Notes under the pieces: model-generated | The model's database searches: none | Seen by the model: the letters and a program-made list of their open reading frames with translations, nothing else | Told to the model about the DNA's origin: nothing | Shown: positions 1-64,000 of the stretch, piece after piece | Layout of the letters: every line of letters begins with the position of its first letter | Numbering within the stretch: the stretch's first letter is position 1 | Made by a program: the position numbers and the translations under genes | Assembly: GCF_045037415.1 (NCBI RefSeq) | Contig: NZ_CP173438.1 | Direction: 5' to 3' (one strand) | Length of the DNA: 64,000 bases | Source: Escherichia coli | GTDB taxonomy: Bacteria > Pseudomonadota > Gammaproteobacteria > Enterobacterales > Enterobacteriaceae

Positions 1-72
1 GAAGGCAAAGCGCGGTTAACGACTGACCCCGTCAGCGGGCGGCGTGCGCGGTGTTCCGGTTTGACTCCGTGA
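1..72 (+). CDS. 3' fragment of an upstream phage gene (by position possibly terminase small subunit gpM)
   Basis: Open frame from window edge to TGA at 70-72, immediately upstream of gpL; too short to identify. Confidence 0.25.
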   Translation, partial: EGKARLTTDPVSGRRARCSGLTP

Positions 73-111
73 CCGTTTACACCGCGCACCCACCGCCCGA
101 TTTTTTCAGGA

Positions 112-615
112 GTGAACCCCATGAGTATGGTTGCCAGAACTAACCCCGGCCCCGCAGAGGACGACATCACCGACACCGATGATGGCGATACCCGTATTTC
201 AGCGGGTGCATTCTGGCCGGATATTGTGCTGCGCGAGCTGCGTCTGGCGGTACGACTGCCGGGCCGCGTGACCACCTCCCGCCTGCTGCATACCGCCACC
301 GGGGCCATAGCACACGTTACCCGCGAGCTGGAAGCATGGCAGCAGGAACAACAGGCGGCTGGCTATCAGACGCTGGCCGATGTTCCGGCCCCTGTAATTA
401 ACGGAGAAAGCGTCAATCTCTGGCACTGGCGCAATGCTGTTTATACCGCCACACGCGCCCTGATTCTGGAGCGTTACCGCGATGCGGACACAACGGACAA
501 GGGCGACCGCCGGGCGGACGCACTGGATATACAGACATCGGATTTGTGGCGCGATGTGAGCTGGGCCATCTCTGACATTCTGGGACGACCGCGAATGTTT
601 GCGGAGCTGTGCTGA
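112..615 (+). CDS. phage capsid completion / head stabilisation protein (P2 gpL-like)
   Basis: 167 aa ORF; size and position immediately before gpX and lysis genes match P2 L; sequence resembles gpL family from memory. Confidence 0.7.
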   Translation: MNPMSMVARTNPGPAEDDITDTDDGDTRISAGAFWPDIVLRELRLAVRLPGRVTTSRLLHTATGAIAHVTRELEAWQQEQQAAGYQTLADVPAPVINGESVNLWHWRNAVYTATRALILERYRDADTTDKGDRRADALDIQTSDLWRDVSWAISDILGRPRMFAELC

Positions 616-815
616 TGAAAGTGAAGGCACTGGAAGGCGACACCGTGGATTCGCTCTGTTTCCGGTACTACGGCACGACACAGGGCGTCACCGAAAAGGT
701 GCTGGATGCCAACCCCGGACTCTGTCAGCAGGTATTTCTGGACGCCGGGCAGGAAGTGGAGATGCCGGAGCCGGAGAAGAAGAAACGAGAAATGATTCAG
801 TTGTGGGGGGAGTAG
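609..815 (+). CDS. phage tail protein X (P2 gpX-like, LysM-like)
   Basis: 68 aa ORF overlapping end of L; conserved position and size of P2 X. Confidence 0.65.
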   Translation: MLMKVKALEGDTVDSLCFRYYGTTQGVTEKVLDANPGLCQQVFLDAGQEVEMPEPEKKKREMIQLWGE

Positions 816-817
816 CA

Positions 818-1141
818 GTGAGCACCATTCAAACAGGGATCACAGAGCAGGTTATTGCGTGGCTCTTTGACCACCTGCCAACGGTGTATGCAGTAGGCGC
901 GGCGGTCAGCATTTCCGCGCTGATGAGTCTTTATGACGGACGAACACTGGTTCAGACCGTAACGGGATCGCTGGCGTGCGGCGTTCTTGCCATGGCCGTG
1001 GCCGGGTCGCTGCGCTTCTTCGGGATCCCTGAGGATGCAGTGACGTTTTTTGGTGCCTCAATCGGTTTTATGGGCGCAGAGAAAGCACGCGACAAGGTTA
1101 TTGCAATATTTGATCGCAGGGTGAAGGAGAGGAACGAATGA
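818..1141 (+). CDS. putative holin
   Basis: GTG start right after X stop; ~107 aa with 2-3 hydrophobic segments (VYAVGAAVSISALMSLY, LACGVLAMAVAGSL, FFGASIGFM) and charged C-terminus; precedes endolysin. Confidence 0.5.
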   Translation: MSTIQTGITEQVIAWLFDHLPTVYAVGAAVSISALMSLYDGRTLVQTVTGSLACGVLAMAVAGSLRFFGIPEDAVTFFGASIGFMGAEKARDKVIAIFDRRVKERNE

Positions 1142-1530
1142 GCAACACATTTAAATTCAGCAGCCGGAGCGAAAAGAATTTGCAGGGTGTAAATCCTGAT
1201 CTGGTGAAAGTGACCCGACGGGCGCTGGAAATCTCGGAAGTGGATTTTGGTATCACCGAAGGATTGCGCAGTCGTTATCGTCAGAAGCAGCTCGTGACCA
1301 CAGGCAAGAGCCAGACCATGAACAGTCGCCATCTCACAGGGCATGCCGTGGATGTTGTGGCTTATGTCGGCAACCAGGTGTCATGGGAATGGCCGCTGTA
1401 CGAAAAAATCGCAGCAGCATTCAGACAGGCCAGCCAGGAACTGAATATTCCGGTGGAATGGGGCGGCGACTGGAAGACCCTGAAAGACGGACCGCATTTT
1501 CAGTTACCACACGGAGCCTATCCGGCATGA
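1138..1530 (+). CDS. endolysin, peptidase M15-type (L-alanyl-D-glutamate endopeptidase-like)
   Basis: 130 aa; N-terminal pattern (..VNPDLVKVTRRALEIS..DFGITEGLRS..) and H..D..H spacing typical of small phage M15 endolysins; ATGA overlap with holin and Rz. Confidence 0.7.
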   Translation: MSNTFKFSSRSEKNLQGVNPDLVKVTRRALEISEVDFGITEGLRSRYRQKQLVTTGKSQTMNSRHLTGHAVDVVAYVGNQVSWEWPLYEKIAAAFRQASQELNIPVEWGGDWKTLKDGPHFQLPHGAYPA

Positions 1531-1922
1531 AGCTCTGGCCCACGCTTGGCGTCGCTTTCCTTCTGATTACATCCATGCGTCTGTCGTGGTCGCTGGGCCG
1601 GGAGAACGCCAGAAACGAAGCGCAGGCCAGCACCCTGAAAAGTACCGTCGACACACTGAATATCATCAGCGCCGGGGTACAGGATATGCAGCAGGTGCTG
1701 GCTCAGCTCCGCGCGGAAAATCAGCAACGCAATCAGGACGGAGAGGTAAGACGTGAACAGCTACGCAACGATATTGCAAAAGATGAATGCGCCCACGCTT
1801 TGCCTGACGCTCGTTTTACTGACAGGTTGCGCAGGCACGCAGAACGCGCCAGGGCCAGCGCCGTCAGTCCGGCTTATACCGCAGACGCTGACCATGCCGG
1901 TAACGCCTCCCCCCTTCCCTGA
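1527..1922 (+). CDS. i-spanin (Rz / P2 LysB-like)
   Basis: 131 aa, N-terminal TM (LWPTLGVAFLLITSM) followed by coiled-coil-like charged region; overlaps endolysin stop. Confidence 0.6.
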   Translation: MKLWPTLGVAFLLITSMRLSWSLGRENARNEAQASTLKSTVDTLNIISAGVQDMQQVLAQLRAENQQRNQDGEVRREQLRNDIAKDECAHALPDARFTDRLRRHAERARASAVSPAYTADADHAGNASPLP

Positions 1923-2064
1923 CCCACCCACATGGGGAAACCTCGGAATATGGGGCGACCGCCTTCTGGATGCACTGGAAACCTGTAACGCGGATAAACG
2001 GGCCATTGCTGAACTGGATAAGAGAATAGCCGAACTGACACACCAGACGGGAGTAACACAATGA
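1753..2064 (+). CDS. o-spanin lipoprotein (Rz1 / P2 LysC-like), overlapping Rz in another frame
   Basis: Lipobox LLTGC after signal-like segment, proline-rich stretch (PVTPPPFPDPP); start may be ATG 1753 or 1783. Confidence 0.55.
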   Translation: MNSYATILQKMNAPTLCLTLVLLTGCAGTQNAPGPAPSVRLIPQTLTMPVTPPPFPDPPTWGNLGIWGDRLLDALETCNADKRAIAELDKRIAELTHQTGVTQ

Positions 2065-3938
2065 CCAGTAAGAACTTTGCACTGATTACAGCCATGACAC
2101 AGGCTGAACTGACTCAAAAGGTGAATGAACATCTTGCGAAAGGGTGGCATCTTCAGGGGGAGACGCGGGTTGCCTACGAACCCGGCACCCCGTGGTATCT
2201 AATGCAGGCAATGGTGGCCGATGGCACTACAGACATCTCACCTGATTCCCCCCAGCACGGCAGCGTGCCGGAGTGGTATTACGTGGTGGTACTTGCTGGT
2301 CAATCCAATGCCATGTCATATGGTGAGGGAATGCCGCTGCCGGATTCTTACGATGCGCCCCACCCACGCATTAAGCAACTGGCCCGTCGCAACACAGTGA
2401 CTCCCGGTGGTAAAGCATGCGCATTTAACGACATCATTCCGGCAGACCACTGCCTGCATGATGTTCAGGATATGAGCGCACTGAATCACCCGAATGCAGA
2501 CCTGAGCAAAGGGCAGTATGGCTGTGTCGGACAGGGCTTGCATATTGCCAAACGCCTGTTGCCTTACATTCCACAGAATGCCGGGATTTTACTGGTTCCA
2601 TGCTGTCGTGGTGGTTCGGCATTCACCCAGGGCGCGGAGGGGACATTCAGCGAGTCCACAGGAGCCAGTCAGGATTCGGCTCGCTGGGGTGTGGGTAAAC
2701 CTTTATATCAGGACCTGATTTTGCGCACGAAGGCCGCATTGCAGAAAAACCCAAAAAACATGCTGCTGGCCGTATGCTGGATGCAGGGCGAATTTGACAT
2801 GAGCGCCGCTACGTACTCACAGCAACCTCCGCTGTTTACGGCCATGCTGAAACAGTTTCGTGCGGACATTACCGAGTTTAACACGCAGTGTCATGGAGGC
2901 AGAGCGGCAAGTGTGCCATGGATTTGTGGTGACACGACGTATTACTGGAAAAACACCTACGGCACGCAGTACGACACCATTTACGGGGCGTACAAAAACA
3001 GGGAGAGCGACAACGTTTTCTTTGTGCCGTTCCTGACCGATGGTAGTGGCAACAATACCTCCACCAACGCACCAACGGAAGATCCGGATGCTGCAAGTGA
3101 GGGATATTACGGTTCGGCATCCCGAACGAACAAAAACTGGGTATCATCAAATCGCCAGACGCATTTCAGCTCATGGGCGCGTCGTGGCATTATTCCCGAT
3201 CGTATGGCAACCGCTATTCTGAACGTAGCCGGTCGCACCTTAGCCTTCATCAGTGGTAAGGCACCGGAAATCAAACCCTCGCCCGGCGGCGACACGCCAT
3301 CGGGGCCGTCTGAAGATGCATCCGTACGCACAATCTCCCTGTTGCCGACAGCCGGAGATGCTGCTGCGCAGGGCTGGAGCATTAAGAATGGCGGAATTCA
3401 GTTGTCAGAGGGTGTATTTAAGATCACCAAGCAGAGCAATAAAGCCTGGTCCCTGACGCGCCCGGTGGATGACGCAGTCTCCCTGCTGACACGGGGTGGC
3501 AGACTGAGCTGTAAGTTTCGACTGTCAGGCGCACTGACCAACAATCAGTTCGGTCTGGGAATTTATCTGTATACCGATGTAGCGTTACCTGACGTCGTGG
3601 CGATGACCGGGACTGGTAACCCGTTCCTGATGTCGTTCTTCACCCAGACCACAGACGGCAAACTGAATCTGATGCATCACAAGAAAGCAGGAAACACAAA
3701 GTTGGGCGAGTTCGGGAATTACAGTAACGACTGGCAGACGCTGGAGCTGGTGTTCACCGCCGGCAGTGCCACGGTTACTCCGAAACTGAATGGAGTGGCT
3801 GGCCCGGCATTCCAGGTCATAAAAGACAGTCTGACACTGGGGCTGAATGCGCTGACGTTAACTGATATCACTAAAAATGCCGCGTACGGCGTCGATATCG
3901 GCAGCCTGGTGCTGGAAATCAATAATCCCGCAGCATAA
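2061..3938 (+). CDS. prophage cargo protein: DUF1737-like N-terminal domain + SGNH/DUF303-type esterase (NanS-p-like putative sialate O-acetylesterase) + C-terminal beta-rich domain
   Basis: 625 aa; N-terminus ...ITAMTQAELTQKVNEHLAKGWHLQGE... resembles DUF1737; motif VVLAGQSNAMSYGEG resembles the GQSN block of SGNH/DUF303 esterases; located between lysis cassette and tail gene R, where P2 has no gene. Confidence 0.55.
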   Translation: MTSKNFALITAMTQAELTQKVNEHLAKGWHLQGETRVAYEPGTPWYLMQAMVADGTTDISPDSPQHGSVPEWYYVVVLAGQSNAMSYGEGMPLPDSYDAPHPRIKQLARRNTVTPGGKACAFNDIIPADHCLHDVQDMSALNHPNADLSKGQYGCVGQGLHIAKRLLPYIPQNAGILLVPCCRGGSAFTQGAEGTFSESTGASQDSARWGVGKPLYQDLILRTKAALQKNPKNMLLAVCWMQGEFDMSAATYSQQPPLFTAMLKQFRADITEFNTQCHGGRAASVPWICGDTTYYWKNTYGTQYDTIYGAYKNRESDNVFFVPFLTDGSGNNTSTNAPTEDPDAASEGYYGSASRTNKNWVSSNRQTHFSSWARRGIIPDRMATAILNVAGRTLAFISGKAPEIKPSPGGDTPSGPSEDASVRTISLLPTAGDAAAQGWSIKNGGIQLSEGVFKITKQSNKAWSLTRPVDDAVSLLTRGGRLSCKFRLSGALTNNQFGLGIYLYTDVALPDVVAMTGTGNPFLMSFFTQTTDGKLNLMHHKKAGNTKLGEFGNYSNDWQTLELVFTAGSATVTPKLNGVAGPAFQVIKDSLTLGLNALTLTDITKNAAYGVDIGSLVLEINNPAA

Positions 3939-3961
3939 GGAAGAGCAGGAGAGCAAAACAG

Positions 3962-4429
3962 ATGCTTAAGACAAACAGTCTGCGAGAGTCCATGCTTCAT
4001 GGGTGTCGGTGGTGCCAGGCTAATCCCGAGAAATTCACCATTTTCGTGGAGAGCGGCAACATTGAAACGACCGGAGAAGCGCCCTCGTTTGTTTACCGCT
4101 ATCAGATGGTGATGTTTGTCATGGATTACGCCGGAGAGCTGGACGACCTCACGCTGCCGCTGCTGGCGTGGTTATCCGAAAATCAGCCACAGTTGTTGCT
4201 CAATCCGGAGCGTAATCAGGACATCAAATTTTCTGCCGTTATCAATGACGATGACAGCGCCGATCTCCTGTTTACGCTCCCCCTGCGGGAACGCGTTCGC
4301 ATCACGCGCAACAGTCAGGGCACACCGCAGGCAGAACACCTGCCGGAGCCAAAACCCCGTCTGCCTTCTTCCGAAGGCGACTGGTCGCATGTATTCCAGG
4401 ATGTGACGTGGGGTGAAAGCGATGGATAA
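3962..4429 (+). CDS. phage tail completion protein (P2 gpR-like)
   Basis: 155 aa, position and size match P2 R. Confidence 0.7.
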   Translation: MLKTNSLRESMLHGCRWCQANPEKFTIFVESGNIETTGEAPSFVYRYQMVMFVMDYAGELDDLTLPLLAWLSENQPQLLLNPERNQDIKFSAVINDDDSADLLFTLPLRERVRITRNSQGTPQAEHLPEPKPRLPSSEGDWSHVFQDVTWGESDG

Positions 4430-5057
4430 GGCATTCACCCGCGTGGATGAAACCTTTGAGGCTATCCGCGACAGCCTGAATCAGCAGGCCATCAATAACA
4501 TCGCCAGAAAGCTGGCACAGGATTTACGTCGCGCCCAGCAGGCACGTATCCGGTCACAAAAAGCGCCGGACGGGACCGAATGGACACCACGCAGACGCCG
4601 CGTAACCCGGATACAGGAGCGCATTCGCTTTATCTGGAATAACGAAGCACGCACGCTGAAAAACTGGCATCACGACACAGGGAAATACGGGCGAACCATT
4701 ACCGGGTGGGATGAGGATAAAAACAATATCCGCACGTTTTACCGGGATGACATCGACCGTTTTCTGGAAATACGCACCCGGCGCATCAACCAGGACAGCA
4801 CAAAGCGCGTCCCCATGTTCGTAAAACTGCGCACCGCCCGCTACCTGAAAGCCCGTGCAGATGCCTCCGGTGTGACGGTGGGTTACAGCGGCGTGGCCGC
4901 ACGTATTGCACGCGTTCATCAGTTCGGTGAGCGCGATCAGGTTGCGCCGGGCATTTTCACCGATTACCCGGTACGTGAGCTGTTGGGTATCAGCCAGGCA
5001 GATGAGCGCCTGATTTATAACACGGTGCTGGGCCGGATTGCGGAGGCTGTACGGTGA
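4413..5057 (+). CDS. phage tail completion / virion morphogenesis protein (P2 gpS-like)
   Basis: 214 aa, overlaps R end, precedes V. Confidence 0.7.
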   Translation: MKAMDKAFTRVDETFEAIRDSLNQQAINNIARKLAQDLRRAQQARIRSQKAPDGTEWTPRRRRVTRIQERIRFIWNNEARTLKNWHHDTGKYGRTITGWDEDKNNIRTFYRDDIDRFLEIRTRRINQDSTKRVPMFVKLRTARYLKARADASGVTVGYSGVAARIARVHQFGERDQVAPGIFTDYPVRELLGISQADERLIYNTVLGRIAEAVR

Positions 5058-5635
5058 GCGCAGAACTCATGCGACTGCTGAGCAACATCATCCGCACCGG
5101 GATCATCTCTGAAGTTGATGAGAAGTCCTGGCGCGTGCGCGTTCGCAGCGGCGAACTGGAAACAGGCTGGTTGCGCTGGAACACCACGCGCGCGGGAGCC
5201 TTCAATGTGTGGCTGCCGCCATCACCAGGCGAACAGGTGGTAATTGCCTGCATTGGCGGCAACCCGGAAACCGCCATGATAATTGGCAGCCTGTGGAGTG
5301 ATGCCAGTCCGGCCCCCGGCAAAAGCCTGAAAGAAATCGTGGTCAGCGCGCCGGATGGCGCGGTGTTCCGCTACGACGCAGACGCTGGCGCACTGAGCGC
5401 CAGCGGCATGAAAACAGCCACCCTGCAGGCATCCGTCAGCGTGACACTGGATACGCCCGTCGTGGAATGCACAAACCTTCTGAGAACGGCGACGCTTGAC
5501 GTCACAAAAGAGGGAAAGATGAGCGGCAATATCACGCACAGCGGCGGCAATTTCACCTCAAACGGCATTACCGTGCATACGCATAAGCACGGTGGCGTTA
5601 AAGGTGGCAGCGATTCGACAGGAGGCCCGCAGTGA
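5054..5635 (+). CDS. baseplate assembly protein V (spike; P2 gpV-like)
   Basis: 193 aa, GTG start; gpV-like N-terminal OB region. Confidence 0.8.
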   Translation: MSAELMRLLSNIIRTGIISEVDEKSWRVRVRSGELETGWLRWNTTRAGAFNVWLPPSPGEQVVIACIGGNPETAMIIGSLWSDASPAPGKSLKEIVVSAPDGAVFRYDADAGALSASGMKTATLQASVSVTLDTPVVECTNLLRTATLDVTKEGKMSGNITHSGGNFTSNGITVHTHKHGGVKGGSDSTGGPQ

Positions 5636-5982
5636 CAACCCGCTACACAGGAATGAACCCGGACGGGACGGGAAACCTGAACGATATGGAGCACCTGAAA
5701 CAGTCAGTCAGGGACATCCTGATCACCCCGCTGGCAAGCCGGGTTATGCGACGGGAATATGGCAGCCTTGTGCCTGATTTGATTGACGAACCCATGAATA
5801 ACACCACGCGTCTGCAATGCATGAGTGCTGCCGTGATTGCGCTGACACGATGGGAACCCCGCATTGCCCTGGACGCCATCGACGTTGTCTGGAAGGCAGG
5901 AGGCCGCGCCGGGGTGACGCTGTCGGGCACTGTCATGCAGACCATGCAGAATGTTGAATTAACCATCACGCTGAGAGAGTAA
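5632..5982 (+). CDS. baseplate protein W (gp25-like; P2 gpW)
   Basis: 116 aa, GTG start overlapping V stop; matches gpW/GPW_gp25 family features. Confidence 0.8.
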   Translation: MTTRYTGMNPDGTGNLNDMEHLKQSVRDILITPLASRVMRREYGSLVPDLIDEPMNNTTRLQCMSAAVIALTRWEPRIALDAIDVVWKAGGRAGVTLSGTVMQTMQNVELTITLRE

Positions 5983-5985
5983 ATC

Positions 5986-6882
5986 ATGCCTGCTGTTGAT
6001 CTTTCCCAGTTACCGGAACCCGCCATCATCGCGGAGCCTGATTTTGAGGCAATTCTGGCTGACACAAAGGCCATGATGATTGCGTCCTATCCTGCCGAAC
6101 AGCGTGAAGCCGTCTCCGCCGCGCTGGAGCTGGAATCAGAACCCCTGAACGTTATCGCTCAAACCATGTCGTTTCGTGAAATGCTGTTACGCCAGCGGGT
6201 TAACGAGGGCGCACGCGCCTGCATGTTAAGCCACGGTTCAGGGACAAACCTGGACAACCTCGCGGGCAATATGAACACAAAGCGCCTGGTTATCACTCCG
6301 GCAACGGATACCACCGACGCGGTGATGGAGAGCGACACCTCGCTGAGACTGCGGGCGCAGCGGGCGTATGACGGCCTGAGTGTTGCTGGCCCGTCAGGTG
6401 CATACGAGTATTTTGCACGCAGCGCCAGCGGTCTGGTGCGTGATGCGCGGGCCATCAGCCCGTCTCCGGCCTGTGTGACGGTTTCCATTCTGTCCACTGA
6501 AGGCGACGGCACAGCAACGGAGGCGTTGCTTAATACCGTTCGCGCCGTTCTGAATGCAGAGGATACCCGCCCGGTGGCCGACCGACTGACCGTACAGAGC
6601 GCCAGCATCGTGACATGGCGGCTGAATGCAAAACTGTACTTTTACCCCGGCCCGGAATCCGAACCTATTCTGGCTGCGGCTGAATCGTCGTTCAGGAAGT
6701 GGCTGGCTGAGCAGGGGCTTATTGGTCAGGACGTGGCGTTGTCAGCCATTGCTGCCGCACTTCATGTGCACGGCGTGCAACGCGTGGAGATAATCGAACC
6801 CACACAGAATATGGCCATCAGCGACATACAGGCGGCGCGCTGTGAGTCATTCACCATCAGCGAAGGTGGGCGTAATGAGTAA
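5986..6882 (+). CDS. baseplate protein J (P2 gpJ-like)
   Basis: 298 aa, conserved baseplate J position and size. Confidence 0.85.
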   Translation: MPAVDLSQLPEPAIIAEPDFEAILADTKAMMIASYPAEQREAVSAALELESEPLNVIAQTMSFREMLLRQRVNEGARACMLSHGSGTNLDNLAGNMNTKRLVITPATDTTDAVMESDTSLRLRAQRAYDGLSVAGPSGAYEYFARSASGLVRDARAISPSPACVTVSILSTEGDGTATEALLNTVRAVLNAEDTRPVADRLTVQSASIVTWRLNAKLYFYPGPESEPILAAAESSFRKWLAEQGLIGQDVALSAIAAALHVHGVQRVEIIEPTQNMAISDIQAARCESFTISEGGRNE

Positions 6883-7405
6883 TTCACTGTTACCGCCATC
6901 AGCCAGCAATTTCATGCGTTGCGCCGAAGCTGTCGGAGCGCGCATTACAGACATCCCGGTAGACCTCAACACGCTGTGGTCACCGGACACCTGCCCGGTG
7001 CATCTGCTGCCTTATCTCGCCTGGGCATTTTCCGTTGACCGCTGGGATCGCAACTGGCCGGAAGAGACAAAGCGACAGGTGATTCGTGATGCATGGCTGA
7101 TACACCGACACAAAGGGACCATCAGCGCACTGCGCCGGGCCATTGAGCCGCTGGGATACCTCATTCGCGTGTCTGAGTGGTGGGAGTTCGGCGGAGAACC
7201 GGGAACATTTACCGTTGAAGTCGGCACGCTGGACAGTGGCGTGACGGAGGAAATGTATCTGGAAATGGAGCGGTTGATTGCTGATGCCCGCCCGGTCAGC
7301 CGCCACATGACAGGGCTGAATATCATTCAGGAGATTCAGGGAGATATTTTCGCGGCGGCAGCAACTTACGACGGCGAAGTCATTACCATTTATCCGGACG
7401 ATTAA
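6875..7405 (+). CDS. tail protein I (P2 gpI-like)
   Basis: Start ATG at 6875 with RBS GAAGGTGG overlapping J stop; 176 aa. Confidence 0.8.
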   Translation: MSNSLLPPSASNFMRCAEAVGARITDIPVDLNTLWSPDTCPVHLLPYLAWAFSVDRWDRNWPEETKRQVIRDAWLIHRHKGTISALRRAIEPLGYLIRVSEWWEFGGEPGTFTVEVGTLDSGVTEEMYLEMERLIADARPVSRHMTGLNIIQEIQGDIFAAAATYDGEVITIYPDD

Positions 7406-7407
7406 GC

Positions 7408-16529: not shown

Positions 16530-17713
16530 CAGGCACCTCCCAGCACCGCAAATGCGGGACCAAAGAATTCATCAGTAAACGTCTGGTAAAGCTCCATGTC
16601 TTCCAGCGGGGGAACGGGCGTATATTTGTAGCGAATACGCACACGCCCCTGACGTAAATCCGTGGTGCCGTTATCCACCACGTCATACCAGCACTCCGCG
16701 CCAATCAGTTTCCCGGCAGTAACCAGCGAATCCAATTTTGCCCTGATGGCACTGATAACATCCTTCACGTTCGCAGGCGTCAGTGGACTGTCGATGGTTT
16801 CAAACTGCGCTTCCGCAATTGAATCAGCCAGCACCTGTGCGGTTCGGGTATACACCTCAAAGATGTAGGCGTTCGTTTCCGGTGTGCGGTTGCCCCAGAA
16901 GCGGAACCCGTTACGACGAATAATGGTCGTGATTTCTTTGTTGTTGAGGCTGTTGGCATCACTGTCTTCGGCCTGTAACGACCAGAACACATGCCTCGAC
17001 ATCCCCAGCACATTTTTAACCGGAACGTTGGACAGCGATTTGTGCCAGCCCTGCTCATGGTCAATGTACGCACGAAGGCCGCACGCATAAGCAGGCGCGG
17101 GGAACGTTTCGTTTTTGCCACTTTTCGGGTTGTAGGCGATGAAGTCAGGCCATAAGAGCATCACCTCACGTTCGTTGAATTTCTGGCGGTAGGTAATCGC
17201 CTCAGCCATCGTGTTACAACCATGACATGTGGCATACACAAACGCGCGCAGTTTACCCGCAATCACGCACAGGGATTTTGTCACCGCCTCCGTGTCCAGC
17301 TCCGGCGCGGCCAGAATACGCGGACGGTATCCGATGCTTTCATCCTGCTCTGCAACAAGCAGCGCATACATCCCCGTATAGCTGCCGTCAGATTCAGAAC
17401 CACCGATAACCAGTTGATCCTGCGTCCTACCGCCTTCTTCTTTGTGTTCAGCCACGCGAACGACGATCACTTTTGTGCTCACCTGGTCTGCGATAGCCTT
17501 AAGCGCACGATAAAGCGTCCCCGTAGTCCCGCATTTTCCCAGCACGTCATTGACGCGGGTCAGCAGTGTGGGCTTGTTCAGCGGGAACAGCTCCGCATCC
17601 GCATCATCCGCCGTTGCCACGATACCGATAACGCTGGAATCAACATCATTAATCGCTGTTACCAGGTCGGTACTTTCCGTGACACGGGCACCATGAAAAC
17701 GAGTTTCACTCAT
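16529..17713 (-). CDS. tail sheath protein (P2 gpFI-like)
   Basis: 394 aa; motifs ...ADDADAE.FPLNKP.L...GTL..L.AIADQ...; ...QGWHK.LSNV...; ...DGFRFWGNRT...NYTRTAQV.AD..AEA match gpFI as recalled. Confidence 0.9.
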   Translation of the reverse strand: MSETRFHGARVTESTDLVTAINDVDSSVIGIVATADDADAELFPLNKPTLLTRVNDVLGKCGTTGTLYRALKAIADQVSTKVIVVRVAEHKEEGGRTQDQLVIGGSESDGSYTGMYALLVAEQDESIGYRPRILAAPELDTEAVTKSLCVIAGKLRAFVYATCHGCNTMAEAITYRQKFNEREVMLLWPDFIAYNPKSGKNETFPAPAYACGLRAYIDHEQGWHKSLSNVPVKNVLGMSRHVFWSLQAEDSDANSLNNKEITTIIRRNGFRFWGNRTPETNAYIFEVYTRTAQVLADSIAEAQFETIDSPLTPANVKDVISAIRAKLDSLVTAGKLIGAECWYDVVDNGTTDLRQGRVRIRYKYTPVPPLEDMELYQTFTDEFFGPAFAVLGGA

Positions 17714-17870
17714 AGCTTCAGCCCCTTGTATCCGTTAAATGATTCGGCAACAATCATCACCCACCACGCGCGTAATCTCACCCCTGCGCCGTTCTCCCGC
17801 CACGGCGACAACAAAAAGCAGTAACCCCCTCCGCACGCACATGCGACCATGCCGCACAGGGAGGGAGCAG

Positions 17871-18980
17871 ATGACCGACACCACCATGCAATTGCTCAGT
17901 CAGGGCACAGACCCCGTGAAAATGCCGGATTTTGATATTCTCGCGGAGGGTAAAACGCTGTCAGGCGTGGCAGAGCGCCTGATGAGCCTGTCACTGACCG
18001 ACAACCGGGGATTTGAGGCGGACCAGCTCACCATCACGCTGGATGATGCGGATGGTCAGTTGCAGCTACCGCCACGGGGCGCGCGCCTGACGGTTCTCAT
18101 TGGCTGGAAAGGAGAACCGCTGACAGAAAAAGGCACTTACATTGTTGATGAAATCGCTCACGAAGGACCGCCGGACAGGCTGACTGTTTCAGCCAGAAGC
18201 GCAGATTTTCGGGATGAATTTAACGTTAAACGTGAGGTGTCCTGGCATGATGTGACCGTTGAGCGTGTGGTATCCGCCATCGCTCATCGGTATGGTCTGA
18301 AACCGCAAATCAGCGAAATGCTGATGGATATCGAAATCGACCACGCCGACCAGACCGAAGAAAGCGACATGTCCTTCCTTACGCGCATGGCGGAAATGCT
18401 GGGCGCAATCACCACGGTAAAAAGCGGTAATCTGTTATTCATCATGCCCGGCGGTGGCGTGAACGCACAGGGCCAGCCGTTGCCATCGTTTGCCATCACA
18501 CGCAGCAGCGGCGATCGCCATCAGTTCCGCATTGCTGACCGCGAAGCGTATACGGGGGTACGCGCTTACTGGCTTGATCTTAATTACGGGAAAAAGAAAA
18601 AAGTCAGCGTGAAACGCCGTAAACCGCCAAAACCCAAAAAGGAGAAAAGCAGCAGCCGCGAAGGTGATTATATGGAAGGCGCGGAAGGCAATGTGTTTGT
18701 GTTACGCAAGACTTATCAGAACGAGCAGGCAGCAAGACGCGCAGCGGCGGCAAAGTGGCAGCAACTACAACGCGGAGCCGCATCATTCTCCATCACGCTG
18801 GCGCGTGGACGTGCAGAACTCTACCCCGAAATGCATGGCACGGTAACAGGATTTAAAAGCGAGATTGATAATCAGGACTGGATCATTGCAAAAGCCGAGC
18901 ACACCATTGATAACAGCGGTTTTACCACGCAGCTTGAGCTTGAGGCAAAAATCCCGGAATGGATAGCGGAAACAGAGTGA
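17871..18980 (+). CDS. tail protein D (P2 gpD-like late control D family)
   Basis: 369 aa from ATG 17871 with RBS GGGAGGGA; gpD-like sequence; ORF-track start 17739 is probably an upstream extension. Confidence 0.85.
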   Translation: MTDTTMQLLSQGTDPVKMPDFDILAEGKTLSGVAERLMSLSLTDNRGFEADQLTITLDDADGQLQLPPRGARLTVLIGWKGEPLTEKGTYIVDEIAHEGPPDRLTVSARSADFRDEFNVKREVSWHDVTVERVVSAIAHRYGLKPQISEMLMDIEIDHADQTEESDMSFLTRMAEMLGAITTVKSGNLLFIMPGGGVNAQGQPLPSFAITRSSGDRHQFRIADREAYTGVRAYWLDLNYGKKKKVSVKRRKPPKPKKEKSSSREGDYMEGAEGNVFVLRKTYQNEQAARRAAAAKWQQLQRGAASFSITLARGRAELYPEMHGTVTGFKSEIDNQDWIIAKAEHTIDNSGFTTQLELEAKIPEWIAETE

Positions 18981-19020
18981 GCAACTTAGAATAGGCAGCA
19001 CCACGTTAAGGGAGGTCGCT

Positions 19021-19281
19021 ATGTTCCGTTGTCCGCTTTGTGGCGCATCTGCCCGTATCCGCACCAGTCGTCCGGAAAATGATTCAAACACCGTGCGGCA
19101 AAAGTATTACCAGTGTAACAATCTGGAATGCGGCGTATGCTTCTCAACACTGGAAGCTTTCCATAAATTCACATCAAAACACGCCTCCGGCGTTCACTCT
19201 TCAGAAGGTATCCCGTGGCATGATCTGCCAGCTTCACACAGGGGAAACAATCAGATGAGTTTGCCTTTATCTCAGAATTAA
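19021..19281 (+). CDS. late-gene transcriptional activator, Ogr/Delta zinc-finger family
   Basis: 86 aa; MFRCPLCGASARIRTSR...YYQCNNLECGVCFSTLEAF with the Cys-x2-Cys...Cys-x4-Cys pattern of P2 Ogr. Confidence 0.85.
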   Translation: MFRCPLCGASARIRTSRPENDSNTVRQKYYQCNNLECGVCFSTLEAFHKFTSKHASGVHSSEGIPWHDLPASHRGNNQMSLPLSQN

Positions 19282-19369
19282 CAGGCAGAATTGCCGGAGT
19301 AACAAAAAAGCGATAGATTACGTGCGGGTGCCTTTCGGCTGATGGTCGGAGGGAATACCCGAAGGCCAG

Positions 19370-19555
19370 ATGTGGAAAGGCCCCGAGTCAACTTTAACGT
19401 TAACCCGAGGCCCTAACCATCTACCCTCAGCAAGTGATAGGTTAGCGCCTCCCCGAAAAAGGAGCAAGCGCTATGTCGCAAAAATCGCTTACGGCCATCA
19501 CATTCTGCGTGACGGCAATCCTCATCATCTGGATGCTGCACGGTTCGCTGTGTGA
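19370..19555 (+). CDS. mok-like overlapping reading frame of hok locus (translational coupling frame)
   Basis: 61-codon frame starting ~100 nt upstream of and overlapping the hok-like ORF in a different frame, as in hok/mok/sok loci. Confidence 0.4.
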   Translation: MWKGPESTLTLTRGPNHLPSASDRLAPPRKRSKRYVAKIAYGHHILRDGNPHHLDAARFAV

Positions 19556-19613
19556 AATACGGATGAGTTTCTGGGGAGCGGAGTTTGCGGCGTTCTTACA
19601 GTGTAAGCAGTAA
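19473..19613 (+). CDS. Hok/Gef-family type I toxin (46 aa)
   Basis: MSQKSLTAITFCVTAILIIWMLHGSLCEIRMSFWGAEFAAFLQCKQ: single TM then conserved SLCEIR and E.AAF motifs of Hok/Gef; below the 60-aa ORF-track cutoff, found by reading the DNA. Confidence 0.7.
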   Translation: MSQKSLTAITFCVTAILIIWMLHGSLCEIRMSFWGAEFAAFLQCKQ

Positions 19614-19706
19614 GGAAACCGCGACGGGGAAGGCAACTTCCCCGTCAATCGGTTGCCAGGGTAAAGGTCGAAAAGGCACCCTATTTCCAGTTGACGTGAA
19701 CAACAA

Positions 19707-19740
19707 GCCCGCAGCGTAAAAACTGCGGGTTTTCTTTTTG
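19707..19740 (+). terminator. rho-independent terminator, probably 3' end of hok mRNA
   Basis: CCCGCAGCGTAAAAACTGCGGG + TTTTCTTTTTG. Confidence 0.55.
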
Positions 19741-19770
19741 GTTCCCTCACTCATGAGGACACCAAAAAAC

Positions 19771-19802
19771 AAAGCCCACAGCATAGAAGCTGTGGGCTTT
19801 TT
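19771..19802. terminator. bidirectional hairpin terminator
   Basis: AAAGCCCACAGCATAGAAGCTGTGGGCTTTTT with A/T runs on both sides. Confidence 0.5.
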
Positions 19803-19876
19803 GCATTCAAAGATGGACGTTATATGGACACTTAAAAATAAAATCCATTTATTTTCAAATGATTAAACCTCTACTT

Positions 19877-19898
19877 AAAGCGCCCGCAGGCGCTTTTT
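19877..19898 (-). terminator. serS terminator (bidirectional hairpin)
   Basis: AAAGCGCCCGCAGGCGCTTTTT immediately downstream of serS stop. Confidence 0.6.
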
Positions 19899-19918
19899 AG
19901 ATTCAGAAAAATTGGGTA

Positions 19919-21232
<1,314 letters not shown>

Positions 21233-21301
21233 TTAAATGGGAGATGTGGCCACAGCCTGCGACCACAGGGATACATTAACAACATTACCGCAACGATAAC
21301 A

Positions 21302-22645
21302 TTAACGGTAGCGTTTTATGGGGCTATTTTGATCCTGTTCAGCCAGCCAGGCGAGCTTTTCGCCAATCTTGCCTTCAAGGCCCCTGTTTGTCGGGAAATA
21401 ATAGCGTGTTTGTGCTATTTCCGGCGGGAAGTAAACCTCACCGGCAGCATAAGCGTTTGCTTCATCATGAGCGTAACGATATTCCTGCCCGTAGCCCATT
21501 TCCTTCATTAATTTCGTCGGCGCATTACGCAAATGAACCGGCACGTCATAATCCGGACGTTCGCGAGCATCGGCCAGCGCGGCTTTAAACGCAGTGTAGA
21601 CAGCGTTGCTTTTTGGCGCGCAGGCCAGGTAAACAATCGCCTGAGCAATGGCGCGTTCACCTTCCGCCGGGCCAACGCGAGTAAAGCAATCCCAGGCCGC
21701 AATTGCCACCTGCATCGCCCGTGGGTCGGCATTGCCGACATCTTCGGAAGCAATTGCCAGGCAACGACGCGCAACATATAACGGATCGCCACCGGCGGTA
21801 ATAATTCGCGCATACCAGTAGAGCGCCGCATCGGGTGCGCTACCACGTACCGACTTATGCAATGCGGAAATCAGATCGTAAAAGCGATCGCCTTTGTTAT
21901 CAAAGCGGGCGCTACGTTCACCGGCGATTTCGGTCAGTAATTCAGGCTTCAGGACCCGCTTACCGCTATCATCGACTTCGGCCATATCCGCCATCATTTC
22001 CAGCGTATTTAACGCCCGGCGCGCGTCGCCATTCACCAGTTCAGCAATGGCGCGTCGTGTTTCATCTGGCAGAACAATATCCTGACCACCATAGCCACGG
22101 GTTTTGTCTTCCATCGCCTGAGTTAGTACTTGCTCAATATCCTCTGTACTCAGGGATTTCAACAGATAGACACGGGCACGGGAAAGCAGTGCCGAATTAA
22201 GCTCAAACGACGGGTTTTCAGTGGTTGCGCCAATAAAAGTGATGGTGCCGTCTTCAATATGTGGCAGAAATGCATCCTGCTGGCTTTTGTTGAAACGGTG
22301 AACTTCGTCAACAAAAAGAATAGTGCGGCGACCTGCATTGCGGTTTTGCCGAGCGCGTTCGATCGCCTCGCGAATCTCTTTCACGCCAGAGGTGACGGCA
22401 GAAATACGTTCCACATCAGCGTTCGCATAGCGGGCAATCACTTCAGCGAGGGTTGTTTTGCCGGTACCCGGCGGCCCCCAGAGGATCATAGAATGCAGAT
22501 GCCCGGCTTCGATAGCGCGCGGCAACGGCTTCCCCACAGCCAGCAAATGTTGCTGGCCGATATACTGTGCTAAATTTTCTGGCCGCATACGCGCGGCCAG
22601 GGGTTGAAAAGTATTATCCGAAAAATCGAGCGACAGATTGCTCAC
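21302..22645 (-). CDS. rarA: replication-associated recombination protein A (AAA+ ATPase)
   Basis: 447 aa, Walker [10 protein letters not shown], matches E. coli RarA/YcaJ. Confidence 0.95.
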
Positions 22646-22655
22646 TCAGGTGCCT

Positions 22656-23267
22656 CTACTTACGTTGATCATCTACCGTGACGCCTTGCGGCGGGGTGAA
22701 GGTAAATTTCGCTGCATCCACAGCCCCATTTTGCTGGGATTTCAGCTGATAACTGCTGCGCTGATCGTCCTGCTCCACCGCGCTAAACTGATGGATTGTG
22801 CCATCACGTCCCACGTTAATGGTGAACTGCTTCAGATTGCCATTGCTGGCTTTCGGCGTCAGAACAAAGTCATCGCCATTCTGTTTGATATTGTACTGCT
22901 GCCAGTCGCTGGACTGGTTGCGGGCAATCAGCATAAACGGCGTATTACCGGTGGCATCTTTCAGCCAGGTTGCCGTAGCTTGCTCAACGAACGGGTTATA
23001 GAACCACAGTGTTTTACCGTCAGAAACCAGAATGCTTTCATCAGGTTGAGTCATATGCCAGTTGAATAAGTTTGGACGTTTCACCCACAGATCGCCCTGA
23101 CCTTCCTGCACCGCCGCGCCGCTACCGTCAGTCACTTTTTGTGTGAAGCTGGCGTGGAAGCTGCTGACTTTATCCAGGCGGCTTTTCAGATCGCTTGCGG
23201 CATCAGCCCAAACGCTGCTTGCTACTAAGCTTGAGAGTAATGCACAGGTGATGGCAATTTTTTTCAT
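22656..23267 (-). CDS. lolA: outer-membrane lipoprotein carrier protein LolA
   Basis: [34 protein letters not shown]... matches LolA. Confidence 0.95.
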
Positions 23268-23379
23268 CATTATTCCTCAAATTACGTCACTCCCGACCGG
23301 GAGCTCCCTCTACTCTCTATTCCAGGCTAATAATCAGCTTGAGGAAAGAAGAAAATACTGAATTTTCAGTTACCAGATT

Positions 23380-23415
23380 GCCGGATGCGACGCTACCGCG
23401 CCTTATCCGGCCTAC
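23380..23415. repeat. REP-like palindromic element in lolA-ftsK intergenic region
   Basis: GCCGGATGCGACGCTACCGCGCCTTATCCGGCCTAC resembles E. coli REP consensus. Confidence 0.6.
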
Positions 23416-23425
23416 GATGCATTAA

Positions 23426-26400
23426 TTAGTCAAACGGCGGTGGGGCCAGCACTTCACGATTACCGTTGTGCCCCTGTTCGCTGACAATCCCCTGCGCTTC
23501 CATCTGTTCGATAATACGCGCTGCACGGTTATAACCAATGCGGAACTGACGCTGTACGCCAGAAATTGATGCTTTGCGTTTTTCAGTGACAAACTGCACC
23601 GCCTGATCGAACAACGGATCCAGCTCTTCAGCGCCATCGAAACCGCCCGCGCCACCTTCGCTTTCGCTGTCGGAGGTGATGCCATCAACATACTGTGGGC
23701 GACCACGCGCTTTCCAGTCCTGCACCACGGCATGAACTTCTTGATCGCGAACAAAAGCACCATGGACACGTACCGGCAAAGTGGAGTTCGGCCCAGAGTA
23801 GAGCATATCCCCCATACCCAGCAGTGATTCCGCACCAGCCTGATCAAGAATGGTACGTGAGTCAATCTTACTGGATACGGTAAAGGCGATACGGGTCGGA
23901 ATATTCGCTTTAATCAGACCAGTAATAACATCAACCGATGGACGCTGCGTTGCCAGTACGAGGTGGATACCCGCGGCACGAGCTTTTTGCGCCAGACGTG
24001 CTATCAGCTCTTCCACTTTTTTACCTACCGTCATCATCAGGTCGGCAAATTCGTCCACCAACACCACTATGTACGGTTCTTTTTTCAGCACCGGATGCTG
24101 CGCATCCATACTATCACCCGGCTTCCAGTACGGGTCTGGAATCGGACGCATCATGCGATCGGCTTCAGCAATTTTTTCGTTATAACCCGCCAGATTACGC
24201 ACACCCAGCGCAGACATCAGTTTATAACGACGCTCCATCTCGTTAACACACCAGCGCAGCGCGTTGGCGGCATCTTTCATATCAGTAACAACTTCCGTTA
24301 ACAGGTGCGGAATGCCTTCATAAACCGAAAGCTCCAGCATTTTCGGGTCGATCATGATGAAACGCACATCTTCTGGCTGTGCTTTATAAAGCATGCTCAG
24401 GATCATCGCGTTCACCCCGACAGACTTACCGGAACCGGTAGTCCCCGCAACCAACAAGTGCGGCATTTTCGCCAGATCGGCAACCACCGGCTCACCGGCG
24501 ATATCTTTACCCAGCACCACGGTTAATGGCGACGGATTATCGCGGAATTTGGCGTTATCCAAAACCTCGCGCAGATAAACGGTTTGTCGTTTTTTATTCG
24601 GTAACTCCAGACCTACATAGGGTTTGCCAGGAATAACTTCAACGACACGCACCGCCACCGTCGAAAGTGAACGGGCAAGGTCACGTGACAAGTTAGAAAT
24701 GCGCGCCGCTTTTACGCCCGGTGCCAGGTTCAATTCAAAGCGAGTGATAACTGGCCCCGGAGAGTAATTGACAACATCGGCTTTAATACGGAAATCAGCC
24801 AGACGCGCTTCTACCAGGCGCGCCATTTGTTCAAGCGCAAAGGTATCTACCGGCTCCACTTCGCTCGGCGGCGGTGTCAGCAAATCCAGAGAAGGCAGTG
24901 GCGTCGTCGGTTTATGCAACGGACGGCTGTCGCCATTACGCATCAACAGCGGATGAAGCAGGGTATCCTGCGGCTGTGGCGCAACTGGCTGTTGCGGCTG
25001 CTGATATTGCGGCTGTGGTACAACCGGCTGCTGCGGCTGCTGATACTGCGGCTGCTGTGTAACCGGCTGTTGTGGCTGCTGATACTGCGGCTGCTGTGCA
25101 ACCGGTTGTTGTGGCTGCTGATATTGCTGCTGCGGTGCAACCGGTTGTTGCGGCTGCTGATACTGCGGCTGCGGTGCAACCGGTTGTTGCGGCTGCTGAT
25201 ATTGCTGCTGCGGTGCTACCGGTTGTTGCGGCTGCTGTACAGGTTCAACAATTGGCGTAAACAGCGGTTCGTGTGGACCATCATCCAGCAACGCTTTCAT
25301 TGGCGAAAATTCAAAATCATCCAGCGAGAACGGATTCGCCCCAGCCGGTTGTTCGCCGGAATAACGTTGTTGTTGAGTTTGAGCAAACTGACGAGCCAGT
25401 TCTGCCTCTGCCGCAGCATCTGCATCTTCTGTGTTCACGGGCACATCATGTTGATACTGTTCGCCATAGCGTTGCTGCTGCGTCTGGGCGAACTGACGTG
25501 CCAGTTCATCCTGCTGCATCGCATCGATTTCATCATCGTTGTACTGATCGCCAGAATCGTACTGATTACGCTGGGCTTCACGGGCTTTTTCTTCTGCCGC
25601 ACGCTGTGAGGGCAGCTTAATACCGTAAGACGCCAGTTCACGACGAGTTGGCACGCGGATGCGTTTCGGTCGTGGCAACTGCGGGCCAATCCCCTCTTTG
25701 ACCTGCGGACGCGGTCCACCGCTATTTGCCAGACTGAAGACTGGCGCGGCAACGGTTGCGGCAGCCCCCGTCGCCAGTGTCGCTTTTTTCACGCCAGATG
25801 CCAGCGGAGAAACGGCGGCAGCGGCTTCCACTGGAGGTACTGCTGCAACAGAAGGTGCTTTTAGCGAAGATTTGATCGGTTCTGGTTCTTTAACAGGTTC
25901 TGGAATCGGTTGATACCAGGCCGCAAGTTGTTCGCGTTCACGGGCTCGCTTCTCTTCCACTTCTTCAAAGTAGTAAAGCGGCGGACGCGTGGGTTTTGTC
26001 TCTTCTACAACGGGTTCAGGCTCCACAACAGGCTGCTGTTCAACAGGTTGCGGCTGTTGGTACAACGGTTCCTGAGCGGCTGGCTGCTGATAAGTTTGCT
26101 CAGTCTGGTATGTAGACTGTGGAGCAAAAGTGGATTGCTGCTCTTCGGCTTGCCAGGCGTTACCTGCCACCGCTTGTTCTGGCGCAGGGGCGTAATACGG
26201 CTGTTGCGCAGGCTGTTCCGCCGCAGTTGCGTAATACGGTTGCTGAACAGGTTGTTCCGCCGCAGGAGCGTAGTAAGGTTGTTGCGCAGGTTGTTCAGCT
26301 GCAGGTGCATAATACGGCTGCTGTGGCTGTACTGGTTGTTGCAGCGGCTCATTATATTGCACTGCAGGCTGCGCATATTGTGGCTGCTGTGGGTAACCTT

Positions 26401-27532
26401 CCGGTGCAGGAGCAATAACCGGTTCTCCCGTTTGCGGCCCCGGTACAGGCTGCCAGGCTACTGTAGATTGCGCAGGTGGAACATCAACAGAGGCAACTGG
26501 CGGCGTCTGAGTCACAGGTTCAACCGGTGCAGCCCAGCTTTGTGTCGCCGTGGTAGCAGCAGCTGCTACAGCAACAGGTTCGGTAATTGGCGCACCGTTT
26601 AATAATGGATCGTACTCGTCATATTCTGGCTGCGTTGCACGATTGCCCGAAAAGAGGACGTCGTCAGGGTCGGCAGCCACACCGCGTGCAGTGTAGGTAA
26701 TCTCTTCGTCATCATCCATCCGCTTACCGGAGAACAACGCAGCGTCTGTTTGCCGCCCCATCGGATTAATGAATTTTTCCGCCAACCGTTTACGACGCGC
26801 TAGCGCGCCGCGAAGAATACGGGCACGGCGTGATTCATGCTGTTTGCCGTGATTTTCATCTTCATACTCTTCGTCGTCTTCATACTCATCTTCATCGACC
26901 CAGGTATCATCGCGACGGGTACGATTACTGGCGAAGGTAAGAATATTTAAAATCCAGCCGCCGAGTTTTTCAGCAATGGTCACCCATGACCAACCGGTGA
27001 ACAGCGTCAGGCCCGCTGCCCAAACGCAGAGCAGCGCAATAGTTCCCCCGCTACTGTGTAGCAGTGGTTGTAGCGTAGTGCTTAGTAAGCTGCCAATGAC
27101 GCCACCGGAGGCAAAATACCAGATATCGTCAGCGTTGATTGCCGCCAGACCACAGGAGGTAAGGATGAGCGCCAAAACGCCAATGATGCGTAGCGAAACG
27201 GCAAAATAATCAATGTATTCGTCGCTGGACTGATGACGCCAGGCAAACCAACAACCGCCGACAATAATGACGGGAATGGTGTAAGCCATCACGCCAAAAA
27301 TAAAGAACAGCGTATCTGCCAGCCACGCACCGGGCATCCCACCTAAATTATGGATAGGTTCATGCCAGGCCGTTTGCGACCAGCTGGGGTCCGAAGGGTT
27401 AAAGCTTAGTAAGGCAGCCATCAACCAGACGGCAAACAGGACAATAAGGATCAGCAACGCCTCCAGAAGGCGGCGGCCGCTACTTAACTTTGTCAATGTG
27501 ACTTCTTTGTCTTCAGTGTATTCCTGGCTCAA
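23426..27532 (-). CDS. ftsK: DNA translocase FtsK (1368 aa)
   Basis: [33 protein letters not shown]..., N-terminal TM domain, Q/P-rich linker, C-terminal motor with Walker A GTTGSGKS. Confidence 0.97.
24955..25250. repeat. in-frame tandem 39-bp repeats encoding ([13 protein letters not shown])n in FtsK linker
   Basis: About seven near-identical 39-bp units visible in DNA. Confidence 0.85.
26150..26345. repeat. second in-frame repeat block in FtsK linker (..[13 protein letters not shown]..)n
   Basis: Repeated ~39-bp units visible in DNA and protein. Confidence 0.75.
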
Positions 27533-27666
27533 GAAAGGCTCTCCAGGTTACAGGCTTTTCCTGCCCGATGCTAAAACGGACAACAGTACCAGGTTACCCC
27601 AGTACTGTTGCTGTATGGATTAACAGGAGTGTAATCAAAATACGCCGATTTTGCACCTGTTCCGTG

Positions 27667-28161
27667 TTAGCGCGTCTTAATAACCAGACGATTACTCTGC
27701 TTGACTTCTTCCATAACAACGTATGTCCGTGTGTCATTGACGCCAGGCAGACGCAGCAGGGTTTCCCCCAGTAACTTACGGTAAGCAGACATATCCGGCA
27801 CGCGTGTTTTCAACAGGTAGTCGAAATCACCGGATACTAAATGACACTCCTGAATTTCTTCAAGTTTTTGTACAGCGGTATTGAATTGTTCAAACACATC
27901 CGGTGCGCCACGATTCAGAGTAATCTCAACGAATACCAGAAGTGATGCATCCAGATAATGGGGGTTCAGCAGCGCCGTATAGCCCTGAATAAACCCTTGT
28001 CTTTCCAGCCGACGCACACGCTCAAGGCACGGCGTTGGGGAAAGTCCCACACGTTTAGAAAGCTCGACGTTAGAAATACGCCCATCCTTTTGCAACTCAT
28101 TAAGAATGTTACGATCGATACGGTCGAGATCTTTGCCAGGGCGCTTCTTGCTATCTACCAT
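27667..28161 (-). CDS. lrp: leucine-responsive regulatory protein
   Basis: MVDSKKRPGKDLDRIDRNILNELQKDGRISNVELSKRVGLSPTPCLERVRRLERQG...; start placed at MVDSKK (ORF track extends 18 codons upstream). Confidence 0.96.
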   Translation of the reverse strand: MVDSKKRPGKDLDRIDRNILNELQKDGRISNVELSKRVGLSPTPCLERVRRLERQGFIQGYTALLNPHYLDASLLVFVEITLNRGAPDVFEQFNTAVQKLEEIQECHLVSGDFDYLLKTRVPDMSAYRKLLGETLLRLPGVNDTRTYVVMEEVKQSNRLVIKTR

Positions 28162-28575
28162 TATTATTGTCTCTCTGTATTCCTTCCCTACTCCTGTCTG
28201 ACCCTGAAACATCACTGTTCAGAGTCGCTACCCGTCACGATAGACCGAAATCATGAAGATTCACGGCGCGCAATGCCTGGGTCTACGGTGAGAAGACCGT
28301 TGCCTTGTGGCAGCTATCGACATCACGAATGGCGTCTGTCCACGCCATACGTAGATTTCACTAGCACGGTAAACATGGTATTTACATGCATGGTTATGCG
28401 CATATAAGAATACTGTTTTTTTTCTTCCTCGAATGTTTTCGCAAAACACCAGGGGATTGTCAAAGCAAAACATCGATTTTTAGTACAACATGCCAGATAT
28501 TCATTAACAGGGGCGTTTATTCATCATTTAATCGGCTTATAAAGCGGGAAATTTAAGTAGCAGAGGTGATAATGA

Positions 28576-29670
<1,095 letters not shown>

Positions 29671-29697
29671 TTTTACAAATCAGTAACAAAAGTAAAG

Positions 29698-29736
29698 AAG
29701 GCGACACCATGCGACTATGGGTCGCCTTTATTTTTT
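29698..29736 (+). terminator. trxB rho-independent terminator
   Basis: AAGGCGAC...GTCGCCTT hairpin followed by TATTTTTT. Confidence 0.55.
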
Positions 29737-29792
29737 CCCCGTTGTAACATTGCTCTGCAAATAATTCTGATAACTCACCTGCTAAGCGTGCA

Positions 29793-31559
29793 ATGAATAA
29801 ATCCCGTCAAAAAGAATTAACCCGCTGGTTAAAACAGCAAAGCGTCATCTCCCAACGTTGGCTGAATATTTCTCGTCTGCTGGGCTTTGTGAGCGGCATA
29901 TTGATCATTGCCCAGGCCTGGTTCATGGCGCGAATTCTGCAACATATGATTATGGAGAATATTCCCCGTGAAGCCCTGCTGCTTCCCTTTACGTTACTGT
30001 TTCTGACCTTTGTACTGCGCGCATGGGTGGTCTGGTTACGCGAACGGGTGGGTTATCACGCCGGGCAGCATATCCGCTTTGCCATCCGCCGTCAGGTTCT
30101 CGACCGTCTGCAACAAGCAGGGCCAGCGTGGATTCAGGGTAAACCTGCGGGGAGCTGGGCGACGCTGGTACTCGAGCAAATTGACGATATGCATGATTAC
30201 TATGCACGCTACCTGCCGCAAATGGCGCTGGCAGTGTCGGTGCCGCTGCTGATTGTGGTGGCTATCTTCCCCTCTAACTGGGCCGCGGCGCTCATTCTGC
30301 TGGGCACTGCACCGCTAATTCCGTTATTTATGGCGCTGGTTGGAATGGGGGCTGCCGATGCTAACCGACGTAACTTTCTCGCTCTTGCTCGCTTAAGTGG
30401 GCATTTCCTCGATCGCCTGCGCGGCATGGAAACATTGCGTATTTTTGGTCGTGGTGAAGCTGAAATTGAAAGTATTCGTTCTGCTTCGGAAGATTTCCGC
30501 CAACGGACAATGGAAGTGCTACGGCTGGCGTTTTTATCCTCCGGCATTCTCGAATTTTTTACCTCGCTGTCGATTGCTCTGGTGGCGGTCTACTTTGGTT
30601 TTTCCTACCTCGGCGAGCTGGATTTTGGTCACTACGATACTGGCGTGACGCTGGCTGCGGGTTTTCTGGCCCTGATCCTTGCGCCAGAGTTTTTCCAGCC
30701 ATTACGCGATCTCGGTACGTTTTATCATGCTAAAGCCCAGGCTGTTGGTGCAGCTGACAGTTTGAAAACGTTTATGGAAACCCCGCTAGCCCATCCGCAG
30801 CGCGGTGAAGCGGAATTAGCATCGACCGATCCGGTGACCATTGAAGCCGAGGATCTGTTTATCACGTCGCCGGAAGGTAAAACGCTGGCCGGACCGCTGA
30901 ATTTTACTTTGCCAGCAGGCCAACGAGCAGTGTTGGTTGGTCGCAGCGGTTCAGGTAAAAGTTCACTGTTGAACGCGCTTTCTGGTTTTCTCTCATATCA
31001 GGGATCGCTACGAATCAACGGGATAGAATTACGCGATTTATCACCGGAATCATGGCGTAAACATCTCTCCTGGGTTGGGCAAAACCCACAATTACCGGCA
31101 GCAACATTACGGGATAACGTACTACTGGCGCGACCTGATGCCAGCGAACAAGAGTTACAAACAGCGCTGGATAACGCCTGGGTCAGTGAGTTTCTACCGC
31201 TCCTGCCACAAGGCGTTGATACGCCTGTTGGCGACCAGGCTGCCCGCCTTTCCGTGGGGCAGGCGCAGCGCGTGGCGGTGGCCCGTGCGTTACTAAATCC
31301 CTGTTCGCTATTACTGTTGGATGAACCCGCTGCCAGCCTTGATGCTCACAGTGAACAGCGCGTAATGGAGGCGCTGAATGCCGCCTCTCTGCGCCAGACA
31401 ACGTTAATGGTCACCCACCAGTTAGAAGATCTTGCTGACTGGGATGTCATTTGGGTAATGCAGGATGGTCAGATTATTGAGCAAGGACGTTACGCGGAAT
31501 TAAGTGTGGCTGGTGGCCCATTCGCCACATTACTGGCCCATCGTCAGGAGGAGATTTAA
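29793..31559 (+). CDS. cydD: cysteine/glutathione ABC exporter subunit CydD
   Basis: 588 aa, TMD + NBD with Walker A GRSGSGKSS. Confidence 0.95.
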   Translation: MNKSRQKELTRWLKQQSVISQRWLNISRLLGFVSGILIIAQAWFMARILQHMIMENIPREALLLPFTLLFLTFVLRAWVVWLRERVGYHAGQHIRFAIRRQVLDRLQQAGPAWIQGKPAGSWATLVLEQIDDMHDYYARYLPQMALAVSVPLLIVVAIFPSNWAAALILLGTAPLIPLFMALVGMGAADANRRNFLALARLSGHFLDRLRGMETLRIFGRGEAEIESIRSASEDFRQRTMEVLRLAFLSSGILEFFTSLSIALVAVYFGFSYLGELDFGHYDTGVTLAAGFLALILAPEFFQPLRDLGTFYHAKAQAVGAADSLKTFMETPLAHPQRGEAELASTDPVTIEAEDLFITSPEGKTLAGPLNFTLPAGQRAVLVGRSGSGKSSLLNALSGFLSYQGSLRINGIELRDLSPESWRKHLSWVGQNPQLPAATLRDNVLLARPDASEQELQTALDNAWVSEFLPLLPQGVDTPVGDQAARLSVGQAQRVAVARALLNPCSLLLLDEPAASLDAHSEQRVMEALNAASLRQTTLMVTHQLEDLADWDVIWVMQDGQIIEQGRYAELSVAGGPFATLLAHRQEEI

Positions 31560-33281
31560 ATGCGCGCTTTGCTACCCTATCTGGCACTGTATAAACGTCA
31601 TAAATGGATGTTAAGTCTTGGTATCGTGCTGGCAATTGTCACGCTGCTCGCCAGTATCGGTCTGTTGACACTTTCGGGCTGGTTCCTCTCCGCCTCAGCG
31701 GTTGCGGGGGTTGCCGGACTGTACAGCTTCAACTATATGCTACCCGCTGCGGGCGTGCGTGGCGCAGCAATCACCCGTACTGCCGGGCGCTATTTTGAAC
31801 GCCTGGTAAGTCACGATGCGACTTTCCGCGTGTTGCAGCATCTGCGCATTTACACCTTCAGCAAATTACTGCCCCTCTCCCCTGCAGGACTGGCGCGCTA
31901 TCGTCAGGGCGAATTACTCAACCGCGTGGTGGCGGATGTTGATACGCTCGATCATCTTTACCTGCGCGTTATCTCGCCGCTGGTAGGCGCTTTTGTGGTG
32001 ATTATGGTGGTGACAATCGGGTTAAGTTTCCTTGATTTCACCCTCGCCTTTACGCTGGGCGGCATTATGTTACTGACGCTTTTCCTGATGCCACCACTGT
32101 TTTATCGTGCGGGAAAAAGCACCGGGCAAAATCTGACTCATCTTCGCGGGCAGTATCGCCAACAACTGACGGCCTGGCTGCAAGGGCAAGCTGAGCTGAC
32201 CATTTTTGGTGCCAGCGATCGTTATCGCACGCAATTAGAGAATACAGAAATTCAATGGCTGGAAGCGCAACGCCGTCAATCTGAACTAACCGCATTGTCG
32301 CAAGCGATAATGCTGCTCATTGGCGCGTTAGCGGTGATCCTGATGCTGTGGATGGCGTCTGGCGGCGTTGGCGGCAATGCTCAACCCGGCGCGTTAATTG
32401 CCCTGTTTGTCTTCTGCGCGTTAGCCGCGTTTGAAGCGCTGGCACCAGTAACGGGTGCATTTCAGCATCTGGGGCAAGTCATTGCCTCTGCCGTACGGAT
32501 CACTGATTTAACGGATCAAAAACCGAAAGTCACCTTCCCTGATACCCAAACTCGTGTTGCCGATCGCGTTTCGCTGACATTACGGGATGTTCAGTTCACT
32601 TATCCGGAGCAATCCCAACAGGCACTTAAAGGGATTTATCTTCAGGTAAACGCCGGGGAACATATTGCGATTCTCGGGCGAACCGGATGCGGCAAGTCAA
32701 CACTGTTACAACTGCTGACCCGCGCATGGGACCCGCAACAGGGCGAGATTTTGCTTAACGATAGTCCCATAGCCAGCCTGAATGAAGCGGCTCTACGACA
32801 GACCATCAGCGTTGTTCCCCAGCGAGTGCATCTGTTTAGCGCCACGCTGCGTGATAATCTGTTACTCGCCTCGCCTGGTAGTAGTGATGAGGCTCTGGCG
32901 GAGATCTTGCGTCGCGTTGGTCTGGAGAAGCTGCTCGAGGATGCAGGTCTCAACAGTTGGTTAGGTGAAGGCGGACGCCAGCTCTCCGGTGGTGAACTGC
33001 GCCGTCTGGCTATCGCCCGTGCGCTGTTACATGATGCGCCGCTGGTATTGCTGGATGAACCTACAGAAGGCTTAGATGCCACAACCGAAAGTCAGATCCT
33101 TGAATTGCTTGCAGAAATGATGTGCGAGAAAACGGTGTTAATGGTCACCCATCGACTTCGCGGGCTCTCTCGTTTCCAACAAATAATAGTGATGGACAAC
33201 GGGCAAATTATTGAGCAAGGTACTCACGCAGAACTGCTTGCCAGACAGGGGCGTTATTACCAGTTTAAGCAGGGTTTGTAA
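31560..33281 (+). CDS. cydC: cysteine/glutathione ABC exporter subunit CydC
   Basis: 573 aa, TMD + NBD (GRTGCGKST), directly follows cydD. Confidence 0.95.
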   Translation: MRALLPYLALYKRHKWMLSLGIVLAIVTLLASIGLLTLSGWFLSASAVAGVAGLYSFNYMLPAAGVRGAAITRTAGRYFERLVSHDATFRVLQHLRIYTFSKLLPLSPAGLARYRQGELLNRVVADVDTLDHLYLRVISPLVGAFVVIMVVTIGLSFLDFTLAFTLGGIMLLTLFLMPPLFYRAGKSTGQNLTHLRGQYRQQLTAWLQGQAELTIFGASDRYRTQLENTEIQWLEAQRRQSELTALSQAIMLLIGALAVILMLWMASGGVGGNAQPGALIALFVFCALAAFEALAPVTGAFQHLGQVIASAVRITDLTDQKPKVTFPDTQTRVADRVSLTLRDVQFTYPEQSQQALKGIYLQVNAGEHIAILGRTGCGKSTLLQLLTRAWDPQQGEILLNDSPIASLNEAALRQTISVVPQRVHLFSATLRDNLLLASPGSSDEALAEILRRVGLEKLLEDAGLNSWLGEGGRQLSGGELRRLAIARALLHDAPLVLLDEPTEGLDATTESQILELLAEMMCEKTVLMVTHRLRGLSRFQQIIVMDNGQIIEQGTHAELLARQGRYYQFKQGL

Positions 33282-33322
33282 GCTATTATTGAACGATCCG
33301 ACTTGCGTGGAGTTTTGCGGTC

Positions 33323-34027
33323 ATGCGCCTGGTTCAGCTTTCTCGCCATTCAATAGCCTTCCCTTCCCCGGAAGGCGCATTACGTGAGCCTAACGGCCTG
33401 CTGGCACTGGGGGGCGATCTTAGCCCTGCGCGCCTATTAATGGCTTATCAGCGTGGTATTTTCCCGTGGTTTTCTCCTGGCGACCCCATCCTCTGGTGGT
33501 CGCCCGATCCCCGCGCGGTGTTATGGCCAGAATCACTGCATATCAGCCGTAGTATGAAGCGATTTCATAAACGCTCACCCTATCGTGTCACGATGAATTA
33601 CGCTTTTGGTCAGGTCATCGAAGGCTGTGCCAGCGATCGCGAAGAAGGAACCTGGATCACGCGTGGCGTGGTCGAAGCCTACCATCGCCTTCACGAACTC
33701 GGTCATGCCCACTCCATTGAAGTCTGGCGTGAAGATGAGCTTGTCGGCGGTATGTACGGCGTGGCCCAGGGAACACTATTTTGTGGCGAGTCCATGTTCA
33801 GCCGGATGGAAAATGCGTCCAAAACGGCGCTTCTGGTCTTCTGTGATGAATTTATCCGTCATGGCGGTAAACTTATCGACTGCCAGGTCCTTAACGATCA
33901 CACAGCATCGCTTGGTGCCTGCGAAATTCCCCGCCGGGATTACCTTAATTATCTCAATCAAATGCGCCTCGGACGATTGTCGAATAATTTCTGGGTACCT
34001 CGATGCTTGTTTTCACCACAAGAATGA
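33323..34027 (+). CDS. aat: leucyl/phenylalanyl-tRNA-protein transferase
   Basis: 234 aa, [50 protein letters not shown]... Confidence 0.95.
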
Positions 34028-34308
34028 ATGTTTTCGGCACATTTCTCCCCAGAGTGTTATAATTGCGGTCGCAGAGTTGGTTACGCTCATTACCCCGCTG
34101 CCGATAAGGAATTTTTCGCGTCAGGTAACGCCCATCGTTTATCTCACCGCTCCCTTATACGTTGCGCTTTTGGTGCGGCTTAGCCGTGTGTTTTCGGAGT
34201 AATGTGCCGAACCTGTTTGTTGCGATTTAGCGCGCAAATCTTTACTTATTTACAGAACTTCGGCATTATCTTGCCGGTTCAAATTACGGTAGTGATACCC
34301 CAGAGGAT

Positions 34309-34530
<222 letters not shown>

Positions 34531-34711
34531 TTGTTTTACCGCCTGATGGGCGAAGAGAAAGAATGAGTAAAAGGTCGGTTTAGCCGGCCTTTTTATTTTG
34601 TGATATGTATGGAGTACTTTAGAAGTATAAGTCCGTAACTTGTCTCGATGTAGATATACTGCACAACTTGTTTACAGTATGAGCAAACAATAATTATCAT
34701 AAAAATTCTTC

Positions 34712-34740
34712 TTGACCGTTTTATTCCAACTCCCTATAGT
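34712..34740 (+). promoter_or_regulatory. probable sigma70 promoter of serW
   Basis: -35 TTGACC, 17-bp spacer, -10 TATAGT, ~45 bp upstream of tRNA. Confidence 0.5.
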
Positions 34741-34783
34741 AGCGCCCCGTTGCCCCCCATGAGGTCAGGCAAAAAAACAATTT

Positions 34784-34871
34784 GGTGAGGTGTCCGAGTG
34801 GCTGAAGGAGCACGCCTGGAAAGTGTGTATACGGCAACGTATCGGGGGTTCGAATCCCCCCCTCACCGCCA
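34784..34871 (+). tRNA. serW: tRNA-Ser (anticodon GGA)
   Basis: GGTGAGGTGTCCGAGTGGCTGAAGGAGCACGCCTGGAAAGTGTG...GGTTCGAATCCCCCCCTCACCGCCA: acceptor stem pairing, long variable arm, T-loop GGTTCGAATCC, 3' CCA. Confidence 0.93.
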
Positions 34872-34922
34872 TATTTAAAGAAGAGCTCGTACGAAAGTAC
34901 GGGCTTTTTTTTCGCATTTTAT

Positions 34923-35003
34923 CTGCCTGTACGGCAGTGAACTTGTCATTATTGGCAGACAGGATCCGCGGCAATTTCTAAGCTGCCTGTACGGCAGTGA
35001 ACT
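34923..35003 (+). repeat. two copies of a 21-bp direct repeat (CTGCCTGTACGGCAGTGAACT) spaced 60 bp apart downstream of serW
   Basis: Exact copies at 34923-34943 and 34983-35003; each contains short dyad CTGCC..GGCAG. Confidence 0.8.
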
Positions 35004-35149
35004 CAAATACTACACGTTTAGCCCGTTGTTAATAAAGCAAAACCATCTCAATCTCCTGCTGCCACCCTTTTTTATCCTTACCTACCCGCAGCACTAATTA
35101 TCAATAACTTACCATCATCATCAAAAAAAGGGTCTGAACCTCCTCCCCC

Positions 35150-35192
35150 CATAAATAAAAAGTCCGTAACCCCTGACGAGATTACGGACTTC
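35150..35192 (-). terminator. clpA rho-independent terminator
   Basis: AGTCCGTAACCCCTGACGAGATTACGGACT hairpin with T-run on minus strand. Confidence 0.55.
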
Positions 35193-35214
35193 ACCAACCT
35201 ACCAGACAATCAGA

Positions 35215-37491
35215 TTAATGCGCTGCTTCCGCCTTGTGCTTTTGTGCACTCTGGAATCCGTAAGTCAGCTCATTTTTCTCTTTATCCAGCGCGACGGTGA
35301 CCTGACCGCCGTCCACCAGCGAACCAAACAGCAGTTCGTTGGCGAGCGGTTTTTTCAGGTTGTCCTGGATGACACGCGCCATCGGACGTGCGCCCATTGC
35401 CCGGTCGTAACCTTTCTCGGCCAGCCAGTTACGCGCTTCCTGGCTCACTTCCAGAGAAACACCTTTCTGATCCAACTGAACCTGCAACTCGACGATGAAT
35501 TTATCCACCACCTGATGGATCACGTCGGTTGACAGATGATCGAACCAGATAATGTTGTCGAGACGGTTACGGAATTCCGGTGTAAAGATCTTCTTGATCT
35601 CTTCCATCGCATCGGTGCTGTTATCCTGGTGGATAAGACCAATGGATTTGCGCTCAGTTTCCCGTACCCCGGCATTAGTGGTCATCACCAGCACCACGTT
35701 ACGGAAGTCCGCTTTGCGTCCGTTGTTATCGGTCAGCGTACCGTTATCCATCACCTGCAACAGAATATTGAACACGTCCGGGTGCGCTTTCTCGATTTCG
35801 TCCAGCAGCAGCACCGCATGTGGATGCTTGATGACCGCATCAGTCAGCAAACCGCCCTGATCAAAACCAACGTATCCCGGAGGCGCACCAATCAGACGGC
35901 TGACGGTATGGCGTTCCATATACTCGGACATATCAAAGCGCAGAAGCTCAATGCCCAACGCTTTCGAAAGCTGTACCGTCACCTCTGTTTTCCCGACCCC
36001 AGTAGGGCCGGCAAACAGGAACGAACCGACCGGTTTATGTTCGTGACCTAAACCTGCACGCGCCATCTTAATGGCTTCAGTCAGCGCCTCAATGGCTTTA
36101 TCCTGACCGAAGACCAGCATTTTCAGGCGATCGCCGAGGTTTTTCAGGGTATCGCGGTCACTCTGAGAAACACTCTTCTCTGGAATGCGTGCAATACGGG
36201 CCACCACGGATTCAATATCCGCCACATTAACGGTTTTCTTGCGTTTGCTTACCGGCATCAGACGTGCGCGAGCGCCCGCTTCGTCGATAACATCAATCGC
36301 TTTATCCGGCAGATGACGATCGTTAATGTATTTCACCGCCAGCTCTACCGCCGCACGCACCGCTTTTGCGGTATAACGCACGTCGTGGTGCGCTTCATAC
36401 TTCGGTTTCAGGCCATTGATGATTTGAACAGTTTCTTCGATTGACGGTTCAGTAATATCAATTTTCTGGAAGCGACGCGCCAGAGCACGGTCTTTCTCGA
36501 AAATGTTGCTGAACTCCTGATAGGTTGTCGAACCAATTACGCGGATTTTACCGCTGGAGAGCAACGGTTTAATCAGGTTAGCCGCATCGACCTGGCCACC
36601 AGACGCTGCACCCGCACCGATAATGGTGTGGATCTCATCAATAAACAGGATGCTGTTAGTGTCCTGCTCCAGCTGCTTGAGCAACGCTTTAAAACGTTTT
36701 TCAAAGTCGCCGCGATATTTTGTGCCCGCTAACAGGGAACCGATATCGAGAGAGTAAATCGTACAGTCAGCCATCACTTCCGGCACATCGCCCTGAACAA
36801 TTCGCCATGCAAGCCCCTCCGCAATCGCGGTTTTACCGACACCAGACTCCCCCACCAGCAGCGGGTTGTTTTTACGGCGACGGCAGAGAACCTGAATAGC
36901 ACGCTCCAGCTCCTTCTCACGACCAATTAGTGGGTCGATTCCGCCCACTCGCGCAAGCTGATTCAGGTTCGTCGTGAAATTCTCCATACGTTCCTCCCCA
37001 CCAGCTTGTTCTTCGCTGTTTGGCTGGCTGCCAGGATCAGAAGACTGTGTCGGCTCGTCTTTACGCGTGCCATGAGAGATAAAGTTCACCACATCGAGAC
37101 GGCTGACTTCATGTTTGCGCAACAGATATGCCGCCTGCGACTCCTGTTCGCTAAAGATAGCGACCAGAACGTTTGCACCGGTAACCTCATTGCGACCGGA
37201 GGACTGGACATGGAAGACCGCACGTTGCAGTACACGCTGAAAACTCAACGTCGGCTGTGTGTCGCGCTCCTCTTCACTGGCAGGCAGAACGGGTGTGGTT
37301 TGTTCAATAAAGGCTTCCAGTTCCTGACGGAGCGCAACCAAATCTACAGAACACGCTTCCAGCGCCTCCCGGGCAGATGGGTTACTGAGCAGCGCCAGTA
37401 ACAAGTGCTCGACGGTCATAAACTCATGACGGTGCTCGCGCGCTCTGGCGAAAGCCATATTTAAACTGAGTTCCAGTTCTTGATTGAGCAT
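35215..37491 (-). CDS. clpA: ATP-dependent Clp protease ATP-binding subunit ClpA
   Basis: [35 protein letters not shown]..., two AAA+ modules ([16 protein letters not shown]). Confidence 0.97.
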
Positions 37492-37521
37492 AGGCACCTC
37501 CCCCAATTTTTATGCCTGCAT

Positions 37522-37842
37522 TCAGGCTTTTTCTAGCGTACACAGCAATGGATGCTCATTCTCCCTCGCGTACTTGTTCACCATCGCCACTTTGGTTTCT
37601 GCAACCTCAGCGGTAAAGACTCCGCAAATGGCCTTCCCCTGGTAGTGAACAGCGAGCATCAATTGCGTTGCACGTTCTACATCATAAGAAAAGAATTTTT
37701 GTAACACGTCAATAACAAACTCCATCGGAGTATAATCATCATTGACTAATATCACTTTATACATAGATGGCGGTTTTAGCGCGTCGCGAACTTTTTCTTC
37801 CGCCAGTTGATCAAAGTCCAGCCAGTCGTTCGTTTTACCCAT
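37522..37842 (-). CDS. clpS: ClpS adaptor protein
   Basis: 106 aa, [47 protein letters not shown]... Confidence 0.97.
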
Positions 37843-38164
37843 TGTCAGTTATCATCTTCGGTTACGGTTATCGGCAGAACGCCCTGCCGCTGACAAGAGC
37901 TTATTTGCCTGACCAATCTACTCCACATGATAGATAACTATCATCTATCGTTGGCATCAGCGACATCTGTCACATTCCTGTCAATAGCGTTAACTGCTTC
38001 AAATTTTTGATTCATACCTGCCCCCTGGCCCCTGTCAAATGCTTGACGGCTCGCCCTAATTCTCTAAATTGTATTTCTAGAGTTGGCGAGGTTTTGAACA
38101 GCCCCCTCTCTGACCCCGGTTTATTCCATCTTACTTGTATAAGATTTGCGAAGGATGTCGAAGC

Positions 38165-38389
38165 ATGGAAAAGGGTACTGTTAAGTGGTTCAACAATGCC
38201 AAAGGGTTTGGTTTCATCTGCCCTGAAGGCGGCGGCGAAGATATTTTCGCTCATTATTCCACCATTCAGATGGATGGTTACAGAACGCTAAAAGCTGGAC
38301 AATCCGTTCAGTTTGATGTCCACCAGGGGCCAAAAGGCAATCACGCCAGTGTTATTGTGCCCGTCGAAGTAGAAGCGGCAGTCGCATAG
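38165..38389 (+). CDS. cspD: cold-shock-domain protein CspD
   Basis: MEKGTVKWFNNAKGFGFICPEGGGEDIFAHYSTIQMDGYRTLKAGQSVQFDVHQGPKGNHASVIVP. Confidence 0.96.
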   Translation: MEKGTVKWFNNAKGFGFICPEGGGEDIFAHYSTIQMDGYRTLKAGQSVQFDVHQGPKGNHASVIVPVEVEAAVA

Positions 38390-38421
38390 CTCTTCTGTCT
38401 CATTGTGTACATCCTAAAGGC

Positions 38422-38451
38422 AAAATGCCAGCCCGATCGGCTGGCATTTTT
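38422..38451. terminator. bidirectional terminator between cspD and macB
   Basis: AAAATGCCAGCCCGATCGGCTGGCATTTTT. Confidence 0.6.
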
Positions 38452-38461
38452 ATCTCAAAAA

Positions 38462-40408
38462 TTACTCCCGTGCCAGAGCATCTACTGGATCCAGTCGTGC
38501 CGCATTTCGTGCGGGTAACCAGCCAAATAAAATCCCGGTGACCGTCGAGCAGAGAAACGCCAGCAGCAGCGCTAACGGTGAAAAACCAATCTCCCAGCCG
38601 GGTAAGAAAAGCTGCAAGGTGAAAGCAATTAACAGTGACAGTGTTATTCCCAAAGCGCCACCAACCAGGCAAACCAGTACGGCTTCGATCAGAAACTGTT
38701 GCAAAACATCGCTTGCTCGCGCACCTACAGCCATGCGAATGCCAATTTCCCGCGTCCGCTCGGTCACTGACACCAGCATAATATTCATTACACCAATACC
38801 GCCCACCACCAGCGAAATCACCGCCACCAGCGTCAGAAACAGTTGTAAAGTACGTGTGGTCTTTTCAACGGTTTTCAAGACGCCATCCATGTTCCAGGTA
38901 AAGAAATCCTTCTTACCGTGGCGCAGTGAAAGTAAACGCGTGAGTTGCTGTTCCGCCTCAGCGCTGTCAAAGCCTTCTTTCACCCTGACAGTTATGGAGT
39001 TCAGCCACGACTGACCCATAACTCGCCCGGACATCGTGCTGTATGGCAGCCAGACACGCAGCACTTTACTGCTACCAAACATCGACTGTTTTTCTTCCGC
39101 CACACCAATGACTCTGGCGGGCATATTGCCAACCAGAATCACCTCGCCAACCACATCTGCTTTATGGGGGAAAAGCTGGCGGCGAGTATTACTGTCGAGA
39201 ACCACGACCTGCGCACGACCGTTCAGCTGCTCCTGATTAAAGGTGTTCCCTTCACTGAAAGTCATGCCATAGACATTAAAATAATCGCCGCTCACGCCAT
39301 TGGCACTGGCAGCCACATCAACATTGTTATAACGCAGGCGCAGGTTTTGCGAGACGGCAGGTGTGGCTGAGGCGACCCACGGTTGTTTTTGGATGGCGAT
39401 TAAGTCGTCGTACTTCAGCGCCTGCTGATATTGCGGATCGTCATCGCCAAAATCTTTCCCGGGATAGACATCAATAGTATTCGTACCAATAGAACGAATA
39501 TCCGCCAGCACCATTTGTTTGGCGGCGTCGCCCACCACGACAATGGAAACCACCGACGCAATACCGATAATAATCCCCAGCATGGTCAGTAAAGTACGCA
39601 TTTTATTCGCTGCCAGCGCCCGCCATGCCATCGTCAGCGCCTCGTTAAAACCGCTGACAAACTGCCGCCAGCCAGACGCCGTGTTGACAACAGGTTCCGT
39701 TCCGCCAGTAGCATTCACTTTTTCAATGGCGGGAGGATTGCGCACAATTTCGCCGTCGCGAATTTCGATCACCCGCTCGGCCTGAGCAGCAACCTGCGGA
39801 TCGTGTGTGACGATAATCACCGTATGCCCGCGATCGCGCAGCTGATGCAGGATCGCCATCACCTCTTCGCCAGAATGGCTGTCCAGTGCGCCGGTCGGTT
39901 CATCGGCAAGAATTACCTGACCGCCGTTCATCAATGCCCGCGCGATACTGACGCGCTGTTGCTGGCCACCCGAAAGCTGTGCCGGGTAATACTCTGTACG
40001 GTCTTCCAGCCCCAGTCGTTGCAGTAACTCCTGGGCGCGAAGCAGCCGCTGTTTCCACTCAAGACCGGCATAGACGGCGGGTACTTCAACGTTCTGCTCG
40101 GCGGTTAAATGCGAAAGCAAATGGTAACGCTGGAAAATAAAGCCGAAATGCTCGCGGCGCAGTTGCGCCAGCGCATCGGCGTCCAGCGTGGCAACATCCT
40201 GACCGGCGACGCGATAGGTGCCGCTGGTGGCCTTATCCAGGCAGCCGAGAATATTCATCAGGGTCGATTTACCAGAACCCGAAGCACCGACAATCGCTAC
40301 CATCTCACCGGCATAAATATCGAGGCTGATGCCCTTCAGCACCTCAACCTGCTCATCACCGGCAGGATAGCTGCGACGAATATCCTTTAATTCGAGCAAA
40401 GGCGTCAT
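38462..40408 (-). CDS. macB: macrolide ABC exporter ATPase/permease MacB
   Basis: 648 aa, N-terminal NBD (GASGSGKST) + C-terminal FtsX-like permease. Confidence 0.95.
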
Positions 40409-41520
40409 TGCGCAGCTCCTGGTTTGGCCTCACCAATCACCACTTCATCGCCCGCTTCCAGCCCTTTGACAATCTCAACATCGGTATCGTTACGTGCGCC
40501 AATCGTCACTTCACGCTCGCGTGTTTCACCATTACGCAACAATTTGACTTTATAACGATTATCGCCAACCGGATCGCCTAACGCCGACAGAGGGATCGTC
40601 AGCACATTTTTCACATCGGTGAGCTGAATATGCACTTGCGCGGTCATATCCAGCCGCAGTAAACCATTGGGGTTGGGTACTTCAAAACGGGCGTAATAGA
40701 AAATAGCGTCGTTAATCTTTTCCGGCGTCGGTAGCACATCCTTGATTTGCCCCTCGTAGCGCGTCAGTGGATCGCCAAGCACCGTAAACCAGGCTTTTTG
40801 CCCCGGCTTCAGGTGGATTACATCCGCTTCAGAAACCTGCGCTTTTACCAGCATGGTGCTCATATCTGCCAGCGTCAGAATGTTCGGTGCTTGTTGTGCG
40901 GCAATCACCGTCTGGCCTTGCAGAGTGGTGATTTGCGTGACTTCCCCGGCCATCGGGGCAACGATGCGGGTGTAATCGAGATTGGTTTTAGCCGTATCGA
41001 GAGAGGCCTGATTGCGCTTGATTTGCGCGTCAATGGTGCCAATTTGCGCCTGTTTCACAGCCATCTCCGTCGCGGCGTTATCGAGATCCTGCTGTGAAAC
41101 CGCTTGCGTTTGTGCAAGACGTTGCTGACGGGAATACGTCACCCGCGCCAGTTTCAGCTCCGCTTCCGCCTGCTGCCGCTGCGCGCGTAGCTCCATCAGC
41201 GTTGCTTCCACCTCCTTGATCTGGTTTTCAGCCTGTTCAGGATCAATAACCCCTAAAAGCTGGTCTTTTTTTACTTTATCGCCAATCGCCACCGACAGCG
41301 TTTTCAACTGACCGCTGACCTGCGCGCCCACGTCAACCTTACGCAGCGCGTCCAGCTTTCCGGTCGCCAGCACGCTTTGCTGTAAATCACCGGGGCGCAC
41401 AATCAGCGTCTGATAAGTCGGCACGGGTGCGTTAAGAATTCTCCATAACGTAATCAGCCCGGCGATGACTATCACCATCGCAATAACGTAACGCTTCTTC
41501 ACGGTTTTCCGCTTTTTCAT
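40405..41520 (-). CDS. macA: macrolide exporter periplasmic adaptor MacA
   Basis: [32 protein letters not shown]...; membrane fusion protein; overlaps macB start. Confidence 0.95.
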
Positions 41521-41634
41521 AAATATTCTGAATACTCCATATGCCAATCCGGGTCATTAACTTCAACGAAATATCAACAAAACCCTAAAATTTACGTTAA
41601 TAATCACACTATTGATGTTTGGTTAAGATACGCA

Positions 41635-42627
41635 ATGGTTAAATCGACGTCATGTATAACCATTGATTTCATGAATATGTCGCAGCTAACTGAACGGACC
41701 TTTACGCCATCTGAATCTCTCAGCAGCCTGTCACTTTTTCTTAGTCTGGCACGAGGACAGTGTCGGCCGGGTAAATTCTGGCATCGCCGTAGTTTTCGCC
41801 AGAAATTTTTGCTGCGCTCGTTGATTATGCCGCGTTTAAGCGTTGAGTGGATGAACGAACTTTCCCACTGGCCTAATCTCAATGTGTTGTTAACGCGCCA
41901 GCCGCGACTGCCTGTACGTCTACATCGCCCTTACCTTGCGGCGAATCTTAGCCGTAAGCAATTGCTGGAGGCGTTACGTTACCATTATGCGTTACTCCGC
42001 GGGTGTATGTCGGCGGAAGAATTCAGCTTATATTTGAATACCCCCGGGCTGCAACTGGCGAAGCTGGAAGGCAAAAACGGCGAGCAGTTCACGCTTGAGC
42101 TGACCATGATGATCTCAATGGATAAAGAAGGTGACAGCACCATCCTGTTCCGCAACAGCGAAGGTATTCCTCTGGCAGAGCTCACTTTTACCCTGTGTGA
42201 ATATCAGGGGAAAAGGACGATGTTTATTGGCGGACTGCAAGGCGCAAAATGGGAAATTCCACACCAGGAAATCCAGAATGCGACGAAAGCCTGCCACGGG
42301 CTATTTCCCAAACGCCTCGTGATGGAAGCGGCCTGTCTGTTTGCCCAACGTTTGCAGGTAGAGCAGATTATTGCCGTCAGCAATGAAACGCATATTTACC
42401 GCAGCCTGCGTTATCGCGATAAAGAAGGCAAGATCCATGCCGATTACAACGCTTTCTGGGAATCGGTTGGCGGCGTATGTGATGCTGAACGCCATTACCG
42501 CCTTCCAGCACAGATAGCACGAAAAGAGATTGCCGAAATCGCCAGTAAAAAACGGGCTGAATACCGTCGGCGCTATGAGATGCTCGACGCTATTCAGCCA
42601 CAAATGGCCACGATGTTTTGTAGTTAG
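41635..42627 (+). CDS. ybjX: VirK/YbjX-family protein (DUF535)
   Basis: 330 aa, conserved neighbour of macA in E. coli. Confidence 0.85.
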   Translation: MVKSTSCITIDFMNMSQLTERTFTPSESLSSLSLFLSLARGQCRPGKFWHRRSFRQKFLLRSLIMPRLSVEWMNELSHWPNLNVLLTRQPRLPVRLHRPYLAANLSRKQLLEALRYHYALLRGCMSAEEFSLYLNTPGLQLAKLEGKNGEQFTLELTMMISMDKEGDSTILFRNSEGIPLAELTFTLCEYQGKRTMFIGGLQGAKWEIPHQEIQNATKACHGLFPKRLVMEAACLFAQRLQVEQIIAVSNETHIYRSLRYRDKEGKIHADYNAFWESVGGVCDAERHYRLPAQIARKEIAEIASKKRAEYRRRYEMLDAIQPQMATMFCS

Positions 42628-44282
42628 TCGGCCCGACCGCGCGCCAGCCACAGCACGCGTGAGAACATTTTTTTCAGCAGCGTCGGTACGGAGTCCACAC
42701 CACGACGTCCGGCCTCCATTGCCACTTCAATGGCAAGATCGGGTTTGGAAGAGCGATGGATCGCTTTCGAGATAATTTTGCGCAGATTCATCGGTATATT
42801 TTCCGGGATTTGCGCCACGCGGTGGAACACATCGGAAAATCCCTGGCGATACATAAAATGTTCCATATCCAGCGCCGGTAACGCCGTTAAATGTTCTCGT
42901 TCGGCTTCCCGATCATTATTCAACAGGCTGCGTACCGTAGCGGCATATTTCTTCCCTGCTTCATCGCCATCGACCAGTACATGCCATTCAATCCCCATTC
43001 GCCGGGCAAATTTAACCAGTGGCTTTAGCCCGGACTGGGCAAACTCAATGACCTTGATCCCTTCGGCATCAAAATGATGTCCGCACTGACGCGCCAGTTC
43101 ATTGATAACCCAGGTTTCCGTTTCCCCTTCCACCAGCAGCCAACAACGGGCAAACAGCGATGACGGACGGTTAAAACGAATGTGAAAGGAGATGCGTCGG
43201 CTATCTTCGGTACTCAAGCCACTCGGTCCCAGACGCCAGGCGGCAACGCGAGAGGACTCACGTACCAGTCGGCAAACATGCTCTACCGGCGTTAACGAAA
43301 GCAACTCTCCCGAGTTGGTAGTAGCGATGCGCTGCAATGGCAGAAGGTTCAACAGATGCCAGGCAACTGAAAGCATAATGGGGTGCAAACGGGTTTCTGG
43401 ATCTTCGATCAGCAACAATGGACGGGCGTCTTTATCCAGTCGCAATGTGCCTTTTGCCTGCAACAAAGTAGCAAACAGGCCGAGCAAAATAACCCGATAC
43501 GAGCGCCCTCCAGGTCGGTCAATCATCCGGTTGATGATATCCAGATAGCGCCAGCTTCGTTGCTCATTGCTGGCTCGCCGCCGCATTAAACGATATCGCG
43601 CCTGTCCAGCTCCCTGCTCAGAAAAATAATGCTCAAGCAGTTGCACCATTGCGGAAAGTCCCTGACGAATCTGTCCATCAGAGAGATTTTGCGGATGTGA
43701 GGACAACTCACGGGCGAGGAAATCGAGCTGGCGCGCGGTGACTTCCACATTGGGGACATTTGGCACCGTGCCGTTACGAATACGGCGCATAAAACGGGCA
43801 TCACGCAAGCGCAGCACCGGCATTAAACGCACCAGATGACGAGCCTGATCGTTAATATCCTCAACATCAATCGGATGTCCGTCTTTATCGAGAAAACTGC
43901 GCAGTGTCATCACGCTGCCGTCTTCCGCACTCTCCCCTTCCAGACGATAAAAAATACGGTGATAACCATCGGTGCATGGCGTCCAGCACGCTTCCAGCGG
44001 CCGATAGCGGCGAACCCGATGTCGGCCTGGCAGCGATTCGCGGAAGGTCAAAATAATATGCAGATGATGTTCTCGCCCGTTGATATCTCCCGGCGGGAAC
44101 CAGAAATCATCGCGCTCAAAATGGTAGAGATCTGATTCTGGCGATAGCAGCAGGGTTAAGGCGTCCAGCAAGCTGGATTTACCCCACGCGTTCTCCCCAA
44201 TCAGGACGTTGTTTTGTTCCAGCATCAACGACAAACGGTTGATACCGCGAAAACCCACAATTTCAACGCGCTCAAGAATCAT
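42624..44282 (-). CDS. ybjD: OLD-family ATP-dependent endonuclease-like protein (AAA ATPase + TOPRIM-like)
   Basis: 552 aa, N-terminal ...IVGFRGINRLSLMLEQNNVLIGENAWGKSSLLDAL... ATPase motif; conserved between ybjX and aqpZ. Confidence 0.85.
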   Translation of the reverse strand: MILERVEIVGFRGINRLSLMLEQNNVLIGENAWGKSSLLDALTLLLSPESDLYHFERDDFWFPPGDINGREHHLHIILTFRESLPGRHRVRRYRPLEACWTPCTDGYHRIFYRLEGESAEDGSVMTLRSFLDKDGHPIDVEDINDQARHLVRLMPVLRLRDARFMRRIRNGTVPNVPNVEVTARQLDFLARELSSHPQNLSDGQIRQGLSAMVQLLEHYFSEQGAGQARYRLMRRRASNEQRSWRYLDIINRMIDRPGGRSYRVILLGLFATLLQAKGTLRLDKDARPLLLIEDPETRLHPIMLSVAWHLLNLLPLQRIATTNSGELLSLTPVEHVCRLVRESSRVAAWRLGPSGLSTEDSRRISFHIRFNRPSSLFARCWLLVEGETETWVINELARQCGHHFDAEGIKVIEFAQSGLKPLVKFARRMGIEWHVLVDGDEAGKKYAATVRSLLNNDREAEREHLTALPALDMEHFMYRQGFSDVFHRVAQIPENIPMNLRKIISKAIHRSSKPDLAIEVAMEAGRRGVDSVPTLLKKMFSRVLWLARGRAD

Positions 44283-44706
44283 ATCCCCTCCAGAAATATG
44301 TGACTTATTCTTTACGCTGGCAGTATAACGGGAAAGGCCTGCTAATACGTGATGGCATCACATTTAAGCATGGCAAATGTCTGAAAAATGAGCGAATAAT
44401 CGCGTTATACTCCCTCTTGCTGATAAGCCTGCAAAAACAACAAAATCAAATAATTAGCATGATAAATTATTTTTTATTACGCCTAAAGGATTAAATCTTT
44501 CGCTTGCACTACACTGTCAATCAGACAAATGACTATATGGGGCAACCCGCTGTTGCCCTAAATCAAATTTACTGGATTTATTTATCTGGCGAATGATTTG
44601 CCTTCGTTTTTAAAATAGCCGCGCATTATTTCCGTCGTCACTTTTTTACGACGACCCTATAAAACGACCATATTTTTCACAGGGTCAATTTTTAATTGAG
44701 GTGGAT

Positions 44707-45402
44707 ATGTTCAGAAAATTAGCAGCTGAATGTTTTGGTACTTTCTGGCTTGTTTTTGGCGGCTGTGGTAGTGCCGTACTGGCCGCAGGCTTCCCGGAAT
44801 TAGGCATTGGTTTTGCCGGCGTGGCGTTGGCGTTCGGTCTGACCGTTCTGACAATGGCCTTTGCTGTTGGTCATATTTCTGGTGGTCATTTTAACCCGGC
44901 GGTCACTATTGGTTTATGGGCTGGCGGACGTTTCCCGGCAAAAGAAGTCGTTGGCTACGTAATTGCCCAGGTTGTCGGCGGTATTGTTGCGGCGGCGCTG
45001 CTGTATTTAATTGCCAGTGGTAAAACGGGTTTTGACGCGGCAGCCAGCGGTTTTGCTTCTAACGGTTATGGCGAGCATTCACCAGGCGGTTATTCCATGC
45101 TTTCCGCGCTGGTAGTTGAACTGGTATTGAGTGCAGGTTTCCTGCTGGTGATCCACGGCGCAACTGACAAATTCGCTCCTGCTGGTTTTGCGCCAATTGC
45201 CATTGGTCTGGCCTTAACCCTGATTCACTTAATCAGTATTCCGGTGACTAACACTTCCGTTAACCCGGCGCGCAGTACTGCGGTTGCTATCTTCCAGGGC
45301 GGCTGGGCATTAAAACAACTGTGGTTCTTCTGGGTGGTGCCAATTGTCGGCGGTATTATCGGTGGTCTGATTTACCGGACTCTACTGGAAAAGCGTAATT
45401 AA
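44707..45402 (+). CDS. aqpZ: aquaporin Z
   Basis: [27 protein letters not shown]..., two NPA motifs (HFNPAV, VNPAR). Confidence 0.97.
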
Positions 45403-45410
45403 TTAACGCA

Positions 45411-45441
45411 GAAGGCCTGGCGCAATGTCAGGCCTTTTTTT
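45411..45441 (+). terminator. aqpZ rho-independent terminator
   Basis: GAAGGCCTGGCGCAATGTCAGGCCTTTTTTT. Confidence 0.65.
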
Positions 45442-45489
45442 AAGATGTTGTTATATGTTGATTCATCATCTTGTTGCGCTCCTTTCATG

Positions 45490-45665
45490 AGCTAAGCCAC
45501 ATATTGCCACTGGCGCAAGGAGCGTGCAGGGGGCGGCCAATCGCCGCCGCCCCCTGCACCCCCGGGCTCTGGCGAACAAAATCGCCGCTGCGCGGTGCCC
45601 TCGACTTATCCCTTACGGCTACCGGGTCGGCGATTTTGACGCCACCAACACCGGTGCGGTTTGTA
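45490..45665. other. GC-rich, highly structured intergenic element (nested perfect hairpins)
   Basis: 14-bp perfect stem GTGCAGGGGGCGGC/GCCGCCCCCTGCAC and 10-bp stem AAAATCGCCG/CGGCGATTTT in an otherwise AT-rich intergenic region. Confidence 0.5.
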
Positions 45666-45816
45666 ATTAAAGCGCAAGAATATCTTTAAATGAAAATGAA
45701 TACCCTACCGATCCTTATGCATAACATTTCCTTTTAATTGCAACTTTACTCGTCCTTCCGCTTTCAGTAGTGTGTCATCGCGCATTTCGAATCTTCTTTG
45801 CAAGGACTGGGTTTTC

Positions 45817-46716
45817 ATGTTTTCTGGGCTGTTAATCATTCTGGTTCCCCTGATTGTGGGTTACCTCATTCCGCTTCGCCAAAAAGCTGCATTAAGAGTT
45901 ATTAATCAGCTCTTAAGCTGGATGGTTTACCTTATTCTCTTTTTTATGGGTATCAGTCTGGCGTTTCTCGATAACCTCGCCAGTAACTTGTTGGCAATTC
46001 TGCATTATTCTGCCGTCAGTACTACCGTTATTTTACTGTGTAATATTGCCGCCCTGATGTGGCTGGAGCGCGGCCTGCCATGGAGCAACCACCATCAGCA
46101 AGAAAAACTCCCGTCGCGTATTGCGATGGCGCTGGAGTCGCTAAAACTGTGCGGCGTAGTAGTGATTGGTTTTGCCATTGGTCTGAGTGGACTGGCTTTC
46201 TTACAACACGCGACCGAAGCCAGTGAATACACCTTAATTCTGCTGCTTTTCCTCGTCGGTATTCAGTTGCGCAATAATGGCATGACCTTAAAGCAGATTG
46301 TCCTTAATCGCCGGGGAATGATTGTCGCCGTGGTGGTGGTTGCCAGTTCATTAATTGGTGGTTTAATTAACGCCTTTATTCTTGATCTTCCCATCAATAC
46401 CGCGCTGGCAATGGCCTCCGGTTTCGGCTGGTATTCTCTTTCCGGTATTTTATTGACCGAATCTTTTGGTCCGGTAATCGGGAGCGCGGCGTTTTTTAAT
46501 GATCTGGCCCGTGAGCTGATTGCTATTATGTTAATCCCTGGGCTGATTCGCCGTAGCCGCTCTACTGCACTGGGCTTATGCGGTGCGACGTCGATGGATT
46601 TCACCCTGCCCGTTCTTCAACGTACAGGCGGGCTGGATATGGTCCCGGCGGCGATTGTTCACGGTTTTATTCTTAGTCTGTTAGTGCCGATTCTCATCGC
46701 CTTTTTCTCTGCATAA
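45817..46716 (+). CDS. lysO: lysine exporter LysO
   Basis: MFSGLLIILVPLIVGYLIPLRQK...; polytopic membrane protein, 299 aa from this start. Confidence 0.9.
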   Translation: MFSGLLIILVPLIVGYLIPLRQKAALRVINQLLSWMVYLILFFMGISLAFLDNLASNLLAILHYSAVSTTVILLCNIAALMWLERGLPWSNHHQQEKLPSRIAMALESLKLCGVVVIGFAIGLSGLAFLQHATEASEYTLILLLFLVGIQLRNNGMTLKQIVLNRRGMIVAVVVVASSLIGGLINAFILDLPINTALAMASGFGWYSLSGILLTESFGPVIGSAAFFNDLARELIAIMLIPGLIRRSRSTALGLCGATSMDFTLPVLQRTGGLDMVPAAIVHGFILSLLVPILIAFFSA

Positions 46717-46749
46717 TACCTCTCTGGCGGTAGATCTCTGCCGCCAAAA

Positions 46750-46763
46750 TTGCGCTAAATCAA
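46750..46763 (+). promoter_or_regulatory. candidate FNR half-site pair upstream of hcp
   Basis: TTGCGCTAAATCAA approximates TTGAT-N4-ATCAA; hcp is known to be FNR-dependent. Confidence 0.3.
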
Positions 46764-46859
46764 TCTCCCTTAAAGTTGCATTAAAAATCTCTTTTATCCC
46801 CGCGTTAAGCGTCTTAACCTTAAACATGTATATTAAATATAACTTTAAAAGGTGTGATC

Positions 46860-48512
46860 ATGTTTTGTGTGCAATGTGAACAAACTATCCGTACTCCGGC
46901 AGGAAACGGCTGCTCATACGCGCAGGGGATGTGTGGTAAAACGGCGGAAACCTCTGACCTTCAGGATTTACTCATCGCGACGCTGCAAGGGCTTTCGGCC
47001 TGGGCAGTGAAAGCACGTGAATACGGCATCATCAACCACGATGTAGACAGCTTTGCGCCACGTGCCTTTTTCTCAACCCTGACCAACGTTAACTTCGATT
47101 CTCCGCGTATTATCGGCTACGCTCGTGAAGCGATTGCCCTGCGCGAGGCGCTGAAAGCACAATGCCTGGCTGTAGATGCCAACGCCCGCGTCGATAACCC
47201 GATGGCTGACCTGCAACTGGTGAGCGACGATCTCGGCGAGCTGCAACGTCAGGCAGCAGAATTTACCCCTAACAAAGATAAAGCGGCGATTGGCGAAAAC
47301 ATTCTCGGCCTGCGTCTGCTGTGCCTGTATGGCCTGAAAGGTGCGGCGGCCTATATGGAACACGCGCATGTTCTCGGTCAATACGACAACGATATTTATG
47401 CCCAGTACCATAAAATCATGGCGTGGCTGGGGACCTGGCCTGCCGATATGAACGCGCTTCTTGAGTGTTCAATGGAAATCGGCCAGATGAACTTCAAAGT
47501 GATGAGCATTCTGGACGCAGGCGAAACCGGTAAATACGGTCACCCGACCCCAACCCAGGTCAATGTCAAAGCGACGGCAGGTAAATGCATCCTGATTTCC
47601 GGTCACGATCTCAAAGATCTCTACAACCTGCTGGAACAGACCGAAGGCACGGGCGTTAATGTCTACACCCACGGCGAAATGCTGCCTGCGCATGGTTACC
47701 CGGAGCTGCGTAAATTCAAGCATCTGGTCGGTAACTACGGCAGCGGCTGGCAGAATCAGCAAGTGGAGTTCGCTCGTTTCCCAGGCCCCATCGTGATGAC
47801 CTCGAACTGCATCATCGACCCAACCGTAGGCGCTTATGACGATCGTATCTGGACCCGCAGCATCGTTGGCTGGCCGGGTGTGCGCCATCTGGATGGCGAA
47901 GATTTCTCTGCGGTCATTGCCCAGGCGCAACAGATGGCGGGCTTCCCGTACAGCGAAATTCCGCACCTGATCACCGTGGGCTTTGGTCGCCAGACACTGC
48001 TTGGCGCAGCCGATACGCTGATTGATCTGGTGAGCCGTGAAAAACTGCGTCATATCTTCCTGCTTGGCGGCTGTGACGGCGCACGCGGCGAGCGTCACTA
48101 CTTCACCGATTTCGCCACCAGCGTGCCGGATGACTGCCTGATCCTGACCCTCGCTTGCGGTAAATATCGCTTTAATAAACTTGAGTTTGGCGATATCGAA
48201 GGTCTGCCGCGTCTGGTAGATGCTGGTCAGTGTAACGATGCTTACTCAGCAATTATTCTGGCGGTAACGCTGGCAGAGAAACTGGGCTGCGGAGTCAACG
48301 ATCTGCCGCTGTCGCTGGTGCTCTCCTGGTTTGAACAGAAAGCGATTGTCATTCTGCTGACGCTGCTTTCTCTGGGTGTGAAAAATATCGTCACCGGCCC
48401 GACTGCACCTGGTTTCCTGACACCAGACCTGCTGGCGGTGCTGAACGAGAAATTCGGCCTGCGTTCTATCACCACTGTTGAAGAAGACATGAAGCAACTG
48501 TTGAGCGCGTAA
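46860..48512 (+). CDS. hcp: hybrid-cluster protein (hydroxylamine reductase)
   Basis: [27 protein letters not shown]... N-terminal Cys cluster. Confidence 0.96.
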
Positions 48513-48523
48513 GGAGTTTGTCG

Positions 48524-49492
48524 ATGACGATGCCAACGAATCAATGCCCGTGGCGGATGCAGGTTCATCACATTACGCAAGAAACGCCGGATGTGTGGAC
48601 GATTTCCCTGATTTGCCACGATTACTACCCGTATCGCGCCGGGCAATATGCGCTGGTCAGCGTGCGAAACTCAGCAGAAACGCTGCGTGCTTACACCATT
48701 TCCTCCACGCCAGGCGTGAGTGAATACATCACCCTGACTGTGCGGCGGATTGATGACGGTGTCGGCTCCCGGTGGCTGACGCGCGATGTAAAACGCGGTG
48801 ATTATCTCTGGCTTTCGGACGCGATGGGGGAATTTACCTGCGACGATAAAGCAGAAGATAAATTCCTGTTGCTGGCGGCAGGCTGCGGCGTCACGCCGAT
48901 TATGTCGATGCGTCGCTGGCTGGCGAAGAACCGTCCACAGGCCGATGTGCAGGTGATCTACAACGTGCGTACGCCGCAGGATGTGATTTTCGCCGATGAG
49001 TGGCGTAACTATCCGGTAACGCTGGTGGCGGAAAATAACGTTACCGAAGGCTTTATCGCTGGTCGTCTCACTCGCGAACTGCTGGCAGGTGTCCCTGATT
49101 TAGCCTCACGTACCGTGATGACCTGTGGCCCTGCTCCATATATGGATTGGGTAGAGCAGGAAGTGAAAACGCTCGGCGTGACGCGTTTCTTTAAAGAGAA
49201 ATTCTTCACCCCAGTAGCGGAAGCGGCGACCAGCGGTCTGAAATTCACCAAACTGCAACCGGCACGAGAATTTTACGCTCCGGTTGGCACCACGCTACTG
49301 GAGGCGCTGGAAAGCAATAACGTTCCGGTTGTCGCCGCCTGCCGTGCGGGTGTTTGCGGCTGCTGTAAGACGAAAGTGATTTCCGGTGAATATACGGTGA
49401 GCAGCACAATGACGCTGACCGACGCCGAAATCGCTGAAGGTTACGTACTGGCCTGCTCATGCCATCCGCAGGGGGATTTGGTTTTCGCATAA
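48524..49492 (+). CDS. hcr: NADH oxidoreductase for Hcp
   Basis: MTMPTNQCPWRMQVHHITQETPDVW...; C-terminal 2Fe-2S ferredoxin Cys motif (CRAGVCGCC). Confidence 0.95.
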   Translation: MTMPTNQCPWRMQVHHITQETPDVWTISLICHDYYPYRAGQYALVSVRNSAETLRAYTISSTPGVSEYITLTVRRIDDGVGSRWLTRDVKRGDYLWLSDAMGEFTCDDKAEDKFLLLAAGCGVTPIMSMRRWLAKNRPQADVQVIYNVRTPQDVIFADEWRNYPVTLVAENNVTEGFIAGRLTRELLAGVPDLASRTVMTCGPAPYMDWVEQEVKTLGVTRFFKEKFFTPVAEAATSGLKFTKLQPAREFYAPVGTTLLEALESNNVPVVAACRAGVCGCCKTKVISGEYTVSSTMTLTDAEIAEGYVLACSCHPQGDLVFA

Positions 49493-49624
49493 TCGCCTGA
49501 TGCCCGATGATATTCCTTTCATCGGGCTATTTAACCGTTAGTGCCTCCTTTTTCTCCCATCCCTTCCCCCTCCGTCAGATGAACTAAACTTGTTACCGTT
49601 ATCACATTCAGGAGATGGAGAACC

Positions 49625-51343
49625 ATGAAACAAACGGTTGCAGCTTATATCGCCAAAACACTCGAATCGGCAGGCGTGAAACGCATCTGGGGAGTCACGG
49701 GCGACTCTCTGAACGGTCTTAGTGACAGTCTTAATCGCATGGGCACCATCGAGTGGATGTCCACCCGGCATGAAGAAGTGGCGGCATTTGCCGCTGGCGC
49801 TGAAGCACAACTTAGCGGAGAACTGGCGGTCTGTGCCGGATCGTGCGGTCCCGGCAACCTGCACTTAATCAACGGCCTGTTCGATTGCCACCGCAATCAC
49901 GTTCCGGTACTGGCGATTGCCGCTCATATTCCCTCCAGCGAAATTGGCAGCGGCTATTTCCAGGAAACCCACCCACAAGAGCTATTCCGCGAATGTAGTC
50001 ACTATTGCGAGCTGGTTTCCAGCCCAGAGCAGATCCCACAAGTGCTGGCAATTGCTATGCGCAAAGCGGTGCTTAACCGTGGCGTTTCCGTTGTTGTGTT
50101 ACCGGGCGATGTGGCGTTAAAACCTGCGCCAGAAGGGGCAACTACCCACTGGTATCATGCGCCACAGCCGGTAGTAACACCGGAAGAAGAAGAGTTACGC
50201 AAACTGGCGCAACTGCTGCGTTATTCCAGCAATATCGCCCTGATGTGTGGCAGCGGCTGTGCGGGGGCGCATAAAGAGTTAGTTGAGTTTGCCGGGAAAA
50301 TTAAAGCGCCTATAGTCCATGCCCTGCGCGGTAAAGAACATGTCGAATACGATAATCCATATGATGTTGGAATGACGGGATTAATCGGCTTTTCGTCAGG
50401 TTTCCATACCATGATGAACGCCGATACGTTAGTGCTGCTCGGTACTCAGTTTCCCTACCGTGTGTTCTACCCGACCGATGCCAAAATTATTCAGATTGAT
50501 ATCAACCCAGCCAGCATCGGCGCGCATAGCAAGGTAGATATGGCGCTGGTCGGCGATATCAAATCAACCCTGCGCGCATTGCTGCCACTGGTGGAAGAAA
50601 AAACCGAACGCAAGTTTCTGGATAAGGCGCTGGAAGATTACCGCGACGCCCGCAAAGGGCTGGACGATTTAGCTAAACCGAGCGAGAAAGCCATTCACCC
50701 GCAATATCTGGCGCAGCAAATTAGTCATTTTGCCGCCGATGACGCTATTTTCACCTGTGACGTTGGTACGCCAACGGTGTGGGCGGCACGTTATCTAAAA
50801 ATGAACGGCAAGCGTCGCCTGTTAGGTTCGTTTAACCATGGTTCGATGGCTAACGCCATGCCGCAGGCGCTGGGCGCGCAGGCAACCGAGCCAGAACGCC
50901 AGGTGGTCGCCATGTGCGGCGATGGCGGTTTTAGCATGTTGATGGGCGATTTCCTCTCGGTAGTGCAAATGAAGCTGCCAGTGAAAATTATCGTCTTTAA
51001 TAACAGCGTGCTGGGCTTTGTGGCGATGGAGATGAAAGCTGGTGGCTATTTGACTGACGGCACCGAACTACACGACACCAACTTTGCCCGAATTGCCGAA
51101 GCCTGCGGCATTACGGGTATCCGCGTAGAAAAAGCGTCTGAAATCGATGAAGCCCTGCAACGCGCCTTCTCCATCGACGGTCCGGTGTTGGTGGATGTGG
51201 TGGTCGCCAAAGAAGAATTAGCCATTCCACCGCAGATCAAACTCGAACAGGCCAAAGGTTTCAGCCTGTATATGCTGCGCGCAATCATCAGCGGGCGCGG
51301 TGATGAAGTGATCGAACTGGCGAAAACGAACTGGCTAAGGTAA
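49625..51343 (+). CDS. poxB: pyruvate oxidase (ubiquinone-dependent pyruvate dehydrogenase)
   Basis: 572 aa, [32 protein letters not shown]..., TPP enzyme. Confidence 0.97.
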
Positions 51344-51379
51344 AAAGGGTGGCATTTCCCGTCATAATAAGGACATGCC

Positions 51380-52381
51380 ATGATTGATTTACGCAGTGAT
51401 ACCGTTACCCGACCGAGCCGCGCCATGCTCGAAGCGATGATGGCCGCCCCGGTTGGGGACGACGTTTATGGAGACGACCCTACCGTTAATGCTCTGCAGG
51501 ACTATGCAGCAGAGCTTTCCGGTAAAGAAGCCGCCATTTTTCTGCCTACCGGCACTCAGGCCAACCTGGTCGCTCTGCTCAGTCACTGCGAACGCGGCGA
51601 AGAGTATATCGTCGGTCAGGCCGCGCATAACTATCTGTTTGAAGCCGGTGGCGCAGCAGTACTGGGCAGTATTCAGCCGCAACCCATCGACGCAGCTGCC
51701 GACGGTACGCTACCGCTGGATAAAGTGGCGATGAAAATCAAACCCGACGATATCCATTTCGCCCGCACCAAATTACTCAGTCTGGAAAACACCCACAACG
51801 GCAAAGTGCTGCCGCGTGAATACCTGAAAGAAGCATGGGAATTTACCCGCGAGCGCAATCTGGCGCTGCACGTTGACGGTGCGCGCATTTTTAATGCCGT
51901 GGTGGCTTACGGCTGCGAACTGAAAGAGATCACGCAATATTGTGACTCGTTCACCATTTGCCTGTCGAAAGGTCTTGGGACGCCAGTCGGTTCATTACTC
52001 GTCGGTAATCGTGATTACATTAAACGTGCCATTCGCTGGCGGAAAATGACAGGTGGCGGGATGCGTCAGTCCGGCATTCTGGCTGCCGCCGGGATGTATG
52101 CGCTGAAAAATAACGTCGCACGTTTGCAGGAAGACCACGATAACGCCGCCTGGATGGCGGAGCAGTTGCGTGAAGCAGGCGCGGATGTGATGCGTCAGGA
52201 CACCAATATGCTGTTTGTTCGCGTCGGGGAAGAAAATGCTGCCGCGTTAGGCGAATACATGAAAGCGAGAAACGTGCTGATTAACGCCTCGCCGATTGTC
52301 CGCCTGGTGACCCATCTTGACGTCTCGCGTGAACAACTGGCGGAAGTTGCCGCCCACTGGCGTGCGTTCCTGGCGCGTTAA
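51380..52381 (+). CDS. ltaE: low-specificity L-threonine aldolase
   Basis: 333 aa, [54 protein letters not shown]... Confidence 0.95.
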
Positions 52382-52391
52382 GGAGAGAGAC

Positions 52392-53822
52392 GTGCCGCAA
52401 CGCATTTTAGTTCTCGGTGCCAGTGGCTACATTGGTCAACATCTGGTGCACACACTCAGCCAGCAAGGGCATCAGATCCTGGCGGCGGCACGTCACGTCG
52501 ACAGACTTGCAAAACTGCAACTGGCTAATGTCAGTTGCCATAAAGTCGATCTCAACTGGCCGGATAACCTTCCGGTCCTGTTGCAGAATATTGATACTGT
52601 CTATTTTCTGGTGCACAGCATGGGCGAAGGTGGTGATTTTATCGCTCAGGAGCGCCAGGTGGCTCTCAACGTCCGCGATGCGCTGCGCGAAGTACCGGTA
52701 AAGCAAGTCATCTTTCTCAGTTCATTGCAGGCACCGCCTCATGAACAATCTGATCATCTGCGTGCTCGTCAGGCCACGGCGGATATTTTACGTGAAGCGG
52801 GTGTCCCGGTGACCGAACTACGTGCCGGAATTATCGTTGGCGCGGGTTCAGCGGCATTCGAAGTCATGCGCGATATGGTTTACAACCTGCCAGTATTAAC
52901 GCCACCACGCTGGGTACGTTCACGCACTACGCCCATCGCGCTGGAAAACCTGCTGCACTATCTTGTGGCGCTGTTAGATCATCCGGCTTGCGAACATCGC
53001 ATCTTCGAAGCCGCTGGGCCAGAAGTGCTCAGTTATCAGCAACAGTTTGAACATTTTATGGCGGTGAGCGGTAAGCGCCGCTGGTTGCTCCCCATCCCCC
53101 TCCCCACCCGCTGGATTTCGGTGTGGTTTCTTAATGTGATTACTTCAGTACCGCCCACCACCGCCAGAGCGTTGATTCAGGGGCTGAAACACGATCTGCT
53201 GGCGGATGACACCGCGTTACGTGCACTCATTCCACAACCGCTGATCGCTTTCGATGACGCGGTACGTAGCACGTTGAAAGAGGAAGAAAAACTGGTCAAC
53301 TCCAGCGACTGGGGATATGACGCGCAGGCTTTTGCTCGCTGGCGACCAGAATACGGTTATTTTGCCAAACAGGCGGGGTTTACCGTTAAAACGTCTGCCA
53401 GCCTTCAGGCGCTATGGCGGGTGGTCAATCAAATCGGCGGTAAAGAGCGTTATTTCTTTGGCAATATTTTGTGGCAGACACGGGCGTTGATGGACCTTGC
53501 GATCGGTCATAAGCTGGCAAAAGGCCGCCCGGAGCGCGAATATTTACAGACCGGCGATGCTGTGGATAGCTGGAAAGTCATTGTCGTTGAACCGGAAAAA
53601 CAACTTACGTTGTTATTTGGCATGAAAGCGCCGGGGCTGGGACGACTCTGTTTTACCCTGGAAGATAAAGGCGACTATCGTACAATCGATGTCCGTGCTT
53701 TCTGGCATCCGCACGGTATGCCGGGGCTGTTTTACTGGTTATTGATGATCCCCGCGCATCTGTTTATTTTTCGCGGAATGGCAAAACGAATCGCCAGACT
53801 GGCAGAACAAAGCACAGATTAA
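52392..53822 (+). CDS. ybjT: NAD(P)-binding Rossmann-fold protein YbjT
   Basis: GTG start with RBS AAGGAGAG giving [19 protein letters not shown]...; 476 aa. Confidence 0.85.
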
Positions 53823-53920
53823 TCGACAAAACCTGCGTTATTCTTTCATGTTTCCCATTGCATCAAGGGGGAAATCACGGAAGAATGCGCACGTCATTTT
53901 CTCAACAACAGTGGATTGAT

Positions 53921-54934
53921 ATGAAGGTACTGGTTACCGGCGCCACCAGCGGCTTAGGTCGAAACGCGGTAGAGTTTTTATGCCAGAAAGGCATCAGCGT
54001 GCGAGCGACCGGTCGCAACGAGGCAATGGGTAAATTGCTGGAAAAAATGGGCGCAGAGTTTGTTCCGGCGGATCTGACCGAGTTGGTCTCATCACAAGCT
54101 AAAGTGATGCTCGCGGGCATTGATACGCTGTGGCACTGCTCCAGCTTTACCTCGCCCTGGGGGACACAACAGGCTTTCGATCTGGCTAACGTTCGCGCCA
54201 CTCGCCGCCTGGGTGAATGGGCTGTCGCCTGGGGTGTGCGTAACTTTATTCATATCTCTTCTCCCTCCCTGTACTTCGATTATCACCACCATCGCGATAT
54301 TAAAGAAGATTTTCGCCCTCACCGCTTCGCCAACGAGTTTGCCCGCAGCAAAGCAGCCAGCGAAGAAGTGATCAATATGCTTTCGCAGGCGAATCCACAA
54401 ACGCGCTTTACTATTCTGCGCCCACAAAGTCTGTTCGGACCGCACGATAAAGTCTTTATCCCTCGTCTGGCGCATATGATGCATCACTACGGCAGTATTC
54501 TGTTACCGCATGGCGGCAGTGCGCTGGTCGATATGACCTACTATGAAAATGCCGTGCACGCCATGTGGCTGGCAAGCCAGGAAGCGTGCGATAAGCTACC
54601 TTCCGGGCGTGTGTACAACATCACCAACGGCGAGCATCGCACACTGCGCAGCATCGTGCAGAAGCTGATCGACGAGTTGAATATTGACTGTCGTATTCGT
54701 TCGGTTCCTTACCCGATGCTGGATATGATCGCCCGCAGCATGGAGCGTTTAGGCCGCAAGTCAGCAAAAGAGCCGCCGCTGACCCACTACGGCGTCTCCA
54801 AGTTGAATTTTGACTTTACGCTGGATATTACGCGTGCGCAGGAAGAGTTAGGTTATCAGCCAGTCCTCACCCTGGATGAAGGTATCGAGAAAACTGCCGC
54901 CTGGCTGCGCGACCACGGAAAACTGCCGCGCTAA
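53921..54934 (+). CDS. ybjS: NAD-dependent epimerase/dehydratase family protein YbjS
   Basis: [20 protein letters not shown]...; 337 aa. Confidence 0.9.
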
Positions 54935-55761
54935 TCCTGCCCGTATTTCTCCAGCAACGCTTCGGCAATCGCCTGAGTTTCTGCATCCGCTTCGCCGTTA
55001 TATAACGTCGGGCGGAAATGCATCTGGAACGCCATAATCACACGCCGCTGCTCGCGCGGAGTCATATCAGGCTTTACGTCATAACCATAACGCGCCAAAA
55101 GCTCCAGCAATGACGCGGTCTCTACCGGTGTGTGCGGCGCGCGCCCGGCAAGGTAAAAGTTCACCCGCTGCGCATCCGGCCAGGCACCAATCCCCTGCTG
55201 TGCCAGTTGCTGCCAGGGAAATAATGGCCCCGGATCGTCTTTGCGCTGTGGCGCAATATCCGCATGTGCTACTACGTTTTCCGGCTTGATGTGATAACGG
55301 GCAATAATATCTTTCGCCAGCGGAATAAGCGCCTGAATCTGTGCCGGTTCAAACGGGGCAAAATATTTCACTCCCGCCGATTTTTGCCAGCCACGGTTTT
55401 CCAGCTCAATGCCAATAGAGGTGTCGTTAAGACGCGTTGCCCCGCGCCAGGCGCTAATCCCCGCATGCCAGGCCAGTTCTTGTTCCGGCACCAGTTGCCA
55501 GATGCGCGGTTTACCGTTGTATCGCGGTGGCACCGCAGGGACCAGATAATGCGAGCTGACCTGCTTATCGGTCAGTGTCGCCAGCGAGCTATCAAAATCA
55601 TCTGCGGTGTAGTGGATCACCAGCACTTTAATGCGCGGATACGCCGCCTGCGCCTGGCGTCGGGTATCAAGCTGATATCCCTCTTTCTCGACAATGCCTT
55701 TTTCGCCTGTGCACCCTGCCAGTAACAGAGCGGCAGCGACCAGCCAGAAGACTCTTCTCAT
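54931..55761 (-). CDS. amiD: N-acetylmuramoyl-L-alanine amidase AmiD (lipoprotein)
   Basis: 276 aa, lipobox LLLAGC, amidase_2 fold motifs. Confidence 0.93.
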
Positions 55762-56081
55762 CGACGCGTTTTCACCGCCGTACCGCTGACGCTAACCATC
55801 AGCATACTGCCGTTTTGCCCGACCGTTTCGTAGTCGATATCAATACCGACGACGGCATCAGCCCCCAGCGCTCGCGCCTGGGAGCCGAGCTCCTCAAAGG
55901 CAATCTCCCGCGCTTTACGCAGTTCTTTTTCGTAGGCACCGGAGCGTCCGCCAACGATATCGCGGATACCGGCAAAGAAATCACGGAAAATATTCGCGCC
56001 TAAAATCGCTTCGCCAGTCACCACACCGCAATATTCAACGATGGTCTGGCCTTCCAGAGTTGGGGTTGTAGAAAATTGCAT
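55758..56081 (-). CDS. ybjQ: YbjQ-family protein (UPF0145)
   Basis: 107 aa, [32 protein letters not shown]... Confidence 0.93.
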
Positions 56082-56206
56082 GATCGATCTCCTTGTTTGC
56101 TAAGCCTTCGATCTTCAAAGCATTATCGGACTGATACGCTATTATTGAAAGGATATCATTATTATCGTAGAACGCTTTCAAGGTGTTCGCTTATAAGGAA
56201 ATCATC

Positions 56207-56722
56207 ATGCGCTATAGCAAATTGACCATGCTTATCCCTTGCGCACTGCTACTCAGTGCCTGTACCACCGTCACGCCAGCTTATAAAGATAACGGCCCCC
56301 GCACCGGTTCCTGTGTCCAGGGGGGGCCTGATAGTGTGGCTCAACAGTTCTATGACTACCGCATTCAACATCGCAGCAATGACATTACCGCTCTGCGCCC
56401 CTATTTGAGTGACAAACTGGCAACCCTACTTAGCGATGCCAGCCGCGATAATAGTCATCGTGAATTGTTAAGCAGCGATCCGTTCTCCAGTCGAACCACC
56501 TTGCCAGACAGCGCCCACGTAGCCAGTGCATCGACTATCCCTAATCGTGATGCCCGTAACATTCCATTGCGCGTGGATCTCAAGCAGGGTGACCAGGGCT
56601 GGCAGGATGAAGTGTTAATGATTCAGGAAGGCCAGTGTTGGGTCATCGACGATGTGCGCTACTTAGGCGGTAGCGTTCATGCCACGGCGGGTACGCTCCG
56701 TCAATCCATCGAGAATCGCTAA
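56207..56722 (+). CDS. ybjP: lipoprotein YbjP
   Basis: MRYSKLTMLIPCALLLSACTT... lipobox LLSAC. Confidence 0.9.
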   Translation: MRYSKLTMLIPCALLLSACTTVTPAYKDNGPRTGSCVQGGPDSVAQQFYDYRIQHRSNDITALRPYLSDKLATLLSDASRDNSHRELLSSDPFSSRTTLPDSAHVASASTIPNRDARNIPLRVDLKQGDQGWQDEVLMIQEGQCWVIDDVRYLGGSVHATAGTLRQSIENR

Positions 56723-56939
56723 CGTCTTGATCAACCAATAAACCCCGTAAATTGTCCGGCATTTCGTGAGGAATGCCGACATTTATGCTCGCCGACCACC
56801 GCCCCCGTTATTTTGTGCTATGTTTATTGAATAATGCGCTTTGCTTTTAACTTTTAAAGCAGAAATATTGCATAATTATTCTGTCAAAGGTACTATCTTC
56901 GACCTCAATAGCTATCAGACTGCCAGTATACGAGTGTCA

Positions 56940-57668
56940 ATGAGTATTCAATTAAACGGCATTAATTGCTTCTACGGCGCGCATCAGGCGCTGTTCGATA
57001 TCACGCTGGATTGCCCGCAGGGCGAAACGCTGGTGTTACTTGGCCCCAGCGGCGCGGGTAAAAGCTCGCTGCTGCGTGTACTCAATCTGCTTGAGATGCC
57101 GCGCTCCGGTACGCTCAACATTGCAGGCAACCATTTCGATTTCACCAAAACCCCCTCTGACAAAGCGATTCGCGATTTGCGTCGTAACGTTGGCATGGTG
57201 TTTCAGCAATACAACCTGTGGCCGCATCTGACCGTGCAGCAAAACCTGATTGAAGCGCCCTGCCGTGTACTGGGGCTGAGTAAAGATCAGGCGCTGGCCC
57301 GTGCAGAAAAACTGCTGGAACGTCTGCGTCTTAAACCTTATAGCGATCGTTACCCGCTGCATCTTTCTGGTGGTCAGCAGCAGCGTGTTGCTATTGCCCG
57401 TGCGTTGATGATGGAACCGCAGGTACTGCTGTTCGATGAACCGACCGCCGCACTGGACCCCGAAATTACGGCACAAATCGTCAGCATCATTCGTGAGCTG
57501 GCAGAAACGAATATTACCCAGGTGATCGTCACCCACGAAGTTGAAGTGGCGCGTAAAACCGCCAGCCGAGTGGTGTATATGGAAAACGGTCATATCGTAG
57601 AACAAGGCGACGCGAGCTGCTTTACCGAGCCGCAAACCGAAGCATTTAAAAACTATCTCTCTCACTAA
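56940..57668 (+). CDS. artP: arginine ABC transporter ATP-binding protein
   Basis: [45 protein letters not shown]... Confidence 0.96.
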
Positions 57669-57685
57669 GATTCGGGATAACAACA

Positions 57686-58417
57686 ATGAAAAAAGTTCTG
57701 ATTGCCGCGTTAATTGCAGGTTTTAGTCTTTCCGCCACAGCAGCCGAAACCATTCGTTTTGCCACCGAAGCCTCCTATCCTCCGTTTGAATCGATTGATG
57801 CAAACAACCAGATCGTTGGTTTTGATGTCGACCTGGCGCAGGCATTGTGTAAAGAGATTGATGCAACCTGCACTTTCTCTAACCAGGCGTTTGACAGCCT
57901 GATCCCAAGCCTGAAATTCCGTCGCGTAGAAGCAGTGATGGCGGGCATGGATATCACTCCGGAGCGTGAAAAGCAGGTGCTGTTTACCACCCCGTACTAT
58001 GACAACTCTGCCCTGTTTGTGGGTCAGCAAGGCAAATACACCAGTGTTGATCAGCTGAAAGGCAAAAAAGTTGGCGTTCAGAACGGGACGACACACCAGA
58101 AGTTCATTATGGATAAGCATCCGGAAATCACTACCGTGCCATATGACAGTTACCAGAACGCAAAACTGGATCTGCAAAACGGTCGTATCGACAGCGTATT
58201 TGGTGACACCGCAGTGGTAACTGAATGGCTGAAAGATAACCCGAAACTGGCGGCAGTGGGCGATAAAGTGACCGATAAAGATTACTTCGGTACTGGCCTC
58301 GGCATCGCAGTACGCCAGGGCAACACTGAACTGCAGCAGAAATTCAACACTGCGCTGGAAAAAGTGAAGAAAGATGGCACTTACGAAACCATCTACAACA
58401 AATGGTTCCAGAAGTAA
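57686..58417 (+). CDS. artI: arginine-binding periplasmic protein ArtI
   Basis: 243 aa, signal peptide then ..ETIRFATEASYPPFESID.. ; paralog of artJ. Confidence 0.95.
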   Translation: MKKVLIAALIAGFSLSATAAETIRFATEASYPPFESIDANNQIVGFDVDLAQALCKEIDATCTFSNQAFDSLIPSLKFRRVEAVMAGMDITPEREKQVLFTTPYYDNSALFVGQQGKYTSVDQLKGKKVGVQNGTTHQKFIMDKHPEITTVPYDSYQNAKLDLQNGRIDSVFGDTAVVTEWLKDNPKLAAVGDKVTDKDYFGTGLGIAVRQGNTELQQKFNTALEKVKKDGTYETIYNKWFQK

Positions 58418-58423
58418 TTCCTG

Positions 58424-59140
58424 ATGAATGAATTTTTTCCTTTAGCAAGCGCCGCCGGGATGACCGTCGGCCTTGCCGTTTGTGCATTGATTGTCGGGCT
58501 GGCGCTGGCGATGTTCTTTGCGGTATGGGAGTCTGCGAAATGGCGTCCTGTCGCGTGGGCAGGTTCAGCGCTGGTAACCATTCTGCGTGGCCTGCCAGAA
58601 ATTCTGGTGGTGCTGTTTATCTATTTTGGCTCCTCGCAGCTGCTGCTGACGCTTTCGGATGGCTTCACTATCAATCTTGGGTTCGTGCAGATCCCGGTGC
58701 AGATGGACATTGAGAACTTCGACGTTAGCCCGTTCCTTTGTGGTGTCATCGCTCTGTCACTGCTGTATGCCGCCTATGCCTCGCAAACGCTGCGTGGTGC
58801 ATTAAAAGCGGTGCCGGTGGGGCAGTGGGAATCCGGTCAGGCGCTGGGGCTGTCGAAATCGGCTATCTTTTTCCGTCTGGTGATGCCGCAGATGTGGCGT
58901 CATGCGCTGCCGGGTCTCGGTAACCAGTGGCTGGTGCTGCTGAAAGATACCGCGCTGGTCAGTTTGATTAGTGTGAATGATTTAATGCTACAAACCAAAA
59001 GCATCGCTACCCGTACCCAGGAACCGTTTACCTGGTACATTGTGGCGGCGGCGATTTACCTGGTGATCACCCTGCTCAGTCAGTACATTCTCAAACGCAT
59101 TGACCTGCGCGCGACACGTTTTGAGCGGAGGCCCAGCTAA
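58424..59140 (+). CDS. artQ: arginine ABC transporter permease ArtQ
   Basis: 238 aa polytopic permease. Confidence 0.95.
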
Positions 59141-59808
59141 TGTTTGAGTATTTACCCGAACTGATGAAAGGGCTGCACACCAGCCTGACGCTAACCGTTG
59201 CCTCGCTGATTGTGGCACTGATTCTGGCATTGATTTTTACCATCATCCTGACGCTGAAAACGCCGGTGCTGGTGTGGCTGGTACGGGGCTATATCACGCT
59301 GTTTACCGGTACGCCGCTGCTGGTGCAGATCTTCCTGATTTATTACGGGCCGGGCCAGTTCCCGACGTTGCAGGAGTATCCGGCACTGTGGCATTTGTTG
59401 TCAGAACCGTGGTTATGTGCGCTGATTGCGTTGTCGCTGAACAGTGCGGCGTACACCACGCAGCTGTTTTACGGTGCGATTCGCGCGATCCCGGAAGGTC
59501 AATGGCAGTCCTGTAGCGCCCTGGGAATGAGCAAAAAAGATACGCTGGCGATCCTGCTGCCGTACGCGTTTAAACGCTCGCTCTCTTCTTATTCCAACGA
59601 AGTGGTGCTGGTGTTCAAAAGTACCTCTCTGGCTTACACCATTACGCTCATGGAAGTGATGGGATACAGCCAGTTGTTGTACGGACGCACCTACGATGTA
59701 ATGGTATTTGGCGCGGCGGGGATTATTTACCTGGTCGTCAACGGCCTGCTGACGCTGATGATGCGTCTGATCGAGCGTAAAGCACTGGCATTCGAACGGC
59801 GGAATTAA
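59140..59808 (+). CDS. artM: arginine ABC transporter permease ArtM
   Basis: 222 aa polytopic permease, ATGA overlap with artQ. Confidence 0.95.
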   Translation: MFEYLPELMKGLHTSLTLTVASLIVALILALIFTIILTLKTPVLVWLVRGYITLFTGTPLLVQIFLIYYGPGQFPTLQEYPALWHLLSEPWLCALIALSLNSAAYTTQLFYGAIRAIPEGQWQSCSALGMSKKDTLAILLPYAFKRSLSSYSNEVVLVFKSTSLAYTITLMEVMGYSQLLYGRTYDVMVFGAAGIIYLVVNGLLTLMMRLIERKALAFERRN

Positions 59809-59825
59809 TGTAGCTGCATGCTGAT

Positions 59826-59860
59826 GCCGGATGCGGCGTGGACGCCTTATCCGGCCTACA
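59826..59860. repeat. REP element downstream of artM
   Basis: GCCGGATGCGGCGTGGACGCCTTATCCGGCCTACA, canonical E. coli REP-like sequence. Confidence 0.8.
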
Positions 59861-59883
59861 TAGTGCATAAATTCTTATTATGA

Positions 59884-59918
59884 AGACGGACAACCCACTA
59901 AGCTGTCCGTCTTTTTTT
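59884..59918 (+). terminator. rho-independent terminator of artPIQM operon
   Basis: AGACGGACAACCCACTAAGCTGTCCGTC + TTTTTTT. Confidence 0.7.
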
Positions 59919-59935
59919 ATTTCATATAAATTATT

Positions 59936-59953
59936 TACTCATATTTATTGCAT
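59936..59953 (+). promoter_or_regulatory. candidate ARG box (ArgR operator) upstream of artJ
   Basis: TATTGCATATAAATTCAC approximates the ARG-box palindrome (TGAAT-N-ATTCA half-sites). Confidence 0.35.
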
Positions 59954-60033
59954 ATAAATTCACTTAATGGCATTGTTATCCCATGCCGCAGACACGGCCA
60001 AAAATCATAAGATTGACAGACGGGAGTTCCATC

Positions 60034-60765
60034 ATGAAAAAGTTAGTTCTTGCCGCTTTACTTGCTTCTTTTACTTTCGGTGCTTCTGCCGCAGAGAAAA
60101 TCAATTTTGGCGTTTCAGCCACCTATCCACCCTTTGAATCTATAGGTGCTAATAATGAGATTGTCGGCTTTGATATCGACCTGGCAAAAGCCTTGTGCAA
60201 ACAAATGCAGGCAGAATGTACTTTTACTAATCACGCTTTCGACAGCCTGATCCCGTCACTGAAATTCAGAAAATATGACGCCGTAATCTCCGGAATGGAT
60301 ATCACGCCGGAGCGTAGCAAACAGGTATCGTTTACCACGCCCTACTACGAAAACTCAGCCGTCGTGATTGCCAAAAAAGATACCTACAAAACGTTTGCCG
60401 ATCTGAAAGGCAAACGTATTGGGATGGAAAACGGCACCACGCACCAGAAATATATTCAGGATCAGCACCCGGAAGTGAAAACTGTCTCCTATGACAGTTA
60501 TCAGAATGCCTTTATCGATCTGAAAAATGGCCGTATTGATGGCGTATTTGGTGACACCGCAGTGGTAAACGAATGGCTGAAAACCAATCCGCAACTGGGC
60601 GTTGCTACTGAAAAAGTGACCGATCCGCAATACTTCGGCACCGGCCTGGGTATCGCTGTACGTCCGGATAACAAAGCTCTGCTGGAAAAACTGAATAACG
60701 CGCTGGCAGCAATTAAAGCTGACGGTACATATCAGAAAATCAATGACCAGTGGTTCCCACAGTAA
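60034..60765 (+). CDS. artJ: arginine-binding periplasmic protein ArtJ
   Basis: MKKLVLAALLASFTFGASAAEKINFGVSATYPPFESIGANNEIVGFDIDLAKALCKQ... Confidence 0.96.
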   Translation: MKKLVLAALLASFTFGASAAEKINFGVSATYPPFESIGANNEIVGFDIDLAKALCKQMQAECTFTNHAFDSLIPSLKFRKYDAVISGMDITPERSKQVSFTTPYYENSAVVIAKKDTYKTFADLKGKRIGMENGTTHQKYIQDQHPEVKTVSYDSYQNAFIDLKNGRIDGVFGDTAVVNEWLKTNPQLGVATEKVTDPQYFGTGLGIAVRPDNKALLEKLNNALAAIKADGTYQKINDQWFPQ

Positions 60766-60772
60766 GATTCAG

Positions 60773-60798
60773 AAAGCCGCACCTGCGGCTTTTTTATT
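60773..60798. terminator. bidirectional terminator between artJ and rlmC
   Basis: AAAGCCGCACCTGCGGCTTTTTTATT. Confidence 0.6.
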
Positions 60799-61921
60799 GC
60801 TTCACCAGTAGCGTCAGCACTTCATAGTGCGCGGTGTGCGGGAACATATCAAAAAGCTGTACCCGTTCGATGCGATAACCAGGCAGTTCGCGGATATCTT
60901 TCGCCATAGTTTGGGCGTTACAGCTGGAGTAGATAATAAAACGCGGTGCCATCGTTGAGAGATAATCACACAGCGGTTTACCGATGCCGCGGCGCGGCGG
61001 GTTAACCAGCACCAGCTCCGGCACTTCCCCCTGAGCGGTGGCAAACTGCGTAGAGTCCAGCGCCTGAAATTGCAAACGCGTTAAGCCCAGTTCAGCGGCT
61101 GACTGCTTCGCACAGGCAATGGCCTCTGGTGCAATTTCGATCCCGGTTAACTGCATGTCAGGCGTCGCGCAGTGTAAACCAAAGCCACCCACACCGCAGA
61201 ACAGATCCCACATATGTTTAACCGGCAGCTGTCGTACCCAGTCGCGCGCGGTGGCGTACAGCTGGCTGGCGACCGCCGGATTAGTCTGGAAGAAACTTTG
61301 CGGACGGATCCACAGCGGTACGTCATTAAAACGCTCTGCCAGTGCCTGTTGTTCGGTCAGGTAGATCTCCGTCTCCCCTTCCATAATCGCCATATGTACC
61401 GGCTGAATATTGACGGTAATAACTTTCAGCTGCGGTAATTGTTCCTGTAACCACGGCAGCGCCTTACGCAATTGCGCCAGTTTGGTATCAGAACGCAGTA
61501 CAAAACGCAGCATCATGCCACCATCGCTCTGGCTTTCAGTCAGCAGAATGTATTTCAGTTCACCACGTTTACGCGCCACGTTGTAGGGCGTTAACCCCGC
61601 ACGGGCGATAAACGGTTTTAGCGCCGCAAAAACGGGCGCAAATGAGGCTGGATAAAGCGGGCAGTCACAAAGGTCTTCCGGTGTACCATCTCGATGCAGC
61701 ATACCGAGCAGTGGTTTTTCAACGCTACCACTCACCACCATTTTGGCTTTATTACGAAACCCTTGTTCCGGGCCTGACACCGGCGCACACCATTCCTCAA
61801 CCGGAAAATCGGCGAGCAGATTTTTAAGATCGGCAGTTTTAGCGGAGAGTTGCTCTGGAATCGGCTGCGTTATCCACTGACAGGAACGACAGCGACCCGC
61901 GTCGTAAAGTGCGCACTGCAT
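60794..61921 (-). CDS. rlmC: 23S rRNA (uracil747-C5)-methyltransferase
   Basis: 375 aa, [20 protein letters not shown]... N-terminal Cys cluster + SAM-MTase. Confidence 0.95.
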
Positions 61922-61961
61922 ACATTGACCTTCACATCATCAGGGGCGACGATTATACACA

Positions 61962-62450
61962 TTATTGCAACTGGAAGAACCGCCGACTGGTCGAGGGAAC
62001 GAACAGCAGCATCAGGATGAGCATATCCGGCAGCTTCTGCAGCATCAGGCTATGGAAGATTTCACGTTTTGATTCACCGGGAATGCTGAACAGCTCCGGA
62101 TAACCATACCCCAGCGAAGCCGCCCACAAGTAACTTGCGGCTGTGATTTGTGTCAACAGATACAGCCAGCGCGCCCAGCGACGCCCTTTCACCAGTGAAA
62201 ACGCACACCAGATCTCAATGAAAACCAGCACCAGACTGCTCAAAAAGACCAGCGTTAAACTCCAGGTTTGTACGCTGCGATGAATGAACTCGCCAATACC
62301 GCGCACGCCCAGCGTATTGAAAATCATCAGCACGTCGAGGCCACGGATCATAATAATGGCGAGCGCCGCCACCTGCACCAGCGCAGGCACATTCAGGCGA
62401 GCATGAGATGAAGATGTTTTCTTAAAAAATCCCAACGTTTCGTCTTCCAT
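61962..62450 (-). CDS. ybjO: inner-membrane protein YbjO
   Basis: 162 aa, hydrophobic segments; conserved position between rlmC and potI. Confidence 0.88.
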   Translation of the reverse strand: MEDETLGFFKKTSSSHARLNVPALVQVAALAIIMIRGLDVLMIFNTLGVRGIGEFIHRSVQTWSLTLVFLSSLVLVFIEIWCAFSLVKGRRWARWLYLLTQITAASYLWAASLGYGYPELFSIPGESKREIFHSLMLQKLPDMLILMLLFVPSTSRRFFQLQ

Positions 62451-62456
62451 GAAAAC

Positions 62457-62480
62457 AATGCCGCGACATGCGCGGCATTA
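62457..62480 (-). terminator. probable terminator of pot operon
   Basis: AATGCCGCGACATGCGCGGCATTA hairpin downstream of potI stop. Confidence 0.45.
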
Positions 62481-62509
62481 TGTAGCCAGGTTGGCAAATT
62501 TTAGTGTCT

Positions 62510-63355
62510 TCAGCCACGTCTTGCACGCTGGATGTCGCGTATCCGCTGTTTTTCTGCGCGCGCCATCAGATACCAGGCGATAAATCCGACAATTCCGACC
62601 GCGCCGAGGATCAATGTTGCCAGGGCGTTGATTTCCGGATTCACCCCCATCCGCACGCTGGAAAAGACCAGCATCGGTAATGTGGTGGCTCCCGGCCCGG
62701 AAACAAAGCTGGCGATCACCAGATCATCAAGCGACAAAGTAAAAGCCAGTAACCAGCCAGAAATGATCGCGGGCATGATCATCGGTAGCGTAATGACAAA
62801 AAACACTTTCAGCGGCGTCGCACCGAGATCCATCGCGGCTTCTTCTATCGAGCGATCCAGTTCCCGCAGACGCGACGAAATAACGACTGCCACATAAGCC
62901 GTACAGAAAGTGACATGCGCCAGCCAGATGGTGAGCATACCGCGGTCCGCAGGCCAGCCAATAGCATGAGCAAGCGCGACGAATAACAACAACAGCGACA
63001 AACCCGTGATGACATCTGGCATTACCAGCGGTGCGGTGATCATGAAGGCAAAACCATTTGATCCGCGAAACCTGCCAAAGCGCACCAGCACGACCGCCGC
63101 AATAGTCCCGAGGATCGCCGCCGCCGTCGCCGCACAGGCCGCAATTGTCAGACTTAAAGCAACCGCACTCATCATCGCGTCATCGCGCAATAATTCGCCA
63201 TACCAGCGCGTTGACCAGCCGGCCCACACCGTCACTAGCTTCGAGCTGTTAAACGAATAGATAACAAGCATCAGCATTGGCGCGTAGAGAAAGGTGAAGC
63301 CCAACAGCAAAATCACAATCCGCCAGGGCGAACGAACCACCGGTAAATTATTCAT
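62510..63355 (-). CDS. potI: putrescine ABC transporter permease PotI
   Basis: MNNLPVVRSPWRIVILLLGFTFLYAPMLMLVIYSF...; start placed at MNNLPVV (ORF track extends 14 codons upstream). Confidence 0.93.
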   Translation of the reverse strand: MNNLPVVRSPWRIVILLLGFTFLYAPMLMLVIYSFNSSKLVTVWAGWSTRWYGELLRDDAMMSAVALSLTIAACAATAAAILGTIAAVVLVRFGRFRGSNGFAFMITAPLVMPDVITGLSLLLLFVALAHAIGWPADRGMLTIWLAHVTFCTAYVAVVISSRLRELDRSIEEAAMDLGATPLKVFFVITLPMIMPAIISGWLLAFTLSLDDLVIASFVSGPGATTLPMLVFSSVRMGVNPEINALATLILGAVGIVGFIAWYLMARAEKQRIRDIQRARRG

Positions 63356-64000
63356 CCGTGTTCTCCCTCGCTTTTTTGCTGATGTTTGTGGAACCACATT
63401 ATCGGCATAATTAGCAGCAGCAACATGACGATCGCTACCGCTGAGGCCACCGGCCAGTCGCGGTTGTTAAAGAACTCCTGCCACAGCACGCGCCCGATCA
63501 TGATGCTGTCCGGGCCACCGAGCAGTTCCGGGATCACAAACTCGCCCACAGCCGGGATAAACACCAGCATCGATCCGGCAATAATCCCACCTTTAGTCAG
63601 CGGCACGATCACAGTAAAGAACGTTTTCAGCGGTCGTGCACCGAGATCCAGTGCCGCTTCTACCAGCGAATAATCAATACGAATCAACGCGGTGTAAATC
63701 GGCAGCACCATAAACGGCACGTAGGCGTAAACAATGCCAATATAAACCGCAAAGTTGGTATGCAGAATGGTCAGCGGTTGATCGATAATCCCCAGCCACA
63801 GCAGAAAATTATTCAGCACACCGTTGTTTTTTAATATTCCCATCCAGGCGTAGACACGAATCAGAAACGAGGTCCACGACGGCAGGATCACCAGTAGTAA
63901 TAAGATATTACGGGTCGAAGGCTTACTGTGCGCCACCGCCCACGCCAGCGGATAGCCGATCAGTAAACAGCAAATAGTCGAAATCGCCGCCACCTGTAAC
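63352..64000 (-). CDS. potH: putrescine ABC transporter permease PotH, C-terminal part (gene truncated by window end)
   Basis: Open frame runs to window edge; ABC permease EAA-loop region; overlaps potI start. Confidence 0.9.
   Translation of the reverse strand, partial: LQVAAISTICCLLIGYPLAWAVAHSKPSTRNILLLLVILPSWTSFLIRVYAWMGILKNNGVLNNFLLWLGIIDQPLTILHTNFAVYIGIVYAYVPFMVLPIYTALIRIDYSLVEAALDLGARPLKTFFTVIVPLTKGGIIAGSMLVFIPAVGEFVIPELLGGPDSIMIGRVLWQEFFNNRDWPVASAVAIVMLLLLIMPIMWFHKHQQKSEGEHG

Follow-up and report, generated by a model that had tools for sequence, protein, structure and literature searches.

ybjD, a stand-alone OLD-family gene in the conserved chromosome of Escherichia coli

In the stretch of 64,000 nucleotides of Escherichia coli DNA analysed here (the window), ybjD is an intact, monocistronic, stand-alone gene of the OLD family, belonging by identity and architecture to the DUF2813 subfamily. 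Its distribution points to an OLD subfamily passed on by vertical descent, its place in the chromosome unchanged, throughout the Enterobacterales. Our preferred overall explanation, held with moderate confidence, is that YbjD is a solo, ATP-gated OLD nuclease with vertical inheritance and a role outside the defence arms race. That YbjD is an OLD homolog has been known since at least 2019, and experiments followed in 2026; new here are the order-wide synteny, the taxonomy-tracking identity, the dN/dS values and the constraint on the nuclease site. They pose a twofold puzzle. In bacteria the OLD family is otherwise known only from phage defence, yet YbjD is a syntenic, strongly constrained core gene order-wide, and the nuclease site, where its conservation is highest, is dispensable for the sole phenotype reported for it.

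The ybjD locus and domain architecture

The ybjD coding sequence lies at 42624..44282 on the minus strand, where the open reading frame (ORF) list gives an ATG start, 552 codons and a TAA stop at 42624-42626; the ORF list thereby confirms both the interval that the initial annotation had given for ybjD and its divergence from aqpZ. A Shine-Dalgarno sequence read off upstream of the ATG, GGAGGGG, occupies 44285..44291 (minus strand). The divergent ybjD-aqpZ intergenic region (44283..44700) is AT-rich, with a GC content of ~0.38 over ~420 bp, and aqpZ (MIP family) begins on the plus strand at 44701 in the ORF list or at an ATG at 44707. Downstream, the convergent ybjX (DUF535) meets ybjD tail-to-tail, and the stop codons of ybjD (TAA) and ybjX (TAG) overlap in the sequence TTAG (42624..42627), so that a terminator would not fit between the two genes. 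This pair is among the convergent excludons detected from RNA-seq coverage (PMC12288877). According to Pfam and the ORF list, the neighbours of ybjD encode DUF535, MIP, LysO, MacA and MacB proteins. Opposite-strand ORFs of 99-118 aa within ybjD are mechanical and have no support as genes, and nine terminator-like matches, mostly inside coding sequence, are matches to the consensus only.

The window ORF and E. coli YbjD (b0876; proposed name OldB; PMC13261556, PMC6755086) are the same gene. Published ybjD cloning primers match both ORF ends (MILERVEIVG... at the 5′ end and ...LWLARGRAD at the 3′ end), the protein matches a cluster of 5302 members at 100% identity, and RefSeq E. coli genomes label the gene 'ybjD: ATP-dependent endonuclease'. 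DNA identity to K-12 is 97.6%; the differences are allelic only, and the window derives from a non-K-12 E. coli lineage.

Scans for regulatory elements gave negative results. A strict sigma-70 scan of 42400-44750 found no ybjD promoter. SOS regulation was rejected, as the ybjD-aqpZ spacer contains no LexA box with one mismatch or fewer, and a structured RNA or retron ncRNA near ybjD was rejected because Rfam gave no hit in 41000-46000 with E values of up to 1. Papers on translesion synthesis that mention ybjD provide no functional link; the aqpZ-ybjD spacer is a neutral insertion site in that work.

The combined ATPase and Toprim organisation of OLD proteins, which the initial annotation had read from sequence alone, was recovered by Pfam, PADLOC, an AlphaFold (AF2) model and Foldseek. 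The N-terminal ABC-type ATPase (residues 1-375; 43158..44282, minus strand) matches Pfam DUF2813 (E 2e-160) and additionally AAA_15, AAA_21 and SMC_N. Conservation was scored over 49 distant relatives with 28-54% identity to YbjD. The Walker A motif, G29-E-N-A-W-G-K35-S36 (44175..44198, minus strand), is kept in these relatives as GENAWGKS; G29 and E30 are invariant, and the residue at K35 is K in 44/49, R in 4/49 and S in 1/49. In a segment comprising Walker B, D-loop and H-loop (L289-LLIEDPETRLHP-301; 43380..43418, minus strand), E293 and E296 are each conserved in 45/49 and H300 and P301 each in 48/49; its aligned counterparts are 'IEEPEISLH' in GajA and 'IDEPELYLHP' in P2 Old. Conservation of GENAWGKS and LLLIEDPETRLHP among the relatives marks the domain as an OLD-type ATPase. 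An ABC signature-like motif appears degenerate in the E. coli subclade, which makes canonical ATP-driven head engagement in YbjD uncertain.

The ATPase is interrupted by a helical insertion (residues 161-280; 43443..43802, minus strand), in which the AF2 secondary structure places four helices within residues 177-277. Model confidence is lower here (pLDDT 42-85), and this is the least conserved region of the protein (mean identity 0.18). By analogy with Thermus OLD and GajA (PMC10568477), the insertion is probably the counterpart of the OLD dimerisation domain. Relatives of 800-1900 aa carry an insertion rich in Ala, Ser, Gly and Gln; a Rad50/SMC-like coiled coil was rejected for it, as the inserted sequence is low-complexity and not heptad-like.

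The Toprim domain (residues 376-467; 42882..43157, minus strand) contains the motifs E385-G-E387-T-E389 and D438-G-D440, and residues 376-440 match Pfam OLD-like_TOPRIM (E 4e-16), identifying it as an OLD Toprim. It is the most conserved region of YbjD (mean identity 0.55), and all five of its acidic residues (E385, E387, E389, D438 and D440) are the same in each of the 49 relatives. The C-terminal helical domain (residues 468-552; 42627..42881, minus strand) carries D472, E474 and K513, likewise invariant in 49/49. The two-metal site of Burkholderia pseudomallei OLD includes E404, T506/E508 and the catalytic lysine K562 (PMC6755086); E389, D472, E474 and K513 of YbjD follow the expected order and spacing, and on this ground D472/E474/K513 may be equivalent to its second-metal residues and lysine.

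Relationship to characterised OLD proteins

The AF2 model of YbjD has a pLDDT of 87 and a pTM of 0.86, and its ATPase part folds as an ABC-ATPase, resembling GajA, Thermus OLD and SMC heads. The top 21 Foldseek matches in the PDB are all GajA, Thermus OLD or retron Eco8 OLD (GajA, E 1e-18 and TM 0.50-0.59; Thermus OLD 6p74, E 5e-17). Thermus scotoductus OLD (6p74) and Bacillus cereus GajA (8sm3, 8x5i) share the overall fold (TM 0.46-0.59), the helical insert in the ATPase and the acidic Toprim motifs with YbjD, although sequence identity is just 12-18%. GajA partners the GajB helicase, whereas the YbjD locus lacks GajB.

Schiltz et al. (2019) used YbjD/b0876 as a seed OLD homolog and placed E. 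coli among the Class 1 OLD genes (PMC6755086). Class 1 is defined by context, as a single isolated gene, and ybjD is such a gene. The hallmarks of the other classes were not found. For Class 2 (GajA), no UvrD/PcrA-like helicase occurs in the window flanks, in 80 Enterobacterales loci or in 10 distant neighbourhoods. For Class 3 (retron), there is no reverse-transcriptase ORF among the neighbours and no Rfam match in 41000-46000. For Class 4 (PARIS), ATPase and Toprim reside in one 552-aa ORF, not in separate AriA and AriB proteins, and the matches of AriA models extend no further than the N-terminal P-loop region of YbjD.

P2 Old, like YbjD, is the product of a single gene and combines an ABC ATPase with a Toprim, and the two align from Walker B to Toprim (28% identity, E 4e-12). 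P2 Old is an accessory protein carried by a prophage, which is set off when RecBCD is inhibited and then cuts tRNA (PMC12445682); YbjD, in contrast, is chromosomal, core and not RecBC-linked (PMC13261556). The PADLOC Old model matches YbjD at 84 bits in two partial stretches, compared with 712 bits over the full length of P2 Old, so a strong full-length match that would place YbjD in the P2 Old-like subfamily was not found in PADLOC. Vc OLD of Vibrio cholerae, a Class 1 nickase (PMC12392090), resembles YbjD in being solo, bacterially encoded and RecBCD-independent. Vc OLD defends at native level and needs its ATPase residues, whereas YbjD has no deletion phenotype and its K35A variant keeps the overexpression phenotype (PMC13261556).

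Conservation, synteny and selection

The claim that ybjD is a core gene was upheld: it is present in 5424/5426 complete E. coli genomes, with gene coverage of 80% or more and identities of 95.8-100%, and its synteny extends across the Enterobacterales. Among the 80 Enterobacterales loci to which the scan was limited, 79 keep at least one syntenic neighbour, and the arrangement hcp-lysO-ybjD...clpSA is kept across Enterobacteriaceae, Serratia and Pectobacterium. Over the order, ybjD identity drops from 97% to 66%, tracking taxonomy. Loci without ybjX-macAB continue with clpS-clpA, a pair that E. coli also has, at a greater distance in the same direction. The additional DNA that follows ybjD in some genera was considered as a source of partner genes, and this was rejected, as its content is a DUF535 paralogue (a second one in Kluyvera) or clpS-clpA (in Pectobacterium and Mangrovibacter). 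More distant DUF2813 relatives are solo genes in 10/10 distinct neighbourhoods sampled, mostly among housekeeping genes, and no helicase, retron or defence neighbour was seen in these loci. PADLOC gave no match for the four neighbours tested (YbjX, AqpZ, LysO and MacA); with neighbours lacking defence models, conserved synteny and identity that tracks taxonomy, residence of ybjD in a defence island was not observed.

Essentially all E. coli, and relatives in three Enterobacterales families, have an intact ybjD reading frame. In comparison with E. albertii, dN/dS of ybjD is 0.016 (macB, 0.026; aqpZ, 0.032; ybjX, 0.062), and against more distant genera it is 0.028-0.125, similar to neighbouring housekeeping genes. 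Constraint is unevenly distributed within the protein: in 7/7 comparisons the ATPase half had about twice the dN of the Toprim half, and the nuclease residues never vary among the 49 relatives, as opposed to conservation in 44/49 for Walker A K35, so that the nuclease site is more constrained than the ATPase. An IS1 insertion interrupts ybjD in one E. coli strain, and truncated YbjD variants occur among database clusters. Conservation this strong is also compatible with defence against a constant threat.

Phage phenotypes and possible roles

The initial annotation called the role of ybjD unknown and proposed phage challenge of a deletion and an overexpression strain. The first statement is slightly outdated, as the challenge has since been published by Atahualpa et al. 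(2026; PMC13261556), with no effect of deletion and weak restriction of a few phages on overexpression. The gene is natively expressed and non-essential, its deletion has no reported phenotype, and phage susceptibility of the Keio deletion is unchanged (PMC13261556), which, by the criterion for refutation that the initial annotation had set, speaks against a part in defence at native levels of expression. When YbjD was expressed from pBAD, plaquing of Bas18 and Bas20 was reduced and plaques of Bas64-68 were smaller; this effect required the ATPase domain, while Toprim was dispensable (PMC13261556). The K35A variant kept the phenotype with higher toxicity, and overexpression toxicity was RecBC-independent (PMC13261556). 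A housekeeping phenotype of a ybjD mutant was not found in the literature that could be searched.

Solved or assayed OLD proteins provide the basis for a mechanism that we consider somewhat more probable than not, an ATP-gated DNA nuclease. YbjD would dimerise by way of the helices inserted into its ABC-type ATPase, and nucleotide at the Walker A/B site would gate the access of DNA to the C-terminal two-metal Toprim nuclease. DNA would be nicked or degraded at a putative site formed by E385/E389, D438/D440, D472/E474 and K513. Vertical inheritance, strong purifying selection and a nuclease site that is the most constrained part of the protein together suggest that the selected role is stable, lineage-wide and nuclease-requiring. 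The anti-phage effect of overexpression, for which Toprim is not needed, may then be a secondary activity exerted by the ATPase half. Low-level nucleic-acid surveillance or maintenance is the likelier role, in our estimate, than that of an arms-race defence module; whether the role is altogether other than classical defence we judge to be evenly balanced.

YbjD could instead be a dedicated single-gene Class 1 anti-phage system like Vc OLD or P2 Old, active natively against other phages or mobile elements, triggered by infection and nicking replicating phage DNA. We regard this as rather unlikely, though by no means negligible. It accords with membership in the OLD family (Pfam, Foldseek), all of whose characterised bacterial proteins are defence proteins (PMC10568477, PMC12392090), with the effects of induced YbjD on Bas18/Bas20 plaquing and Bas64-68 plaque size (PMC13261556), and with a toxicity that is independent of RecBC (PMC13261556), as Vc OLD is of RecBCD (PMC12392090). 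However, deletion leaves phage susceptibility unchanged (PMC13261556), and the overexpression effect needs neither Toprim nor K35 although conservation peaks at the Toprim site. Synteny throughout the order, vertical descent and dN/dS values of 0.016-0.125 are atypical of defence genes, PADLOC on the neighbours places ybjD outside any defence island, and the PADLOC Old model scores YbjD poorly (84 bits; P2 Old, 712). Class 1 OLD is moreover found in only 0.45% of genomes by DefenseFinder (PMC12392090), a figure suggesting that YbjD, being ubiquitous, is left out of that tally.

Two further origins would make YbjD a remnant. An orphaned Gabija GajA (Class 2 OLD) that has lost GajB would account for the best PADLOC match of YbjD, the GajA-labelled model PDLC00094 (267 bits), and for GajA chains being the best structural matches of the model, and Class 2 is nested within Class 1 in the published tree (PMC12796447). 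Nevertheless, PDLC00094 fits solo relatives better, matching them full length at 309-364 bits, and is in practice a profile of the solo subfamily; a UvrD-like gene is absent beside ybjD in the window, and the helicase was found in 0/90 contexts examined (80 Enterobacterales loci and 10 distant DUF2813 neighbourhoods). Nor would a remnant show dN/dS of 0.016-0.125 and an invariant active site, and we rejected this origin as highly improbable. A decaying relic with no selected function, its overexpression effects being artefacts, would fit a non-essential gene with no reported deletion phenotype (PMC13261556), the IS1 insertion in one strain and the truncated variants among clusters. Against it stand the intact frame in essentially all E. 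coli and three Enterobacterales families, the same dN/dS range, and catalytic residues that are invariant at 28-54% identity; the selection analysis effectively refutes it, leaving it almost no probability.

At somewhat less than even odds, we also entertain a parallel with Cran1, an OLD-family ATPase of the Sulfolobales that acts in the cell cycle (PMC12796447): in bacteria, the YbjD/DUF2813 clade may correspond to this archaeal protein and may have left the defence arms race as a vertically inherited core gene. The invariant Toprim may in that case serve repair, replication-associated processing or chromosome maintenance, the anti-phage effect being incidental. A non-defence function would assign a role to one fully uncharacterised gene of E. 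coli K-12, and would mean that OLD proteins in bacteria, as with Cran1 in archaea, have been co-opted for functions of the cell. The Cran1 clade is taxonomically homogeneous and vertically inherited, as is that of YbjD; neither protein has an apparent defence phenotype, and in both the phenotype studied needs the ATPase and not the nuclease. The likeness drawn here is one of behaviour; Cran1 is archaeal and essential, whereas YbjD is non-essential and has an invariant nuclease site.

The ybjD locus

The ybjD coding sequence lies at 42624..44282 on the minus strand, where the ORF list holds a 552-codon frame starting with ATG; a Shine-Dalgarno sequence, GGAGGGG, was read 5′ of the start on the same strand. 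The gene is divergent from aqpZ (MIP family, plus strand, start at 44701 or 44707) across an AT-rich spacer of ~420 bp (GC near 0.38), and convergent with ybjX (DUF535/VirK family, plus strand, 41635-42627). The stop codons of ybjD and ybjX overlap within the tetranucleotide TTAG (42624-42627), and the convergent transcripts must therefore overlap; RNA-seq coverage identifies the pair as a convergent excludon (PMC12288877). Beyond ybjX come macA-macB, and beyond aqpZ come lysO and hcp; the arrangement of ybjD is solo and monocistronic. The initial annotation had given the coordinates, strand and relation to aqpZ correctly.

No LexA box was found in the ybjD-aqpZ spacer, no Rfam family matched around ybjD, a strict scan gave no sigma-70 promoter for the gene, and PADLOC defence models had 0 matches among the four neighbours tested (YbjX, AqpZ, LysO, MacA). 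The mechanical aqpZ ORF opens at GTG 44701 (MDMFRKL...), and the in-frame ATG at 44707 (MFRKL...) is the likelier start. The macA ORF likewise runs upstream to a TTG, ahead of the likely MKKRK start.

Domain organisation and OLD class

By all computable criteria YbjD is a member of the OLD family, and matches in Pfam, the PDB and Foldseek bear out the OLD-type ATPase and Toprim-like organisation first read from the sequence. Pfam places DUF2813 at residues 1-375 (E 2e-160) and OLD-like_TOPRIM at residues 376-440 (E 4e-16), with matches to generic ABC/SMC P-loop families in the first 50 residues. NCBIfam gave no equivalog, and its matches covered the N-terminal P-loop only (MAD3, RecF, PtuA, retron Eco8 effector), all far below cut-offs. 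A PDB sequence search returned GajA (E 7e-5) and Thermus scotoductus OLD (E 2e-3). With an AlphaFold model based on 49 relatives (pLDDT 87, pTM 0.86), the top 21 Foldseek matches in the PDB were OLD proteins only, namely GajA (E 1e-18, TM 0.50-0.59), Thermus OLD (6p74; E 5e-17, TM 0.46) and retron Eco8 OLD (TM 0.42-0.48), followed by PtuA and SMC heads. Within residues 177-277 the model has an ATPase insertion with four helices, in the same position as the dimerisation domain of Thermus OLD and GajA (PMC10568477).

Under the context-based definition, YbjD is a Class 1 OLD. YbjD/b0876 was the query for the OLD homolog survey of Schiltz et al. (2019), which listed E. coli and Salmonella as Class 1, single isolated genes (PMC6755086). 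In a published phylogeny the classes are not monophyletic, Class 2 being nested in Class 1, and many bacterial OLD clades are still uncharacterised (PMC12796447). An alignment of P2 Old and YbjD extends from the signature/Walker B region to the Toprim DxD (28% identity, E 4e-12), but the two are not close by sequence, as the PADLOC Old model gives YbjD 84 bits versus 712 bits for P2 Old. The best PADLOC match of YbjD was PDLC00094, labelled GajA (267 bits). Solo DUF2813 relatives score 309-364 bits on this profile over the whole protein, P2 Old only 93 bits, and in practice it acts as a profile of the solo DUF2813 subfamily. We rejected its label as evidence of Gabija since GajB, the defining partner, is absent; an orphaned Gabija gene is thus a very unlikely account of ybjD, the label tracking the solo subfamily.

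Conserved residues and proposed mechanism

YbjD is intact, with both its ATPase and Toprim parts, the full set of conserved acidic residues and a conserved lysine. Among 49 full-length relatives (28-54% identity), E385, E387, E389, D438, D440, D472, E474 and K513 were invariant (49/49), as were R362, H367, R379, W381, W391 and W433. The Walker A lysine K35 is retained in 44/49 relatives, E293 and E296 in 45/49 each, and H300 in 48/49. In the Toprim domain the mean identity to YbjD was 0.55, versus 0.18 in the helical insert. In a low-confidence alignment, the ABC signature-like motif at residues 256-263 (43494-43517) reads G-S/T-G-x-Q in distant relatives and is degenerate (PGGRSYR) in DUF2813 members from Enterobacterales and other gammaproteobacteria; the degenerate form in the E. 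coli subclade would be compatible with ATP being bound while the heads do not engage in the canonical way.

By analogy with Burkholderia pseudomallei OLD, Thermus OLD, GajA and Vibrio cholerae OLD (PMC6755086, PMC10568477, PMC12392090), YbjD would pair via its helical insert, the Toprim and helical domains would perform two-metal phosphodiester cleavage, and nucleotide binding would regulate cleavage rather than power it. The K35A mutant, which retains the YbjD phenotype with higher toxicity (PMC13261556), fits a regulatory role of ATP.

An exhaustive profile-free search for relatives yielded 335 clusters (50% identity; E up to 1e-30), with named members including Vibrio, Tatumella and Motilimonas; the term DUF2813 occurs in none of the searchable papers. 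Some DUF2813-type proteins reach 800-1900 aa (P0149, P0162, P0163, P0165, P0166, P0175; locus L089, 8001-12446). They keep all catalytic motifs and have two large inserts of low-complexity sequence, rich in Ala, Ser, Gly and Gln, one in the ATPase after ~residue 70 and one in the C-terminal helical domain just ahead of the conserved 'HKKxKPG' lysine; the inserts are neither coiled coils nor helicase fusions. A gene of this long type has rho and an MscK-like channel gene nearby.

Conservation and physiological role

As the initial annotation proposed, ybjD is a core gene, carried by 5424 of 5426 complete E. coli genomes at 95.8-100% identity. Two genomes are without it, and 6/5426 matches fall on plasmid-labelled records. 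In E. coli KA0011 (NZ_AP029163.1, 3221809-3224243), ybjD DNA 100% identical to that of the window is split by IS1, so the gene can be lost in individual strains. When one genome per species was scanned, the best 80 loci were all from Enterobacterales and YbjD identity followed taxonomy: 97% in E. albertii, about 91% in Citrobacter, about 85% in Klebsiella and Enterobacter, about 80% in Buttiauxella and Cedecea, 75% in Mangrovibacter and 66-68% in Serratia, Pectobacterium and Brenneria. The order hcp-lysO-(aqpZ)-ybjD-(ybjX)-macA-macB is held in nearly all of these loci; several genera are without aqpZ and several without ybjX, with ybjD still present, and clpS-clpA come next after ybjD where ybjX-macAB is missing (Pectobacterium, Mangrovibacter). 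No partner gene for ybjD was found anywhere in the 80 loci.

Across other genera YbjX identity is 46-74%, against 79-91% for YbjD in the same genera, and ybjX evolves much faster than its neighbours (~80-95% for YbjD, MacB and Hcp). Genera without it include Klebsiella, Raoultella, Superficieibacter and Pectobacterium; in Kluyvera it is present as a tandem duplicate.

Against E. albertii, dN/dS (Nei-Gojobori) was 0.016 for ybjD at an unsaturated dS of 0.79, versus 0.026 for macB, 0.032 for aqpZ and 0.062 for ybjX; rough values against more distant genera, where dS is saturated, were 0.028-0.125. In 7/7 comparisons, dN of the Toprim and C-terminal half was about half that of the ATPase half. 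Purifying selection on ybjD is strong and concentrated on the nuclease half, and a decaying relic is scarcely credible.

The direct study of ybjD by Atahualpa et al. (2026), who proposed the name oldB, found the gene transcribed in the parent strain (PMC13261556). Low-level pBAD expression challenged with 68 BASEL phages lowered plaquing of Bas18 and Bas20 and gave smaller plaques of Bas64-68, an effect requiring the ATPase domain and not the Toprim domain; recBC(ts) cells are killed by P2 Old but not by YbjD (PMC13261556). Genuine native-level defence, directed at untested phages or mobile elements, is somewhat unlikely. The phage challenge suggested in the initial annotation has been published, and the Keio deletion left phage susceptibility unchanged (PMC13261556), a result that speaks against such a role under the refuting condition set in that annotation. 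The sole reported phenotype is independent of Toprim, yet the Toprim active site is the most strictly conserved part of the protein. The chromosomal place of ybjD is kept across at least three Enterobacterales families, a conservation pattern unlike that of mobile defence modules; it was through a similar pattern that the archaeal OLD-family ATPase Cran1 was found to act in the cell cycle and not in defence (PMC12796447). We put at about even odds that ybjD has a stable, nuclease-dependent role in the surveillance or maintenance of nucleic acids. That ybjD is an OLD homolog was already known, and the earlier interpretation as a whole is supported; the comparative analysis is the added part, and gives a concrete reason for interest in nuclease-dead alleles at the native locus.

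Distant relatives were solo genes in 10/10 distinct neighbourhoods sampled, mostly amid housekeeping genes (pgpA / OLD / dxs-ispA-xseB; cysS / OLD / nrdBA; ushA-like / OLD / cof; rho/mscK / OLD), with a UvrD-like helicase in 0/10. At locus L092, a DUF2813-type gene (832-2532; P0184) directly follows a PhdYeFM-PIN toxin-antitoxin pair, and a co-oriented gene for a family-B DNA polymerase comes 47 bp downstream of it; of the contexts sampled, only this one hints at an operon for DNA metabolism.

Follow-up and report, generated by a model that had tools for sequence, protein, structure and literature searches.

The window analysed here is a stretch of 64,000 nucleotides (64 kb) of Escherichia coli DNA. 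It carries, in this order, ybjD on the minus strand and aqpZ (44701-45402), lysO (ATG at 45817) and hcp on the plus strand. The spacer between aqpZ and lysO contains a GC island, as a preliminary description of positions 45490-45665 had stated: G+C is 0.66-0.72 over 45500-45650, against 0.34-0.46 in the flanking spacer DNA. The described segment lies beyond the aqpZ terminator and 152-327 bp upstream of the lysO ATG, also as claimed. Its span picked out the right element, but the true unit is slightly larger: 45473-45659 by the published boundaries of the repeat TRIP1a, growing to about 45461-45685 when the flank common to TRIP1c is included. The features of the spacer are the following.

45412 to 45441, plus strand: intrinsic terminator of aqpZ, an 8-bp stem (45412-45419 / 45429-45436; AAGGCCTG / CAGGCCTT) with a 9-nt loop, then seven T
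45473 to 45659, minus strand (inferred RNA sense): TRIP1a repeat of 187 bp, corresponding to the 266-bp K-12 element with an internal deletion
45524 to 45537 and 45546 to 45559: perfect 14-bp stem, GTGCAGGGGGCGGC / GCCGCCCCCTGCAC, with 8 nt separating the arms
45577 to 45587 and 45628 to 45638: second stem of 11 bp, CAAAATCGCCG / CGGCGATTTTG, with 40 nt separating the arms
45627 to 45630, no strand: deletion junction, a single TCGG where K-12 has TCGG, 75 further bases and a second TCGG (columns 225-303 of alignment A1)
45730 to 45780, plus strand: lysO promoter region and mapped start (about 45780), outside the repeat

Both GC stems are present where the preliminary description put them. The longer one is indeed 14 bp and perfect; the second, given there as 10 bp, has a computed length of 11 bp. 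The aqpZ terminator, which a consensus terminator scan overlooked because of its 9-nt loop, is outside the repeat and ends the aqpZ transcript about 31 bp ahead of it. The segment 45490-45665 folds to -90.0 kcal/mol on the plus strand (z -4.98) and to -92.9 kcal/mol on the minus strand (z -3.73), and on either strand none of 200 dinucleotide shuffles was as good.

The element is an already known one: TRIP1a is an established intergenic repeat of E. coli. TRIP1 was described by Rudd 1999 and surveyed by Li et al. 2024 (PMC10888264), and in these two papers the copies are named TRIP1a (aqpZ-ybjE/lysO), TRIP1b (putP-ycdN/efeU), TRIP1c (yohI/dusC-yohG/mdtQ), TRIP1d and TRIP1e. According to the same survey, E. 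coli has up to five fixed TRIP1 loci, one per type, the repeats are 146-273 bp long with a G+C content of 62-65% and very stable predicted RNA folds, and their function is given as unknown. TRIP1a was placed 70 bp beyond the aqpZ stop, 31 bp beyond the apparent aqpZ terminator and about 158 bp before the lysO (ybjE) start (Li et al. 2024, PMC10888264). The window shows this arrangement, with aqpZ ending at 45402, the element at 45473-45659 and the lysO ATG at 45817. The window copy differs from K-12 TRIP1a by a few substitutions and a single gap of 79 bp (alignment A1, with K-12, Nissle 1917 and S10EC), and the window sequence is found with 100% identity in many E. coli genomes. In K-12 itself TRIP1a occupies about 915016-915281 of NC_000913.3, where the proposed RNA sense is that of the + strand, and TRIP1c lies downstream of yohP. 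An nhmmer search with the family profile detected one copy in the 64-kb window (E 1.3e-44), from which profile positions 50-124 are absent.

BLAST searches with the segment found the element in 5,425 of 5,426 complete E. coli genomes, at a median of 3 places per genome (range 1 to 7, maximum 7). The same repeat occurs at the unrelated loci putP-efeU, dusC-yohP, alx-sstT and copA-ybaP, the first two being the sites of TRIP1b and TRIP1c. With several related copies at other fixed loci, a high G+C content, stable hairpins and a length of 187 bp (inside the range of 146-273 bp), the window copy resembles the published repeats TRIP1a-e in locus, sequence and composition. It differs from them in being 187 bp and not 266 bp long, and its 79-bp deletion is not the one of 125 bp by which TRIP1b is defined. 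Uniqueness of the element is refuted by its match to a known repetitive intergenic family, a condition that the preliminary description itself had named.

The aqpZ-lysO spacer measures 493-494 bp in K-12 and Nissle 1917 and 414 bp in the window and S10EC, and this difference consists entirely of the single 79-bp gap, which has TCGG at both edges in K-12. It can be stated with high confidence that 45473-45659 is a TRIP1a allele in which a deletion between two TCGG microhomologies removed 79 bases from the interior. The presumed mechanism is replication slippage, which classically occurs where strong hairpins are bordered by short direct repeats. Two evenly spaced samples of 60 complete E. coli genomes each were used to follow the alleles. 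The deletion allele was present in 6 of 60 evenly sampled genomes, all six 100% identical, and a flank query was matched at an identity of at least 99% by 546 genomes; roughly 10% of complete E. coli genomes carry this allele. The full-length K-12-type allele was found in roughly 60-70% of the sampled genomes and other alleles in about a quarter. In O157:H7 the TRIP1 copy is inverted within the same aqpZ-lysO spacer, so that its proposed RNA sense runs with aqpZ, about 50 nt beyond the aqpZ stop. A query joining both flanks found no precise empty site; alternative alleles with inverted TRIP1 were seen instead.

The internal loss also happened elsewhere in the species. TRIP1b is a separate internal deletion of 125 bp between two CTGC repeats (own reading of alignment A2), and strain CFE299 has a third distinct one. 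The 79 bases missing from the window copy held helices P1b-P2 and both hairpins with a GGA loop (alignment A1), and this GGA module was lost at least three times in E. coli (window allele, TRIP1b, CFE299). Such repeated loss argues that the module is dispensable.

For the function of the segment the preliminary description had offered three options, a small RNA, a leader or attenuator of lysO, and the remnant of a miniature mobile element. As a cis-acting leader the element would be part of the lysO transcript, with hairpins that adjust read-through or translation to lysine. In favour of this, it has extensive structure and precedes lysO on the same side, and a genomic-SELEX study guessed a ybjE promoter (TTGACG-19-TGTAAT) with its -35 inside the right end of TRIP1a (45636-45641); however, that promoter is a sequence guess within a bound fragment and not a mapped start. 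In supplementary file 2 of Kim et al. 2012 (PMC3415461), the lysO/ybjE start is mapped to 914118 (NC_000913.2) with a 5' UTR of 38 nt, and the 51-nt sequence printed with it is identical to window positions 45730-45780. By this mapping the lysO transcript starts at about 45780, some 120 nt downstream of the end of the element, which excludes the element from the leader. The intrinsic-terminator scan found no hairpin followed by a T run in the element, and Rfam gave no match to a riboswitch or leader family. The occurrence of the same element at the four unrelated loci and its inversion in the O157:H7 spacer likewise speak against a leader, as does a wobble asymmetry favouring the opposite strand, described below. 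A leader or attenuator is very improbable. A literature search on the lysO promoter and ArgP returned nothing useful.

An independent plus-strand small-RNA gene, expressed between aqpZ and lysO, is if anything less credible still. The plus strand folds well (z -4.98), and the element is co-oriented with both neighbours, so that read-through of the aqpZ terminator could cover it; that terminator is strong, however, and lies just upstream. Scans of the window, of K-12 and of a Citrobacter pair found no sigma-70 or intrinsic-terminator consensus flanking the element above shuffle expectation. An Rfam scan of 44500-46500 at E values up to 10 gave matches at chance level only (miRNA and snoRNA models; best E = 1.4). 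The plus sense is also the one made mismatched by the wobble pattern of the family, and the conserved core is missing from the window copy. Counting against any transcript of the element, in either sense, the RefSeq annotation of K-12 has nothing at TRIP1a, and in the portion of the Kim et al. 2012 data consulted no mapped start lies near the element among the E. coli and K. pneumoniae starts, which are mainly gene-associated and make this a weak negative. A protein-coding reading was rejected: open reading frames of 72 (plus strand), 48 and 37 amino acids run across the element, and the indels of 79 and 125 bp seen in the family, neither of them divisible by three, break any frame.

The family extends well beyond E. 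coli. Among chromosomes contained in a plasmid collection, BLAST found copies in K. pneumoniae, K. aerogenes and Citrobacter, with 13 places in one K. pneumoniae chromosome. When 100,044 species genomes were scanned with an exact pattern, 76 stretches matched, almost all of them from Enterobacteriaceae (Citrobacter, Klebsiella, Enterobacter, Kluyvera, Leclercia, Silvania, Pseudocitrobacter and several species of Escherichia). Ten helices were set out from the K-12 sequence and covariation was counted in alignment A3, which holds 73 distinct copies; the scan pattern contained the loop of hairpin A, so the invariance of that loop in A3 is imposed by the search. The helices retained in the window copy are given below.

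45477 to 45524, minus strand: helix P7, CGCTCCTT (45477-45484) pairing with AAGGAGCG (45517-45524)
45524 to 45559, minus strand: helix P6, the 14-bp GC stem, with an 8-nt loop (CAATCGCC on the plus strand)
45577 to 45638, minus strand: helix P1, the second stem, CAAAATCG (45577-45584) pairing with CGATTTTG (45631-45638)
45585 to 45595, minus strand: helix P5, the small hairpin CCGC-TGC-GCGG

The two stems of the preliminary description are therefore helices P6 and P1 of the family fold. In its intact form, of about 265-275 bp, TRIP1 would be under constraint as a folded RNA whose sense is opposite to that of aqpZ and lysO. Two hairpins with GGA loops (CAUGGAUG and ACAGGGAUGU) would be surrounded by the stem P2 and, outside it, by the long stem P1, and this core would be followed by the small hairpin P5, the GC hairpin P6 of 13-14 bp and then the stem P7. 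Between the arms of P1, which closes the core, lie 119 nt in intact copies, compared with 40 nt in the window copy. The latter retains P1, P5, P6 and P7 and is without P2 and both GGA hairpins.

In alignment A3 91.6% of cells are paired, and both sides change in 37 of 70 pairs (571 cells, a kind of count that common descent of the copies inflates). The covariation score reaches 0.317, compared with 0.142 in shuffles, and none of 500 shuffles attained it; with the partner column shifted by 1-3 columns as a control, 8-13 pairs changed on both sides and pairing was 37-44%. P1 is paired in 99% of cells, with both sides changing in 5 of 8 pairs (for example GC 38 / CG 33), and P2 is paired in 99.5-100% of cells. 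P3 alternates between CG 54-59 and GC 14-19, and between GC 52 and AU 21. In P5 the family forms are CCGC/GCGG, TTGC/GCAA and CCAC/GTGG (both sides change in 3 of 4 pairs), and in P7 both sides change in 3 of 8 pairs (for example UA 36 / CG 35). The P6 stem differs by subfamily with pairing kept (GCAGGGGGCGGC, GCCAGGGTGGC and TGTAAAGGGCG; in RNA letters GCAGGGGGCGGC, GCCAGGGUGGC and UGUAAAGGGCG), and both sides change in 7 of 13 pairs, a number lowered by misalignment of inner P6 between subfamilies.

Compensatory change alone fits both an RNA and a DNA cruciform, and in palindromic DNA it might equally be kept by a DNA-binding or cruciform function. What separates the two is the asymmetry of wobble pairs. 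In helices P1-P5, read in the minus-strand sense, 21 pair positions (75 cells) show G-U and 5 positions (5 cells) show A-C, which is G-U on the opposite strand; an own binomial count on positions gives p of about 0.0025 (two-sided), the events being not fully independent. This points to an RNA read from the minus strand of the window. RNAalifold gives -71.1 in the minus-strand sense against -57.4 in the other, and the K-12 TRIP1a fold is -147.9 kcal/mol (z -6.0) in the minus-strand sense against -131.7 (z -5.0) in the other. These patterns make RNA-level constraint on the minus strand of the TRIP1 family probable. What is new is that the family spans the Enterobacteriaceae, that its helices covary strongly and that a strand is assigned; the TRIP1 literature found covers E. 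coli only and contains no strand, covariation, TwoAYGGAY or CsrA link.

The serious rival is that TRIP1 acts only as DNA, as a selfish or structural repeat (cruciform, protein-binding site or recombination site) whose hairpins are maintained through recognition of the DNA or through gene conversion; on this view the window copy would simply be a partly deleted repeat. The one effect of TRIP1 that has been shown, homologous recombination with inversion between copies, is of this kind. The variable copy number (from 1 to 7 places in E. coli to 13 in one K. pneumoniae chromosome), the recurrent internal deletions and the scans that found no promoter, terminator or mapped start are also in line with it. 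So is the placing of copies near gene 3' ends, as in REP elements. Relative to the proposed RNA sense, 80 copies were compared with their neighbours: 16 are convergent, 2 divergent, 15 tandem in the same sense and 15 tandem antisense, and for the remaining copies the neighbour could not be called. Copies thus cluster near gene 3' ends like other repeats, without orientation preference, and with random orientation to neighbour genes expression would need an unseen internal promoter or read-through. The main weakness of a purely DNA-level role is the strand asymmetry together with the conserved single-stranded loops. A duplex or cruciform treats both strands alike and does not predict 21 G-U against 5 A-C positions, nor the advantage of 14-16 kcal/mol for one sense, and GGA motifs in single-stranded loops are conserved while the stems around them are replaced wholesale. 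Terminal inverted repeats and a MITE-type target duplication are lacking too. A DNA-only role is accordingly the less probable reading, and constraint on a minus-strand RNA is preferred for the intact family members, which would be transcribed in that sense; the conserved core is gone from the window copy.

Other identities were also considered. The description of the segment as the possible remnant of a miniature mobile element comes nearest among the three options, in that the window copy is a degraded member of a repeat family; MITE hallmarks are absent from it. The ends GTTGCGCTCC... and ...ACCGGTGCGG are not mutual inverted copies, the flanks at three loci have no direct duplication, and the sole near-terminal inverted pair (85% over 13 nt) is not common to other subfamilies. 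The statement that the element is not a canonical REP holds: the REP-derived Rfam model (naRNA4) has no match in the window region, a REP palindrome is not present, and the unit is about 190-270 bp long with many helices. BoxC is a G/C-tract triplex (PIT) motif of 50-56 bp, and the element does not match it; RSA and ERIC repeats were likewise set aside as identities. REP/BIME and BoxC elements are similar to TRIP1 in being GC-rich, hairpin-forming repeats outside genes and near 3' ends. They differ in size (about 35-56 bp, against about 270 bp with at least seven helices in TRIP1), and TRIP1 has neither the REP palindrome nor the G/C triplex blocks of BoxC and is present in far fewer copies per genome. 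In Enterobacter and Silvania, TRIP1 copies abut BoxC-like G-tract motifs. A BLAST search of TRIP1c against 50,697 phage records gave no match, and a phage origin was rejected; the matches in the plasmid collection were chromosomal fragments or misfiled chromosomes.

The core of the intact fold resembles a known RNA class. TwoAYGGAY RNAs have two terminal loops with AYGGAY and often a very long P1; they come from gut metagenomes, Clostridia and Gammaproteobacteria and were rated as probably RNA and not cis-regulatory (Weinberg et al. 2010). The Rfam model of this class (RF01731) matches four TRIP1 family copies, all in the minus-strand sense, with 30.2, 30.6, 33.1 and 37.8 bits (E 0.92, 0.74, 0.053 and 0.018), every score being under the gathering cut-off of 43 bits. 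The three matches of 30-33 bits align P1, the inner stem P2 and both hairpins in register. The 37.8-bit match is a copy of a different subfamily, located beside a pattern-bearing copy in one locus (L083), and aligns P2 and the two hairpins only. The window copy gave no TwoAYGGAY match at E values up to 10; it has kept P1 alone of the class features, both loop hairpins being deleted.

Intact TRIP1 and TwoAYGGAY have in common, on the same strand, a long P1 with an inner stem and a neighbouring pair of hairpins of the form A-Y/R-GGA-Y, and both occur in Gammaproteobacteria in several copies per genome. In the part of the Weinberg et al. 2010 alignment that was consulted, Psychromonas members are present in multiple copies, and one of them has, on our own reading, a long perfect hairpin after the core that would match P6. 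Six accessions from E. coli, Klebsiella, Enterobacter and Citrobacter were looked for in that same part of the alignment and do not occur there. On the other side, TRIP1 scores only 30-38 bits, is GC-rich and has the extra helices P5-P7, and its hairpin B in E. coli (ACAGGGAUGU or ACAAGGACGU) is ARGGAY rather than AYGGAY. Hairpin A of intact copies has the loop CAUGGAUG. Hairpin B has AUGGAU in Leclercia, Silvania and Kluyvera, and AGGGAU or AAGGAC in E. coli and Klebsiella. A profile search added 17 copies from two other subfamilies, outside the loop-pattern selection. Their stem sequences are unrelated, and GGA is present in 34 of 34 loops (GCAGGGAUGC, GCAUGGACGC, CCAUGGAUGG and GACAGGACGUC). 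Some copies, belonging to four genera, carry an optional insert of about 85 nt that contributes a third GGA hairpin, whose loop is AAGGAU or UGGGAU. A full-text search found no paper on TRIP1 among those mentioning TwoAYGGAY, and the TRIP1 paper was not among them.

The SELEX consensus of CsrA sites, RUACARGGAUGU, likewise has GGA in a hairpin loop. In K-12 TRIP1a, hairpin B (UUACAGGGAUGU) agrees with 11 of its 12 positions and hairpin A with 9. Each intact TRIP1a or TRIP1c contains two CsrA-like sites (11/12 or 10/12, plus 9/12), whereas the window copy has no site scoring at least 9/12 on either strand. The two GGA sites of intact TRIP1 are about 28 nt apart, a spacing within the range that one CsrA dimer can bridge. 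TRIP1 is like the CsrB/CsrC-type RNAs in these consensus-like GGA loops. CsrC and CsrB carry roughly 9-22 CsrA sites, in contrast to two candidate sites in TRIP1 (three with the optional insert), and TRIP1, unlike a single regulated gene, is a repeat dispersed over the genome. CsrA binding by TwoAYGGAY RNAs was proposed independently by the authors of RMfam; a literature search found no paper tying CsrA CLIP-seq to yohP.

If intact copies are transcribed, their most likely function would be the binding of one CsrA dimer by the two GGA loops: the repeat would act either as a small decoy or as a module that makes any transcript running through it responsive to CsrA. From the loop sequences, CsrA binding by intact TRIP1 copies is plausible, at somewhat below an even chance. 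The wider proposal, in which TRIP1 would be an enterobacterial, GC-rich branch of the TwoAYGGAY class whose transcribed intact copies capture a CsrA dimer via two, sometimes three hairpins, is more speculative and rather unlikely to hold in full. The window copy itself, having lost P2 and both GGA hairpins, is most likely an inert, decayed remnant between the aqpZ terminator and the lysO promoter, its function presumably gone with them.

The GC island of the window should accordingly be annotated neither as a lysO leader nor as a new small RNA. TRIP1 copies are documented substrates for homologous recombination that inverts chromosome segments on the megabase scale (Li et al. 2024, PMC10888264), which makes the state of each allele, its orientation and internal deletions, relevant to studies of genome structure. 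After 25 years without an assigned function, TRIP1 gains a strand, a covarying multi-helix RNA fold across genera and a testable hypothesis of CsrA-type hairpins. RNA-seq and CLIP analyses often leave out reads that derive from repeats, which could explain why such RNAs were overlooked even in K-12. If the hypothesis is true, K-12 has an unrecognised dispersed set of CsrA-binding RNA modules, and the natural deletions (the 79-bp loss in the window, TRIP1b and CFE299) would be loss-of-function alleles of them.

Inverted copies of TRIP1, the GC-rich intergenic repeat family, occur in the aqpZ-lysO spacers of two other strains. Both the O157:H7 spacer (L088 374-833) and the spacer of strain CFE299 (L087 374-696) carry a copy inverted relative to the orientation in the window. 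The sequences directly bordering this copy are unrelated, and neither spacer has the aqpZ terminator hairpin of the K-12 type. Because of this inversion, the inferred RNA sense there continues from aqpZ, about 50 nt past its stop. The CFE299 copy has a separate internal deletion of about 120 profile positions; both GGA hairpins are gone there too.

At the window copy (TRIP1a), two further stretches stand out:
45539-45557 and 45580-45598: direct repeat D1
45444-45523, minus strand: 3' arm of helix P7, which on the inferred RNA sense reads AAGGAG, and a short reading frame after it

P6, the 14-bp GC hairpin, has a loop (AATCGCC on the plus strand) that duplicates the 5' part of the arm of P1, the helix closing the core. 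In the RNA sense this loop reads GGCGAUU and could replace the 3' arm of P1 as the partner of the 5' arm. Across the TRIP1 family, six stacked pairs of this kind are at least 90% canonical, and the variation in them consists of wobbles only. The pairing represents a possible alternative fold or pseudoknot.

Nine bases after AAGGAG, an AUGAUG starts a 9-codon frame (MMNQHITTS) that runs out of the window TRIP1a. The copy at dusC-yohP (TRIP1c) has an identical start and a longer frame, and the copy at putP-efeU (TRIP1b) has CUGCUG at this position. The combination of AAGGAG and the 9-codon frame in the window copy is probably due to chance.

In Silvania, Citrobacter, Enterobacter and Escherichia whittamii, some copies have an optional insert, about 85 nt long, at one shared site between P1b and P5:
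L047 (columns 166-241 of A3, the alignment of 73 copies)
L041 1223-1550
L070 5972-6165
L063
L072

Its hairpins include CAAAAUUGC-CGGGA-GCAAUUUUG, and it supplies a third GGA-loop hairpin, either GCCCC-AAGGAU-GGGGC or GUCCC-UGGGAU-GGGAC; these two versions differ by compensatory changes.

A third, more divergent subfamily was found within a few hundred bases of a pattern-bearing copy (one detected by the hairpin-A-loop-containing scan) in Kluyvera, Pseudocitrobacter, Leclercia and one further Enterobacteriaceae genome:
L083 1424-1658
L069 5674-5899
L021 2222-2437
L037 9195-9412
L074 6783-7005

Its hairpins are AGUCCGCC-AUGGAU-GGCGGACU and GGCGAA..GACAGGACGUC..UUCGCC. The top score of this analysis for the TwoAYGGAY RNA motif (Rfam RF01731), 37.8 bits against a cut-off of 43, came from a copy of this subfamily.

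Citrobacter carries back-to-back pairs, as in L009, where the two members belong to different subfamilies:
1068-1377, RNA sense minus
1440-1720, RNA sense plus

The same arrangement is present in L078, L019, L027, L077, L015 and L033. The inferred 5' ends of the paired Citrobacter copies point to a shared AT-rich spacer of roughly 60 nt, which looks like a divergent promoter region; a sigma-70 consensus scan of this spacer gave no match.

Other repeats also neighbour the family. A REP-like sequence at L065 594-672 adjoins a TRIP1-family copy; this sequence scored 37.7 bits against Rfam naRNA4, below the cut-off of 59.5. Separately, a G-tract motif, GAGGGTTAGGGTGAGGGG, adjoins many Enterobacter, Silvania and Leclercia copies, approximately 10-30 nt past the P7 end of the element (L018, L025, L028, L030, L042, L075, L086). 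This motif resembles BoxC (PIT) sequences. Its placement suggests that the TRIP1 family and G-tract/BoxC-like repeats cluster or travel together.

Follow-up and report, generated by a model that had tools for sequence, protein, structure and literature searches.

The 143-bp region between lysO and hcp in Escherichia coli (46717-46859 of the window, by which is meant the whole 64,000-nucleotide stretch of DNA analysed here) raises the question of whether an FNR-like box and an AT-rich imperfect palindrome noticed in it, in a first-pass annotation of the sequence, are the elements that place the downstream gene under anaerobic and NO-responsive control. A second question is how far either element can be recognized from its sequence. 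This region is, with a probability of about 0.93, the promoter of the E. coli hcp-hcr operon under combined FNR and NsrR control, and the arrangement set out below is the explanation that best accommodates the evidence. This control region is already known, well studied and ordinary; expression of hcp is documented to be FNR-dependent, repressed by NsrR and induced by nitrate, nitrite and NO, and hcp is reportedly also subject to regulation by OxyR. The promoter represents a textbook case of combined oxygen and NO control, in use as an in vivo NO reporter, and matters little as a discovery. Its re-analysis is useful mainly as a calibration, since in this window the NsrR site can be called from sequence alone and the FNR box cannot.

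The lysO-hcp locus

The open reading frame upstream of the intergenic region, lysO, stops at 46716, and the 401 bases around the site match 5,424 of 5,426 complete E. coli genomes at 95-100% identity. Both lysO and hcp are the RefSeq features annotated under the matching E. coli DNA (100%-identical matches in the case of hcp), and K-12 MG1655 carries b0874 (lysO) and b0873 (hcp) in the same order and separated by the same 143-bp gap, such that the RefSeq annotation and K-12 b0873 agree with the earlier identification of the downstream gene as hcp. The features of the region are collected in Table 1. A GTG at 46854, given as the hcp start in a mechanical list of open reading frames, was rejected in favour of the annotated ATG at 46860, which is preceded by a Shine-Dalgarno sequence. 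The ATG of hcr lies 11 nt past the hcp stop codon, with AAGGAG just ahead of it.

Pairwise alignment of the window with K-12 revealed five differences in 191 bases, three of which are intergenic (46737, 46782, and 46790). The FNR box, the main NsrR palindrome, the candidate NarL/NarP site, the -10-like hexamer and the Shine-Dalgarno sequence are all identical to K-12. Position 46782, which is T in the window and in CFT073 and G in K-12, falls inside the half-site of a second NsrR-like element (see below). In the neighbouring aqpZ-lysO spacer (∼45627-45630), K-12 MG1655 carries a 76-bp insert that the window lacks; the insert is strongly self-pairing (-36.7 kcal/mol), has a TCGG repeat on its flanks and probably represents a small repetitive extragenic element whose presence varies among strains.

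Table 1. Features of the hcp-hcr control region and operon, in window coordinates
Feature	Position	Strand	Basis
Candidate NarL/NarP 7-2-7 site TACCTCTctGGCGGTA, centre 46724.5 (-104.5 if the start is 46829)	46717-46732		two mismatches to TACYYMTNNAKRRGTA
FNR box TTGCGCTAAATCAA, centre 46756.5 (-72.5)	46750-46763		sequence, K-12 identity, ChIP-seq, matrix, conservation
Second NsrR-like element AAGTTGCATTAAAAATCTCTTTT with strong left half-site AAGTTGCATTA, centre ∼-45	46773-46795		NsrR matrix, rank 2
Putative -10 hexamer TAACCT	46815-46820	+	TAnnnT at fixed offset from FNR box; T46815 invariant
NsrR 11-1-11 operator AACATGTATATTAAATATAACTT, ∼-6 to +17, centre +6	46823-46845		ChIP-seq of identical CFT073 sequence, matrix, conservation
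Implied transcription start	46829	+	arithmetic from FNR centre 46756.5 and -72.5 (Myers 2013, Table 1, citing Filenko 2005)
Shine-Dalgarno AGGTG, 5 nt ahead of hcp ATG	46850-46854	+	read in sequence; conserved
hcp, hybrid cluster protein, 550 aa	46860-48512	+	open reading frame list; RefSeq of identical E. coli DNA; length as K-12 b0873
hcr, NADH oxidoreductase partner, second gene of operon	48524-49492	+	open reading frame list; ATG at 48524

The FNR box

The FNR-like box had been placed exactly by the first-pass annotation, and it agrees with TTGAT-N4-ATCAA at 8 of the 10 specified positions. Consensus scans were of little help with either element. When up to two mismatches were allowed, the FNR consensus matched the window 40 times with 28.2 matches expected by chance, and a 19-mer NsrR consensus with up to three mismatches matched 13 times with 8.65 expected, neither excess being significant. 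Consensus-with-mismatch scans were replaced by leave-one-out weight matrices combined with conservation; the FNR matrix was trained on 61 published ChIP-bound sites and the NsrR matrix on 25 published 11-1-11 sites, hcp being left out of each, and every position of the window was scored.

With the FNR matrix the box reaches 13.0 bits and ranks fourth in the window, which is within the range of the training sites (11.9-21.8 bits) but weak, and 1.37 matches of at least this score are expected per random 64 kb. The sequence match alone therefore proves nothing. It is conservation, fixed spacing and published ChIP-seq that take the box beyond chance; of the checks suggested in the first-pass annotation, the FNR box stands up on geometry and conservation, while its bare motif score is weak. 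The FNR ChIP-seq data from K-12 list for hcp a predicted site, TTGATTTAGCGCAA, which is the reverse complement of 46750-46763 and is marked as located at a ChIP-seq peak for FNR (Myers 2013, Table S6); the same study gives the hcp FNR site as centred at -72.5 with FNR-dependent expression, citing Filenko, Browning and Cole 2005 (Myers 2013, Table 1).

The top FNR matrix match in the window is found elsewhere, in the ybjD-aqpZ intergenic region upstream of aqpZ (TTGCCCTAAATCAA, 44553-44566, 14.0 bits), and is one base off the hcp box. The same sequence is listed as the aqpZ/ybjD site and flagged as bound in ChIP-seq (Myers 2013, Table S6), and a NarL 7-2-7-like match, TACGCCTAAAGGATTA, lies 74 bp from it at 44478-44493.

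The NsrR operator

The palindrome, which had been placed near 46815-46840, is real and lies inside the region 46750-46850 indicated for it, but its coordinates were about 8 bp off: AACATGTATATTAAATATAAC occupies 46823-46843, and the full repeat, a 23-mer of two 11-bp arms around a central T, extends to 46845. With the leave-hcp-out matrix the repeat scores 26.6 bits, which is above the 20.7-bit median of the training sites, ranks first among 63,978 positions and was reached in none of 200 random 64-kb sequences. The NsrR site can thus be picked out by a motif scan in its own right.

Published data on E. coli CFT073 lead to the same site. The sequence AAGTTATATTTAATATACATGTT, which is the reverse complement of 46823-46845, is the second-best 11-1-11 NsrR site in that genome (ln P -23.87) and is positive in ChIP-seq (Mehta 2015, Table 4), so the resemblance to the hcp-hcr NsrR operator that had been proposed for the palindrome is in fact identity with the published hcp site. 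The NsrR ChIP-seq summit lies 22 bp upstream of the hcp start codon in CFT073, and nitrate induces hcp 44-fold (Mehta 2015). In a Salmonella nsrR mutant hcp mRNA is up 284-fold, and an hcp promoter-lacZ plasmid serves as a routine reporter for NsrR derepression by cytoplasmic NO. Comparison of hcp upstream regions from eight enterobacteria had earlier revealed two blocks of conservation: one resembled an FNR site, and the other, further downstream, was an inverted repeat proposed as the NsrR motif (Rodionov 2005). Both sites in the window are hence the published FNR and NsrR sites of hcp, which supports the anaerobic and NO-responsive control that had been suggested for the gene.

The third-best match to the NsrR matrix in the window, ACATTTCCTTTTAATTGCAACTT (45724-45746), lies ∼70 bp upstream of the lysO start codon; it scores 16.2 bits, more than the 13.9 bits that random sequences reach on average as their maximum.

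Conservation and spacing across Enterobacterales

A collection with one genome per species yielded 120 hcp loci when searched with a degenerate DNA pattern for the N-terminal part of Hcp, which is conserved. The best FNR match is TTGCGCTAAATCAA or a variant with one or two changes in 40 of the 41 Enterobacteriaceae loci, the lone exception (L047) being one for which only 79 bp upstream of the ATG is present. In 39 of the 41 the centre of the best NsrR match lies 76.5-77.5 bp downstream of the FNR centre; the distance from site to ATG, unlike this spacing, varies by up to 6 bp. Both sites are also retained in Yersinia, Serratia, and Pectobacterium, at a spacing of 77.5-79.5 bp and with NsrR half-sites that are changed in sequence yet keep their pattern (e.g., AACAAGCATTATAAATGCAACTT). 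An NsrR site of at least 20 bits, 24-30 bp ahead of the ATG, is present in essentially all Enterobacterales loci, and every sampled genus of the Enterobacterales had an NsrR site. When 55 distinct Enterobacterales promoters were aligned with MAFFT, mean identity to the window was 0.96 in the FNR box and 0.88 in the NsrR site, with 0.50-0.65 in the spacers and at the lysO 3′ end. Conserved spacing, and not conserved sequence alone, allows the geometry of the promoter to be recovered without experiments.

Transcription start and promoter core

A TAnnnT hexamer (TAACCT, TATGCT, TACCCT, or TAATCT) starts exactly 65 nt after the start of the FNR box in 51 of 57 Enterobacterales loci, and no other TAnnnT offset recurs in more than 16 loci; in these 57 loci the offset of the NsrR site from the start of the FNR box drifts between 72 and 78 nt. 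The distance from the FNR-box centre to the start of the hexamer is fixed at 58.5 bp across genera. TAACCT as a -10 element predicts a start at 46827-46829, which is within 2 nt of the start implied by the published -72.5 position of the FNR site, such that the conserved hexamer and the published start, whose compatibility with the proposed positions the first-pass annotation had left to be checked, fit one another. The start site and the -10 hexamer are given here as putative. If they are correct, the NsrR site begins 3 bp past the -10-like hexamer and covers 46827-46829. A generic scan of 46600-46950 for sigma-70 promoters and terminators found nothing, including no consensus promoter, a result that is uninformative because an activator-dependent promoter is expected to lack one.

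Alternative explanations

That the FNR-like box is a chance match without function, anaerobic control of hcp being exerted elsewhere or indirectly, is what its modest score and the consensus scan would by themselves allow. This is nevertheless extremely improbable, given that the box is near-invariant across ∼28 genera in which its flanks diverge, that its distances to the -10-like hexamer and to the NsrR site are fixed and that the identical K-12 sequence lies at an FNR ChIP-seq peak. The palindrome might likewise be AT-rich core-promoter or initially transcribed DNA, or a binding site for IHF or Fis, and no dedicated NsrR operator; it is indeed AT-rich and overlaps the start site, and the 19-mer scan did not rise above chance. 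A matrix built from other NsrR sites, however, puts it first in the window at a score never reached by chance, the NsrR ChIP-seq summit lies on identical sequence, 22 bp ahead of the ATG, the substitutions in other genera such as Yersinia and Serratia retain the NsrR half-site pattern, and no Fis, H-NS, or IHF overlap is given for the hcp FNR site (Myers 2013), all of which leaves this explanation very improbable. An inverted repeat in this position would also be transcribed (∼+1 to +17) and could in principle act as an RNA hairpin in the hcp 5′ UTR that controls translation or stability. The predicted fold of 46829-46880 is, however, -5.4 kcal/mol (z-score 0.09), a stability that 90 of 200 shuffled sequences equal or exceed; on these grounds a role of the palindrome as an RNA structure was rejected, and the probability of this explanation is close to nil.

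The remaining alternative concerns the polymerase: hcp might be transcribed mainly from another promoter by an alternative sigma factor, sigma-E, in which case the -72.5/+6 geometry would be irrelevant. No sigma-70 ChIP peak was seen at hcp-hcr, and Rhodius 2006 is cited for dependence on sigma-E (Myers 2013), to which the failure of the scan to return a sigma-70 consensus promoter may be added. On the other hand, neither hcp, ybjW nor b0873 appears in the main text of that article (Rhodius 2006), and by eye no arrangement resembling GGAACTT-N16-TCAAA is present in 46717-46859. The fixed position of TAnnnT relative to the box, seen in 51 of 57 loci, is what would be predicted for a sigma-70 promoter that depends on an activator, and the cultures in which the sigma-70 peak was absent had no source of NO, so that repression by NsrR could itself account for its absence. 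Transcription by sigma-E from elsewhere is therefore considered improbable, and an FNR-activated, NsrR-repressed promoter at the sites in Table 1 remains the preferred reading.

A second NsrR-like element

Rank 2 in the 64-kb window with the leave-hcp-out NsrR matrix (20.4 bits) is held by AAGTTGCATTAAAAATCTCTTTT, of which only the left half-site is good. The element is located between the FNR box and the -35 region, with its centre 27.5 bp downstream of the former, and it takes in an A5 tract as well as the CTTTT that is conserved in the -35 region. Its left half-site was previously listed as an 11-mer, AAGTTGCATTA, that is a possible NsrR site (Mehta 2015, Table 2). Its occurrence is patchy: of 57 Enterobacterales loci, only 20 score 12.5 bits or more. 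Strong versions are seen in E. coli, Trabulsiella, Mangrovibacter, Kluyvera, Yersinia, Pectobacterium, and Brenneria, and in Salmonella and Enterobacter the element has decayed. Nearly all loci have the neighbouring AAAA...CCTTTT, which may be no more than UP-element and -35 DNA. The G found at 46782 in K-12 weakens the AAGTTGCATTA half-site.

It is doubtful, though worth entertaining, that 46773-46795 is a working auxiliary NsrR operator and that the T/G difference at 46782 tunes NO gating across E. coli lineages. If this were so, the hcp promoters of E. coli, Yersinia, Pectobacterium, Trabulsiella, and Mangrovibacter would each carry two NsrR sites and those of Salmonella and Enterobacter only one, and NsrR at the second site would perhaps compete with the alpha subunit of the FNR-recruited polymerase.

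The candidate NarL/NarP site and the lysO 3′ hairpin

Nitrate/nitrite induction of hcp is NarL/NarP-dependent (Rodionov 2005), and a candidate site, TACCTCTctGGCGGTA, is found immediately downstream of lysO. A scan for the NarL 7-2-7 arrangement (inverted TACYYMT heptamers with a 2-bp spacer, up to two mismatches) gave 3 matches in the window with 2.28 expected, which is not above chance. The site is conserved in most Enterobacteriaceae, but its right heptamer doubles as the left arm of a hairpin at the 3′ end of lysO. Its predicted position at -104.5 agrees with the NarL/NarP position reportedly given by Chismon and colleagues (2010). NarL and NarP probably act from this sequence.

The hairpin itself (TGGCGGTAG/CTGCCGCCA, 46725-46746) has a G+C-rich, 9-bp stem, starts 8 nt past the lysO stop codon and ends 3 nt ahead of the FNR box. 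Of 39 distinct Enterobacteriaceae sequences, 35 contain it, with a folding energy of about -16 kcal/mol, and pairing holds in 97.8% of cells (31 genera or species) vs. 22-78% when the partner columns are slid; covariation is limited to U·G/U-A/C-G and GC/AU/CG. The hairpin lacks a U-tract and is therefore not a canonical terminator, and since its U·G pair works only in RNA from the + strand, it is probably a 3′ structure of the lysO mRNA.

Proposed mechanism of regulation

In the absence of oxygen, a dimer of FNR would bind 46750-46763, centred 72.5 bp upstream of the start, and from this upstream position of the class I type would recruit RNA polymerase to a weak core promoter whose -10 element is most likely TAACCT, presumably by a class I contact with the polymerase alpha subunit. 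The iron-sulfur repressor NsrR, bound at 46823-46845, would cover the start site; as the repeat starts 3 bp after the -10 element, bound NsrR would be expected to block initiation physically, by steric occlusion. Damage to the NsrR cluster by NO would release the repressor from the DNA and allow FNR-dependent transcription to go on, and NarL/NarP, probably at 46717-46732, would add a nitrate/nitrite boost. The net logic proposed is that of a two-input switch, with transcription confined to conditions that lack oxygen and supply NO.

Comparison with known systems

Outside Enterobacterales, the hcp genes of Vibrionales and Aeromonas correspond to that of E. coli in gene and N-terminus, but most Vibrio hcp loci have neither an FNR box nor an NsrR site, which fits the control by NorR2 and sigma-54 to which Vibrio hcp has been assigned (Rodionov 2005). 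The Aeromonas hcp genes have an FNR box of consensus strength, TTGATCTGCATCAA, that lies ∼108 bp ahead of the ATG, and they are without a good NsrR site. At the place of the second NsrR-like element, six Aeromonas loci (L011, L023, L035, L045, L055, and L059) have AATTGGCAAATTGAATGCCTATT, which holds GG-N10-GC and resembles a sigma-54 -24/-12 promoter. A 2026 preprint that contains the text "hcp promoter" concerns Bacteroides HcpR and is not relevant here.

Most FNR promoters are of class II, with the activator at -41.5, unlike hcp. In class I promoters dependent on FNR or CRP, the activator is centred near -61.5, -72.5, or -82.5, and hcp likewise has its activator ∼72.5 bp upstream, which suggests for hcp the same class I contact.

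The NsrR operators of ytfE and hmp (11-1-11, consensus AAGATGCATTT-N-AAATGCATCTT) share their architecture and their repressor with the hcp site, and in CFT073 the ytfE site ranks above that of hcp, which is second. The hcp site differs from those of ytfE and hmp in being more AT-rich and in having TAT for GCA in the half-site core, and also in its setting, as it lies over the start of an FNR-dependent promoter whereas the ytfE and hmp promoters are constitutive. The hcp NsrR site of CFT073 is identical to the site in the window. The K-12 hcp-hcr promoter, reportedly described by Filenko and colleagues in 2005 and 2007 and by Chismon and colleagues in 2010 (FNR at -72.5, NsrR over the start and NarL/NarP upstream), is the same locus; the three intergenic single-base differences from the window fall outside its main elements, and the named elements are identical base for base.

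Follow-up and report, generated by a model that had tools for sequence, protein, structure and literature searches.

Positions 59926-59964 of the window, by which we mean the whole 64,000-nucleotide stretch of Escherichia coli DNA analysed here, are almost certainly the canonical two-box ArgR operator of the artJ promoter, and the sequence singled out in the preliminary description of this DNA is the proximal box of that operator. A second ArgR operator, built to the same design and controlling artPIQM, is supported at 56846-56884. The artJ operator has been described before and is an ordinary feature. What is established here is the quality of the motif, its two-box architecture, its statistical significance, its conservation across species and its agreement with K-12; the physical binding of ArgR, the dependence on arginine, repression and steric exclusion are drawn from the literature on K-12.

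The DNA around the two sites is readily placed. Several complete E. coli chromosomes agree at 100% identity with the window from 56600 to 60900, and of 5426 complete E. coli genomes 5424 match this segment. The locus runs in the order ybjP-artPIQM-artJ, with artP, artI, artQ, artM and artJ all annotated under the match, and the art genes stand in the same order in the K-12 reference. The artJ start codon, an ATG at 60034, is in frame with the open reading frame listed at 59983..60765. The gene for the regulator itself, argR, is present in E. coli K-12 and lies outside the window. The genes, boxes, presumed promoter elements and terminator are collected in Table 1.

Table 1. Genes and regulatory elements of the art locus, in window coordinates.
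Feature	Position	Strand	Sequence, score or basis
artP operator, promoter-distal degenerate ARG box	56846-56863		TTTAACTTTTAAAGCAGA; 7.1 bits
artP operator, promoter-proximal ARG box of artPIQM	56867-56884		ATTGCATAATTATTCTGT; 18.2 bits; 2 mismatches to WNTGAATWWWWATTCANW
PartP core promoter (presumed)	56868-56896	+	-35 TTGCAT 56868-73; 17-bp spacer; -10 TACTAT 56891-96
artPIQM operon	56940-59808	+	ORFs; RefSeq annotation under the 100% match; K-12 annotation
artP	56940-57668	+	
artI	57686-58417	+	
artQ	58424-59140	+	
artM	59140-59808	+	
artPIQM intrinsic terminator	59882-59918	+	11-bp stem, 11-nt loop, U-tract
artJ operator, promoter-distal degenerate ARG box	59926-59943		ATAAATTATTTACTCATA; 10.2 bits; 4 mismatches
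artJ operator, spacer	59944-59946		TTT
artJ operator, promoter-proximal ARG box	59947-59964		ATTGCATATAAATTCACT; 21.1 bits; 1 mismatch to WNTGAATWWWWATTCANW
PartJ -35 (presumed)	59948-59953	+	TTGCAT; inside the proximal ARG box
PartJ -10 (presumed)	59971-59976	+	CATTGT; 17-bp spacer from TTGCAT
artJ, arginine-specific periplasmic binding protein (regulated gene)	60034-60765	+	100% DNA match to RefSeq genomes annotating ArtJ; K-12 annotation

The ArgR matrix was trained on the K-12 control regions of eight operators (carAB, argF, argA, argG, argR, argD, argECBH and argI), a set that holds no art sequence. An expectation-maximisation motif search across these eight regions, with no consensus supplied, returned ATTGAATTATAATTCAAT, which is the textbook ARG box. 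The matrix itself was compiled from 16 boxes, the best tandem pair of each training region. In seven of the eight operators the paired boxes are separated by a 3-bp spacer and in argR by a 2-bp spacer, and we take the extracted tandem boxes to agree with the classical arginine operators. The 16 training boxes score between 9 and 23 bits, a range that includes the proximal boxes of both artJ and artP.

When some 64,000 positions of the window were scored as single boxes, 59947-59964 ranked first with 21.1 bits and 56867-56884 second with 18.2 bits, and the third match reached 12.6 bits. A scan for tandem boxes at 21-bp spacing ranked artJ first (31.2 bits) and artP second (25.3 bits); the next tandem match, at 13.3 bits, is the artJ proximal box paired again with its own downstream flank and not a third locus. 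A matrix scan had been proposed in the preliminary description as a way of checking the artJ site, and its two top scores in the window fall exactly on the artJ and artP sites. When the window was shuffled 300 times with dinucleotides preserved, a single box as good as that of artJ turned up once and one as good as that of artP 12 times, and neither tandem score was reached in any shuffle, the shuffle maximum being 20.2 bits. Other ArgR sites were not found in the 64-kb window, where no further single match exceeds 12.6 bits and no other tandem locus exceeds 11.3 bits.

Two lesser candidates came out of the same scans and were set aside. A partner for the artJ proximal box on its downstream side would start at 59967/59968, at a spacing of 20-21 bp, and scores only 1.9 and -7.8 bits there. 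At 56935-56956, across the artP start codon, lie two overlapping moderate matches, TGTCAATGAGTATTCAAT (12.2 bits) and AATGAGTATTCAATTAAA (11.7 bits), which are seen again in Salmonella and Citrobacter; as an ArgR site they are treated as chance or, probably, as conservation of coding sequence.

The matrix also settles the register of the artJ site. The preliminary description had placed an ARG box at 59936-59953 and gave for it the 18-mer TATTGCATATAAATTCAC, which is real and occurs a single time in the window, at 59946-59963, so that the coordinates were 10 bp too low. A box is indeed present in this 18-mer, in a frame one nucleotide out of the canonical register: the earlier frame scores -12.1 bits with 8 mismatches, against 21.1 bits and one mismatch to WNTGAATWWWWATTCANW for the true box at 59947-59964. 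The extent of the operator has to be revised in the same way, since the proximal box had been recognised and the distal box at 59926-59943 left out. It is this distal box that pairs best with the proximal one; the two start exactly 21 bp apart, which leaves a 3-bp gap between them.

In its proximal half the artJ operator is base-for-base identical to that of K-12. Positions 1, 13 and 18 of the distal box depart from the K-12 sequence, and its score is 10.2 bits here versus 4.6 bits in K-12. The proximal box reads TGCAT, with C rather than A at position 5, and the artP proximal box does likewise. Taken singly the two distal boxes are weak, with 10.2 bits at artJ and 7.1 bits at artP, and about 0.2-0.6% of positions in sequence of 30% GC score as high; it is thus the exact spacing, together with conservation and the literature, that identifies them as ARG boxes. 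No paper came up when full texts were searched for the box sequence.

A candidate upstream of artP, near 56866-56883, had also been pointed out, and it proved correct: the sequence TTGCATAATTATTC is found at 56868-56881, within the full box at 56867-56884. The description of this site as the weaker of the two is right for the matrix score, which is lower, but does not carry over to binding, as the in vitro ArgR affinity of the artJ and artP control regions is very similar (PMC6640053). The distal box, here too left out of the preliminary description, again starts exactly 21 bp upstream of the proximal one, with the spacer AAT, and the entire artP operator is base-for-base identical to K-12.

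The conservation of the artJ site was followed with one genome per species, which gave 80 Enterobacteriaceae artJ loci (83-97% protein identity), 79 of them with enough upstream sequence. The proximal box is present in all 79 loci, usually 87 bp before the ATG, and in 78 of them the best tandem match is formed by the distal and proximal boxes with 3 bp between them. The distal box has a conserved right half in these loci, TTAATCAT / TTATACAT, and in many genera the distal box is better than the one in E. coli, with scores of up to 17 bits. The upstream regions were aligned with MAFFT and the mean information per column was computed. It is 1.76 bits in the proximal box, the highest of any intergenic block, and 1.28 bits in the distal box; the downstream promoter and 5′ UTR blocks carry about 1.2 bits per column and the sequence upstream of the distal box 0.70 bits.

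Of 5426 complete E. coli genomes, 5404 contain a match to the 81-bp operator query (59915-59995). No variation was seen in the proximal box among the divergent E. coli alleles sampled, and E. albertii has a single change there, at an N position; the polymorphisms of the two species lie in the left half of the distal box and in the sequence before it. One strain, E. coli DETEC-P61 (NZ_CP116152.1), carries a 10-bp deletion aligned to 59918-59928, which takes away the left edge of the distal artJ box and the bases immediately before it, and leaves the proximal box intact.

For the artP operator the comparison covered 10 genera, with contigs found through the exact ArtM proteins of 10 orthologous loci, all of which include the ybjP-artP spacer. 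In all 10 genera the two best tandem matches of the 7.7-kb art locus are the artJ operator, ranked first, and the artP operator, ranked second. All of them have the artP proximal box, which varies only at position 10, which is T in E. coli and C elsewhere, and between T and C at position 18; the distal box is kept as TTTAAsTTTTAAcGCAnA.

One could also read the match as a by-product of an AT-rich promoter, made up of a -35 hexamer TTGCAT and UP-like A/T tracts, with no repressor involved at all. Intergenic regions are relatively AT-rich (GC 41%), and in sequence of 20-30% GC some 1-3 boxes of at least 18 bits would be expected per 64 kb. The presumed -35 hexamer does lie in the box, and promoter function could account for part of the conservation, but it is the whole 18-bp palindrome that is conserved, including a right half, ATTCA, that has no promoter role. 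Chance composition likewise fails to provide a partner box at exactly 21 bp in 78 of 79 species, or tandem scores that are never reached in shuffles, and the design is repeated at the independent artP promoter. In K-12, moreover, experiments have demonstrated both binding and repression by ArgR, according to the account of Caldara 2007 given in PMC6640053. We consider it very improbable that the match arose from promoter composition, and retain the ArgR operator as the explanation.

Both proximal boxes start with ATTGCAT and each therefore has the -35-like hexamer TTGCAT inside it. At artJ, the presumed -10 sequence CATTGT sits in the conserved block ATGGCATTGT, whose column identity is 0.7-0.9 across the 80 loci, and the presumed PartP hexamers are conserved in 8-10 of the 10 genera. 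A consensus promoter scan called neither PartJ nor PartP, finding 3 sites where 3.9 were expected. Both promoters are poor matches to the consensus, and so the -35 and -10 assignments rest on conservation and on the coordinates in PMC6640053. From the primer coordinates of that paper (-195..+26) and its stretch of 76% G+C at -96 to -116, the artP transcription start would lie at about 56905-56906, which would put the boxes at about -59 to -21. At 56807-56820, some 90 bp upstream of this start, is the sequence GTTATTTTGTGCTA, which is nearly invariant in the 10 genera. The in silico Lrp site of PMC6640053 (-85 to -98) falls on it, and this supports the calibration.

How ArgR acts at these promoters is known from K-12. 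According to Caldara 2007, as cited in PMC6640053, ArgR binds two 18-bp ARG boxes 3 bp apart at artJ, artP and hisJ; the artJ and artP boxes overlap the -35 element, ArgR represses both promoters, and arginine-bound ArgR prevents initiation at PartJ by sterically excluding RNA polymerase. The presence of TTGCAT in the proximal boxes fits this published mechanism. With abundant arginine, a hexameric, arginine-bound ArgR would occupy the pair of 18-bp imperfect palindromes, which at a distance of 21 bp would present themselves on the same face of the helix. Because the proximal box contains the presumed -35 hexamer, bound ArgR would sterically exclude RNA polymerase, and the exclusion of the polymerase would shut down synthesis of ArtJ, the high-affinity arginine-binding protein, and of the ArtPIQM transporter. 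In a comparative reconstruction of the ArgR regulon, artPIQM belongs to the core and artJ to the taxon-specific members (PMC5343134), and the main text of the ChIP-exo paper PMC4381063 mentions neither artJ nor artP.

Another protein that recognises AT-rich DNA, for example Lrp, might be the main user of the site in place of ArgR. There is some basis for this at artP, where Lrp binds from about -165 to -10, overlapping the ARG boxes, and represses about three-fold, and where binding of AllR to the region was found by genomic SELEX (PMC6640053). At artP, though, Lrp adds to ArgR and competes with it without replacing it, and it has no effect on artJ, where expression from PartJ is nearly identical with and without Lrp (PMC6640053). 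The in vivo repressibility of PartP is roughly nine-fold lower, and the difference is largely attributed to interference by Lrp (PMC6640053). Against the ArgR matrix, the motif itself scores as well as bona fide biosynthetic operators do. A site meant chiefly for Lrp or a similar regulator is thus hardly credible, and ArgR remains the regulator to which we assign it. The earlier claim of an ArgR operator repressing artJ is borne out by the matrix ranks, the second box 3 bp upstream, the conservation, the literature (PMC6640053) and the K-12 identity of the proximal box, and its interpretation as an ArgR operator is supported at both sites, with no observation speaking against it.

The operator was also said to lie between the artPIQM terminator and artJ, and RNA folding agrees, with a stem and U-tract at 59882-59918 and the artJ ATG further on at 60034. 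The fold has a dG of -15.2 kcal/mol (z = -5.11), and none of 200 shuffles was as stable. A consensus terminator scan missed this terminator because its 11-nt loop exceeds the limit of 8 nt set in the scan. Its stem is kept across genera with differing sequences. A single REP element follows the artM stop codon, at 59812-59860, and Rfam reports a sub-threshold match to the REP-derived naRNA4 at 59816-59856 (37 bits versus a gathering score of 59.5) and otherwise matches at chance level. On the other side of the operator, in the presumed 5′ UTR of artJ, there is a small conserved stem-loop, GCCGCAGACACGGC, at 59985-59998, with a GCCG/CGGC stem and a 6-nt loop, and further downstream a conserved block, ATCATAAGATTGACAGACGGGAG, that ends in the Shine-Dalgarno sequence. 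Most of the 80 loci have kept both hairpin and block.

Between the REP element and the artM terminator, at 59862-59879, lies an ARG-like half-site, AGTGCATAAATTCTTATT, whose left half reads nTGCATAA. As a full box it scores 11.3 bits and ranks tenth in the window. In 43 of 80 Enterobacteriaceae loci the start of the best upstream matrix match is 84-86 bp ahead of the proximal box (about 4 x 21), a distance also found in several other loci after correction of the register; the spacing is held although the intervening terminator sequences differ between genera. The right half of the site is not conserved, the full-box scores are weak, and Trabulsiella has TGAAT instead of TGCAT. A literature search on an sRNA from the artM 3′ UTR returned nothing specific, and Rfam held nothing relevant to the half-site. 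We regard it as unlikely that nTGCATAA at 59862-59879 is a remote third ARG half-site; alternatively it may be an RNA-level element of the artM 3′ UTR. Were it a remote half-site, it could, on the same helical face, engage two free DNA-binding domains of the ArgR hexamer, and a small DNA loop across the artPIQM terminator would join it to the ArgR bound at artJ. Such an arrangement could contribute to the unusually strong repression of artJ.

The artJ and artPIQM operators of K-12, as described by Caldara 2007 and cited in PMC6640053 (Torres Montaguth et al. 2019), share with the window the locus, the genes, the two 18-bp boxes, the 3-bp spacer and the overlap with a -35 element, presumed in the window. 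In K-12 three positions of the distal artJ box read differently, with a lower score, and artM is followed by an additional REP copy of about 66 bp; the element is of the same kind in spite of both. The operators of argF, argI, argECBH, argA, argD, argG, argR and carAB P2 are made of the same 18-bp imperfect palindrome in a 21-bp tandem (20 bp in argR), and, like those of the art genes, they pair a strong box with a weaker one and overlap the promoter, at the art genes the presumed one. In the biosynthetic operators both boxes are usually fairly good, whereas the art distal boxes are markedly degenerate. The TGCAT of the art proximal boxes is also found in boxes of argR, argG and argD. The hisJQMP operator lies outside the window: it too serves an amino-acid transport operon and has two ARG boxes 3 bp apart that are bound by ArgR, but these are further upstream of the -35 element than the art boxes, and repression there is not simple steric exclusion (PMC6640053).

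For annotation, the practical outcome is a pair of correct coordinates: the artJ operator occupies 59926-59964 and the artP operator 56846-56884. That a matrix trained on biosynthetic operators alone singles out exactly both known transport operators in 64 kb serves as a positive control. The conserved remote TGCATAA half-site is the sole new lead, a minor and unproven one. For the organism, the result confirms textbook regulation: when arginine is plentiful, ArgR represses its high-affinity uptake through an operator of the biosynthetic type.
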